A stretch of DNA of 64,000 nucleotides from Styela clava. Its lineage: Eukaryota. Where the stretch lies: contig NC_135263.1 of NCBI RefSeq assembly GCF_964204865.1, positions 10,292,001-10,356,000 of the forward strand. The letters run 5' to 3'. Below the pieces are notes generated by a model. That model saw only the letters and a list, made by a program, of their open reading frames with translations, had not been told where the DNA came from and did no database searches. A program made the position numbers and the translations under genes. Of this stretch, positions 1 to 64,000 are shown piece after piece; positions within the stretch are counted from its first letter, which is position 1, and every line of letters begins with the position of its first letter.

Positions 1-1178
1 CTGATAAAATCAAACTACAATGTTACTTTCTGAGTTCACTGTAAGATTAGTTCAATTTAGTTAATCCGAAAATTTTGCGAATTTTCTTGAAAAACGAATA
101 TTCAGCTTGTACTAAAAACGATACAAACGGTTTATCGAAGAGCTATATTATACCACTGCTAAGTCCTCACGTCTCATAAAGCTAACCAAACTTGATTTTT
201 AGTGTTTCTATCATTTCGTTTCCAAATATTTTCTCAAGTGCGTCGCATGTGAGGAGAGTTACAAAGGCGTCTTATTACAAAGATTTAAGAACCACTGCTT
301 TACGACATCTAAATCACTATGCTTTTTATTTTCCAGGATTGTTGTATATATAACCTATTTCAGCATTACTACCGTTTCATTCTCATGTCAATGGCATTTC
401 CATATTTTTCTGGCCTTTGCATATAATAAATGACATTTTCAGTTGAATCGTTTTTTTTTAACAAACTGACAGCTTAACATTAATTTTTTAATTTAATTTC
501 TTTCTTAACCACATGCACCGGCAACTTTATAACTTATTATATTGCAAAATGTGAAGGCCTACCGCTGAATGATTGAATGATGTTCATATCATGGAATGAT
601 GTTTATATCATTATTATATCTACTTTGCCCTAGTTGTAAGTCATTTTTTATATTTCGATCAATAGCCGTTATATAGTTTCTGTAATCGTAATCACACTAA
701 TCCAATGCGTCAACGAGTATGGTCTCATTCTATAAACATGTAATGTGAGTAATGATAGTTTGCACCAAACTTTAATTTGATTAGTTTGTTGACAAAATAA
801 CCAAAGAAAACCAAATATAAAAATAAACGAATAACCAAAAGAGATTTTCAATGTCCTCGTTGGCAGCGACACATTTTGCATGTTATCACAATCAGCTGTT
901 GTGGGGCTTTATCTTATGGCATCATGGACTGCAACCTATTGTGTGTATTCATGCACCACGAGAGGCTGACATTGTACGCTTTGAACAAATAACATGTAGA
1001 GACTTACTTGTCACTAGAGACTAAATGATGCTAATATCACAATATTTTATACCATATATTTTACACTTATTGTAAGTAACTTCATCAAAAGCCGTTTTGG
1101 AGTTTCTGAGAGTTATTTTGAAACCCCTGACTCTAACACACTTATAATATCATGATATGTATATATATATATATATCT

Positions 1179-1357
1179 AATTGGCTGTACTGTACATGCA
1201 TATGAATTGGCAGTATTTGTACATCACCAAAATGGCTGTATTTGAATATTAATTGGCTGTATATTGATATGACTTTGGCTATATATGGATATTTAGTTGG
1301 CGCTATATGTATATTTGGTTGGCGCTATATGTATATTTTTGGCTGTATATATACATC
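1179..1357. repeat. Degenerate minisatellite, about 8 units of 20-26 bp, next to a (TA)n run
   Basis: The core TTGGC(TG/GC)TATAT..ATAT recurs (attggctgtac, attggcagtat, atggctgtat, attggctgtat, tttggctatat, gttggcgctatat x2, tttggctgtatat). A (TA)n run lies at about 1160-1176. Confidence 0.7.
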
Positions 1358-1529
1358 ACGTTACCAACCCCACTCAGTTTACTTACTTTAAATTTAATGA
1401 ACAACGAGAGTTTACCGTTCTAATCAGACTATTATTAGGTTGCATGGGTGGCGTTCCTTTATAGAAGATTTATATATATAAAGCCTTCAGTTATTTCAAA
1501 GTTAATTCCCGAGAATTACCGTTGTATTT

Positions 1530-2410
1530 TGCGCCCCTCGTGGGCCAGATCCGGCCCACGAGGTAAAATAATCCGGCCTGCGAGCTGCGACGCTTCACTG
1601 AATTATAGCGACAAAACAGCGGGTTTTGACGATGAATTTATTTTATAATCCACGCTCGAGGAGTTGATTATATTCTTTACCTAACCAAATTTATTGTGAG
1701 ACATGTAGATTAAATTATATTATAACCTAACAATTCAGTGAACAGCTAGCTACTCGTTTAACGAGCCTACAATTTAATTATAATTAGACAAATGGCAATA
1801 CGCAGGAAAGTTGATGCTGAGTGCAGATGGTTCAATGGCGCACAAAATATTCGAATAGAGCTTCTTGAGATGCAATGCATTGAGGAAATAAAATCCCTAT
1901 TCTATTCGAGAGATGTATTACTGCTTGAATCAAAAAAAAAATATCTTCTTGAACGAAATCTCATACAAATGTGACAAACTATGCAAAAAATTCACCTCAA
2001 TATTTTGAAGTACATATGCGTGCGAACAATAATTTTCGAAAATGAACATTATAAAGAACAATCCGCGAACTCGGATTAGGGATGCCTATTAGTGATGCCT
2101 AGAAAATGTTCCAATCTTGGCTTTATCCAGTGTGTCACCTGATGTCGAAAAGCTATCAAGCGTGATGCAACAACATGTGTCACATTAAATTTCATTTGTA
2201 AATTTTTTCCTTCTAGTAGAACGACTAACTTGAGTTCACGAGTGGTCGCAGTCTTCGCGCGATGTTTAAATCTAAAATTTCAACTACTGATCTGTGTGAA
2301 GAAATTGTGATTCATTAGCAATCCGTTCGATTTCTAACTTTCAAAAATATGTGTGGTAACTTGCAACCCTTACCTTTGGCCCGTGAGCGACAAAAGGTTG
2401 CCGATCCCTG
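1530..2410. mobile_element. Degenerate hAT-type non-autonomous element (boundaries approximate)
   Basis: GGGCC..GGCCC-type subterminal palindromes at about 1540-1580 (gtgggccagatccggcccacg) and a hAT-like terminus ggcccgtgagcgacaaaaggttgccgatccctg ending at 2410. The left TIR is not recognisable. Confidence 0.35.
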
Positions 2411-3403
2411 GTTTATATAGAACCGTGATACTGCTACAGAATATGAAATGCAATAATTTTAGCGTTGAAGTCTCACAGCTTAATCGTGATGACGTTATTG
2501 TACTAGGCACCTAAAACTGAAACCATTGTTGAATGTTGGGCCTAACTTCATATTTTGTTTCAAGATCTAAATTTCACTCTGGGGTGCGTATAATATATAA
2601 TACATAACTCGTTTAAATTAACAAATATTGCTTGATCATGAATGAAGTTGATTGGAAGAAAAAAAGCAAAAAATCGCAACATTGGTGAAAGTGGAGTGAT
2701 TTCTCGATAACGTTCTCTCATTGAGCATCAGATCGTAGTGTTACTACTCCTACTGGGGCTTTTATGTTTTTTTTATACAAATATCAGTATATAAAATGCT
2801 ATTTCAGCATACCACTGAATAGTACTGAGGGTGCCGAAATTCCACAACTATATAGCCTACCTGGCAGCTACAGCTGTACTGACAGTTACAAAACACATTA
2901 GTAATGATAACGGTGTTTTTGCTTCTTATGGCTAATTTATGGGCTCATATTTGCTCTATTCTTCCTTCAATATTCAGCTACTGGTTCGCCGGTACAAGTT
3001 TTATCTCACTTAGGGTATTGTTGTAATATTAGTTTGCTTTTGCCATATTGGAAATTCATATATCATAATCTGCATTTAGGCCATACCTAACGACAAATAC
3101 TACAAAAGATTATAATCCAATTTGTTTCGCAATAGCCTGATACTTTTTCCATTGTCCCGAAATCTTCTTGTATTGGCTGACAAAAAAAAAGTTTTCTCTT
3201 TTGCTATCATTGTTATAATATACGAAAATTGTTGTACTGAATGTAATTCAAAAACAGGAACGCCAATTGTGGCTACAGGAAAAGATAGAAATATCCTTTT
3301 ACTAGTTTTTTCCAGATTAGTGCAATATCTTTGAAATAATGCGTTACACAAACGGATGAGAAAAAATTACATTGACATAAAAATTAAGTTATCTTGTAAA
3401 AAC

Positions 3404-6301
3404 TTAGTTTTTCTTTATAAATTTCATCTCTGTAAATTTAAGCGATATAAAGTAGCTACTTTTCCATTGGTACCAAAATGTTCCATGATAGTTTCCCGAA
3501 TAGGACTCCTGCTTATAGTAAATCCCATTCAGATTCGAGTAAGAGCATTGATTGTACCACCAAGCTCCTTGGTTATATTGAGATGCACAATTTTGAGACC
3601 ACGGGTCATGATCAGCATCCTTTGTTGTGAACTGCTGATTGTTGTGCCAAGTTAAAGAATCTCCAGCATTTCCTGAATAACCACTGATAGTAAGTCTGTA
3701 GTTGTCAGAAGCAGGTGCTATACCAAACGTGCTAAAAAAATTATAATTAAACTAGGTGTAGTTTCACGCGGAGACTTGATAAATAGCGTATAGCCTCGAT
3801 TAGGAGATAGTGAGGATTATTTATTTAACGGCGATTTTAACCTTAGAAATTATAAAAAAAAATTCTGTTATTAACAGGCGATGAGAATCTCCAAATATTT
3901 GCATTTTGTGGGTGGGTCAAAAATGTAACAACAAATTCCCAAATTTGTTTGACATGCTACTGGACAACTAGAGTATTGATATTGTCAAAACAATGTATTG
4001 CATCCGTTGTTGATTACTGTCTTTTCAAGAGCATTTCTTCAGATAAATGATTTATTTTGTAAACCACCAGCAATACAACAGCATTTTTCACTTCAGAAAA
4101 AAAAAACATTTAGTGAAATAAAAGGGATTTGTTGAAAGTTGGATATACAGTACATTGGTTCAATACAATTAAACTTGCTGAATTGGTCACCAGCACACAT
4201 AAGGTATAATTGTTGTGGTAGCAAACGTTAAATTTGGAATTCTAATGATCCACCTCGTGTTATTCGAGTATATGTTCAAAGTCACTACATTGAAGCGTTA
4301 TTGACACTATTATCTCGGTAAGTCTTAATTCTTGATCGGAATTAAAGCTTTTTTAATAATCCTATGCAAACTCACAGTCCATCCTTCGCCATCCGCTGTG
4401 AGATCGCAGTAGACTTCTATTTGCTTATTTTTATTTGGAGATATATCAAATACGCCTCCAGTAATTTTCCAAATCTTGGAATTTTTTCTGTCAACATCTT
4501 GGCAGCTCTTAGGATCTGTGAAACAATTTATATCACAACTGTGTAGTCAACTTCAACAATATTATTGCAATATTGTTTATTAAAAAGCAAACACCTCAAA
4601 TGATATAATTCCACGTATCGAGGGTTGACACTTTCGAATACAAAATTTGCAGCACTTACTAAATTTATCGCAATAAACGTAAGTACTCTCAGCAATTGAG
4701 TCTGGCTTGATTAGATAATATCCTGGTATAGGTGACTCTATTTGTTCGCCAATTTCCAAGCATTTGGATACAGCTGTAATGAAACTTTGTAGAATTACTG
4801 CATGGAAGAGGCTAAGTTAAAGCTTAAGAGGGTAAACACAGAAATCAAAACAAAAAGCGTTCCTATACAGTAAACAAGTTTATTTCAACGAAAAAAGTCA
4901 TCAAAAGATCTTTCGCTTCAGATTAAAAAGATTGCTTATTATAATTATTAATAAAGTGATCAAATAATTGAAAATGTTTATCATCACTGGAAGCTATTGT
5001 ATCATGATGACTTTGGAATCATGCCTAGGACAAAATTTACTTTAGGTGTTGTGATGGTTCCCAGTATTGTATTTGTGTGAATATGCGGCGGTGCCTCTGA
5101 AATGGTTTGGCCATGCTACTATGAATCTGTAATGTGAACCAAAAATTTGAAGTTTCTTGAGATTTTTCAGGAAGAAACTAAAAACCAACGTTAAAAGTAT
5201 AGGTGTAATCAAACCTCGAAATTCAAAATCGCAGTATGTATATTCTGGTGTTGCAGAGTCGTTTACTCTAAGCAAGTAATATCCGGAAGATGAAACCTCA
5301 TGAAGATCCATCAAGTCTTTGCAGCTTGTTGCACCTAATCGACAACACGATCCGGTTATCAGCACAGTTTATTTTTTATCCTTTTGAATTCACACAATAT
5401 ATATGGATCGTTCAAAATGAAAAAAATGAATTAGATTTCAGTGTAAAAATGCGAAACTAAATAATTGGTAAGTGAACAACTTGAACACCGTGATATGTTA
5501 GCGGTATCTTAGACGTAGGGAAACATTACGAAAAATTTAATAGGTGACGCTGCTTGCTAGTTTGTCTGCTGCTCACTGGTTTATTGCGTCTCTCATCACA
5601 CTGGAATGCATTTTCATTTTTAAAATTTTTCTCAATCATGTTTTTACAATGTGTACTTTCGGCATGTGAGAATATAAATTACAGACTGACTAATATGTAT
5701 CTGGGATCAAAGGCAAATTCATAGAGCGATAATCGCTTACCCAAAATTCCGAGAATTTTTGTGGTTATTTCTGTTACATTTACACTCGTTCCTTTGACAC
5801 CTTTCAACCCTTGATCGCCCTAGAAAAACATTTGACAGGCTCATTGTTCAGCTTAATTTTAATTTTTTGAGTTTATACTACATACTACGTATACATTGCT
5901 GAATGGACTTGATCAAGTAGTTACTAATTTAAAGAGAAAATATATTTCAGTTAGTCGCGTATAATCAATTATATATCATGAATTAAGTAACGCACAGTTT
6001 CCGTATTGCTATAAATTTTGTTTGCACTGGTTATAACTAGAATAGCTTACTTTTTCTCCTCGTGGTCCAACCGGTCCAGTTAGTCCTATTTGCCCTCGTT
6101 TTCCAGGACTTCCGGGTGGTCCACGAACTGGATCGACAGAACTATCTGCATCACCGGCGAAATTCAAATTTACCACGTTACACGTTTCACCTTTTGTAGA
6201 GGGAATTTGAAAACTTTTGGATATTTGTGCATATCCTTGGTTTCCAATAGCAATGGAAACGATTGCAAAAACGTTGGAAAAATATACGTAGATCGAAACA
6301 T
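3404..6301 (-). pseudogene. Ficolin-like gene (signal peptide + collagen + fibrinogen-related domain), apparently disrupted or mis-assembled
   Basis: Minus-strand exons with GT-AG junctions: about 6301-6051 (hydrophobic leader, GPPGSPGKRGQIGLTGPVGPRGEK); 5819-5741 (GDQGLKGVKGTS...); 5334-5215 (GATSCKDL..SGYYLL..YTYCDF); 4773-4660 (SKCLEI..PGYYLIKP..YVYCDK); 4515-4376 (PKSCQDV..GVFDISP..EVYCDLTADGEGWT); 3731-3404 (TFGIAPASDNYRLTISGYSGNAGDSLTWHNNQQFTTKDADHD..NCA..GAWWYNQCSYSNLNGIY..SLKFTEMKF, TAA). Exons 1-5 splice in phase. The central VxQRR..GFG..EFWLG exon(s) are absent and the nearest ATG (6301) is out of frame. Confidence 0.8.
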
Positions 6302-7618
6302 TCTTCAATCAGAAATGTACTCTTTACTTTATTGGTTAGGCAATACGTGAACTAACTGTGGATTCTCTATGAAAATAATTTGGAACGCGGTTACATTATA
6401 TTTCATATTATCAAGGGTTTATAAATGTGACTCAACATGTTTTTGCCTTCCCTGGATCATATTTACTTATTTTTCCCAAGGATTCGTAGTTTGAGGTTAC
6501 TCTTTAATAAGTACAATATTTTTGAGGATTATGCCCACTTACTAAACTACTGCTGATTGCAAAATTCGTACATCATATTCAGGTCTATCGGATTCTAGAA
6601 CTGAAAATGAGCCATGACTACGTTTAACACATACTCCTCCTTTTTGTCATCTACTACAACAAAAATGATATTGACAGTGTAATATTTCTAAGTAAGCTTA
6701 ACTTTAAACAGATACCAGCTTCGGCTAAAGGTAAGATTTGTCCAGATTTCTATAGCCTATTTGTATATATAAAATATTTTACTGGTCCAGGATATATCAT
6801 CTTTGTTAACTGGACAGCTCTTATTCTCAATCTAGCTTGTCGTAATTGATAGGTTGTTGACAATAAAATGAAGGACCAATCCTAGGGCAAGGTTCTTTAT
6901 ATGTAATATTAAATATGAAATTGAAAGAAAATTAGGATTAATACAGACTGCATTCATTACCTCATTTTGTTGACGGATTCCAGAGATGTTGACTTGACTG
7001 GAACATGTGTCAAAATGTTTTCGACATTGGTTCGTGATTAAGTGTTTTAAGAAAGTCGATATTCATTCGATAAACATGGTAGTTGAACAACATTTAAACT
7101 ATGTCCTGTTCCATTTTGCCTAATATAACATGATAGATATTTGGTGTTAGTTTTTGATTACATTCTGTCAAAGAATTTGATAACATGACTTACGCAATGT
7201 AATTTCGATGAAACTTGCGGAATGAAAGCGCGCTGTTTTGCACATTGCAAATATATATATATAACACGAACTGCTGCAAACATGATAGCCTATCTTGCTA
7301 AGTAACAAGTTTAAAAGATGTTCATTTGTGTGCAGGGCATGGGCCCACATCTTCCAGTTTGATTCTAAGTAAATCACTAACATATATATATATAATACGC
7401 CTAATAGTAGAGATTTGGAGTCAAGGCCATTACAAAAACAACGCGAAACTGCCACAAAATGCGCAGTTTTTAATTTCGATGACGTCATCACAAAAGCAAA
7501 ATTCCTATAGAGCCCCAAAAAATTTTCAAACCAAATAAAAGTAGCCTATTAGCCTTTTATCGACAACAACAATCTTCGACTATGGAAAATTTTAAAACAA
7601 TTGGTCCGGTATAGGAAG

Positions 7619-7981
7619 CAGTGGTTCTCAAACTTTTTTTGCTCGCGGCGCACTGAGCAGTTGAAAAGTTTTTGCGGCACACTCGTAAAAAAAATAAAAT
7701 TAGCTTTGAATAAATTTATACTGCAAATGTTAATGCGATGTGTGTGCCTGTTTTGACTAACAATTGAAACGTGGTTCCGTCGCTCCATTTTTCCGCTTTC
7801 AATTTCAGTCATAGCAGAAAATCCATGTTCACAGAGCCATGAAGATGCAAATGGCCAGATTATTTTGATGGCTTATGTATCTGCATGCATAAATATGTGT
7901 AATACAAATACAGTAGCTTATTTTATAATTATTCAGAAAGCTTTGCGAGATGTGCCATGGCACACAGTTTGAAAAACGCTT
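7619..7981. mobile_element. hAT (Charlie/Buster-type) MITE
   Basis: Left end cagtggttctcaaact and degenerate right end cagtttgaaaaacgct, with gcggcgcac/gcggcacac subterminal motifs. The TSD is degraded. Confidence 0.6.
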
Positions 7982-10194
7982 ATTTAAAGAGAACGGCGAT
8001 TTCACACAAACAACAAGAAAGAGAAGAATATAAACAACAACAATATAATACCACAACAATCTATAGGTCCACTTCGAGTCCAGTAAATTATCTGTACTAG
8101 ATAATTCTGCCCGCAGAATAAAAAAAAAACGAATTCCATAACAGTTTCTATTTTGTCCATTACGGGTATTTCAGAAGTTGTTGTGAACAAATAGTTATTG
8201 TAAGCTTTCTTGGTAGAGCTTATTTTTTAATAAAACTTTATAAAAACGAATTAACCATAATGAATACGAATATCTGCAAGCAGTGCAACTTGGGCCTATT
8301 TATAAGTGTTCGATTGAACCCACAACCGCCGCACAATGGCGCTCGCGTGCCTCTGATGTTGGTTATTAGCAGGTAAATTACCGCTCTACAAAATTTGGTA
8401 TAGGCAGTATTGAGAGAATGAGGGAGATAGAGATATTTTTGATGAGTTTTGAGGGCTCGCAACTGTGACGTGTCATCAAATGTGCACTTACGTTCAGATA
8501 CATAACGGATAGCCAAAACACACCTCATAAATCATTCTCTAAATTGTGAGCGTGAGTTGCTTTTAAAATTATCCATTTTTAATTTATATGCGGTCAGCGA
8601 GAGATCGTTTGCCTCACATATCAACTTAGTACAACTATCCCGATCGATAACGCCATAATTAATGCGCTTGATTTACATATAATCATTTTAAAACAAACGA
8701 GTTTCTTCCATGAAAATATTTATTATTGATAAACAGAAATTGTATAATATTCGACAAGAGTAACCATTGATAGCTTGGAGGTATACCTTTTCTGAAATCT
8801 GCTTCTGTTTTTGTTTAAAACTTATTATTATGTTATCTGTCTTGACTTCCTACCCATTGAACCTGTAACTCTCCCTTACTGACCTTTCTACTGAGACTAG
8901 TCACGTAGGGTGGTCCAAGGTTGTCGACCTCGCGGGGCACAATAGTGCCTAGAATGGGTAAACAGTGCAATACAAAACAAGCACTTCAAATGTACAAACA
9001 CATTGATCATTATTTGTCATTCATCAAGCTGAAACGTGCAAAAACCACCAAAAAAACTCACTAAATCGTGCAAAAATCTCACTATATATACACTTAGTGT
9101 AAGAGTTCAAACTTTTCATAACGAAAAAAATTTAGATTGTCACCGACACAACTTGCAGACATATTAAGCGGGCATTATGGTATGGTATCCCATATCCAGT
9201 CAAAAAATCTGTTTGAATTGGTCAGCTTTCTTTTTAAACTCATGTTTACAAAATAACTTGCTAATAACTGCAGATTGATTGATTACCGAATTTTACCAAA
9301 TTTGGGGGATACAGGAGGATAATTACTAAATTTTTGTAATACTGTTTAGGGCTTTAGGCTGGTTGCAAAAAAGATCCGGCAGAAATTATATTCACTTAAC
9401 ATGCATAGCAAACCTAGGCTAATAGATTCTTTATTAGATTTTTAGTTTTCTATGAAGCCTATTTTATTAGCATGTATTCCCGACCAAAAAATTGGAAAGC
9501 CAGATAACAGTTTAGACTACCCAAGTACAACTTCGCTGGCTGTATTTATTTTGTTGGCTAGCTGTACACATAGTGCGTAGGCCTACTAGTAAATGGCAAA
9601 AAGTAATTGGATATCACAAGTGGACGTTAATAAATGGCATATACACAGCATAAAACATTAAGTCAGCTCAAAATGTTTCTAGATTTTAGCTCACAAGGGT
9701 TATATATACATTTCAGATATTAATATCATTTTTTATCATCTGTCAGAGCAACCTATACAATTTAATATTTATATTTTACTGAACAATTTATATTTCATTC
9801 CACTATGCAAAGTTTTCAAATGTTACAGCGTGAAGACGTATTTGAAGATTTTTGTCTGTAAGTCAAGTTCTTATTTTGATTTTAGAACCTGTAAAGTCCG
9901 TTTTAGTCTCCTGTGGCGAGTTTTTGTAAAATTAAAGTACTAATCTTACTCAAATCGGAATACACGTTGAAGACACGGAATTGATGCAAAAAACAGTTAT
10001 TTGTGTATTTTGTCAAATTCAATCGCCCTTGTATAGTAGTATTATCTGTCAGGGTGGATTTACTGAAAAAAAAATTGTTTAACAACCAAATTATACAAAT
10101 CGTGGTTTATTTATCCGAATTTGAGAAATTTGTCGTGAATCGGTTCCATCTTCTTGTGTATCTTCATATCTTCTCACTTTTTATTTTGGATTAT

Positions 10195-11874
10195 TCAAAT
10201 TGACATCAAGTATGACTTTACCATCCTGAAGATTCCGATACATCCAGAAATAAGGCATATCCAGGCAGATATCCAGCCAAAGACATAACTGTAACCCCAA
10301 CTGACTCGAGTCGGTTGCACGTAATCACTATATAGACCAGTGTAACTTGACATTCCAGTGATCATAAACAAACCTATATAAAAAAAATAGAAAAAAGATA
10401 AATGTCAAAGCTGTAAAATTTTGAAAATAGAATTATTGGACACGAGGTGTACATATGGATCGTTTTGTTATTATGTTTTAGTTATTATTAGAATTCTTTT
10501 TCGCATTCATGTACTTGTTGTTATGAAAAAAATTCCAAGGCGGAAGCGCATGCGCATCGTTTAGGAAAACCAAGCTCAAGGTTCTCATTTCGGAATAAAT
10601 ACAATTAATATTGAAATTTCATTGCTGAAGATTTGTGGTTTATATAATACCAGACAAAAAAAGTTGCCTTCGTTTGATATAAGGGAAGTTATACACACTG
10701 GCCTCCCAAATCAGGGATCGTGACCTCGAACAAGGTCTGCGTGATAATTAGGTGGGGACACAAACAGGTAGTGGGGATGGTGGAGTCGCTCAGGCAATAT
10801 AAAGGATGGATGTGGAAAAACATCTTATATTTAACAAACCATGTAGAATTTATTTGTTTGTACCATTGCTTATCGTGGCATCACATTTTGATTTTTTGCA
10901 AAGAAATTGCTTGTTGATGATTTGCACATAAATTCAGTAAAAAAAAGTATTTTCAAAAGCGTCTCATCTACGAGTGACGACTGCCTATAATGACCAAATG
11001 GGGGAAACATAATAAGTTTTAAAATAAAACTTGTATCTTACCTGCAATGATTCCAAGAAACCCTCCCATTATTTTGAAATCCTTTCTATTTTCTTTTAAA
11101 TTTCTTAGGGAACAAACGATGGCTGCAATTAGGATGGCGCCACCAGTGCAAAGAAACGACAGAGCTAACTTATCTGCTGTCCATATGGTAACTGAAAATA
11201 TTATATACATATATAACCTTCTATTAATGCTCTTCTGGATCACAAAATAGGTTTATTTTATGAAATTACAAAATATAATTTTTGTTATAAGTTAATATGT
11301 GCTATAAGCTATATCCAAGATATTTTTGAATTGTTTTCACAATGGTTTTATTCGTAACTCGGCCGTTACGTTGAGCATGGTTGAATGCCGAGAAAACTTT
11401 TTGCGCGAAAAACTTTTCTGGCCACGTGTCTCACTTTATATGCCCAATCCAACAATTGCTTTGAGTTTTATATTTATGTAATCCAGAATATATCATAAAA
11501 TTCTATTTACTTACAAATATCATGGCCAAAATGAGCTCTTCGCACAAAATGTTTTCTCACTAAATCACTTCTACCTTTCAGCATTGAGCCATTCGCGCTT
11601 TCAATTTTAGCGTCTTATTTCATATTGTTAATACATGTTTCTATCTCTTGTAATTCGACTTAAAAAGAAATACACTTGCGATATACAGTTATTTATAAGT
11701 AGTACATTCGAAGTTTAATTTACCTTTCCCAGCGTGTCCATCATTAACACCATAAAACAATCCTCTTGCAAAAGCATCTTGAACATATATCCATCCTGGA
11801 GTTACCACTGCTAAAATATCGAAAACAAGACCAATGCATAGACCACTGAGACTTATTTTATGGAAGTTTCCCAT
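10195..11874 (-). CDS. PMP22/EMP/claudin-superfamily tetraspan membrane protein, paralogue A (159 aa)
   Basis: Exons 11874-11724, 11191-11042 and 10373-10195; both introns phase 1, GT-AG; total 480 nt. Four hydrophobic helices with TPGWIY..GLF after TM1, LGIIAGLFMITGMSSYT in TM3 and WGYSYVFGW before TM4, the family-typical GYS(F/Y)xxxW motif. Confidence 0.9.
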
Positions 11875-13608
11875 TGAAAGTTCTTATGTTCGGAAATAAA
11901 TCAAACAACAGACTGGAAAAGAGAAGTCAATATGATGACTTTATTTTGAATAAAAATGTGTGGAATTCCCAATAAAACAAATAGCCTCAATAAAAAACAA
12001 AGACAAAGAACGTAGATTTAAAGAATGAAAAGTCACCGAAAAATAAGATATTCAATAATTTTACAACCTTTCCAAATAAAGAAAACCTTCGTAAAAACAA
12101 CTCTGCTGATATTGCATGCCGTACAGCCGTACAGTTGACAGCCTTGCCTATGTTAAAACCCCGATCCTTTAGGTCTATATAAAGCTTAGAAAACCACCTA
12201 AAATTCAGGATAATATTGCTGATTGAATCGTTCACTGATATCTAAGTTTAGTATCTGATATTATCGCTACCATTCTAATCCAAATCTCACTGTATTGTTC
12301 TCTAGTTTAATAAACAAACATCTCGGTATAACTTTGGCTGATGTTTACACTTTAGTAGAATTCACTATTTCACAATTCACAACTCAGTTATTATTGCTCG
12401 CTATTTTTAGAGATTAATATCACCAAAGACCAAGAAAATTACACTTTACAGTTAGTTATATATTAACCAGTACGTGTGGATTTTTTGTTTCATTTGTATA
12501 AATTAATTCCGAAGATTATGCGCCTTGTATAAAGTATATATCAATATAGAACGATGTAGTACTCGTACTCAAATATTTGATGTTTCCTAATCAGACTGCC
12601 AGTCAGACCGAGATACTAATATCGAGTAAATACTTAAATACCCAAGTGAGTTTGTATCACAAAATTTATGTTGAACGACTTCTGCCAAATACTATCTTCA
12701 GAATTATCAAGGTGATAGTAGTATATGAAGTAGACTACGTTGCGAATTGAAACGGCATTCACAGTGCGCTAAATTGGCGCTCATACGCTGCTGAACTAGT
12801 TTGTAAAAGAATTTGTCCAACGCGTGAACACGCTTATTTGCTCAGTAATAAAGGTTTCTCACAGTTGAGTGAAGTCCCAACTATAATACCAGTCAACACG
12901 ATTGCCACGTAGTGTGGCCACACTGACAAACTTTAAATCTTTTACAAATCTCATCAACGCCAAAACCAGACGTGTGTTTGCTGAACTTGTTTAGCAAGTT
13001 CGGGGGTCGGAGTTGCCGGTACCAACAAGGACGCGGAAAGTCATGTCCATCAGCCCCAAAATTGTAGCAGACCAATGTAATAAAATACTTATTGAAAAAC
13101 ACGACTAGGACATCAAAAAGACAGACAGTGACATGCAAACAATTTCGCCTTAAACTGTCGTCAACTCGAATACCTTTGGATGCTTTCTGACATATTTGAA
13201 GTCAATATATCTGCACTAATATGCTACGTACCTCATATTTTAAGTATTTCTATTATTAAAGCAAATACAAAAATGATAACCAACAAATATATGTTTCACT
13301 GAGGTACCGCACACTTTTCTGATTCCTAGATTCTTTCAACGTTTACTCCAGGTCTAGGACTTGCAGGCGTATAAAACAAACGTGAAACTGAAAGTCCTTT
13401 GATCCTCGTGGGCATATACTTGAGCATTGATCTCTTTGTCAATGAATAAAACGTTACAAACGTTATATAAATGTACAAAAACATGTTAAAGGATATCAAG
13501 TTTAATATAAATTTGATGTTTCAAGTTGATTTCTTCTGTAAATCACAAATAAGGCTTTCAAAAAGTAGGCGGATAAAAATTCAATTTTTGCCTTGCTGTG
13601 TCTTTCAT

Positions 13609-14801
13609 TTAAACCATAAGTCCAAGTATTCCGGAGAGTATGCAGACGCACATAGATGTCCATCCTAGTGCAAAACTATATCCCCAGTCTACTCTGGCAG
13701 ATTCCACTGAATCGGCTTGTATTCCTGTATAGCAGGCCATCCCAGTCATTATAAAAACACCTGCATAAAGATAAAAATGAGTAATTCATTTCTACAAATT
13801 AGGTTTATTTTTCATATTCAATACAAAGAAAAGGTAAACAAATAATAGGGTCTAATTAAAAAGTAAACCACGATCTATCGTCCTAACACATGAATGCCCG
13901 AGAAAAAAAAAACTCCATTTCAGACTTTATTGGTTAAGTTGCTTGTTCGTATGGAGCTCCGACACAAAAAAAAAAATTATAGATATCCTGAACATCAAGT
14001 ATCTAATTTTATTATCTATCTATCAATAGCTTTGAGCTATCATATTGCAGGGTTTAAAAATAACATTTAAACTTTTCAATGTAAGTTATACTAACCGGCC
14101 AATAGCGCCAGCAGTGCTCCAACTCTTCCTCGTTTTTTATCGTTTTTATCGAAAGCACTCATTCCTGAAGCCACGATTCCACATAATATGATGATATCTG
14201 CCATGATTAGAAATGCCATTGCTACTTTTTCTGCATCTCCTTTCAGAACTAGAAAAAAGACTCATCATTGAGATTAAAGTTTTATATAGAATATTTTGGA
14301 ACTTTTATAAATTAATAAATATTTTGTTTTTAATATTTGCCTCAACCGTTTATATAAATTAGATATTTCTGGACACTGCTAATTTGTTATTGCTATCGGC
14401 AAAAAAATTAACAATATTCCGTTTATTTATATTCAAATTTTCCCTGGATTCCGCCCAATTGTTTTACTCCAGAGTTTGCAAATTTTTATTAATTGCCTCT
14501 GTATTTGATTTTTTTCCGTTTTGATGTCGCATTTTTACTGAGGATGTAGCATTCGAATATTCTGTATTATGTCTTTTTCTATTGATCTCGATTTAGGCAT
14601 AAATTTTGTTATTTTCGTACTTTCTTGTTTTTGTCCCTCCGAGTTGATAGAATAAAATAATCCTTTAGAATATCCAGATATTTTATTTGTTGATGGAATT
14701 GTGCTATCGTAATAGATCCATCCGGGTGTAGAAATTGAAATGATCGATAATATCAATGCAAATATCAACCCACCGCCACAAATAACTTGTTCATTGGTCA
14801 T
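13609..14801 (-). CDS. PMP22/EMP/claudin-superfamily tetraspan membrane protein, paralogue B (161 aa)
   Basis: Exons 14801-14621, 14248-14096 and 13760-13609; phase-1 GT-AG introns; total 486 nt. MTNEQVICGGGLIFALILSIISISTPGWIY..KGLFY..GDAEKVAMAF..LLAGVFIMTGMACYTG..VDWGYSFALGW..GLMV*. Confidence 0.9.
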
Positions 14802-17800
14802 ATTATCTGCTCCACTTTTCAATACCAATACGTTAAATGCAAGAAAAAGCTGTAATTTGTGAAAAAATAACCATCAATGTGTTATCATCAAAATATGACT
14901 TCTAGTTTTATTTTTATGCTTCTAGAAAAGAATATATTTGAAGATTTGTAGGTTTGGTTAATTTTAGGTTGGCAATGAATGTTCATGTTTTTTATTTACA
15001 TTCTATCAAAAAATGAGGGTTATCGCATATTTAAAACTAATTCATAAGGAAAGAAAACTCAATCAAGTCAAAAGTGTCCGAGATAGAGGCTCGAAACGAA
15101 TATAGCAAAGTTTAAATTTGGCCTGTACGATAACTCATCCCTTTACTAGTCACGGAAAAAATAGCTAATTTGTCAAGTTTTGAACAAAAAAAAAGTACCA
15201 TAATTAAAAGAGTTTAATAGAGACTAATGGCTAAAACCGATAAAAATGTACTGGACAATTACAGACAATCTTCTAATCTCTGTACATGATAGTAATTCAT
15301 TGAAGCTTCTACAATATGACGCTCACATTAATATTCATTCATACTGCTTCAAAGCTGAACAGATTTGTTATTAATATTTTGCACAAATTTCTAATTATAA
15401 CTTTCAATAACATGTCTCGGAAATGTATTTTTTTGTCGAACTAGATTAAATTTGAACCTCACATGTTGAATAGATGGCCCTATCTAAATTTTGCCTAATT
15501 CGGCCCAATAAGGTGGAGTATATCATAACATATGTATATTAATGCGAATATTTGCTTAGCAATTTTGCGCGTCGTCATTCAGCATAAACATTCTAAGGTC
15601 ATATTTCATTTCATAAAGCTTGACCACGCTAGATTAGAAAGCATTGCGTTGGAAATGCATGTAGGGCCTACTCGTTCCTAGCCTGTAGTAATTTGAAAAT
15701 CCGCATTTCGGAGATATAAAATTGATTACTCTTATGGAGATTCGTTGTAACAAATTAGATTGGCAGTGCGAAACCCTCTTCGGTCCTCCCAAAAATAGTA
15801 TATTCTACATATCAATTACGCAATATTGCGCAATGAAATGGATTCAAGTCCGACCTCAGCATAAACCTTACCTCTGAAGGCCTGACTATATATGGGGTAA
15901 ATCTGAGTGTTCCGACAGAACGCAAATTTTTTGTTGCCAGAAAATTGTCTTATTCAACTCTTAGAGCGCCAATTTGCAATTCTTCTATCAATACATTTTC
16001 AACTTTTAAACGAGGAACATAGAAATTGGGACTTGCTATGCGCCAAATTTTTTGAAAAAAAAACGACAAAATGAATGACCCGTTCATCAGTGATATTTTC
16101 CGTAAATTTTTGCTATTCCGTAATATTTTGATATAAAAAACACATTCAAAATAGTCACAGTTTATCTTATTCTATGTGAAATAGCAGTTTAAATAAAATT
16201 TGTCTGTTTGAGTCGGATTAAATTGTTTATGTTGGAAAAAAGTAGTTTTCTAACGAATGCGTTCCATGTATTTTCAAGACATGTGAATATGTGTGAACTA
16301 CTCAAAGTTGAAGTAAGGAAGGTTTGGAAATACTATTGTTGTGGTTGCTGTTGCTGAAAAAAATAGGTTTCTACTTGATCAAACGTTTTAAATATTATAA
16401 AGATAGTCAAACCTCCTAAGCTGAAATAACAAGTTTGCACTTGATCAATTGTTTTAAATCATTAATTGGTGAAAGAGGGACATATATTTTAGATGACTAT
16501 TACATTGATTCATTTCACTTTTTTTCACTGGGTTACCTGTAGCTTTTCAAAGTCAATTGATTTTTGTGAGGCTCGTTTGGAGGACCTTTCACTTTTGCGT
16601 CCACGTGCTTGAGTATTCAATTTTTTTTTTAACATTTTAAAAACATTGGTTGGATGGCTTAGTGGCTAGAGTAGAAAGTTGGTTTTACTATTTCTGTCGC
16701 ACGACTACTGAATTTTAACGAAGTATGAATATGATTTGCGACATCTTGCGGAATCAGTTGAACACAAAATTCATAAAACCGCGTCATAGTTCGTTCCATC
16801 GTATTCCAGACCAAGGTTCGAAATAGATATGATGTTAAATTGAGGAAAAAAGGATATCTTTGATGTGTTAACATTTTTAATGTAATAAAAATTTAACGGT
16901 AGAGCTTAATGGTTGGATATATTTCTTCGCGGTAGCTTCGGAACATCGACAAATTTCGGGTAATTGGATATTTATTGTACCTTATAAAATGTATAATAAA
17001 TATAAAATTCTTCAATTCTGTGATATGATACATATAGAAGTACTTGTTTGGTAAGTTACAATCTTGTCGGTAACCGTAGCGCAAACTTCTGTTGTGTATA
17101 TTAGGTTTCTCTAAGACGCAATTTCTCGTTCTGAGTGGGGTTAACGACCCACGTCTTGCTTGAGTTATTATGTCGTTATGTTTCAAAAATATCCAGAAAA
17201 TCATTACTGATATATTGTTATCTCACGCGGTAGGCATAAAACCAGTGACGATATAATATGTCCCCAATTTCTCCCATGAGAAAGGTCATCGTCCTAGATT
17301 CCGAATCCCTTATCTGGTGAGGAGTGTCATAACGTAATACCCGTAATGTCGATGAGGAATGAAGCACGTGCTGTGAAATATATCTCTTAAAAATGACACA
17401 AAATTATTTGCATTTTGTGGTATATTCTTTATCACATCCAACATCAAACCTTCAAAAAACGAAAATAAGAAATTGATGAATAATCAAATAGTAATTATGC
17501 TTTCATTCCTATAACTTTCAATCATATTGTCAAAAACTATCTTTGAAAGCTCTCAGAAGTAATTTAATAGCACTGAAAATAAATATTTTACTTATTAGTT
17601 TTAGCAGTTACAAATATTACGTTTCTCGGTGATGATGATTATTTCTTATGGTTAATGATTGAAAATATCAACAAGACAGTGGAATGAGTATGTATGTATT
17701 CAGCGCGAACACAACTTTTAGCTTTTTTGAAAGAAAAATTCTCACTATTCGTTCCATAATTCTCAGCATTGTATTTGCTGTCTGATATTATTGATATCCA

Positions 17801-18029
17801 AATTAATGTAAAGTATAAGCAGGGCTGCCATCGATATGAAACCAAAAATAAGGACATCAGGGAAGCAATAATAAAATAACAAATAACGAAATGTAACAAT
17901 AAAAATGTTTCTGTGTCAGTGCGACCCGTGTCTAATCCTACTTTGCACTAGAAAAGATTTGCTCCAGCAGTTCTTTATTCCTAGAAACTATCTTTTTCAT
18001 CTCACTTCTAAGTTGTATATTGATTCAAG

Positions 18030-18265
18030 GGTGCTCCCGAAGTATGCGAACCAAGATGGCGGACATCGGAACGTAACATGGGTAACAGGTTAGGGTTAGG
18101 CGATAATTTCTTTCCAATTTTCATTATTTCAGTTCTATTATCAGTTCGAAGACTAGCCAAGAGCCTCCCGTAGTATTTATACTTAAAATTATGGCCTAAC
18201 CCTAACCTAGTACACATATTACATCCCGATGTCCGCCATCTTGGTTCGCATACTTCGGGAGCCCC
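18030..18265. mobile_element. Palindromic MITE with long TIRs and 8-bp TSD (Merlin-like)
   Basis: About 80-bp imperfect TIRs, from ggtgctcccgaagtatgcgaaccaagatggcggacatcgg..ggttagggttagg to cctaaccctaacc..ccgatgtccgccatcttggttcgcatacttcgggagcccc. Exact flanking direct repeat GATTCAAG at 18022-18029 and 18266-18273. GG termini with an 8-bp TSD fit the Merlin superfamily. Confidence 0.85.
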
Positions 18266-18791
18266 GATTCAAGTTACACAACTGATCTTTGCTGGTAGGC
18301 TATTGTTTTGTCATTGTGGCAAATAATTTGCTGTTATTGAGTCATGAATGCGCGTAGCAAATAATAAGGTTCTAATATCATTCTTATCAAATCATTTATT
18401 CACATTGACCAAACTAAGTACTCGGTATAAGACCCTCTACACCTGGAATAAGACAAAAAATAAGGACGTTTTCTAGAAATCGGACAAAAATATTTTCTAA
18501 GACATGGCAGCCCTGAGTATAAGACATGCTTTTGTAATTTTCTCACATCGGTTGCTTAATTCAAACTAATTAAAACCCCTTCCGATCTACATCAATAGAA
18601 ACGATTCAATGTTTGAATTAAATCAGTAATATTTTTTTTATTGAATTAATTGGAAATCTGTTGAAAATTTGTATAATAATTTTTTTTTGCGGATATAATT
18701 AGAATAAACTCTCTAGCCTACCCCATACCAGTCGGAAGCAGAGTAAAATATTCTGACCAAATTTTTCTCTCATTAAAATTCAATCTCTCAT

Positions 18792-19111
18792 TAAAATTCC
18801 AGGAATTACGATCGCGCTAGGAAACCACAGCTCTTCTCTTCCAGAGATCAAATGAGAATGTTGCAAAGTTAAAAATAAAATAGCAGATAAGTTGAATGGT
18901 AGAATTAGAAGACGCAGTGGATAACACGTATATACTTGTAAGAATAGTAAAAATATACAGACGCAGTTTTTCAATCTTTCGTAAAATTCCAGAAATTGCG
19001 ATCGCGCTAGAAATCCATAGAATTTCTCTTCCAGAGATCGAATGAGAATATTACGAAGTTGAAAAAATAGTAGATGAATAGTAGACCTAAAATACACAGT
19101 AGAAAACACGT
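18792..19111. repeat. Diverged direct duplication, period about 190 bp
   Basis: taaaattccag(g/a)aatt(a/g)cgatcgcgctag...tctcttccagagatc(a/g)aatgagaat...aacacgt occurs at about 18792 and about 18982. Confidence 0.75.
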
Positions 19112-19794
19112 GATGGGCGGGAAACAATTTTTAGCTCAGCTCGATTAAGAATAAATAGGGGATGTAGCACTGTCGAAATGTCACCATTCGATTTGTATAT
19201 CGACTCTAATGTGCGGGACACACCTAGAATTATATCAAGATAAAGTTACAAATAGTGGTGTCGTTTCCCTTTACGCATGCTATCTAAGAAGAAAAACGAG
19301 AAGAAATTTGCCGCATTGGATTTGAGGTTTTGAAAGCCAGCGCGTATCTAATATATAGGACGTCTTGTACAGCTTTTTCTATTTAGGAAGTAAGTTATAA
19401 AGCAATATTTTTTTCTGATTAGCATATAGCAAGTAATTTACTTCAAATTGTTCAAATCTTGTTTATTTGAAATTTATCATCTGGTATTATGCTAGAGGCG
19501 TAAACGAGCGTTAAAATAATAAATAATAAATAAACTCAAAAAATGATTTCTGGAACCGATTATTCGAAGGAAAAACTCTGTCTCGATCTATTCAATCTTT
19601 TTACTACCACCCTGTGTCCTTTTTTTAATGAACATTTTGCGATGAAACTTGTTGCATAACTCGTAACCAACTTTGCACAAGGTAAAGTTTATAGCATCTT
19701 TACTGCTATCGTTGAAAAGAGGGTTTCGATTGACTAAAAATCAAATTACACTTTAAATATTTTAGTACAAATTATATATTGATATTCTATAAAT

Positions 19795-21790
19795 ATGGGA
19801 ATTCTTCGACTTGGAAGTGGTGGTGGACTTGTGTTTGCACTTATTTTTGATATTATTGCTCTTTCAACACCTGGATGGATTTATGTGAACCCTTCTTCAT
19901 GCACAAATTGCGATTATGCTCAAGGATTGTTTCAAAATGTTTCCGGAAACACAACAACGGAAAGTAAGCACATATATATATATTTGGAATTGTACGTCAT
20001 TGTTAAACACTAAAATTGTTTCAGTTTTAAATGCTTCTTATGCTGGTGAGGAAAGTTTAGTTCATAAAATATGAACTCACTAATCGTGACGACTATGGCT
20101 TAGCCTTAGACCCGACTGCCAGTATGTATGGTTTCCTGGCTTCGAATGCTGTATAGCCCAAAAAAGCGACATTTGAAAATGTCGTTTTGAAAAAATGAGG
20201 AAAACGAATTTTTTTCGATTTTTAAAAGTAATTTTTATTGGAATACTTTGATAAACATTGCCTAAAATCTTTATCATGGACCAGCTTTTTATCAGCACCT
20301 ATTTCTTTATAATTTTTTTTATACCCTTTTTTTTCATATTTCTAAATGTTCCTTTTTGTCTTGAAGCATTTTTCAAATTTTAGGTAAGCAGACATGTTGC
20401 TGTTACATTCTGCTCGGTTTTCCAAGTAAAAGACTAATAGTGTATTCGGAATTGTAGACTCGTCGTGTATTAGTAGGCTTACTCAAGCTTATTAGTGAAT
20501 TTGGCACTCCGTGCGTGTATCGTTGCTCAACAATGACGTGTTTTTAGTTATACACTATAAAAGTCGCCCATACTATAGAACGTGATTTGGCATTTATTAA
20601 TTTACATTTTTTCTTTTTCCAGCAATCCGAGGTGATGCAGAAAAGGTTGCCATATCCTTTCAGATAATGGGTGACGTCATACTGATATGTGCAGCCATAG
20701 CTTTATGTATTGGCGGTGGAAAAAAGGGTCAAGAAGTTGTAGGAAAAGTAGGAGGAGTTTTGTCTTTCGTGGCAGGTATGACAACGTTTATGAATTGCAT
20801 TTATCATTCAGTACAATTGATGATTTTGACCAAATATGAACAGACGGGATCATGTATTTGATTGTAGATTAGATTTGTTTATTTGTTTATTAACATGGTT
20901 GGTATTTTGCAAACTCAAGATTATCAAGCAACAATTTCAAAACCACTTCAATGCAATAATTGATTTATCGAGTCGAGAATCTCAAACTTCGATTTTCGAC
21001 TCCTGATTGACATAAATTTCGACTTTCAGTTCGAGTTAGCAGATGTGACTCTTATAATAAGAGATATTCACTTTCAAAAACCTAAACGTTTGTCAACCTT
21101 CATATAATTGACCCCAAATTCCGACGACTCTGAATCCAGATTGAAAAAATCCTGAATTCTGAAATTTCGAGACACAGCTAAGACTCCAACTATTGTTGGA
21201 CACGAAGTGTATCCATGGATCGTTTAGTTATTATGTTGTTGTTGTTATTCTTTTCTTTGGTGCTGTGAAAAATTGACTTCCTATTCAACTACTGGGCCAA
21301 TTGCTTTGAATGAGGATTTTAGTTGTTGAAGATCGTGTTGTCACTAGAGATCTGTTATTTCGCTGTTTAAATTTAATTCCGGAGAACGCCGTTTTTCTTT
21401 CCGCCAAGCGTGACGACCGACGTCAAGGCTGTTCTTCGTTTTGATTTTGTGAACTTGCCACGTTTTCGTATGGGTCGTTACTGGCACTACCGTTAGCTAT
21501 TGGATTTTCGTTTCCATATATTTGCACTCTTGTTTGACTTAGAAGTAGTCACAGCCTCGGTCTATGATAAGCAAGCAGGATGTTATATTCACTTAATTGC
21601 CAAACGTTCACATTTTTCACATTTTTTTCAACCAGGTATATTTATTATGATTGGAGTTGCAAGTTATACCGGACTCTATGCTTCTTTCGTCGAAGAGAAA
21701 AACGTCGACTGGGGTTACAGTTTTGCCTTTGCTTGGACGGCTTCTTGCATTTGTATTATTGCGGCACCCTTAGCATTTATAGATAAATAA
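19795..21790 (+). CDS. PMP22/EMP/claudin-superfamily tetraspan membrane protein, paralogue C (158 aa)
   Basis: Exons 19795-19963, 20623-20775 and 21636-21790; phase-1 GT-AG introns at the same positions as paralogues A and B; total 477 nt. STPGWIY..CTNC..QGLFQ..GDAEKVAISF..FVAGIFIMIGVASYTG..VDWGYSFAFAW..FIDK*. Confidence 0.9.
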
Positions 21791-22262
21791 CTTATAGACA
21801 ATTGAAAACCAGGAAACACGGATATGAATGTTAAAAAAACGACCGTGTTTCGTTGGGCTTAACCTTTTTATGTTATTAAAATTGATTTGTAAATTATTAC
21901 AGTGACTACAATAAATACTTTTTTTCCAAATTTCTAGACTGTGCTCAAGTACAAAAAATTGTCTCATTTATTTTTTGTATTCCATAGAATTCCAACAATC
22001 ATTTTACATTACTAGACGCCCTTGTACAAGTAATCTTAAAAGTTTAAAGCCCCGTGAAAGACCTCGGTGTATTTATGAACCTACTTAGAGTGGCCCAGTT
22101 TCTTTTTATTCACATTAGATTCGTCTTGCCTGTCGTGGTCGCTTTTCATTTTAACACCATATCTATTTCAATATAAAAAATGCCAATAAAATTTTTTATT
22201 AATCAAAGACGGTTCATTAAAACGAAACGAACTTGTGTTTGATAATCATCATTTTAACTCAA

Positions 22263-22575
22263 TGTTAACATAAAATCTTGGTTGTAATTTTGTATTTGTT
22301 GATGTTTTATTACTTGATTTTTTTGATCCCTTTTTTTATCAAATTTTGGTAATTATCTGGCCGGAGGTTCTCTATTAATGATTAATGGCAAACAAGGAAA
22401 ATCCCGTTACTCTATATGTTAACACAAAATCTTGGTTGTAATATTGGTTGGTGCTATTTTATATTTGTTAACGATTTAGTACTTGATTTTTTTGATCTAT
22501 CTTTTATCAAATTTTGGTAAATGTCTGGCTGGGGATTCTCTATTGATGATTAGGGGCGAATAAGGAAAATCCCTT
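22263..22575. repeat. Tandem duplication, two copies of about 155 bp
   Basis: tgttaaca(t/c)aaaatcttggttgtaat...tacttgatttttttgatc...atcaaattttggtaa...aaggaaaatccc is present twice head-to-tail. Confidence 0.8.
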
Positions 22576-25103
22576 TGTTTCCAGATAGACACGTCAGTTC
22601 AGTGGTAATCAAATTGTCATGATTATTTCAGTGTTATTTTTTGTTTTCGAATTTTTTTTTTTGTCAAAGAGGGAAAGAAAAATACATGGCTAGAGCCTTC
22701 GATCGGAGTGTGGTGTTTAGCTGTAACTGGGATACGAAGATAACTTCACCGATGTGAAGTCAAATTTAAAAACTTGGAAACGTAAAACTTCAAACTTCAA
22801 GTCATCAAAACAAGAATTTTAGCCAATAATTACCATATCCTATTTATATGTTGATGTTTTTTTTCAAATCAATTTTCAAAAAATAAAAAAATAAAAAATT
22901 ATATTTGGAAGCAATGATAAATAAACGTCCACAAATAAACATAATAAAAGTTTGATTTGGTCTAGGTAATTTCATTAATGTTGTATTGTGAGACGATATG
23001 ATTCATGGCTAATAATTAAAATTTGAAACTGAAATAGTATATCGCATTATTTGGATTCATATAACGAAACTAATTAAGCATTGGACTGAGTGAAAAGCAT
23101 TGGCGCAAGATCATACTTTGAACAGAGCATACTGGATTAAAGAGTAGAAGATAACCCTATTCATTTATTACAAATATCCACCAAACATTCTGAATTCATT
23201 ACTCAGTCACATTGCGGAATTCAGAGAGTAAATACATGTTTGACTAAGAGATGTTAAACATGGGATATGTATGTCAATAAAATTATAAGCTAATGGTAAC
23301 CCCGGCATCCATTTCTGAGATTTACATTTGTTAAAGGGATCATAACATATTCCCAGATATTTTAAAGAGTCTATCAAAAATGGACTATCGATGTAACCTT
23401 CCTTTAATTCTAACCATATTATTGCTTTATACCAAGCATTTAAGTGGAATACACGTGGATTGAAGAAATATTTTGTGATCTCAATTTTATTCCTTTCACT
23501 AAAAGAAAATTTGCTACTACTTGCGGCCCTAACTAACGCGGAGCCCTGTGTGAAACTAATTGGGGGATCGCTTATTTTAAGTCGGGGTAGAGATAATAAC
23601 TAATTCATTAATTTTTTAATGAATTAAGTAAATTCAATAATTCACACTTAGAATGTGCATGGGGCCTAAGAAAGGGAGGGTCTCCCTGCGGCCGCCTAGG
23701 TCAAAGTGATCTAAAGACAATAGCAATTATGTTTCCCCGACTATTGACTCCAGAAAATTCTTCCTATACTTTACCATTAGAAAATTATTGATGCCCATAT
23801 TGGAAGTGTTTCTCGAGTCGAAGCTTACAAACATGTTTACATGTTCATAACCATCATTATGATTTGAAATATATAATCATCTGTCATTTTTATCACCTCA
23901 AAAAGCAACGAAACCGCGGAAGCCAGAATGGCTATTGATTATCTGAATATTATTTGCATTTGATCGGATCAAACGTATGCCACGTGGTGGCGCAATACAC
24001 ATAAATATAGAAAAATTTGAAATATCAATCGAATATCGGAATTTGAAGAAAAAGAAGTAATAGACTTTTAACCATATTCAAAGTACAAAAAATTTGCAAA
24101 CAATTTTTTCACTAGTTTCGAAAAAAAAATCTTTCCCTACAACAAATGTCACCCACCCCAACAATAACAACAACAATTAAGCAAAACAATTCCTATGAGC
24201 ACTTCGAGCGCAAAAACGTATTTTGAAATAATACCAAAATCAAGATATTAATAACACTAATTAAATATGCCTGAAATGGGCCCCTCAGTGCAGTTAATTT
24301 CAACAACATTTTTATTCAGATTAGTTCAAATCAAGGTCGCTATCTATATACTAAAAGTGGAGCGTATATTTACTGCAGAACAGCACGGACAACTAGCTAA
24401 ATTTACAGTACTGGTCCTTTGTCATGGAAGTTCAAAACACTGTTGCCTTTCGTCGTTCCACTCGAGCGGCGAAGACGAATGTGATGATTTTTGTTGTTTA
24501 TTATGATAAAACACTTTCTGGAAAGACTTTCTGGAAAGAGCTGGAATGCTTTCAATACAAAAGTAACGAGATATTCTTATATATATATATACCTGTAAAA
24601 CTATTGTTCTGATTGTTGGTACAATAAGGTGTATGCCTAGATCGAAAACTAGATTTCCATCAAAGTAAACATACGGGTATATAGATATTATATTATACGT
24701 AAACCTAGTATGCAAAATACTTCCGCGTCATTGCATCTGAATATGTTTTGATCGGTTATTTAAACAAAGTCACTTTAAAGAAACGCTATCGTAAAACATA
24801 CATGAGATTGAAAGCAAACGAATTGTAAAGACCGTTATAATTTTCAAGCAACATAACCTAAATATCATACTCATTGGTACAATATATATCTCAACAGTAC
24901 ACCTATGGTTTTCTATTAAAAAGCACATCTTCACCCGTTTAGTTTACATTAATGAGACTAATCATTTCCTGAAAAAAAAAAATTTGTATTCGGTCATAAT
25001 TATTATAATTCTTCTTAATCTTCTATGTTCTTCTAAAGAAACCCTATGCATATATCTTGGACTCACGCGTAAAAAGTCAGTGTATAATAATAGGGTGTGT
25101 TGA

Positions 25104-25347
25104 GTGTAAATTTGTAATTAATTTTGTCTAAATGTACTTCATTGTTTAGTAGTTTTAGCATAAAAAATTTGGTACTCCTGGAGTATGCGAACCAAGATGT
25201 CGCATAACCTGAACCCTAACCTGGTACACAACCTGAGTTCAGGTTGTGCGCCATATTGTTGCGCATACTTCAGGAGGTCCAAATTTTTTATGCTAAAACT
25301 ACTAAACAATGAAGTACATTTAGACAAAATTAATTACAAATTTACAC
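25104..25347. repeat. Perfect 69-bp inverted repeat enclosing a short Merlin-like MITE copy
   Basis: 25104-25172 is the exact reverse complement of 25279-25347. The spacer ggtactcctggagtatgcgaaccaagatg..aaccctaacc..cgcatacttcaggaggtcc matches the 18030 MITE family. Confidence 0.9.
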
Positions 25348-25750
25348 AAAAAGTACATTCTGGTATAAAACCTTATAGAACCATAAAATCATAAGCTCCT
25401 GTATTACTGCATTATTTGTGATGAACAACAATAGTTTTTCCAATAACAATGTTCTTAGATCAACCAAGATAAATTATTTGGCAGAGAGAGCAAAGTTCAT
25501 TGAATTCGTATTGAGTCTAATTTCTAAGCTATTCAGAATCCCATGCATCAGAAACGAGTGAGGAAACTTTTACTTTCCTATGATGTTTGAGATTGAGATT
25601 TATTTCGATCCTCGGCGTTTTGGATAGGTAATTATATCTTTACAGGTAAAGATGAACTTGAAAGTTTTCTTCATTTTTGCAAAAATATACTTTTTATTTA
25701 ACAGTGCGGTTTTGAAATAACATTGAAGTAACCTTCGTATAAGATAAAGC

Positions 25751-25845
25751 GGTACTCCCGTAGTATAGGAACCAGGTCAGGGTTAGGCCATAATTTTATT
25801 TCAATTTTCCTTATTTTAGTTCTATTACGAGTTCGGGGACTGTCT
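25751..25845. mobile_element. Partial copy of the Merlin-like MITE family
   Basis: ggtactcccgtagtat..cagggttaggccataatttt..ttttagttctattacgagttcg aligns by eye to 18030-18150. Confidence 0.6.
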
Positions 25846-28800
25846 ATGTTAGCCAAGTGAATATACCCCCTGCCCATATGCTTCAGTCCCTTTACACAAC
25901 TTGATGTAAAGTAGACGAACAAAATTAGTTACCTGCATATTGATACATACACTTCTGGAGCGTTAATAAAACAATAGAGTTTGAAATAGTAAAAACAACG
26001 CTCGTTGCTATAGAATTCCTTAGAAACGACTGGTCGTGAATCCCGGTTGCTAAGATATTGCTGTGAAAATATCAAAATGTCTTTTGTGATGAACTCGTTG
26101 AAAATGTTTGAAAGCATTTTTTAAAAGAGACACGTAAAGCAAATAATAAACATAGGGTTGTATTTTTATATGCAAAAAGGATTATCCGGAAACTCCGAAT
26201 CTGAAGCCACGCGGGGTTTTGTCAATATTCTGATGGTTTTGAGAGGAGCTATAAACCGAGCATAACCTTTCAATTCTTTTGTTGAAGATAAAGAGAATGA
26301 CGAAGTTTGTTATAGAAAGACGACGAAATATTTGAATTGTTGCAGTTCGATATCTTTTTCCTTCAGGTAACGATGATTTTTCCATCGATGTATCTGATCA
26401 AAATATTAAAACTATCCATAATTGTATAGATGTGGTGTGAGTTGTTAGTACAGTATGTTTACTGATATTCGTTTGGCATTTTGCGTTTAGCTTTTTAATT
26501 TTATCGGAGAAAACACTTTTGAAATACAATTTCTCAATAAATTAGTAATTAGAGATACTAATACATTTAGACAATATATTTTTCATTTTGGCACAATGGC
26601 ACAACAAGAAATGGCGAAGCTATCCTATGAAGAAATGGGTAAATAAATGTTTCCTTCGCTAGTTTTGTTTGTAACAAGATTTCGTTTTGCCGTTCACTTG
26701 TTTATTGGAAATAATTTTTAAAATTATTAAAGTACCATTATGATCAGTGAATTAATGAGAAATTGAGTCGTATTGCAAATGGAAAATATTATCCTATTAT
26801 TAACTAGACAAGCGATTTGATGTTACTTATTATTCAATTTATTAAAAAACACATGCATGTTCTTTCCTGAAAGTTTAAGTCTAAAAAATTTGGATGAGTT
26901 GCTTTTATGTCCAAAATGAGATATTTTTACTTTTGATGTTTGGTATATCTTTAATTAATATTTATTCATATTAGTCTTATAAAATAAATCGATTAATATT
27001 TCTTTGAGATAATGGCACTTTACTTAGAACGTTATAAAAAGATTATATCATTTTGTGATTCTTTTTTGTAGATATCGATTCAATTTAACTATATGCTTGC
27101 AACATCTTCTTGGCACAATTTCTTTTTTTTACAACTTTCACACTGATTCAATTGTTTTAACCTGTACTTTGCAAAATCACAGAATGATGTAGCGCCCTGG
27201 GACAATACTCAGGAATAGTTCACAGAGGGATGTACATATATAAAAAATGTTGAAATGTCATCGTTATTTTTAAAAACTTCTATAATTTGTGATATATCTA
27301 CCCAAGGAAAGAATAACATAAAATTGAATAGTAACCTCGATTAATGTTTTTTACAGAGCCATCCTCACCACCGCTGATATATAATAAGAGAAGGAATCAA
27401 ATACATTTGTCGACCTGATATTTTCCCGAATAGTGAATCTGTCTGTACATGTTTAAAAGGTTTATTATTGTGTATTTTTGCTTTGAAAGTAGCAAACCAT
27501 TGTTTTCAATTTCGGACGGCACGCGGAAGAATTTTGTGGTCAAATTTAGACGATTTTGGCACTCGAGACGAAAAATGTTGCCCACCCCTGACCTAGAGTA
27601 ACCCGGTATGTATCACAGCGCAGTGCATTGCTTGTCATATATATGTCAAATGATAATCACAAGTTTCTACTTACTTTAAAAAAATTTTAACCCATTAAAA
27701 ACGATTTATTATAACATACCATAAGTTTGAATAGTTAATCCCGTGAAAAGAGAGGACATTTTGACATTTCAGTGTCCTCTGAGAACGTTGAATTTTTAAC
27801 AAAAGAGAAGGACAAATCCTCCAAAAGAAAGGATGACATATGGTCACCCTATTTATATCAAACTGTTTACCAGGCTTACAAGGTTCTGTAGCGCTCCCAC
27901 GTGTTCGTTGTTTTGATGAATATAATTTACATATGCAACGCTAGTTAATACTGGCTAGGCAGCTTTCATCAGACAGATATTTCGGTTGTAATTTGTATTT
28001 ACAAGTTCATATTTCACTATGATGTGTTATGTCGTGAGTTATTTTCAACGAATATTCCGCAGAACCCTAGTGTTCCGTGAAAGTCGTTCGGGTGTACCGC
28101 GTTAAATTGTTGCTTCGTAATTATTATTTTTTGATTGACATAATGTATGATAACAAAATGTATTATAACGCCAATAAGTACGTATGTTGCGCGGTGATGG
28201 CTGTTTTCATGTGTTGATTTCCGTAACCATGACTGAACAGCAAAATGTTAACAGTACCGAAACAGTAGGAATGTAACCAACATATCAGACACCATTGGGA
28301 AACTCCGTTGTCACTCGAACTGACTCGTTTTCGTACTGTTTTTTACTTGTGTTTCCAGAATTTAGGTTAGGATCAAGTGAATAAGATGGACTTCATCAGT
28401 CATTTTTTGTATGAAAGCGTTTGCTCAAGTGGTTAGAGCGAGGGAGCCTAAGTTTAGTTGAAGTAACGTATTTAAAAAACGATCACAAAAACGGATAGAG
28501 GCCGCGATAGGCCAGACTAAAATTAGCTTTCAATACTTTTTATCGGCAGCTGCTTAAATACATTTTAAACAATATGGTGGGTTTTGAGATTCAAAATATG
28601 TTTATGCGCCAGCTCACAGAAAATATCATTAACAAAAGCACTATAAATTCTTCCTACTAATCGCATATTTTTCAGAACAAATTTTTTATTACTGCAAATA
28701 AAAAAACTTGGAAGACAAAAAGACCATCGGATTATTTTTATTCCTACCCTAAAATTTAGAAGCAGGACTAGAAGCACGGATCAGAGAACACGTCGAACAC

Positions 28801-29170
28801 GTCTAGTTGAAATTAATTCATCGTGCAAAAGATTTTCCCTCAAATGAAAACAACCCCAGATTGTGTCATTGACACATATCTTATTTCACAAAGAAAGCTA
28901 TTTCAATTCGATAATTTGCTTTATCTCTTAACGTCTATCGGATCATATTTGATTATGATTGTTGTTTGCTGGGACATAAAGAAACTTTTGGTTTTTATAT
29001 TTTCACCATTATCACCATTGATCACGTTTTTATAATACAATTTTATGAGAAAACTATACAAAGATCTCGTTACATTTAACACCATTTTTTATATAGAGTT
29101 AAAACATTTTAAAACATTGAAAGTACAAGTCTTCACATTACACACTGGCTATTGACAATATACATAGACA

Positions 29171-29263
29171 TGTTGGGCTTTTATCTGCTTCCCAATCAGT
29201 TTGATTTGTTGCTATTTGTGGAGAAAAAGAAAAAGTAACAATTGTAGAGATGTGTTTGGTTGG
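29171..29263 (+). pseudogene. Orphan BRI3-like terminal-exon relic 1
   Basis: Translates CWAFICFPISLICCYLWRKRKSNNCRDVFGW. The first Cys of the terminal CxxC has become Ser, and no upstream exon 3 or intact exon start is present. Confidence 0.75.
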
Positions 29264-31097
29264 AGTTACAAAAAAAAAAAATTCAAAACAGCATCACTGA
29301 CTCAAACTCTACAGTTTTTGTATGAAACGTTACTTACAGAAAAATCAATTTATCATCGTTGTTACAAATGTATGATTGCAAGACATAAAATTCTCGAAGT
29401 TTCCTAATTTCTTAAATTTTAAAAGTGTTTAATATATTTAAAATTTCACATTCTATTATGCAGTATGTCCAGTTTCCAATTTCGCATGTTCTATTATGCA
29501 GTATGTCCTATTCGAATGGTGGACGGGCAATGTTCCCCATTTCAAACATTCAGTAAAATGCCCACAATGCACCTTCACACCTTAGTCTCAAGTTTCGTAT
29601 CAAATTTTTTACAAATTCGTTCTTAAAATTATAAATAGTCTGGTATATATGTTGGTTTAATTGTGGAGATACTTTTACATAATTGCAAAAATAAATTCCG
29701 ATATCTCTCAAAAGATATGAAACTGGATGAAACACCACTATAATATTTAGCAATGTATATATATACTTATTAAACTAGAATACTAGTGGATACTCATTTG
29801 AGGGCTTTTACCACATTTATCGCTGTTCGAAACTTCAGGGTCTCATTACACAGACCCGCGGGGAGAAATTATTATGTTTCTAAACCCCATTTTGAAAACT
29901 AAGGATAACTGAAATGGGAATTAGAAACCCTAACAAAACATTTCAATCTTTACAATTTGTGAAAATGCGAATTCCAAGAGCTCATATATTGTGGTAAAGT
30001 AGTAAAGTACAGATGGGTGTGTATTGGTTGCCAAGGTATGCTACATAATGGCAAAAACCTCTTTTGTACTTAAAGACTACAGGGGAATTCTATTACAATA
30101 ACACTATACCAAACTTCTTTATTTCTGTAATAGGAATCCGCTACAAAACAAGTCTGGCTTTTATAATAGTATCTCTCATCACTAAATATTTATGAAACTG
30201 TTCTCTCACTGAAAATGAGGATTCAATGGGTTGCGTTGCTATGGCCCACTCAATTTTTTAAGCTAGCTCATATCTGCATCTTCATTTTCAAAGACATCTC
30301 AGGATAGACTTCTTTGCATTTGGAACGAATATTCTTCTTAGAAAATTTTTAGACGATTCTGTTACAAAAATATAGGAAAGCAATGTTTTTTTAATAGATT
30401 TGCTGATTATTAATATTACTGCTGCTTTTTGTTTCAGTTCAATTCAGCTTTATCTGTCAATTTCGATGTAATTACTTGCATCACAGCGTAGAAAGATGGG
30501 ACTGAAACTCAGCCAGTTATTTTTTCTCAATTTTGATTTGATTCACTCTTTTAAAAAGATTAATTTACTCAATATACGTAACGTTTATCATAATTCCAAA
30601 TAACTAAAAGCAACAGATAAATTTTATTTTATTAAAAATTTTTATTTTTGCCTCAGTTCAAAAAAAAAAACATTCCAACTAACTCCCAGAACACGAAGTT
30701 TAAACAATTAGAAGTATGAGCAGATTCCTTACCATCAGTACTTTGATAGGTAATGACATTCGAATAAAATAATTAATCATTTTTTTATTCATAATATATA
30801 TAGAAATTAATAGAAATTTTTATATGAACTTGTCCAAAATTTATAACACTCAAGATATGAACAGTTCTTTTTAAAAAAATTATGTGCGGATGATGGAACA
30901 AAAATGTTCTAAATATTGCTACTTTTTATTCAAAGGGTTAAATTTTAATGCGGTCAAAGCATCTATTGCACTGATCAAATTAATAATGACTCATATATCT
31001 TCATTCTGATTTTTTTTTCAAATAGCAATTTAACTAATTTACTTCCAATAATATACAATTCAGTTGGAGAATTTAACCAAGACAAGGGATTGTGACT

Positions 31098-32609
31098 ATG
31101 GAACCGCAAGGTATTTAATGAAATACCTTTATTTTATTAATTTAAGTAAAATATACATCATCGTGATATCCCGTTTTATTCTTTATACTAATTAACTGGA
31201 ATAAAAGACATCTCAATAAAAACAGTTAAATATGTAGTAATATTTTCTGTAGACATATCATGTTTATAACTCAAATGAATATTTCATTAAAAATTATGTT
31301 AAAAATGTTTGTTAGTTTCTACTTTTACGCCTTATTGTTTTCACTTGTTACAATTTAAACTTAGGTTATTTAGAATGTCATTTCTTTTAGCATAATTATA
31401 ACACTTCACTAACAGTAAATTTACATTTTTTCATTCTTAGACTAGATTTAATGGTATATTGATTCAATGATTTATAATTACACTTCACCTTCAGTAATTT
31501 CACATTTTTTGAATTTTAGTCTAAAATCAAAGATTCGTTCAAATGATGCTTGTTTATTAATGGACTGAAACAATCTTTGTTTTGTGTGGCATATACATGC
31601 ATCCAATATACCCTACACAAGCATCATATTTTTGAACAAAAATAATAATTTTTTTCAAGCAATTCAACTCGTTTTGCACTCTATTCGCGGACGTATCTGC
31701 TTTTGATAATACTTAAATGATCAATTTATTTTTTATTTATTTTTCATGCTGTGTTTGTTAAACTTTCTGATCCGTAATATACATGATTGCCATTTTTTGG
31801 AACTTGGTTGTAACAAAACACATTTTTATTTTGTTAAGCGACAGCTCCGCCAGCGTATGTACCACCACATATAGTTCCAGTTGCAACAGCACCAGCTGCA
31901 TACTCACCTACAGTTGCACCAGTCGCTTATGCACCAGGTATGATTTTTCACAAAGTGTTAGTTTGATTTTGAATTTTTGCTATTCTATCGACTGCAATCG
32001 TACAATGGTCGCCGGGTGCCGAATGTCATGCTCCGTTAGACCAATGATAACTTCTTACGATTTTAGTAAAAATCCTTGAATATCTTTGGGATTTCACTAT
32101 CGTTCGCTTATGTTATATTGTGAAGTCTTCACCGTCCTAAAATGGTCAAGCTACATTATAAGTACCGGTATTCAAATATTATTAGAAAAATATGACGAAG
32201 CGCACGTTGCCGCTTCATTATATTGTCGCTACCCATTACAGACCGAAATTTTTTTTTTGAACAGTTTGCAAGTCTCATTGTTTGTTAAAAAACTGATTCA
32301 GTACAAGTGCATGATTTTCAGGACATATATTTGGATGTTTTTTGTGTTGCATTCTATATACTTTAGTTTTGTACTTGTAGAAATCAAATGAAATAAACTC
32401 AATGTAATAATAAATAAAACAGATTTCAATCATATAAAAGAACATCTAATAGTTCGTACTGAATTTTTTGCTTATAACACAAGCATCCACAAAATCAAAA
32501 ACTCAATTTCAAATATTCTTTAATTTATTAAGCTCCACAGCCAATAATTCAGCAGCAACCGGCTGCTGCTCCTACAATTGTTATCAACCAATCTTCTTCG
32601 ACATCAAAT

Positions 32610-32644
<35 letters not shown>

Positions 32645-33368
32645 GACAGGCGGAAGGCTGTTACTTCGTAGGGGAAAATGCCCCACGTGTGGGTAAGAAG
32701 TTTCAATGTTACATTGTTTCTTTGAATACGGATAGGAACGTAGTCTGGATCAGGCTTGAACTTAAAAAAAATGTCAATACCTCTGGCGTTATAATCATAA
32801 TCAACCACTATTCTAATCTACAATCATTTTGTATCGGTGGAGCCAGTTGGGCATTTGAGGTATGAGTTCAGAGACTTCAATGGATGTCTTTTTTGGGTGC
32901 CAATTCGGGTTTAAAACGTTGAAATTTTGTATATCAATATCTAATAATATTTATTGTAAACAATGGAAAACAAGAGAGCGATGCTCAAATATATAAACAC
33001 GAAGACAAAAACGAAATATTTCACCCCCAATTTCCCCCAAAAATATATCGTGGACGAGGCTGGAACTGTCGACCGTCGTAACTTACTAGTACCAAACGAT
33101 TCGACCCGTAACTGTAGTATTAATTAGTTTACATTACTTCACCTTTTATCATTTACCATTTACCGGTATCAAAAACAATCAATGTGTCTATATTTTATCA
33201 TTGTTTTTTGTTACTATTTATTTATACTATTTTAGAATCGGAAAACTGAAAGGTCACTTCACTCCATGTGGAATATGTTGCGCTGTGTTCTGGTTCCCAG
33301 TTGGCTTGATTTGTTGCTACTTGTGGAGAAAAAAGAAATGTAACAACTGTGGAGATGTATTTGGATAA
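31098..33368 (+). CDS. BRI3: Membrane protein BRI3 (brain protein I3, DUF2367)-like, copy 1 (about 132 aa)
   Basis: Exons 31098-31110, 31845 (or in-frame 31839)-31937, 32533-32692 and 33236-33368 splice in phase. MEPQAPPAYVPP..(Q)12..GKCPTCGIGKLKGHFTPCGICCAVFWFPVGLICCYLWRKKKCNNCGDVFG* matches the BRI3 pattern CPxCxxG..FT..G..FPxGxICC..R..CxNCG. Confidence 0.9.
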
Positions 33369-33562
33369 AATTGGATAAAATTCAAAAATGTTCAAACAAT
33401 ATTTTACACAGCAATACTAACTTGAATCTTTCTGTTTTTGTATGTCATCATTTTATCAACATTGTAAAGATTTATGATTGCAAGATATAGATTTCTGATT
33501 ATTTTGATTTTAAAGTTGTTAAATATATTGATGGTTACAATCGGGCAAAGTATTCGTCACAA

Positions 33563-34004
33563 TATTGGACACGGAATGGACCTATGGATCGTTTTTTTAT
33601 TATGTTGTTGATGTTCTTGTTGGTATATTTCTTATTGTTATGAGAGAAATCGCGTTACCTACTGGACCTATTCAACTAAGTCTTTGAAAATTTCAGCGGT
33701 TGGAGATTTTATTTTGCTAGATGGCTATTACTATTACTTATTTCCGAAAAATCCATGGGATTCGTTTTTGTGTGCGACGAGGTCATAAAAATTGCGCTTT
33801 TTGAGGCGATTCGCTTTCCCGTAAGTTGACGTCAGGTGGTCAGGGGAAATCGTGACGACTGCGGTACTGGTAGTCTGCTGTGATAGATTGCATACCCGTA
33901 GGGATTAGTTTGCAAAGAGATATTTAAAATACTGAGAAACATCCGATGGTGCCTTGTAACTTATTTGTTTTTGTGTGTCCGTCATGGATGCATGAAGCTC
34001 TAGT
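33563..34004. mobile_element. Interspersed repeat with terminal hairpin and (TTG/TTA)n tract, Helentron/HINE-like
   Basis: The terminus tattggacacg.a.tg.a.c.atggatcgttt..ttattatgtt is shared with copies at about 10434 and 21195, and an internal part recurs at about 41905-42010. The far end reads gtgtgtccgtcatggatgcatgaagctctagt, giving a GGACAC/GTGTCC subterminal inversion. No TSD is seen. The superfamily assignment is inference. Confidence 0.55.
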
Positions 34005-35475
34005 CTATTTACAGTCTATTTTCTGAATTTCTCTACTGTTCTTATAGTTTGTACGTTGTACTTACCGATGTCGAGCCGGGGAAGTAATTGAGCATGATAT
34101 TGAGGCTGTAAGTGAAAAATGTAAGCTCACTGACTTTTAGTTATCTGATATTTGATATCAGACTGTTGTTTAATGTTTACCAGTCTTACAAGGTTCTGTA
34201 GCATCCTCATGTGTTCGTTGTTTTGATGAATATAATTTATATATACAACACGGATCGAGGGATGTGTCCCCGACCATCGATTTTCTTGTTTATTTCCGTA
34301 ACAATGACCAATCAGCAGCAAGTCAACAATGACGTAACAATTAGAATTTTTGTTAAATTTTGGCAAGCGGAAGAATTTTGTCTTGAAATTTTGTCTATTT
34401 CGGGACGCGTGGCGAAAAAAGTTCCCCACTCCTGGACTAGACTGAAACGAGCTATTAGTAGTTATTTTTATTAGTCAGTCATTTTTGATCGGTGTTCTAA
34501 TTTATTTTAAAATAATAAATTCGAAAGTCAATGAAAATGTCTGTTGCGTGGTTGTTTTCGCGCCCTAGTGCATTTCAATAACCCTGACTGAACAGCAAAA
34601 TATTAACGGAAATATATCAGTAGGAATATAACCAACATCTTAGACACCATTGGGAAACTCCGTTGTCACTTGAACTGATTTGTTTTCGTAATGTTCTTTA
34701 CTTATGTTTCCAGAATTTATGTATAGATCAAGTGAATAAAATGGACTTCAGCGGTTATTTGTTTTTTTATGGGAGCATTTGCTCATAGGGGGTTAAAGCG
34801 AAGGAGCTTAAGTTTAGTTGAGACTTAAATTAGCCTTCAATATTTTTTTATTGGAAGCTGCTTAAATATTTTTTTTTAAACAATATGGTAGGTTTTAATA
34901 TTCAAAACATTTTTCAATCGACAGCTCACAGAAAATATCATTAAATAAGCACTAAAAATCCGCCGTCCTACTAATCGCATCTTTTTCGGAACTAATTTTT
35001 GATTACTGCAACAAAAACTATCTGGAAGACAAAATGACCATTGAAATATTTTATTTCTATCTAAAATTAAGAAAACAGGACTAGAATCTACTAAATAGAT
35101 CACAGAACACGTTGAACGCATTTCTCGTTGAAATTATTTCATCGCACAAAAGGTTTTTCCTCAAATGTCAACTACCCCACAGTGTGCCATCGAGACATAT
35201 CTGATTTCACAAAGAATTTGAAAGGTATTTAAATTCGATAATTTGCTTCATATCTCAACGTCTATCGGATCATATTGGGTTATGATTGTAGTTTGCTGTG
35301 CCGTGAAGAAACTTTTTTTTTAACATTATCACCATTGATCACGTATTTATAATACAAATTTATGAGAAAACTTTACAGAGATCTCGTCAAATTTTTCATA
35401 TGGAATTGAAACATTTCAAAATATTAAAAGAACAAGTCTTCATGTTATACACTGGTTAATAACAATATACATACT

Positions 35476-35568
35476 TGTTGGGCTTTTATCGTCTTGCTAG
35501 TTGGTTTGATTTGTTGCTATCTGTGGAGAAAGAGAAAAAGTAATAATTGTAGAGATGTGTTTGATTGA
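35476..35568 (+). pseudogene. Orphan BRI3-like terminal-exon relic 2
   Basis: Translates CWAFIVLLVGLICCYLWRKRKSNNCRDVFD*. It has the same Cys-to-Ser change as the 29171 relic and lies at the equivalent position in duplication unit 2. Confidence 0.75.
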
Positions 35569-37284
35569 AGTTACAAAAAAAATTTCAGTACAGCAACACT
35601 GACTCAAACTCTACAGTTTTTGTATAAAACGTTACTTACAGAAAAATCAATTTATCATCGTTGTTACAAATTTATGATTGCAAGACCTAGAATCCTCGAT
35701 ATTTCCCGATTTCTTAAATTTTAAAGTTGTCCAATATATTTAAAATAGCACATTCTATTAATGCAGTATGTCCTATTCGAATGGTAAACGGGCAATGTAT
35801 CATTTCCCCACTTCACACACTTAGTAAAATGCCTACAATGCACTTACACACTTTAGTCTCAAGTTTCGTTTTAAATTTTGTACATACTTGTTTTGTATAT
35901 TATAAATAGTCTGCTTGAAGACTGTAGCAAAAACGGATGATAATATATGTTGATTTATTTGTAAAGATACTTCCACATAATTACACCAATATATTCCAAT
36001 CTCATTCAAAAGATATGAAACTGGACGACTCACTACTTTTATATTTAGCAATGTATTATATGTATGGAACTAGGAAGCGAGTAGATACTCAATTAAAAGC
36101 TTTTATCGCTGTTCGAAACTTCAGAGTCTTAATTCACAGACCCGCGGGGAGTACATAATTATGTTTCTAAACGCCATAAATGAAATGGTAATTAGAAACC
36201 CAACCAAACATTTCAATCTTTACAATTTGTGAAAATCCGAATTCCACGGGTTCATATATTGTGGTAAAGTGCAGATGGGTGTGTATTGGTTGCCAAGGCA
36301 TGCTACATAATGGCGAAAGCCTCTTTTGTACTTAAACACGATATGGGAATTCTATTACAATCACACTATACCTTCTTCTTTTTTGTTATAAGAATCCGCT
36401 ACAAAACAAGTCAATCAATGGGTTGCGTTGCTATGGCCAACTTGATTTTCAAAGACAGCTTATGTTTAGGATTATTCTTAAAAGCTGAATATCTGAATCT
36501 ATATTTTCTTTGCATTTAGAAAGATTTTTTCATAGAAAATTTGTGTACGATTTTGTTGCAAAAATATAGAAAAGCAATCTTGTGTGTTCTTTTTAAAAAG
36601 ATTCGTGGATTATTAATATTACAACAGATGCTTCTTCAAATTATGTTTACCTGCCAGTTTCGATGTAACTACTTTCATCACAGCGTAGAAAGATGGAACT
36701 GAAACTCACTCAGTTATTTTTTCTCAATTTCGATTTGGTTCACTCTTTTAATGAGATTAATTTACTCAATATACCTAACGTTCATCATAAATCAAATAAC
36801 TAAAAGACAATAGATACATTTTATTCTTTCAACTGGCCACTTTTGCTTTAGTTCGCGAAAGACGACATTCCAGCACACGGATTTTAAACAAGTAGAAGCA
36901 ATACCAAGTTTTGTACCATCCATACTTTGATAGATGATATGATTTGAATGAAATAATTAATCAATTTAAAAAATAATTATAATATGAAGGTTAATAGAAA
37001 TTTTTTTATGAACTTGTAAAAATTTATAACACTCAAGATATGAAAAGCACTTTTTATAAAAAAATATGTGTGGCTACTGGAACTAAAATGTTTTTAAATA
37101 TTTATCCTTTGTATTCAAATGGAATTTTATCTTAATGGTGTCAAGGTATCTGGTCAAGTTAATATTGACCGACACATATTCATTTTGATTTTTTTTTAAA
37201 TAGCAAAGCAATTTAACTAATTTACTTCTAATAATATACAATCCAATCGAAGAAATTAATTAACGAAGACAAGGGATTGTAAAT

Positions 37285-40200
37285 ATGGAACAGGAAGGTA
37301 TTTAATAAAGTAGCTTTATTTTATTAATTTAAGTAACATTTAAATGAGCCTACTTTGATAATAAATGGAAACGGGATGAAATACTATTATTAAAAGCGAA
37401 AACATACTTCATTGTAATATTCCGTTTTATTTTTTATATCAGTTTGCCGCAATAAAAAAACATTTCAGTATGTAATGATATTTTTGTAGTTTATTTATCC
37501 TCATAATTCAAATAATTATTTCATGAGAAATTATGGCATTTTTTTTTGTCTGTTTCACCATTTTTGTCGTTTTGTACTTGTTTTAACCTAAATTTGTTGT
37601 TTTGCTTAAATAATTCACATAAATTATGCTTGTTTGTTACATGATTAAAAGAAACCTTTGTTTTCCGTGGCACATCAACATGCATATGGTCACGATAATA
37701 ACAAAAATGTGTAAGTCATAATTATCGGTTTAGATTAAAATATAAAAAGCTCTCAGCTGCAATCTATTTGCAAAAAAATCAACAACAAAAAATAACCAGT
37801 CTCATTGGCATTTCTTTCGTCACAATAGTCTCAAGTTAAACCATATTAATTATCGTTAGCATCGAACAAATGCAACAATGTACATATCACATTTTATCTC
37901 CTTTTTATGCGTTTTTGCTCCGATCTGATAAATCTGAGGAAGCAGACTGGTGCGCAGTATAACATAAATTGATAACTAACTATTGTATCAAAAACTCCAA
38001 ATCGTCAAAAAGAGACTTACAAACTTAGATTATTAGCGTGTCGTTATGTTCTTAGAACATTGCAATGACAAGCAATGCAACTTGCTTTGTGCTGTATCCG
38101 CAGACTCACGTAAAATTTACGTTCCTGATTAAACTTGAAGTATCAATGAAGTTTTTATTTTCAATAATTCTTATTTATATATATCTTGCTGTTTTTGTTA
38201 AGTTTTTTAATTAGTAATATGTATGATTGCAATTTTTGAAACCAGGAGTGGATGGAATGCTATTAACAGAAGCAAAAATATACATCACCGTAATATCCCG
38301 TTCTGTTCTTTATACCAATTTGCCTGAATCAAAAACATTACAATATGAAATAATATTCCCTGCAGTCATTTTATCTATTTAATTTAAAAAATTATTTCAT
38401 TAGAAATTATGTCAAAATTTTTGTCAGATTTTGCCTTTACACGGCTTTGTCTCAACTTGTTACAATTTGAATTTCGGTCATTCGGCTTGTTATATATTGT
38501 ATCATAATTATAACACTTCAGTAATTAGACATTTTTTCATCTTTAGTCTAAAATCAAAAGTTCGCTCGAAAAATGCTTGTTTTTCATCTGATTGAAAGTA
38601 ATCTTTGCTTTGTGTGGCATATCAACATGCATTCAATATGCCTTACTCATCATATTCTTGAACAAAAATTGCAATGCCCAGAAATGCAATTCGTTTTGTA
38701 GGCTACTGTATCCGCAGATCTGCTCCTGATAAAACTTGAAAATATTATTGAATGAATGAATTTATTTTCAATAATTTTTATTTATTTTTCATGCTGTGTT
38801 TGTTAAATTTTCTAATCAGTAATATGTATAATTGCCATTTTTTGGAACCTGGTTGTAACAAAACACTTTTTTATTTTGTTAAGCGACAGATCCGCCAGCG
38901 TATGTACCACCACATACAGTGCCAGTCGCTACTGCACCAGTCGTTGCCGCACCAGTCGCATACCCACCTACAGTTGCACCAGTCGCTTATGCACCAGGTA
39001 TAATTTTTCCCAAAGTGTTAGTTTGATTTTCATATTTTGCTATTCTATTGACTGCAATCGTACGATGAGTGCCATTGGGTGCCAAATACCATGCCCTGTT
39101 AGACCAATGATGACTTTTTACGAGAAATACTTCAATATCCTTGGGATTTCACTAATGTTCACTTAAGTTATATTGTAAAGTCTTCACCATCGAAACAGAA
39201 AATTTTTTCTTTATAAAGAATTTGCAAACCTCATGCTCAATTGGAATTGATTCAAATGCGAGTGCATGATTTTTAGAACGTACATTTGGATGATTTTTGT
39301 CTTGCATTCTATATACCTTGGTTTTGTACTTGTCGAAATCAAATGAACGTTTTCCCAACGATTGCTCTCCTTTCAATGACCACATGACATTGCAATACAC
39401 ACCGGTCAGTGGTATAGGCACAGTTGAATACAAAAAGCAATATACCAACGAGAAACAATTTTAGTCCTAAGACCATTCCATTGGGAGTGATAATACCTGT
39501 TAAATCTTTATTTAATTGAGTTGTTTTTGAGGTTTCTCTGCAAACAGAAGTGTTAATTTACTTTTGTACATTTCTTATTGTGTGAAGGTCGTATATTATG
39601 TTACGTTCTACATAATATATGTTGCTATTGTGTAGAGCATCCAGCAAAACAAAACAACTCATTTTCTCTAAAGATGCGTCTGAAATTTCTTTTAAACGAA
39701 TCTCTTGCAAAATCGATAAAGGTGGTAAACTGATATGTTTTCCGCTTTTCACAACTTGTATGCCGCAATACACGATGTGTTATAAGCCCTATATATGTGT
39801 TGAGAATAATGAAAATGGTGCAAATATTAAATATACATTTTGAAGTCTGGAAACTGTGATCTTGTCACATTAAAATTAAAATTCGAGATTTCGATGGTCT
39901 ACTTGAAGAGATTTTGTTTACGTAACTGTAAACTTCAATCACAGATACCATAACGTTCTCATCATGTGTATATATATATGAAAGAATATTACCATTTCAC
40001 TGATATTTTAATTGACGCACTCTCATGTTCAGCTACTGTTCCATATGTTCAGCAGCAACCACCACCGCCGCCGGCTGCTGGACCTACAATCGTGGTCAAT
40101 CAATCTGCTTCGTCATCAAATCAACAACAGCAGCAGCAACAGCAACAACAAGAACAAATATTAAGTGGGAGGCAGTTACTTCGTAAGGGGTTATGCCCCA

Positions 40201-41003
40201 CTTGCAAGTATGCTGTGTGTATTATCTTATTTAGATAACGTTGTTCATGCATCTAACTAACTCAGTTGTATAATCACATCCTTTTCAGATGTGTACAAAT
40301 GAAATGGATCTGTGTTATATATACTATGTCTGAGCCAAGTTTTTTCATCAAAATACATTACTTACGATAAATGACGTATGATATTGTCTTTGAAATTATG
40401 TGGGGTTCTCGTCTTCAGAATCTAAATTGGACAGATCACGTTATTGTTACAGGTTCTAAACTTTTGTATTCTCTCCACGTGATTAAAAAAGTTTCTTCTC
40501 TCAAATCCAACAACTGACCTTTTTATATCGGTTTTGTTTATTGTACTAAAAGGTTAAATTACATGTTATTACTGTGCACAGCGTTGATCTATTGATCGTT
40601 ATGCTGAATTTTTATTGTTCGCTGTCGAAACAAAAATCTCTTCTCCCTTCAATTAAGGACCAATCTCGTTCAAATTTCCATGAGTATAAGATGGAGGTGT
40701 CTCATGTTCGGCATATCTTTTGTATATATTATTTGTATTAGACTGGGCTTGTTGTATTCTATTAATGTAACTCGGCAAGATAGTGCTCAATAAACGATCA
40801 TGGCAATCGTACACCCTGGTGGATATGCATTCGACTTGTTCTCTTGATATTATTTATTATTACATTTTAGAATCGGGCAACTTAAAAACCATTTTACCCT
40901 AAAGGGTATATGTTGGGCTGTTATCCTTTTTCCTATCGGCCTTATCTGCTGTTACTTGTGGAGAAAGAAGAAATGCAACAGTTGTGGAGAAGTTTATGGG
41001 TAA
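37285..41003 (+). CDS. BRI3: Membrane protein BRI3-like, copy 2 (about 142 aa)
   Basis: Exons 37285-37297, 38890 (or 38884)-38997, 40033-40207 and 40871-41003 splice in phase. MEQEDPPAYVPP..QQQPPPPPAAGPTIVVNQ..(Q)10..GLCPTCKIGQLKNHFTLKGICWAVILFPIGLICCYLWRKKKCNSCGEVYG*. Confidence 0.9.
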
Positions 41004-41145
41004 ATTTATAACGAAACCGAGTAAAAGTGCGAACGACAAATGAACAGTATTATGACCACGTCGATTCGAATATATTTGATTTTATACAAAATAGAACATA
41101 ATATAAAAAACGACAGTGTTACCATTTTTTCATTTTTATGTTTTT

Positions 41146-41809
41146 TGTACTGTTTATTTATTATTCATAAATAAAACAAGCACGCAAATTATACAAGTGA
41201 ACTCAATAGTCTATTAGCGAATATCGAGCGAGAGACAAGTTATAGTGTTACCAACTTCACTATTCGAATATCCTTCAAGATATCGACAAGATCCTCCTTC
41301 CCAATCAAGAACATAGTCATTTAAATAAGTTGGTCATCGTCTGCTACGTTGAGGTCTTGTACAAACAGGAGATCATCAAATTTCTTCTAAAACCAACTTC
41401 TCTGCATATTGAAACATCTTTTTAGGTTTGCATTTATCGCCATCTCTCTTTTTCCAAATACGCTCAAGGTTACATAGAAAACAGCTTAAGCCTTAAGGTG
41501 TTCTTAATTGTCCATCTTCTAACTAGAACTTGAACATAGTCACCTGGTTGTAGAAGAGATTTTAAGAATTATACTTGCGATCATAATAACTCTTGGTCTT
41601 CATTTGCGTATGCTATATCCTTTTACTAAATCCTTGAGGTAATTTTATACTCCTATCTACGATATTTTCGGTTAATAAACGCTCCTCTTTATCCTCGTCG
41701 TCAAATGTTGCATTTATTTATTATTCGTGAATGAAGCAAGCATGCAAATTATACAAGTTAACTTAAAAGTATATCCATCGAGATACAAGTTACTTCAAGA
41801 ATCTCCACA
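41146..41809 (-). mobile_element. Internally deleted Ty3/Gypsy LTR retrotransposon (TRIM-sized relic)
   Basis: On the minus strand: 5' LTR about 41809-41706 (TG..CA); PBS-like TTTGACGACGAGGAT immediately after it; degenerate integrase C-terminal peptides (TQMKTKSYYDRK..LQPGDYVQV and TRPQRSRR*PTYLNDYV); polypurine tract GGGAAGGAGGA at 41302-41292; 3' LTR 41288-41146 (TG..CA). The LTRs share acttgtataatttgc.tgcttg..aataataaataaa. Confidence 0.75.
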
Positions 41810-44800
41810 GGGACAAGCGATTGACGATGACGACATAACTCTTGATCAACATCTAGCGGTGATCCACCAAACTTTTGCATGCGTTAATGGACACGGCAGT
41901 TTCAATATTATGTTGTTGTTCTCGTTATTCTTCTCCTTCGTCATGATGAAATCGCTTTTCTCTTCGAATACTATACCAATTGCTTTGAAATTTTTAGTGT
42001 TTAAAGATTGATTGTTTTGCCAAAAGGCTATTACTTTTATTTATTTCAAAAATTTCTGTGGACTTCAAGAGATTCGTTTTTATGTGTCAGAATAAAAAAT
42101 AGCGACACCTTGTGATGTGTCCATATATTTGAGCATAGGTCTCTCGTTTCTTGTTCTGATCTATTCACTAGTTTCGTGAAAGAATTTTCCATCTTTTTAT
42201 TCACATTCAATGTAATGTTATAGTATTCTTTACACATCAAACCAATTAGTCCAGTGGTGACACAATATAGACAAAAATGTTAATGAATTTCCACGATACA
42301 GAAAATTAATCGTTTAATACGAATGCGTGATTTTTGTTTTCAGCTTTTTTTTATAGATTTTTGAACATTATTACGTACAGATGCGCACAGTTAGAAGTAG
42401 GATGGTCATGTGGAGATAGATATTCATTAGAGATTTTCAAAGAGTCACAAGATCACAGATAAACCTCGCATTTCCCGCTTCAACTGAATTTCTCAAAGCC
42501 AAGATGCTTCGGCCGTAAAAAGAAGTTTGGGGGATTTGAAGGTGACCTAGCCACTCCTGGGTTACTATGAGAAGTGTTAAACGACGTGCAGGGATAGAAA
42601 AAGTACTACCTGGAGCCAGCGATAAACTTGAAACGGTTTGACTTTAAAGCGAATGTAGATTACTGTAAACAGCCCTCTCAATCGTTATCGGCCTGGAGAT
42701 TCAATCGTTTGAAAACGCACTTCAGCTTCCTTTTCCTGTTCGGGACGAGTTAGCACGCGAGAAATATATTCGAAAAAGAAAAATCTCAAACTATATAATG
42801 GTAACTCTAGTACAACTAGAATGAATTTGCGAAACGATGTGGCCTCAAAACTCTTGACTCATTCCACTGTGGTTTATATCTTGCTACCCATAAAGCTCCG
42901 AGACCGTACGTTACTTTCAAATATATGTAAATTCACAATTTGTGCTAATAGCGTGACATACGATTTTTGAATAGCGTCGCTCGCTCAGGCGTTTGGGGAA
43001 ATGCGTGCAGTACAATGCGCCCTACGAGTCGCCCACTCAGCATTTCTCGTACGAAAATCCGAATCTACGACGCTGCACTATTGAAGAACAGAGAAGAGCA
43101 ACATCGCTGAGAGCTCAATAGAACATTGGAATGAAATAGGCCTACTTCTTTGTTGAACAGGTATGGGAGAAAGATAACGTTCTTTTCGGAATCCTTTCCA
43201 CTGGGTCTTTTAAATCAAGCCGTTGAGACCCAAATGGCCATCTATTCAGGAAATTTTTTTATGCCTGATATCAAATGGGAAAATGAATATATTTTAAATA
43301 TATTTGGCAATTTGTGTTAAAATGAATGAGAAGCGCTCAACGTTCACGCCACTCTTGAGGCTATTTTCAGCTCCCAGATCGCCGCCTACTTATATTCTAT
43401 AATGAACAATTTTGCTTATATATTTGAAAAATTTGATTCGAAATGTGGTAGTTTCAATTCAAAATTTACCCGTAAGTTGCTGCAATAAATCACATATACA
43501 TTACAGAGTACAACAAATATGTTTCTCTGTAAAACGTTAAAGGCCGCCTATTCAAGTTGTGCTTGTAATTGTCGTTACAATTTTACGTCGATTTCATCTA
43601 CCTATCTTTCGTATGGGATATGGGTTACTCGGTTGATGAGGTGAGACACAAATACTATTTCAATTTTCGTGTAAAAATTCTCCATGAAAGTCCCTACTTC
43701 GATAACAGACAACGACAAACATTTTCATTCTTTCTTTCATCAAAAAGTGCTTATGAAAATTCTGATTTGTTTTATTTAGCGAACATGTGAGTTAAATAAA
43801 TAGAATGTGAATTTGGACTGCAATACATAGTTGGTACAATTTCTTTACTATCGGGAAAATACGCAAAATTTCCGCTGTCGCATAGGAATCACTGATAAAT
43901 CGTTTCTTTGTAACAAGTGGTCCGAAATTGCATTGCAATGCCTACCGCTATATATCATCATAATTGTGTCGCGAGAACAAAATGTTGCGACGTATTGATC
44001 ACGGCGCGCGATGGTTTTTGTTATGTTGCCACCGACTTTCGTGGATTCGGCAGAGACCGGAAATTACGTATAGCGACGGATCGTGTCTAGCGAACGCAGC
44101 CTTGTCTGTTGCTACTGCGACAACGCTCGCTCTCGAACTTAGTTCAGATTTTATCTGCTGTTGCAAGGAGCGAAGATATCGCCTTATATAGACTCGAGTT
44201 TAGGAGAAATTTTGGCGTCCGGATTGAAAAGTAAAAACTAAAGGCAGCAGCGTGATATATTTAACAATGAACGCAATCGTAAGAGATCGATTTTACTTAA
44301 CTTCAACGGCAACATAAAAAGTGTGGTTTTAAGGTAAGGCCGAGTATATTCGTATTTAGTGATACTTAATTAGGAGCATGAAACACAAGAAAGATGATTA
44401 TTTGAATAGTATATTATTCAAAGCGCATTCAGGTGTGTCACAAGGGTTGAAAACTTCGCATTTTTCATTTAGTAATAGAAACACTGGAAATCCGATAAAC
44501 GAGAAATGTAATACTCAGAGCGCTTTCGCATAATAAATACTTAAATAAGAAAGTCGATTTTTTCGAAGCCAGTGGACTATCTATTTCTTTGAATTTGACT
44601 AAATGTGGAGTTTTCTTTAAAAAAACATTCGGTTCGCCGCCTCACCATAATTGTGGAGTATTTCATATGCACATAATTTTTTTATCTCCAGAAAAAGGGC
44701 CAAAAAAACGATATAACTGGAGGATTGTTTATGGCAAAAATGACTTGGACTGAAGTGGATAGTGTCGATACGGAGGAAATCATGATACAATTTCCTCTTG

Positions 44801-46812
44801 TGTAAAATATGCCTGATGTTATAAATATATATACTGTTTCTTTTAGTTTTTATACTTCAAACCGTACGTCAGCATACCAATTGCTTTAAACCACAACCTT
44901 TGTTTCGCATTTCACTCCGACGCCCACTGATTTTTGACGGCCGTATGCATATGCTATACTTCCTGGTATTACCGTACACGTCGACGTATGAGAGGTGATG
45001 CCTTTTTGTAAGTGAGATTTACAAATTAGCCGCCTAACTGGATCAGACTGGTTATATCCAGTTTTTTTTAAATAAGTCGAAACTAGCAAGATGATTAATA
45101 ACCATGCAATGTTACTTTTATTGTTTAAAATCGTAGCATGTAAGGATAAATTACCTACGGACTAGACTTGCATTGAACAAGGCCAAAGTTTTAAAATTTA
45201 GTCGGAAATACTTCTTTAATTATAATAAATAGTCAATAGTCAATAAATTCACAGGCTTGATTCTTGTCCTGTGGTATAAAAAAGTGCGGAGATACCCTTC
45301 GATCCCAAAACACACTTTCAAAAAGATGCACGCGTGTAGTCGAAAGAAACACCCAAACATTATCTGAGAAATATCGTTGCATATCAGAGTCGCGAAGAGC
45401 AGGGTTTTCATCAGTATTTCATGTGCGTTCTAAGATTAAAATATATTATTTTATAAGTCATATATAATTTTTGTAGATCGCTTTGTGTGTATATATAATA
45501 GTTCTGATTTGCATCACGATCGTGCTGATGATTTTTTTCGTGCGATTCCGCAGATGCAGGCGTTCGCAGCCGAGTAAGCCCGCTGAACATTCGTTCAATG
45601 TTTTGATTGTCGCTTCGTTTCCGGGTCCTGCGACCAACCCACGCCGAGCGCTCATCTTGATTTATTCTCTTTCTTTTCTCTTCGCGACAGTTTCGCCCTA
45701 TCACTTCCTATCCCGCTCCTCCGCCCGTCACAAATTCGTTCTGTTTGTGCACGAAAGAAAGACGATGATGCGACTCAGCGATGCCACATCAAGGAAATAA
45801 TTGCAGGCGGCGAGCGGTAGGGTAATACTGCACATTTTGTTCTTATAATCAAAAATATCAAACTCCTTATTAGCAATTTGTAGCCGGAAGATAACAGCCA
45901 ACTATATGTGTCACTCCCGAACGGAGTGGAATGCTTGCGTACTAATAAGCAGTGTATATAAACTATATTAAATTAAGTTATTTGTGTCATATGCTTACAT
46001 TTTCATATTTTAAATTTTTATTTTAAATACCTGTGTTTCATCTGTGCAAATGGTGTACTCGGCCAATCTGTTTACACGGAGTTGCTTCCTACTGTATTTT
46101 TCCTACTATATTTTCTTCTAGATATATATATATATATAATTCAGATTATGGCAATGAGCATATCAAATGCGTCTCAATAAACTCTCTATCATTCGTGAGA
46201 CATTCAGTAATAGTTATATTGCGGCGGATGTTGTCAAATGAACGATTATTATCTATTTCAAACTAATTGTAATTATTGTATTTTGTCTTGAATATTACTA
46301 CATTCGGTCATTTGCGTATGAACTTTAAGAAGGAAAACTCCATATTATGTGAACGATGTCATTGAAGAAAATACTGTAATACAGTTAAAATAACTGTGAG
46401 GATCTCACTTTTTAGTCTAGATTCATCAGAAATAGGAATGTCTAGAAAAAAATTTCATGGAGCAAACAGAACCGAAGAATTACCTTATTAATTAACTTAT
46501 TGTATTTAACCCAATCCAATGCCTTCATTAAAGGTAATAGCAGTATTAATTTGTTGGGAGGCAATGAATCACACATCTTCCACGAAAATTTAAAGCATCG
46601 TTCTAACAATTTCTCTTCTAATTCTAGAAGTTATTTGACAAAATATTGTTGTTTGATGTTGCCAGTAATGGTTTAATTCACCTTGGGAAACCAAATACCA
46701 GGTTCAAGATGTGGCTTCATTTAAAAATAGTTAAGAAGTTACGAGCGTTGGCGATTAAAGTTACTGAATTTTTTTTTCTAATGAACATTAATGTATGAAC
46801 GCACATAGAAGC

Positions 46813-46865
46813 TGACGTGTACGAGGAATTGCGAACTGGTGACGGCCTACGGTGACGTCACGTCA
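46813..46865. promoter_or_regulatory. Cluster of CRE/ATF motifs (candidate enhancer)
   Basis: A perfect TGACGTCA at 46853-46860 plus half sites TGACG (46813, 46840) and CGTCA (46861) within about 50 bp of a CpG-rich patch. Function is untested. Confidence 0.35.
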
Positions 46866-49628
46866 TGCGGAAATAGCCCACAGGTGACCGACTTTTTCGA
46901 GCAGGTATTATCGCTTGAAATTTTGACACAGCGCGCTGATTGCCGAAGTCTGTTTGGCTCGATGAAGTAAAGATTAAGAAAGATAATTTATATTGAATAT
47001 ACTAATATTTTAACGTTCATTAGAGCATTGTCTACTTTTTTTAAACTATACTGAACTGAATGTTTGGTTAAAGTGCAGATTTTTGAAGTTCAAAATCTTG
47101 GTCAGATTTCTGGTGGATAGATCTTTTGTCTGCCTGAAGTAAAACAAGGTTTGAGTAAAGTATAACAGATTAGAAAACGCCGTCATCGTGCTTCTATTTT
47201 GGAACCATGCCAACCATTGTCATATATAGATTTGAATGAATAATAATCTTCATGATTTTATCCGACACTTCCTGGCGATATAAGCGAACGGTAGGTGAAG
47301 AGGTTGCGCGCGCCTTGTCCATTGTTATCATTATGACGTAAGCCACACTGCAAAAATCACTAATTTATGCGCGAAGCGCTCAGTGTATGTCTTTACATGT
47401 CATTTCTATAATCATGGGTAATGAATAGTCCGTATTTTGATGATCTTGGCTAGAATCTCGTTTCCGTAATAGAGGAGATGGCAATCAGCTGGCTCATTGG
47501 GGCAAAATAATTTTATTGAATCTTTAGTATATATTAGTACACATAGTGTGGTACTCGGGCTGTAAAACAATTCATTATACAATGACTACGACGAATATCG
47601 TTCATTAGCACATTGGATATGGTTTGATTAGTCATAGTTTCCTCCTTACGTCGTGACTTGTGCTGTGATCTGTTCTTAACATGCAGATTCCGAAGTTGTC
47701 GCAAAGACGTCACGATTCGTGGCAAGCTGTCGGTGAGATTTAGATGTCGACGTTTTATATATCCGCATATATCGATAAATGCTTCTACGACAATCCATAG
47801 GTCTTGAAAACAGTATAGGGCAGTTTCGTCAAACTCTTTGCCCGATGGGAGGAGGTTAGATTTCCGTGTTTACGAAAGTCTTGTTTGTTTTAATAATAAA
47901 TACGGAACTGCTGGCGAGGCTATTATCGCCTGTTCACTAATGTCGAAATGGCAGAATGACCATTGTTTGTTGAATATTTTATAATATGAAAAGTTAGATT
48001 AGATAAAGTTTCAGGCATGACGCAGATATGGTAAAATATCACGATGTTAATTCCAGTGAATAAGTGTACTAGATTTTAGACAGTTGTCAGTAGATTTTGA
48101 TTTTGTTTGTTTTATAAAAGTTAATTATGAAGATACATAAAATAGATTGATAATCTTAAACAAGCATAAACTTGCTGTTGTAATTTGACTCACCTAGTCG
48201 AGACACATGAGAACGGTGATATGAAGGTTATACCTCGAGGTCACCCAGGACAACTATGCCAGGTACACAATAGGGTGGTAACCTGCCGGCATCCTGTCGT
48301 GTTCCGTACATGCGAGGCGATGAACTCGTATAATTCCCGTCATTAGGTGCTATATTGTCGTCAGTTGTTCTCTGAAAATCATAGTGATCTAGTCTCGTAG
48401 TTTATACAGCTTTTAGTATATTTATTTTTTTCAGATGTTAAATTGCACTGCGCTGTGCAAGTATGACACTTGTATCTGATTTCCATATATCCCAAGATTT
48501 AATGATAGACCAACTTAAATTGAGATCTCCAGGGCATGTGTGGTATGCTCGTGTTAATAAATGATATGTGTAGGGTGCTGAGGTATTTAAATGATTCATT
48601 GTTTCATTGCTATTCTCGAGCATGAAAATGATATTATGATGTCATTTTCGCGCCATGACGTCACCTGTTATGTTCTTTTTTCACTTTCAACTAATGGCTA
48701 ACATCTGACCGAGATTGCGCTACCCTATGTAGTGCTAGCGAAAATTGAATTTCCTTCAATTTCACATACATTTTGAGGATCCCTCCTCCTGACGTAGATT
48801 GCAATATAGCCAGGGTTACCACATCGTGCTTATTTCTAAGAAAAGTGCTTATTTTTGAGTTACGTGCCTGTTTTGTCCTGGAAACATGGATGACCCGTCC
48901 ATGTTTTACGTACAAAGCTTCCGTGGAAACATGGGACAATGTTTATCATTAACGCGTATTCGCTGCGTTACTATTGTGAGCTATGAATTATCCGCGTTCC
49001 ACCGTGACCTCATGTCTCGGACATGCTAACTCTCAGCGCAAACTTTTTCTGTTAACGGTAGGGTTTGCGGCCACAAGAAATTTGCAAAAATCATTGCGGG
49101 AAATCAAAGTATGGAGACTTCACAGAGCAGTGTGTCCCCCTTCTAGAGGCGTTTACCCCCTTGTTTATCATTCCAATGGTAATTAGAGTGTTACTTTGAT
49201 TGGCAGATTCCTTATTCCATTGTGTTCAAACAATTTATGCTCAACAAAATGAAAACAACCTGTGAAATAACTTTATCAAGCAATGAAAATAGGAAGAACG
49301 GGGAGTTTTCTTGTAAAGTTAAACGTAAAATCAGTTTTGTGCCCCTCTTGGTGGGCCACGCGCTCCCGGTTGGGAGGTTGGGAACCACTGCTTCAGAGGT
49401 TGCGTGTGGCTGTGACTTCGCGCCATTTCCATGGCTTTCTTGTTCGAAGCGACTTTTAATAAAAAAAAAAGCGTGGATAAAAAATTGGCAGTGCGGAAGA
49501 CACTCGTGTATGATTTCTTTTTCATTCTCATACTGCGTTTCTGCCGTTGTTAAGTACCCCCCACTTTTAAATATAACCTTTGACACCCGTGCTTATTTTT
49601 GGTTGTAGGTAGATGGTAACCCTGAATC

Positions 49629-50842
49629 CAGGGGTGTCAAACTCGTGAGTCTTCGTGGGCCGCATTGCGTTTTGGGAATTGCGCATAGGGCCACAAACAG
49701 TTTTTTATTTATTTTGATAATGCATACTTTGGGCATATAGGTTTAGTTTGTGACCAATATTGCGATGCAATTGAACAGCTGAGTGAAGTTTTGTTATTTT
49801 CTTAAATTTCGAATGCCATTTACATATTAATTTTTGCATTTTACTATTATTGCAATTTACTTTATTTATTACAAAAAATCATAAATTTTTATGTACAACT
49901 ATCCAAAACATTTTTGAATAAAGTTTTGATAAGGAAAGAATAATACATACAGTAAAATGACTTAATCTAAATATTTAGACCTAGAATTTACAAAAATACT
50001 ACAGAATAAACTCAATGTTTTACATATGTCCTGACGTTTGGCATCTCTTATGTGTCATTCACACACTAATATTAGGCTGAAATGATTTTACAGTACCAAC
50101 TCTAATTAACGAGTTCACATGATCATCGGTTAATCTGTATCGTTGAGAATGTTTGATTAATTTGAGTAATGCAAAAATATTACGTTCATCATTCAATGTA
50201 TAGATCAGTAAACAAACAAATGACTGACTTTTCGGACCAGATATTTATCGCCACATTTCCTACTATTACATGGCATAGGAACACTTGAGTTATGATTAAT
50301 ATTGAGTTTTAGTATCTAGGTAGTTGTATAATTATAATAATCTATAAACACATAAAAATTTTCTGTTCGAAGTTGATTATTAAATTTGTCCTATTGACTG
50401 CTGAGCTTATTCTGATAATGGTTACTTATATAATATTCTTTCATTGTACTGATGGAAATGTGACAAATTAAACAATGTGCTTTAGAATTTTTAGAAATGC
50501 AGAAATATTGCAACCCCAATTTTTCTTCAAAAATGCCACCTTCTTCATGTACTTTGCGTTTCATTTAAGTTTTTTTCAAGTATTCTTCTGTTTTAGATTG
50601 AGGTGTATCCATAATTGGGTCAAATTGAAAACAAAAAATATTTAAATTTTCTAAAACTACTTTCAGTAAATTGTCGTTTTCTGTTTGAATAATCAATTTC
50701 ACTATGAAAAGTTTCAAAAATGTATTACATTTAAATAAAAAAAAAACTTACCAAATATTAATTATTGTTAAGCGTTCGAGGGGCGCATTGAAAGTTCTCT
50801 GGGGCCGCATGCGGCCCGCGGGCCGCAAGTTTGACACCTCTG
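49629..50842 (-). mobile_element. hAT (SPIN/GTF2IRD2-Buster-like) deletion derivative with transposase relic
   Basis: TIRs caggggtgtcaaact and agtttgacacctctg (one mismatch), with gggccgcatgcggcccgcgggccgc subterminal repeats. Minus strand 50178-50020 translates IFALLKLIKHSQRYRLTDDHVNSLIRVGTVKSFQPNISV*MTHKRCQTSGHM*, the hAT transposase C-terminus (RxRLTD.H...LR...P.I...KRCQ.S). Confidence 0.85.
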
Positions 50843-52369
50843 AATGGCCCACTATATATTTAGTCATGTCATATTTCAAATTTCCCATAGCCGCTCTTTA
50901 AATGTCACAGCTAAAGTGCGGGCGACAGACGAAAGTACAGGCTAATTTAGTCACGCACACGACTGCAATATTGCAATGAATCCCTCACATGGTATTGTCG
51001 CGTTATTGTCACGTGTAGTTATGTATTTGTCGTACTGTAATTAAGCAATGCTCATTTGCCACTGCACACAACGCGCCCTAGTATAATTAAGCTAATTTTT
51101 ATCAGATTGGAAACATTGTGGATGGTAATGCAGGATAAAAAGGCTTATTCGTCAGGAAAAAGAAGCCAGTTTATTACTTTTGTACATAGCCCCCACTGGA
51201 AACAAAAATACCACGCCACCGCTCAAAATACGAAATTTCGAAAATTTTTAGATGGCAATACCAAATAAAAAAGGCATTCCATATACGGAGCAAGATGACA
51301 CGTAACAATACGACTCCAATAACCTTGCTCACTTCCCTGTAGATTGAAGCGTAGTGATGCATTAGATTGACTCAGCTCGGTGCAGTTGTGAGATAGAATC
51401 TATCTATAGATGATTAGCGGAATTACCCAAGTGCCGTATAGTTCGGTCGCTGTTTTAGTGAAGTATTCTATTTAAAGTATTCTATATATTAGTAGAGAGT
51501 ATTTACAAGAATGATAAACGATGAGATTGTTATATCGTATAGTAAAAAAAACACAATGTTGGCATCCTTGTTCTACTACAGACATGCAATCGGCATGTTT
51601 TGCCCTTTACCTCTCTGGCGATGCTGCCGAGAAAAATGGCGGAACTCGTGATGCATTGAGTGATCGATTATGTACCTTTTCGCTGGCGGTCTGTTGCAAA
51701 TGCTTTTACGTGACAACGGACGCGCTTTTCGAAGAAGCGATGCCACCTACCGAGAGCGCACTCGGTCTGCCTTTTCGTGACATCGTGATTTACACCGCCG
51801 CAATTCTAAATTCGGACCTGCTTTCGTGGTATTGTGAAACGACTTGGACAGATAGATCCCTATTGATCAGAAGAAAACCGTGAAAATTTGGCAGCTTGTC
51901 GTTAACGAGTATCAAATACGCGCCACAGATCATGCTCACGGCGGTATGCAAGACAATCCGACCGTTCAACTTTTGCTTCGTGATGTATATTGACGTGTAT
52001 ACTTAACAGAAAGGCGAGACGTGTGATGAACGCGCGAAACGGAGATATATTCGGCGCGTTGCGACCAGGAAAAACCGTTCCGGAAATGATGTAGCTTATG
52101 GTAGTGACGAACAGCAGCGAGGCTGGCGGCCGAATTAAACTACAACACAAGTCGCGCAGAGTGTTGCACACATACACGATAAACGGCCGCGCCTTGCACG
52201 TTTTTTTCAGCGAGAAAATATTCTTTAATTTGGGGATTTTGTTGATGAAAATGCATGAAGTTTTTATCTTCATTAATTTCCCATGCATAAAGTTAACAAA
52301 AAGTACCCGCCCTATCTCCCGTTGCCATCCTTTTTGGTTAATATTAATTACACACAACAGATGATACCT

Positions 52370-52708
52370 TCAGTTGAGAGTTCGACCGCCATTTTTACTG
52401 AATGGCGAAATTGTTTTTTGCTTCAAAACAGTTTATATGCTGAAAATGTGATTCCCGCCAAATGGTATTAATCGAAGAAGACCATTTCACTCTTTCATTA
52501 TCGATGTTCTTGACACACGGTTACTCATAAGACCGATACTGAGTATACTGCGATCGTGCTACGAATGTATATTTTAAATATAGCATACATACGCATGCTT
52601 TCGATTGAGGTTTATTCCATACGCCTGCAATTCGATACACATTTCGGATGAAAATGGGTTGTCATACGAACCTAAAAGCCACTATACATACTAATTAACC
52701 ACTTCGAG
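52370..52708 (+). promoter_or_regulatory. Candidate TSS and 5'-UTR exon of the SAMD11-like gene
   Basis: Follows a CpG-rich block (about 51560-52200). It has Inr-like TCAGTT at 52370, YY1-like CCGCCATTTT at 52386 and a donor GAG|GTAAAT at 52708, and there is a strong acceptor (T)n-caatctcag ending at 53345 before the ATG at 53393. Confidence 0.35.
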
Positions 52709-53392
52709 GTAAATTTCTTTAATTGTATAATAAGCACCCTGTATCAATTATTTCATGTTGAACCCAGAGGAAATCTCTTGTAACTTGCTATTTCCATCGG
52801 ACGTATTTGATTAATTGTTTATGGTTGTAATATTTTCACTGTACCTCCGTTAACTCTTTAATATTAATTAGTATGAAATCACGTTGGTACTGACTATGCC
52901 GGCGTTAAATCTCATTTTCAATTCCTGTGTCCACTACCTACGTAATCCCGGTTGTATTGAATTTTACGGACCATTCAAAAACGAAAATATTTCTGTCGCC
53001 AAATGAAACATTGTCTACATATTTTTATGAAACATTGTTAAAAGCAAATTTGGGAAACACTTTCTAAAATGTGATAAGACTCAACCAATCACTTGGCAAA
53101 AAACTCTCATTTATACCCGGAAATCTGACTTGCTTTTAATTTTTTTAAGACAAAATTTCCTCAAAGCAAGGTCACGCGCTCACTCACTCAGAGCGGGAGA
53201 CTGATCTTTAAGTGAAGTTATGAGGTCCAATCACTGACATGGCAACTGCGATTATAAAAAAATTACATCTGTAAATTAGTTAGTGAATACCGTGCATTGG
53301 TTTTGGTCATAATACTAAAATATTTCATTTTTTTTTCAATCTCAGTTAATTTTCATATAAAGTTACTTTAAATTAGTACATATTATGAAAAC

Positions 53393-56300
53393 ATGAGAAC
53401 AAGATCGAACTTATCATCGTCAGAATTCAAACTAGAAGATATTAAGAAGGAGAAGAGCGGTAAATCTTTAAAAAAAGAAACAAAACATACCGAAACTCAA
53501 AACGAAAAACAAAGTATCGAAACTATGTCGCCTGAACATGAATCGGACTCTAATACGATACACGGAAATGATGTTGATAACGGTATAGTCAAGGATAAAT
53601 CGAACAATACCAAAATGGAAACGGAAAAAGGTATAATACGATATATAAGTAGACGTGTAATAAGTCTATAAGTGAACTTTCATATTATGTCATTTATGTG
53701 TAAAGTTTTTATACCAGTCAATGTATACATCTACATAAAAAAATATATATACAATAATCTTCTACCGGTATACGTTGCGTACGGTTCATCTACATACCTT
53801 TTTTCAAATACACAGATGACATTAAGAAAACTGAAAAATATTCAAAACCAGTCGATGAGCTCAAAATTGTTGATGAAAACAATGAGAGCGACAAAGAAAA
53901 ATTGAAGAATTTGAATAACGAAAGAACAATACAAACGGTTCGTGATTCAGATTGGAATGCTCATTTTTATTTGCATTTGGGAAGTTTTCATAGAGAAGAC
54001 TTTTTAATCGAACAATTTCATAATTTCTTACAATCATCGAAGGTTAAAAATCTGTCATATTCACCTGATTTATCCATGACATCCCTACTGATGAGGTTGT
54101 TAGTATCTATATACCCTAACAAAATGCAATTTAATCCTCTATATAGGTTGCCGATGCCCGATAGTATAATTATATCTTTATTATCTGTTTATTAACATTA
54201 AGCGAGTGGCGTAGCATAAAATACTGGATAATAATTCAAGACTTATAGCTTTTGTGCCCAATGTCAGGAAACTTCAGAAACAAGAGAGAAAAAAAGCACT
54301 GATTTACACGAAACAGAAGAGTCAAAATCGACTGGTAAATCGAACAATCTTATGGATTTGTCACCTGGAGCGACGAAATCGACAAACCTGGATGATTCTA
54401 CCAATAAGACGAATGCTCCCGACAACAAATTGTTATCCGAATTTGGGTTTACTGGAGCAATATCACCTTTTCCTCCGACTTCAGCTTCTTTATTTCCTGG
54501 ACATCTACAATCTGAATTTGCGAAATCCCTATCGGCACAGTTTTATAACAGGTTTGACCTCTATATGTTTTGGTGTTGCACGAGTATCAACCATAAAAGT
54601 TACTATAATTTTATTGTGAATAAACCCGAGCTTTTATCAATTAAAATATGCCTATCTTTATTATTTACATCTCCGGCACCAACAAAGATCCCAATCGAGT
54701 GGTTCCCCGGTTGCGCGCCAGAAGAATATTTAAAATACTTCGCGAAATATGAAACTATTTTCTAAAAATCACTTCTCATCTGCCCTCGTTTAAAACTTGT
54801 TACAAAATTATCAACGTCGCGATTTATACTAGACAAAGTAACTCATCACCAAAAAAAAAGAACCCACGTCATTAATCAAGTCTCCCCCCCCCCCTCCCCC
54901 CCAAAAAATAATTAGTTAATACAAGATATTAAAGCGAAAGTATTCTAAAAACACGTTGGAATAGGTGGACGGAACGTAAATATCTAAATAAAGAAATGAA
55001 AATATCGAGAATAAGGCCAGCCAGATCAACTCTAACAAATATATATATTTCGAATTAGCTTCACGCCCCTAAAAAATTGTCCACACCCTCTTTGTGGAGC
55101 GCGGCCCATCGTTTGAGAACAACTGTTTGTGCAAAGCGTTATAGATTACTGAAATTTTTGGGTAACACAAATAAAATTCAAGAGTTATATATATTGTCTT
55201 CATTTATGTAGAAGAGAATAGAGTTGGCATGGCACTCTGTCTCTGTATATTATTCGCGAGTTTGAAAATATTTGGGAATCATTTCTCTAGACACTTATAC
55301 AATGCATTGTGAATCTTTCCTTTTGCGTTGTCTATATCAGTGTTTTTCAACCTTTTTCGAGCCAAGGCACACTTTTTTCAGTGAGAAAATCCCGCGGCAC
55401 ACTACCAGCTGAAAATATGGCGGAAATACCTAATATTCACAATATAAGTGTTATATTGTAAATATAAGATTTTTAACATTGAAGAAAGATGTTGAATTGT
55501 ACATCTCGAATAGTAATCAAATAAAAACAAAGACAAAAAAAATCGCCACCAGATGCTGCCACGGTCTGATATAGAACAGTACCACACGATTACTCTGCCG
55601 GACGCTACACCGCATAGACATACAACTTGGAGAATTTCCCACGGCACCCCTGACAATATTTAACGGCACACCGGTGTGCCGCGGCACCCCGGTTGAAAAA
55701 CACTGGTCTATATATTACAATTACATCCTGGGTGAAGTTGGGTGTTACGAGTTACGACTGTTCTAGAAATGTCTAACCTTTAACGCCAACCATGCTAGAC
55801 GGGATGCTGGGGTCGATATATTTATTACACCCATGCATAGATGTTAGTCACCTAGATTTGGCAATATTCTATAATTTTAACAAGGGAAAATTATGTAATT
55901 TAGCCTTAGCCTACTCGCTTCTCAAGCTATGATGAATGTGAAAGAGGAACCGAAAGACGTGAATACATCGACATCTCATACAAGCTTTGTGCCACCTAAC
56001 ACCAGTCACAAATCGTCAACTAAAGTTACTACATTACAAGTCCCACCTAGGACAGATTCACGCAGTAGTGACGGCAGCACACAGTCATTTGATGAGCGTC
56101 TTGGGTTAGTATTCATATATATATATGTTATATTCGCCATATTGTTGAGTTTGTTTGTTTTTGATAGTTTTTTTTTTATCATAAATAATGTTTTTGAAAT
56201 CTATTCCAATATTAGTACTGTTTAAGTAGTTGTAAATATAAATATCAAATACCTGAACAATTAATATTTATCATTTCTCATGGATGAGCCACGCTAAAAT

Positions 56301-58381
56301 CTCATGTTTCTAACGCACAGGTCGCGTCATCAAGACCCAATTCATCGATCCTACTCCCCAGCGCTATCTGGCGGCGCGTCGGATATTATTCTTCAAAGAC
56401 CTCCATCGGGTCTGTCACCGAAATCTCTCGCTGAACAACTTCGCAACAATGATTCTGCTAGTATGGTTGTGTCAAGGCAACAAAAATATAACAGCCGTAA
56501 CCCAGGTGAATCACAATACTGTAATCGTATATTTACCAATATTTAAAGTTAGAATGGAAAACAAATGACACAAGAATATTACTTACGATACGGGTTGTCT
56601 TACCTATACATTCCGGGGATACCTCTTATATCTAGTTATATTTTTCTATAGGTTACACACGACAGCCTCACTTCCCACCTGCTAGTGAAGGAAGCCCACC
56701 TTCTGCTGGTATGTTTCCTAGTCCAAACCTAGGCGCGTCTGAACCATACACTTCCCTTAGCGGTGGAATCCCAGTTGCTTCAGGCAGTAACCTGTCTTCA
56801 TCGCCAAGTTTGCATCATTTCACCACAAGATACACTATAGAAACACCAGCAGATCCTTCACGACTTGGAGTGGAACTGGTATTGGATCATGATAACGAAG
56901 AACCGGTAATTGAAGTTGAATGTGGAGGCAACCGAGGACTCTTGTACGTCAATAAATTGTGCCAGGGTAGCAAAGGTAAGATCTAGGCCTCTAGGGACAT
57001 ATAGAGATAATCCCCGATAAAAACGCAACACATGAATTTATTAATCACTTCTGCGAAAATCGAGTAACACTTGATTGTACCCAAAAGTTTCAGTAATCTA
57101 CGAGAAAATGCACAAAAGTTATGTTCTCTCCTAGCTAGAATTTGTTCCAAATGACCTGGGTTCTATGTTTTGATTCACCCTGTATAGTTTTTGTTACCGG
57201 ACATTAACAATTGTAGACTTGTAAGACTATACAATAATACCAGAATCAATGGTAAAATAGATGCATTTTTGTCGGTATTTTTTCTATATATATCAGAGAG
57301 TAATTCCGATCCTCTTTTTGAATTATTTACAATTACTGATGTTTCGATATTCTCAAAAGTACCAAAAACATCCTTTTGTAATCATTATTCGATCTTCAGA
57401 TAGTTTCTGTGACCGATAATCTAAAGTTTTGTATCTCCTGACTTATGGTTGCATCTTAAATTGTTTTTATTTTGGCCTATTATATGTATTGAACTATATT
57501 TTACTATCAAGCAGTACATTCTCATATCACAAGTTGTCTAGTGTTAAGGAACCGGAGGGTTATTTAGCACTGTTCCTCTATTTGAGTTGAATTGTTTTAT
57601 AATATGGGACCGTATGGCAGTGAATCCCTACCTTTTTCATACACTTTTTCCTTTGCATATCCTGGATTTATTTATGCGTCAGTATTAGTAATATTACACA
57701 CAAATGCAAAACAAAATCCCTCTCTAAAAACAGTAAAATTCCTCCCTAAGTGAAACGTTTTTATAGGGAATGGTTTTCAACCCAATGAAACATTCTAAAG
57801 GCTCGAGGAATCCTTATTATATGTATATTTTTGATCATAAAATATGTCACAGAACTCTTGTAAAACAGACTTATATTATGAGATTATATTAGGCCCGTGT
57901 ATTGGAGTATATTTATTCAATATACATATAGTAATATGGACTGTCGGATTTGAATATACACTTGCTGAACCCCTGGACCAGTAACCCCTGCGCTTTCGGA
58001 ACTCGGAACCGTGGAGTTTCGCAGAACCTCGGATGAAAACTACTACGATAAGGCCTTGGGCGTTGAACAAGTAATAACCCACATTAAATTACAATGCCGG
58101 TTTTATTTTTCTTTCTTTTATGTCACCCTTAATAAAATCTCACGCCTAAACTCGCTGTTATAACTATTTTTCACTATTCTGCAGGCCAATCTATTCATTT
58201 TGGTGACGAGTGGCTGACACCTAACGAATTCCAATTTATCAGTGGACGTGAGACAGCAAAAGATTGGAAAAGAAGTATTAGACATTGTGGAAAAAGTTTA
58301 AAAACTTTAATGACGAAAGGAATTCTTCAAGTCCATCCACCAGTGTGTGATTGCAATCAATGTAGAGGATTACATGCAGCG
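53393..58381 (+). CDS. SAMD11: SAMD11/SAMD7-like SAND-domain transcriptional regulator, 5' part (gene continues beyond the window)
   Basis: In-phase exons 53393-53630, 53816-53937, 54268-54551, 55904 (or 55910)-56104, 56321-56505, 56652-56975 and 58185-58381. The last two encode EPVIEVECGGNRGLLYVNKLCQGSKGQSIHFGDEWLTPNEFQFISGRETAKDWKRSIRHCGKSLKTLMTKGILQVHPPVCDCNQC, a KDWK SAND domain that closely matches the SAND domain I recall from long-isoform vertebrate SAMD11. The SAM domain is not seen before 64000. Confidence 0.88.
55338..55705. mobile_element. Intact hAT MITE in SAMD11-like intron 3
   Basis: Perfect 15-bp TIRs cagtgtttttcaacc / ggttgaaaaacactg, an exact 8-bp TSD GTCTATAT (55330-55337 and 55706-55713), and repeated cggcac subterminal motifs. 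Confidence 0.92.
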
Positions 58382-61300
58382 GTAAGTTTGCTTACATTTT
58401 TAATTATAAGCAGCAGAACTGAACTTTTTAATTGTTATGGTCTTGGGGTTGGTCGAATTAATAGAATAAAATTGAATCGAGCATAAATTGACCGTGATCA
58501 CGTATATTACCGTATTCTGGATAAATTTTAAGTTTTTTATAGAAGTAACACCTTGTACTATAAACGCATAACAGGCTTAATGATTCAAATCAGCAAAAAT
58601 TCCATCCGATGTTAGGATCTAAAGATTTCGATTTCAGTTAGTTGTTTTATTTTGATAAGAATTTTACCCCTTAGCCGTTAGACTACTGATAATATCACGC
58701 ATTTCCAAACAGGGTAAAATCATGTTACTAATAAATCGCAAGATTGGAAATTTTTAAATATAGTCAAAATATAAAGAAAATAAAATGTTTTAGTTCAAGG
58801 TTTACCAACTGGACAAATTTGCTCCTTAATGGTAAGTCTTGGGGTATTCCACTTTGAGGTAAAAATTAGCATTGATACAAGATTCAACTGTTTATGTAAA
58901 CTCAATGCAATCAACTTTAGACATCTGCATCCACAATTTTTTTTTTCAAAGTTTTTTTTGTTTCTTGAGTCATTATAGGTATTTGTAAAAGTTAAAATAT
59001 AAACATAGGATACAAATTTTGCTTTTACAAATGGCAAGGGGGTAAATGAGAGAATAAAGGTTGAGAATCCCTTGTTTAATTCTATAGCTTTGAATCGTTC
59101 TCCAACGAACCTAAGGGGCAAGAGGTATCACTTCATTTTAAAAGGCATGTAATACAATTTTTTATGAGTATGTTGTTACACAGATGGCTTGTGAAAATAT
59201 TGATTCCAGGTTTTGTTTTTCTAAAGTTTCCGGTAGGCGGATTATGAAGGGTACAAAATGCTTCAGGCGGAAATATAACACACGGTTGCATTTATCTTAC
59301 AACACGAAAATGAATTATCATTCGCAAATGCGTCTTGAGATGAACGATATGAGTTTTATTATTTTCTTTATTGCCTATGGGAAGTATGCTTAGATTCGAC
59401 TGTAGGATACCTTATGTTTATTTATTTATGAAATAGGTGTTAAAATTTAGAATTGATTTTCACTTAGTTAGAAGGAAGTTGTTTTTAGCAGATCTTGTAG
59501 GATTTCTTTTCTTTAATGATATAAACTTTTTATTATAAAGTTTCAGTCTAAGTTACTTTGCAACGCATCAGACGACGGTGCCGTGCCGTTTTAAAATAAC
59601 TGAAAAAACGAACACAAGTAAATGTTTAGTTTACAGATAAATCTGGATAAAACGATACTGGTTTGTTTCAACTGGATCCTGGCGGCGTTCAATCTGTTTC
59701 CGTGCAAGCGATTCTTGCCTCGCGGTCCGTACACTGTGAAGCCTATCGCTTTTCAATGAAATTCCGACAGCTTCCGCTTTGTCAAATTCCCTTTCAGCTT
59801 AGCTGTTTCCGTAATGGTGTTGACTATCGACTATTGTCTTTTCTATAAGTGTGTGTACCTATTACTGTAAGTTGATGACTCATTCATTACCTTGTGCATG
59901 TCGCAGTTTCTCTTGCCTTATTGGCAATATGTGAACAAATATCGTGTTACTAAACTGTTGCCGTGGAAAAATCGCTTCACAGGGCAAATCGATTTCAATT
60001 TTTCAATGCCCGATATTTCACTTCATATTTTTTTTTTTATAACGGGCACACCTCCATATGATATTCTGTACATATCTTTCAACGGACTCAGGGGGGAGTG
60101 GGGGCAATCTATATCTCTCTCAATATAATTATTTTGGGTGTCATTAATTACTTGCCTTCGAACCGAGAATGTTACAGTTCACTCAAGCCTGTATGTTTGT
60201 TTAGAGATGTGTTCGGGGTGAAATTGGCACAATTTTAGCTAAGTTCCAATAATATTCAATCTTCTCTTGGAAAGCACCCATACGACATATATCGGTCACG
60301 ATCTGAAAACCGAGAACAGAACACTGACTGACTCAGACGGACGAATGTGCTACTCGCTCAACCGAAACAATGACTTTAATAATTCAAATCTCGCTATGTC
60401 TTTATGATGTCATCAAATCGCCGTCACGCTTCGTTTGAGTAGGAGTTGATAGAATCGACACCAACGAGTCTGCGCATTCCTTGGGGAAACCAAATATAAT
60501 TTAATCATTGGTTAATTGGAATATACGCTCGAGCTGTTAAAATTTTGATAAAATTAACTTGTTTTAATAAAAATATATATATATATAACAAGTTTGTCCG
60601 GCAACGAATGCTATATCAGTGGCATAGGCTTGATCGCCATGAAATTAGATAATTACAATCGTGTATACTTCAACTCTGATGTTGTTTACATCCATAAAAT
60701 CAGACAATTTTTACACCACCAAGAAGTTATTAATTCAAGATGCACGGCAATTTATACGCATGTCATCTATGGCCATGACAAACTACTGTACTCTATCACC
60801 GGCAAAAAAAAAATTAACTCATAATCAGCGGTTTGTATCTGATTACGCATTCTTATAAATAAATAATATTCTAAAATTCTGAAATAAAAGCAACCATATT
60901 CAGTTTCGAATTTGCAGAAAATCATAGTTAACTTCACGTTTTTTCTAATAGTAAGTATTTGTCAGAATTCCAAATCAAATGAAAAACAAAATTCATTTCT
61001 GCGGCAAGTCGCTATCACACTGGCGACGTTCTGGCCACAATTTTAGGTCTCGGCGCCGGTTATGAAGCCCAGACGAGACCGCTGTTTTGTCAGGCCCCCT
61101 TAAAACAAGCCACGACGGCGCCAATTCGGAAGCAGACGCCGTTTAAAAGGACGGTAATGCTCTCATCGTCGATTCGATAGCTTATGCGGTGTAGGCTAAA
61201 TATGATAACTGGTGGCTTTCTATTTTATGAGGTCAAAATTGCCTCCATAGAATGTATTCTATTGCAGTATTGAATAAATAGTCAGTAATAACGGATACTT

Positions 61301-64000
61301 GATAGTTTAACCGTGAAACTTCGTTGAGCAAACATCAGTCTAAGGTACGAGGCATAGGATACCTGGATAGGTTTATAATTCCTTATTCACGCAATAGAGA
61401 TGAAAACGTATGAGTCGATTCAGTCATTTGAAGCCATGCTTACAATGTAATACACTGTTAGAAATATTCGGTGACTTCGACTAAAGTTCACAAGCAAATG
61501 AATAGTGAGCATAAATTTACGATAGTAATACATGTGTATATAAATATATAGCGTATGAGGCGAAATTTGAATTTTCAACCTTTGGATTAAAATGGTAAAA
61601 GCTGTCAAATTACTGGGAATTTGATGTTACATAAGTGTGTTAAAACGGTAAGAGCGTTCATTGGCACATTTTAAAAAATTAGTGTGAATTTAATTACGGG
61701 TGGTAACCGTCTATATTACTAGAATCAAAGTGAGAATTTTTGAATTGGAGAAAACTGAGATGGATTTCAGATAGACATTTTCGAGCATGAAACAAAAATA
61801 GACAATGATTAGTTCATAACCGGCCATAGATAAAGAGGAATTATTGTTAGCTAAAATTTCCACCAGACCTATCTGATGAAAAAAGTCATTAGTAAATAGG
61901 ATACAGGGATCAGGCCGAGATTGTGAAAATATTAATTCATCTAATTTATGTTATAACTAAAACACTATTGCACGTCGAACCACAGCCACCGGAAATGACA
62001 TTCTGACAATAATGCCGCATCACGGAACTTCCGGATTTAACTCGAGCGCGTTCGATTTTAATATCGAGTAATGCTTCCTACTTTTAGCATAAGCCGGCAG
62101 GTTTTGTTGCTGTTTAGTACTATTTTAGTTTTAAACATGGATCGTAGGTGAATAGTACAATAAAGATATTTTTTATGTTCGGCCGATGCATGGTAAGGAA
62201 TATTTTGATCAGGAAATCGACACCCACTTTTTGATGTTGAAGAGCCAATGAGTATCTTCACAATTGCATTGTTTTTGTATTACAGTAGTGAATGCATTTA
62301 GTGCTGCTAGAATTGCCAAAGAGTAGATAGGCTCGCTCTAAATCCTTGTACTGCATAGTTAGACTCGTTAAGGTTTTCAGTTAAGAGTGACATACAGGGA
62401 ATTCCAAAATGAATGAAACGCATTAATTCGATTACCAATTCTGTGGGTTCATTTATTTTGAGACACCCAATATTATACCGTGTAGAATCAGAACTTAAAT
62501 TTGGAAATATTTGTGGCAAGTATGCAATTCTATTTATTGTGCTGGAGTTACGGATCGGGCGCGCTCGTGTTTAATTAGGTTACTGCCGTTATTTCTTATT
62601 TTAGACTTTAACTCCAGGACTTGTAGCAATACTGTAATATTTGTAATGCTTCCCGAACGCGGTATCGCCTTGTTTATCCTTTATATTGGGCTATTCTCAG
62701 TTATCGATATTTGATGCGAATTTGTATTGGCTTCAAATTGAATTACCGGTAACGTAGAATTCAAGTTAATTCAATCAAGGTTTACTACAGCTTTTATTTT
62801 CGTGGATTAAAAATTAGAAGATAATAGGTTTTGTCGAAACTGTAATACAGCGGTCATTCTAAATCTTATTAGGTATGTATGTCATTATATCACTTGTTCA
62901 GAGAGATCGAAGCATGTTGATTCTGTAATATATGACATTTAATGCTTACATTTTTGTTTATTATTGTTTTTAATTATTAAAATAAAAAAAGACGTGTAGA
63001 GTAGTTTACCTATACCATTTTGTAATTCTTTTCGCAAGAAACAAAGTCAAAATACATGGGCGACAGAAAAATCACACTTATATGTATGACTCATCTTTCT
63101 TCCATGCTTGTGGCCACAAGAATAACGAAACAAATAGTTGCAATTTCACGTGAATATACATAAGTGGGAAGAGGATGTCAACCTCGTGTAGGGAAGGAAG
63201 GAACCGCGCATTTTAATACAGAATGTATGGTACGGTATAGAATATTCACGCGTATGGCTGCGTTAAGGTGCTAAGTAGTTTATATGTATATTATATAAGG
63301 ACGAAACTGCGTGATTTGACTTTTGTAGTAGACCATATTGAATTATAATTGGTCATTTGCTGACCTTAGAATTTTTTACTATTAGAGGCTTTTGTCAGTG
63401 GCGTCTCTGAAAAACTATGGCATGTGGCAATCACAAAGTTTTGTCATTTGTAAATCGCGACCAAAATATGTGCCAAATCAATTATTTGTTTTTATATATA
63501 TATATATGTGTGTGCGTATTGTGCTATCCCAGAATTGTAAGATTATCCAGCCTTTTAGTTTTTTCCGGCATCTGTCTAAAAATTAATCTGGTCTTAAATC
63601 GAGATTAATTCGAGACAACCATGTTAGACGTTATTACAATTATCTTTCCACTTTCCAGCAAATGAGTCAACGTAAGTGACGTTTTCTTGAAAATTTTGCG
63701 TGAATGCGTCGAGACGCAATAAAAGTCTAGAATCAACAATCTGATTTTTACTTGATAGGCAGGCAGTTGATTAAAGAAAATTAATAAAAAAAAATCACAT
63801 GTAAACTGATTAGAATTTATTTTGTAATGAGCAGTAATAGCAAAGATCTAAGCGCACATACTTGGGGGAGACCGATCAGAGTCTAAAACGAAAACACAAT
63901 CACGAATCGGAAGATTATGTACTAGAAAGTAGGAGTAGGGATGGTTATCTAGTTAAAGTATTTGTTCGTGGCCCAAGATAGCCGTTCTGTAGCATTTTAG

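What the first reader, a model, noticed from the sequence alone, without database searches (positions are those of the whole stretch)
4376..5334. Ficolin with three tandem, exon-encoded copies of the FReD N-terminal subdomain
Seen in sequence: after about 12 Gly-X-Y triplets, three successive exons (120, 114 and 140 nt) each encode the motif [S/K]C-x(10-16)-G[Y/V][Y/F]x[L/I]-x(8-9)-YCD. The first two are symmetric phase-1/phase-1 exons and only the third continues to ..DGEGWT. Established: ficolins have this two-Cys subdomain once, at the start of the fibrinogen domain, where its first Cys pairs with the Cys in YCD. Inference: exon duplication created two extra self-contained disulfide mini-domains between stalk and lectin head. 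They could be skipped in frame to give variable-length or variable-specificity pattern-recognition receptors. I do not recognise this architecture from characterised ficolins.
Basis: partly seen in the sequence, partly recalled or inferred. Interest (0 to 1): 0.8.

Follow-up and report, generated by a model that had tools for sequence, protein, structure and literature searches.

The report
Ficolin-like gene with borrowed neck modules
A sea-squirt (Styela clava) lectin gene has two extra small disulfide modules between its collagen stalk and its fibrinogen-like head; they fold like the first part of that head but come from a different gene family, and RNA from other animals includes both, while the copy in this assembly is broken.

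Summary
On the minus strand, exons 5334-5215, 4773-4660 and 4515-4376 each encode a two-Cys C..G[YV][YF]..YC module after 11 Gly-X-Y triplets. RNA contigs from three studies splice all three into one mRNA.

The extra modules have the FReD N-subdomain fold. The AF2 model has pLDDT 86.7. An all-against-all structure search returned only three chains: fibrinogen beta, procollagen C-propeptide and FGL1.

The extra modules are not copies of this gene's own A exon. They and exon 1 belong to a second Styela clava family with at least 16 loci: collagen stalk, 2-4 tandem modules, then a GON/Caspr-FBG-like head. This gene therefore looks like a head swap by phase-1 exon shuffling, and I found no other such case in this genome or in 1.84 billion representative proteins.

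Tandem free-standing modules are not unique. 62 of the 70 proteins matching the module profile carry two or more.

No exon skipping was seen.

The window copy is defective. It has 2 extra nt in exon 1 and lacks two FReD exons (194 nt) that the transcripts and RefSeq XP_039265755.1 ('ficolin-1-like', 365 aa) contain. Function is untested.

The parts
6051..6368 (-). Exon 1: 5'UTR, ATG at 6301-6299, signal peptide, ISKSFQIPSTKGETCNVV segment, first 8 Gly-X-Y triplets. In the window the ATG is out of frame with the collagen frame because of 2 extra nt in the T run at about 6280-6276.
   Evidence: RNA contig X1 record 2 covers 6368-6050 and leaves out 2 nt at 6277. The loose end of X3 reads ATG..in frame. 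P0071 starts MLRSSDIFNVFAIVSIAIGNQGYAQ. Frames. Homologous to family-X exon 1.
5741..5819 (-). Exon 2: last 3 Gly-X-Y triplets plus the neck TSVNVTEITTKILGIL. Starts in phase 0, ends in phase 1.
   Evidence: Junctions 6050/5818 and 5739/5332 in X1 and X3 contigs, with 1-3 nt of ambiguity. 26/26 residues identical to P0071.
5215..5334 (-). Extra module 1 (120 nt, phase 1/1): ATSCKDLMDLHEVSSSGYYLLRVNDSATPEYTYCDFEFR. This is a family-X m1-type module with the FReD/COLFI N-subdomain fold.
   Evidence: Spliced in X1, X3 and X4. 59 bits to the X_m1 HMM and 3 bits to the FReD_A HMM. AF2 pLDDT 86.7. Foldseek and VIA hits are only FReD/COLFI N-subdomains. 23 paralogous exons in the genome.
4660..4773 (-). 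Extra module 2 (114 nt, phase 1/1): VSKCLEIGEQIESPIPGYYLIKPDSIAESTYVYCDKF. A diverged m1-type module and the most polymorphic exon.
   Evidence: Spliced in X1, X3 and X4. The 3' end differs between alleles (table 5c). 24 bits to the X_m1 HMM and 8 bits to the FReD_A HMM. 30/37 residues identical to P0071. Only weak paralog hits.
4376..4515 (-). The true FReD A-subdomain exon (140 nt, phase 1 to 0), ending ..DGEGWT|GTGAGT.
   Evidence: Pfam PF00147 positions 3-44, E 4.8e-6. 70.5 bits to the FReD_A HMM. 115 paralogous exons. Same donor position as paralogs L011 and L012.
3732..4375 (-). 644-bp interval where FReD exons B1 and B2 (194 nt, 65 residues) should lie. No trace of them here. The sequence is unique in the genome.
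   Evidence: The transcripts carry 192(+2) other letters between 4374 and 3731. P0071 has VFQRR..MWLG and LETIY..YAKYD there. tblastn finds nothing. The best hits for P0071 residues 223-289 anywhere in the genome are paralogs at 57-64%. The interval has a single copy.
3404..3731 (-). Last FReD exon (rest of the B subdomain plus the P subdomain), carrying the KDADHD..NCAS..GAWWYNQC motifs. Stop codon TAA at 3406-3404.
   Evidence: Pfam PF00147 positions 112-219, 90.6 bits. 50-59% identity to many paralogs. Acceptor at 3731 is used in X1, X3 and X4.
3229..3403 (-). 3'UTR (at least to 3229).
   Evidence: X3 record 8 runs to 3229.

Best explanation
This is a Styela clava gene for a secreted, collagen-stalked, ficolin-like lectin. 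RefSeq calls it 'ficolin-1-like' (XP_039265755.1) on the earlier annotation.

Architecture of the product:
- a signal peptide and an N-terminal Cys segment;
- 11 Gly-X-Y triplets;
- a short helical neck;
- two free-standing modules of about 38 residues, each with two conserved Cys that align with the disulfide pair of the FReD A subdomain;
- a complete fibrinogen-related domain (A, B and P subdomains).

The two extra modules have the helix plus beta-hairpin fold that opens FReD, procollagen C-propeptide and GON-type domains. They are not copies of this gene's own A exon. Together with exon 1 they come from a second Styela family, called family X here. That family has a collagen stalk, 2-4 tandem modules and a GON/Caspr-FBG-like head, and NCBI names its members 'contactin-associated protein-like 5' and similar.

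The gene is therefore most simply read as a head swap between two collagenous protein families. All the module exons are phase 1/1, which makes such shuffling frame-safe.

Inferred, not shown: the modules act as a rigid, disulfide-stabilised extension of the neck, and possibly as an extra and polymorphic surface, that spaces the three FReD heads from the stalk.

The copy in this window is a defective allele or a faulty stretch of assembly. It has 2 extra nt early in the ORF, and both middle FReD exons are missing.
For: One mRNA: contigs of 1004 and 1406 nt in runs X1 and X3 join exon 1, exon 2, module 1, module 2, the A exon, 192 further letters and the last exon. X4 confirms module 1 - module 2 - A and the last exon.

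Database protein: P0071 (365 aa) has Collagen at 60-93 and Fibrinogen_C at 189-358 (187.7 bits), and residues 110-188 are unassigned.

Fold of module 1:
- AF2 gives pLDDT 86.7.
- The listed Foldseek hits are nearly all FReD N-subdomains, the rest being procollagen C-propeptides and intelectin-1, for example Ang1 4epu at TMq 0.84 and rmsd 1.0.
- VIA-wide found only 3 of 48,161 chains at Z>=2: fibrinogen beta 208-245 (Z 4.5), procollagen I C-propeptide (Z 3.3) and FGL1 (Z 2.1).

Origin:
- HMM classification places both extra modules with family X.
- hhalign gives 98% to family-X modules and 40% to FReD A exons.
- Exon 1 matches family-X first exons.
- 17 family-X loci were mapped exon by exon. 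Full-length family-X proteins are P0001-P0004, P0008, P0009 and P0012.
- The family-X head resembles GON/COLFI/Caspr clusters (feature score 0.95, TM 0.91-0.94).

Uniqueness:
- All 23 other module hits in the genome lie at family-X loci.
- Among the 70 profile hits in 1.84 billion representatives, only this gene's own cluster joins X-type modules to a FReD.
- The word search with residues 110-192 found nothing.

Defects in the window copy. RefSeq on this very contig predicts only a 133-aa stump that reads into the intron.
Against: - No biochemical or genetic evidence for lectin function, oligomer state or any role of the modules.
- The direction of the swap is not resolved. FReD could have replaced a GON-like head, or the reverse.
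- The Foldseek E-values for the 39-residue model are not significant (0.57 or more), and Pfam does not recognise the modules.
- The RNA runs are labelled RNA only by guess, and they are assembled contigs, so expression level, tissue and minor isoforms are unknown.
- The transcripts differ from the window by 1-6% per exon, so they come from other alleles, or conceivably from a copy that is absent from this assembly.
Confidence: 0.75

Rival explanations
1. One reading: the two extra exons arose by tandem duplication of this gene's own FReD A-subdomain exon.
For: All three exons share the motif and the predicted fold. hhalign of modules against FReD A exons still gives E 2.9e-4 with both Cys aligned.
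Against: Module 1 scores 59 bits to the family-X module HMM and 3 bits to FReD-A. Module 2 scores 24 against 8. The A exon scores 9 against 70.5. Exon 1 is also family-X-like. Exon lengths and phases match family-X module exons rather than the A exon, which ends in phase 0.
Confidence: 0.07
2. The two phase-1/1 module exons are alternatively spliced cassettes that give isoforms with 0, 1 or 2 spacer modules. This could hold in addition to the main explanation.
For: Both exons are symmetric (120 and 114 nt), so skipping keeps the frame. Family-X genes vary from 2 to 4 modules per gene.
Against: Every spliced contig in three runs includes both exons, and no skip junction was reported. Contigs suppress minor isoforms, so the test is weak.
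Confidence: 0.2
3. The two defects of the window copy (2 extra nt in a T run, and loss of exons B1 and B2) are assembly errors, and the sequenced animal has an intact gene.
For: The 2-nt difference sits in a homopolymer. Other individuals and the older RefSeq model are intact. There are no Ns in the window.
Against: The 644-bp interval is clean, unique sequence with canonical splice sites on both sides and no remnant of either exon. Two independent lesions on one haplotype fit a decaying null allele. Run X2 holds an unspliced 268-nt piece 99.6% identical to the window allele but no spliced contig. NCBI's own annotation of this contig also fails to build the full protein.
Confidence: 0.35
4. 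The chimera is a recent evolutionary accident with no selected function, and the modules are inert passengers.
For: A single gene in one species. One allele is already broken. No orthologue was found.
Against: In the window, in P0071 and in the one variant allele I could read from the RNA (X1), the frame and both Cys of module 2 are kept. Expression was found in three studies. Amino-acid differences concentrate in module 2 and the P subdomain rather than being scattered stops.
Confidence: 0.15

Closest known systems
Ficolins: human FCN1-3, and the ascidian Halocynthia roretzi ficolins (Kenjo et al. 2001, cited in PMC11312191)
   Same: Signal peptide, N-terminal Cys segment, short collagen stalk, C-terminal FReD with Ca-site-like DxDxD and NCA..WW..C motifs. 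RefSeq names the protein 'ficolin-1-like'. The stalk has PGKRGQ, close to the O-G-K-x-G-P protease-binding motif of MBL and ficolins. That motif is from my own knowledge and was not tested.
   Different: Two extra free-standing A-type modules (about 78 residues) lie between the neck and the FReD. The N-terminal half is homologous to a non-ficolin family. Orthology to vertebrate ficolins, sugar binding and MASP binding were not tested.
Styela clava 'family X' (e.g. XP_039248885.1 'contactin-associated protein-like 5', and P0001-P0004, P0008, P0009)
   Same: Homologous exon 1 (signal, ..SCNVV.., collagen with PGKxGP), the same neck, the same m1-type phase-1/1 module exons in tandem.
   Different: Family X ends in a third module plus a Cys-rich GON/COLFI/Caspr-FBG-like head (exons Ca and Cb). 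The window gene ends in a canonical FReD and has no Ca or Cb exon anywhere in the window.
Fibrillar procollagen C-propeptide (COLFI, PDB 5k31 and 4ae2) and the GON domain of ADAMTS9/20
   Same: Their N-terminal subdomain has the same fold and C..SG.Y..(V/Y)C motif as the modules.
   Different: In those proteins the subdomain occurs once, as an integral part of a roughly 200-240-residue domain. It is not a repeated stand-alone unit.
Biomphalaria FREPs (IgSF domains plus FBG)
   Same: Invertebrate FReD proteins in which extra N-terminal domains and exon structure diversify a lectin.
   Different: The upstream domains there are immunoglobulin-type and there is no collagen stalk. This is an analogy only.

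Membership tests
Ficolin (collagenous FReD lectin) | Signal peptide and N-terminal Cys-containing segment | tested here: met
   Met in P0071 and in the transcripts: MLRSSDIFNVFAIVSIAIGNQGYAQ..TCNVV. In the window copy the ATG is out of frame by 2 nt.
Ficolin (collagenous FReD lectin) | Collagen-like Gly-X-Y stalk | tested here: met
   11 uninterrupted triplets read directly. Pfam Collagen gives 21-25.7 bits, below the 27.2 cut-off because the stalk is short.
Ficolin (collagenous FReD lectin) | Complete C-terminal fibrinogen-related domain (PF00147) | tested here: met
   For the gene: P0071 scores 187.7 bits over profile positions 2-175, and the window's last exon covers 112-219. For the window copy itself this is NOT met: the two middle exons (about profile positions 45-111) are absent.
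Ficolin (collagenous FReD lectin) | Binding of acetylated sugars and association with MASP proteases | not testable with these tools
   Only motif-level hints (PGKRGQ in the stalk, Ca-site-like DADHD in the P subdomain).
FReD N-terminal (A) subdomain | Two Cys about 30 residues apart flanking a G-aromatic-aromatic strand | tested here: met
   C4 and C34 are invariant or nearly invariant in alignment A1, with G17 and Y19.
FReD N-terminal (A) subdomain | Helix plus two-strand fold superposable on solved FReD structures | tested here: met
   AF2 pLDDT 86.7, H4-11, E17-21, E30-34. Ang1 4epu TMq 0.84 and rmsd 1.0 A. Fibrinogen beta Z 4.5 and rmsd 1.3 over 38 residues. Only 3 chains of 48,161 reach Z>=2, and all are FReD or COLFI.
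FReD N-terminal (A) subdomain | Sequence-profile match to Fibrinogen_C or to this genome's A exons | tested here: inconclusive
   No Pfam hit at E<=10 for either extra exon. hhalign to 21 A exons gives probability 40% and E 2.9e-4. 3-8 bits to the FReD_A HMM.
Styela family X (collagen + tandem modules + GON-like head) | Family-type exon 1 and m1-type modules | tested here: met
   Exon 1 is 34-49% identical to family-X first exons. Modules score 59 and 24 bits. hhalign 98%.
Styela family X (collagen + tandem modules + GON-like head) | C-terminal GON/Caspr-FBG-like head (exons Ca and Cb) | tested here: not met
   No Ca or Cb match in the 64-kb window. The transcripts continue into FReD exons.

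The most novel reading that the evidence does not exclude
The roughly 38-residue N-subdomain shared by FReD, COLFI and GON domains is an autonomous, mobile, exon-sized module that tunicates and other animals use in tandem. In this gene the second module is the most polymorphic exon (7 of 37 residues differ between two assemblies, and further variants appear in RNA). It may be a second, allele-specific recognition surface rather than a passive spacer, and null alleles may segregate in the population as they do for other non-self recognition genes.
Probability: 0.15. Interest if true: 0.7.

Novelty: new variant of a known kind. Interest (0 to 1): 0.45.

Why it matters
It gives a clean, transcript-supported example of domain shuffling inside the collagenous defence-lectin class. 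One stalk-plus-adaptor cassette serves two unrelated heads (FReD and GON-like).

It also shows that the first subdomain of FReD/COLFI/GON domains can exist and multiply as an independent module. Current domain libraries do not model this. Pfam leaves residues 110-188 blank, and NCBI mislabels the sister family as contactin-associated proteins.

For tunicate immunity, it adds an uncharacterised and apparently polymorphic ficolin-like molecule, plus a family of at least 16 genes with a conserved PGKxGP stalk motif, as candidates for lectin-pathway recognition.

For users of this assembly, it flags a locus where the reference copy is truncated.

Tried and rejected
- Pfam on single exons: no hit for the two extra modules or for the family-X head exons.
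- PDB sequence searches with family-X head exons and with a family-X profile: nothing beyond collagen and weak FReD A-region hits.
- Search for exons B1 and B2 or their remnants in the window, with paralog peptides and with P0071: nothing. An apparent 'QQRM / DAIHCFDN' remnant near 4010-3960 that I saw by eye is not supported by any alignment.
- Search for B1 and B2 elsewhere in the genome: only paralogs at 57-64%.
- The 644-bp interval as a repeat or transposon: single copy.
- AF2 of a full-length family-X protein with 6 sequences: pLDDT 42.8, with the head unmodelled. I did not use it for fold search.
- The search for homologous proteins on residues 110-192 of P0071: no hit.
- Literature searches found ascidian ficolins but nothing on this architecture.
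- I did not build, translate or search a joined spliced model of the window's exons. Exons were searched one by one, and full-length comparisons used the database proteins P0071 and P0006 that tools returned.
Full report
**What is in the sequence.**
- The window is AT-rich animal DNA with 29-38% GC.
- It is G000:C18:10292001-10356000 of a 377-Mb genome.
- The genome is Styela clava. A protein encoded here is RefSeq XP_077976299.1, 'uncharacterized protein LOC120341333 [Styela clava]', on a contig of exactly the window's contig length of 20,054,287 bp.
- Reading the minus strand gives a gene whose exon 1 carries a signal-like segment..TKGETCNVV.., and then the Gly-X-Y repeats.
- There are 11 triplets across exons 1 and 2, followed by the neck TSVNVTEITTKILGIL.
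- Each encodes C-x(12-15)-G[YV][YF]x[LI]-x(8-10)-[YV]YC.
- The first two are 120 and 114 nt and phase 1/1. The third ends ..DGEGWT|GTGAGT in phase 0.
- The last exon (3731-3404) is a good FReD C-terminal half: PF00147 positions 112-219, 90.6 bits.
- The third module exon is the FReD start: positions 3-44, 27 bits.
- The two extra exons get no Pfam hit on their own.

**Are the exons used?**
- The one reads call laid four probable RNA runs of organism A on 3200-6500.
- Contigs of 1004 nt (X1) and 1406 nt (X3) join 6368/6280-6050, 5818-5739, 5332-5215, 4773-4679/4666, 4512/4515-4374, 192 further letters, and 3731 onward.
- X4 gives module 1 - module 2 - A, and separately the last exon.
- The runs come from three studies (P1, P2, P3).
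- Both extra exons are therefore spliced into one mRNA that runs from the signal peptide to the FReD stop codon.
- No contig skips either exon. Contigs drop minor forms, so alternative splicing is untested rather than excluded.

**The window copy is broken.**
- Ordinary FReD genes of this genome have four FReD exons: A, B1, B2 and last (loci L011 and L012).
- Here A and the last exon are 644 bp apart and nothing between them resembles B1 or B2.
- A direct A-to-last splice is out of frame.
- The transcripts carry 192(+2) letters at this joint that the window lacks.
- The X4 loose end at 3731 translates ..SGNTVYAKYD|TFG.
- The 90% cluster of the window's protein also holds XP_039265755.1, 'ficolin-1-like [Styela clava]', 365 aa (P0071).
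- P0071 has [33 protein letters not shown] and LETIYQLTKNGNYELRVDLTDWSGNTVYAKYD in exactly this place.
- Searching the whole assembly with P0071 finds no copy of these 65 residues better than paralogs at 57-64%.
- The 644-bp interval is single-copy.
- Second defect: the ATG at 6301-6299 is out of frame with the collagen frame in the window. X1 leaves out 2 nt at 6277, and X3 and P0071 read in frame through a shorter T run.
- RefSeq's model on this contig is accordingly a 133-aa stump that starts inside module 1 and reads into the intron after ..GWT (P0006).
- I could not decide whether these two lesions are a real null allele or assembly faults. I lean toward a real allele, at about 65%.

**What the extra modules are.**
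- Module 1 has 23 paralogous exons in the genome and none lies at a FReD locus. The A exon has 115, all at FReD loci.
- I fetched these loci and mapped them. This showed a second family, 'family X', at 17 loci.
- A family-X gene has a first exon with signal, ..SCNVV.. and collagen carrying PGK[RMK]GP. Then come one to three m1/m2-type modules, a third module m3, and conserved Cys-rich exons Ca and Cb.
- The window's exon 1 is homologous to family-X first exons and not to other FReD genes beyond the collagen repeats.
- HMMs built without the window rows give a clear split:

| Window exon | Family-X m1 HMM (bits) | FReD-A HMM (bits) |
|---|---|---|
| Module 1 | 59 | 3 |
| Module 2 | 24 | 8 |
| A exon | 9 | 70.5 |

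- Profile-profile comparison agrees:

| Comparison | Probability | E-value |
|---|---|---|
| Modules vs family-X m3 | 98% | 2e-13 |
| Modules vs FReD A exons | 40% | 2.9e-4 |
| m3 vs FReD A exons | 74% | 2.8e-5 |

- So the extra modules were not made by duplicating this gene's A exon. They came with the 5' half of a family-X gene.
- Module 2 is a diverged m1-type copy. Family-X genes L001 and L004 also carry extra m1-type copies.

**Fold.**
- AF2 on module 1 with the 29-sequence module alignment gives pLDDT 86.7, with helix 4-11 and strands 17-21 and 30-34.
- The Foldseek hits against the PDB are nearly all FReD structures, aligned at their N-terminal subdomain. Examples are Ang1 4epu (TMq 0.84, rmsd 1.0 A), M- and L-ficolin, tenascin-C, tachylectin 5A and fibrinogen.
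- The remaining listed Foldseek hits are procollagen C-propeptides and intelectin-1. All E-values are 0.57 or higher because the model is only 39 residues.
- The independent all-against-all VIA search returns only three of 48,161 chains at Z>=2:
  - fibrinogen beta 208-245 (Z 4.5, rmsd 1.3, 38 aligned);
  - procollagen I C-propeptide 38-77 (Z 3.3);
  - FGL1 80-117 (Z 2.1).

**How common is the repeat?**
- A profile of the modules searched against 1.84 billion representative proteins finds 70 at E<=1e-3. Of these, 62 have two or more matched stretches, and one 4035-aa protein has 13.
- The top hits are the Styela family-X proteins (P0001-P0004, P0007-P0009, P0011) and a relative from another source (P0012).
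- NCBI names family-X members 'contactin-associated protein-like 5' and 'EGF and laminin G domain-containing protein-like'.
- Pfam sees in them only Collagen and sub-threshold COLFI/GON matches over the modules.
- The ESM Atlas places the family-X head next to GON-domain, COLFI, Caspr-like and neurexin-4-like clusters (feature score 0.95, TM 0.91-0.94).
- My own AF2 model of a full-length member was too poor to use (pLDDT 42.8).
- Other hits show tandem modules in front of other heads (P0013, P0019, P0030).
- Among the 70, only P0060 has complete FReDs, three in tandem with no extra modules. Only the window gene's own cluster joins X-type modules to a FReD.
- The word search with residues 110-192 of P0071 found nothing.
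- The repeat as such is widespread but unnamed. Its combination with a full FReD on a collagen stalk is, as far as these searches reach, a single Styela gene.

**Mechanism.**
- Shown: gene structure, splicing, module fold, homology of the 5' half to family X and of the 3' half to FReD genes, and phase compatibility.
- Inferred: a head swap by exon shuffling between two collagenous families, direction unknown.
- Inferred: a trimeric, collagen-stalked secreted lectin in which two beads extend the neck. Each bead has two conserved Cys that align with the disulfide pair of the FReD A subdomain.
- Comparing the two assemblies, amino-acid differences concentrate in module 2 and the P-subdomain exon:

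| Exon | Identical residues (window vs P0071) |
|---|---|
| Exon 1 | 73/75 |
| Exon 2 | 26/26 |
| Module 1 | 36/39 |
| Module 2 | 30/37 |
| A exon | 44/46 |
| Last (P-subdomain) exon | 51/58 |

- The RNA alleles differ again at the end of module 2 (table 5c).
- This hints that module 2 may be more than a spacer, but the sample is tiny.
- The stalk motif PGKRGQ (PGKxGP in family X) resembles the protease-binding motif of MBL and ficolins. That is from my own knowledge and is a lead only.

**Comparison and novelty.**
- Ascidian ficolins with collagen plus FReD are known (Kenjo et al. 2001, as cited in PMC11312191).
- I found no paper on extra A-type modules or on family X.
- The protein exists in RefSeq only as an automatic model.
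- I rate it a new variant of a known kind, of moderate interest.

- Earlier scan notes named the species, and I confirmed this independently.
- I did not submit a joined spliced model of the window's exons to any tool.

Noticed in passing
Loci L001-L010, L013, L034-L039 (e.g. L005:8473-536 minus strand; G000:C13:20830000-20839999): An uncharacterised Styela family of at least 16 genes: signal, ..SCNVV.., a collagen stalk with conserved PGK[RMK]GP, 2-4 tandem A-type modules, and a Cys-rich head (..YAWWVSRDGEKM.YWGG..YCACGE.. / ..KCNCD.N..DEGYLTDK..LPV..). The ESM Atlas places this head with GON/COLFI/Caspr-FBG-like domains. NCBI names are misleading ('contactin-associated protein-like 5').
   Followed up: partly
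window 4581-4848: Run X2 holds a 268-nt unspliced piece (intron, module-2 exon, intron) with 1 mismatch to the window, at depth 2, and no spliced contig of this gene. An animal with the window-like allele may make little mature mRNA, or the piece may be DNA carry-over.
   Followed up: no
window 5626-5667 (intron 2): A roughly 40-nt piece is present in short contigs of all four RNA runs, with unrelated letters on one or both sides. It may be a dispersed repeat or part of another transcript.
   Followed up: no
window 1765-1875 and L005:3957-4070: An ORF fragment is 68% identical over 38 residues between the window and an intron of a family-X gene on another chromosome. This is probably a shared mobile element.
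   Followed up: no
G000:C19:5.33-6.08 Mb and other arrays: There is a very large FReD repertoire: at least 161 scored matches and 718 candidates. Arrays on C19 have last exons with identical scores at roughly 100-kb spacing, which points to recent segmental duplications.
   Followed up: no
P0005 (4035 aa, database protein): A giant protein with 13 A-type modules, 11 partial Fibrinogen_C matches (profile positions 1-88), COLFI-like stretches and a Laminin_G_3 domain. It is another use of the module as a repeat.
   Followed up: no
window 4660-4680 (end of module 2): At least three allelic endings of module 2 were seen: ..YVYCDKF(N) in the window, ..YIHCNHFC in P0071, and ..YIRCNHFY in the X1 RNA. 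One allele gains a third Cys.
   Followed up: partly
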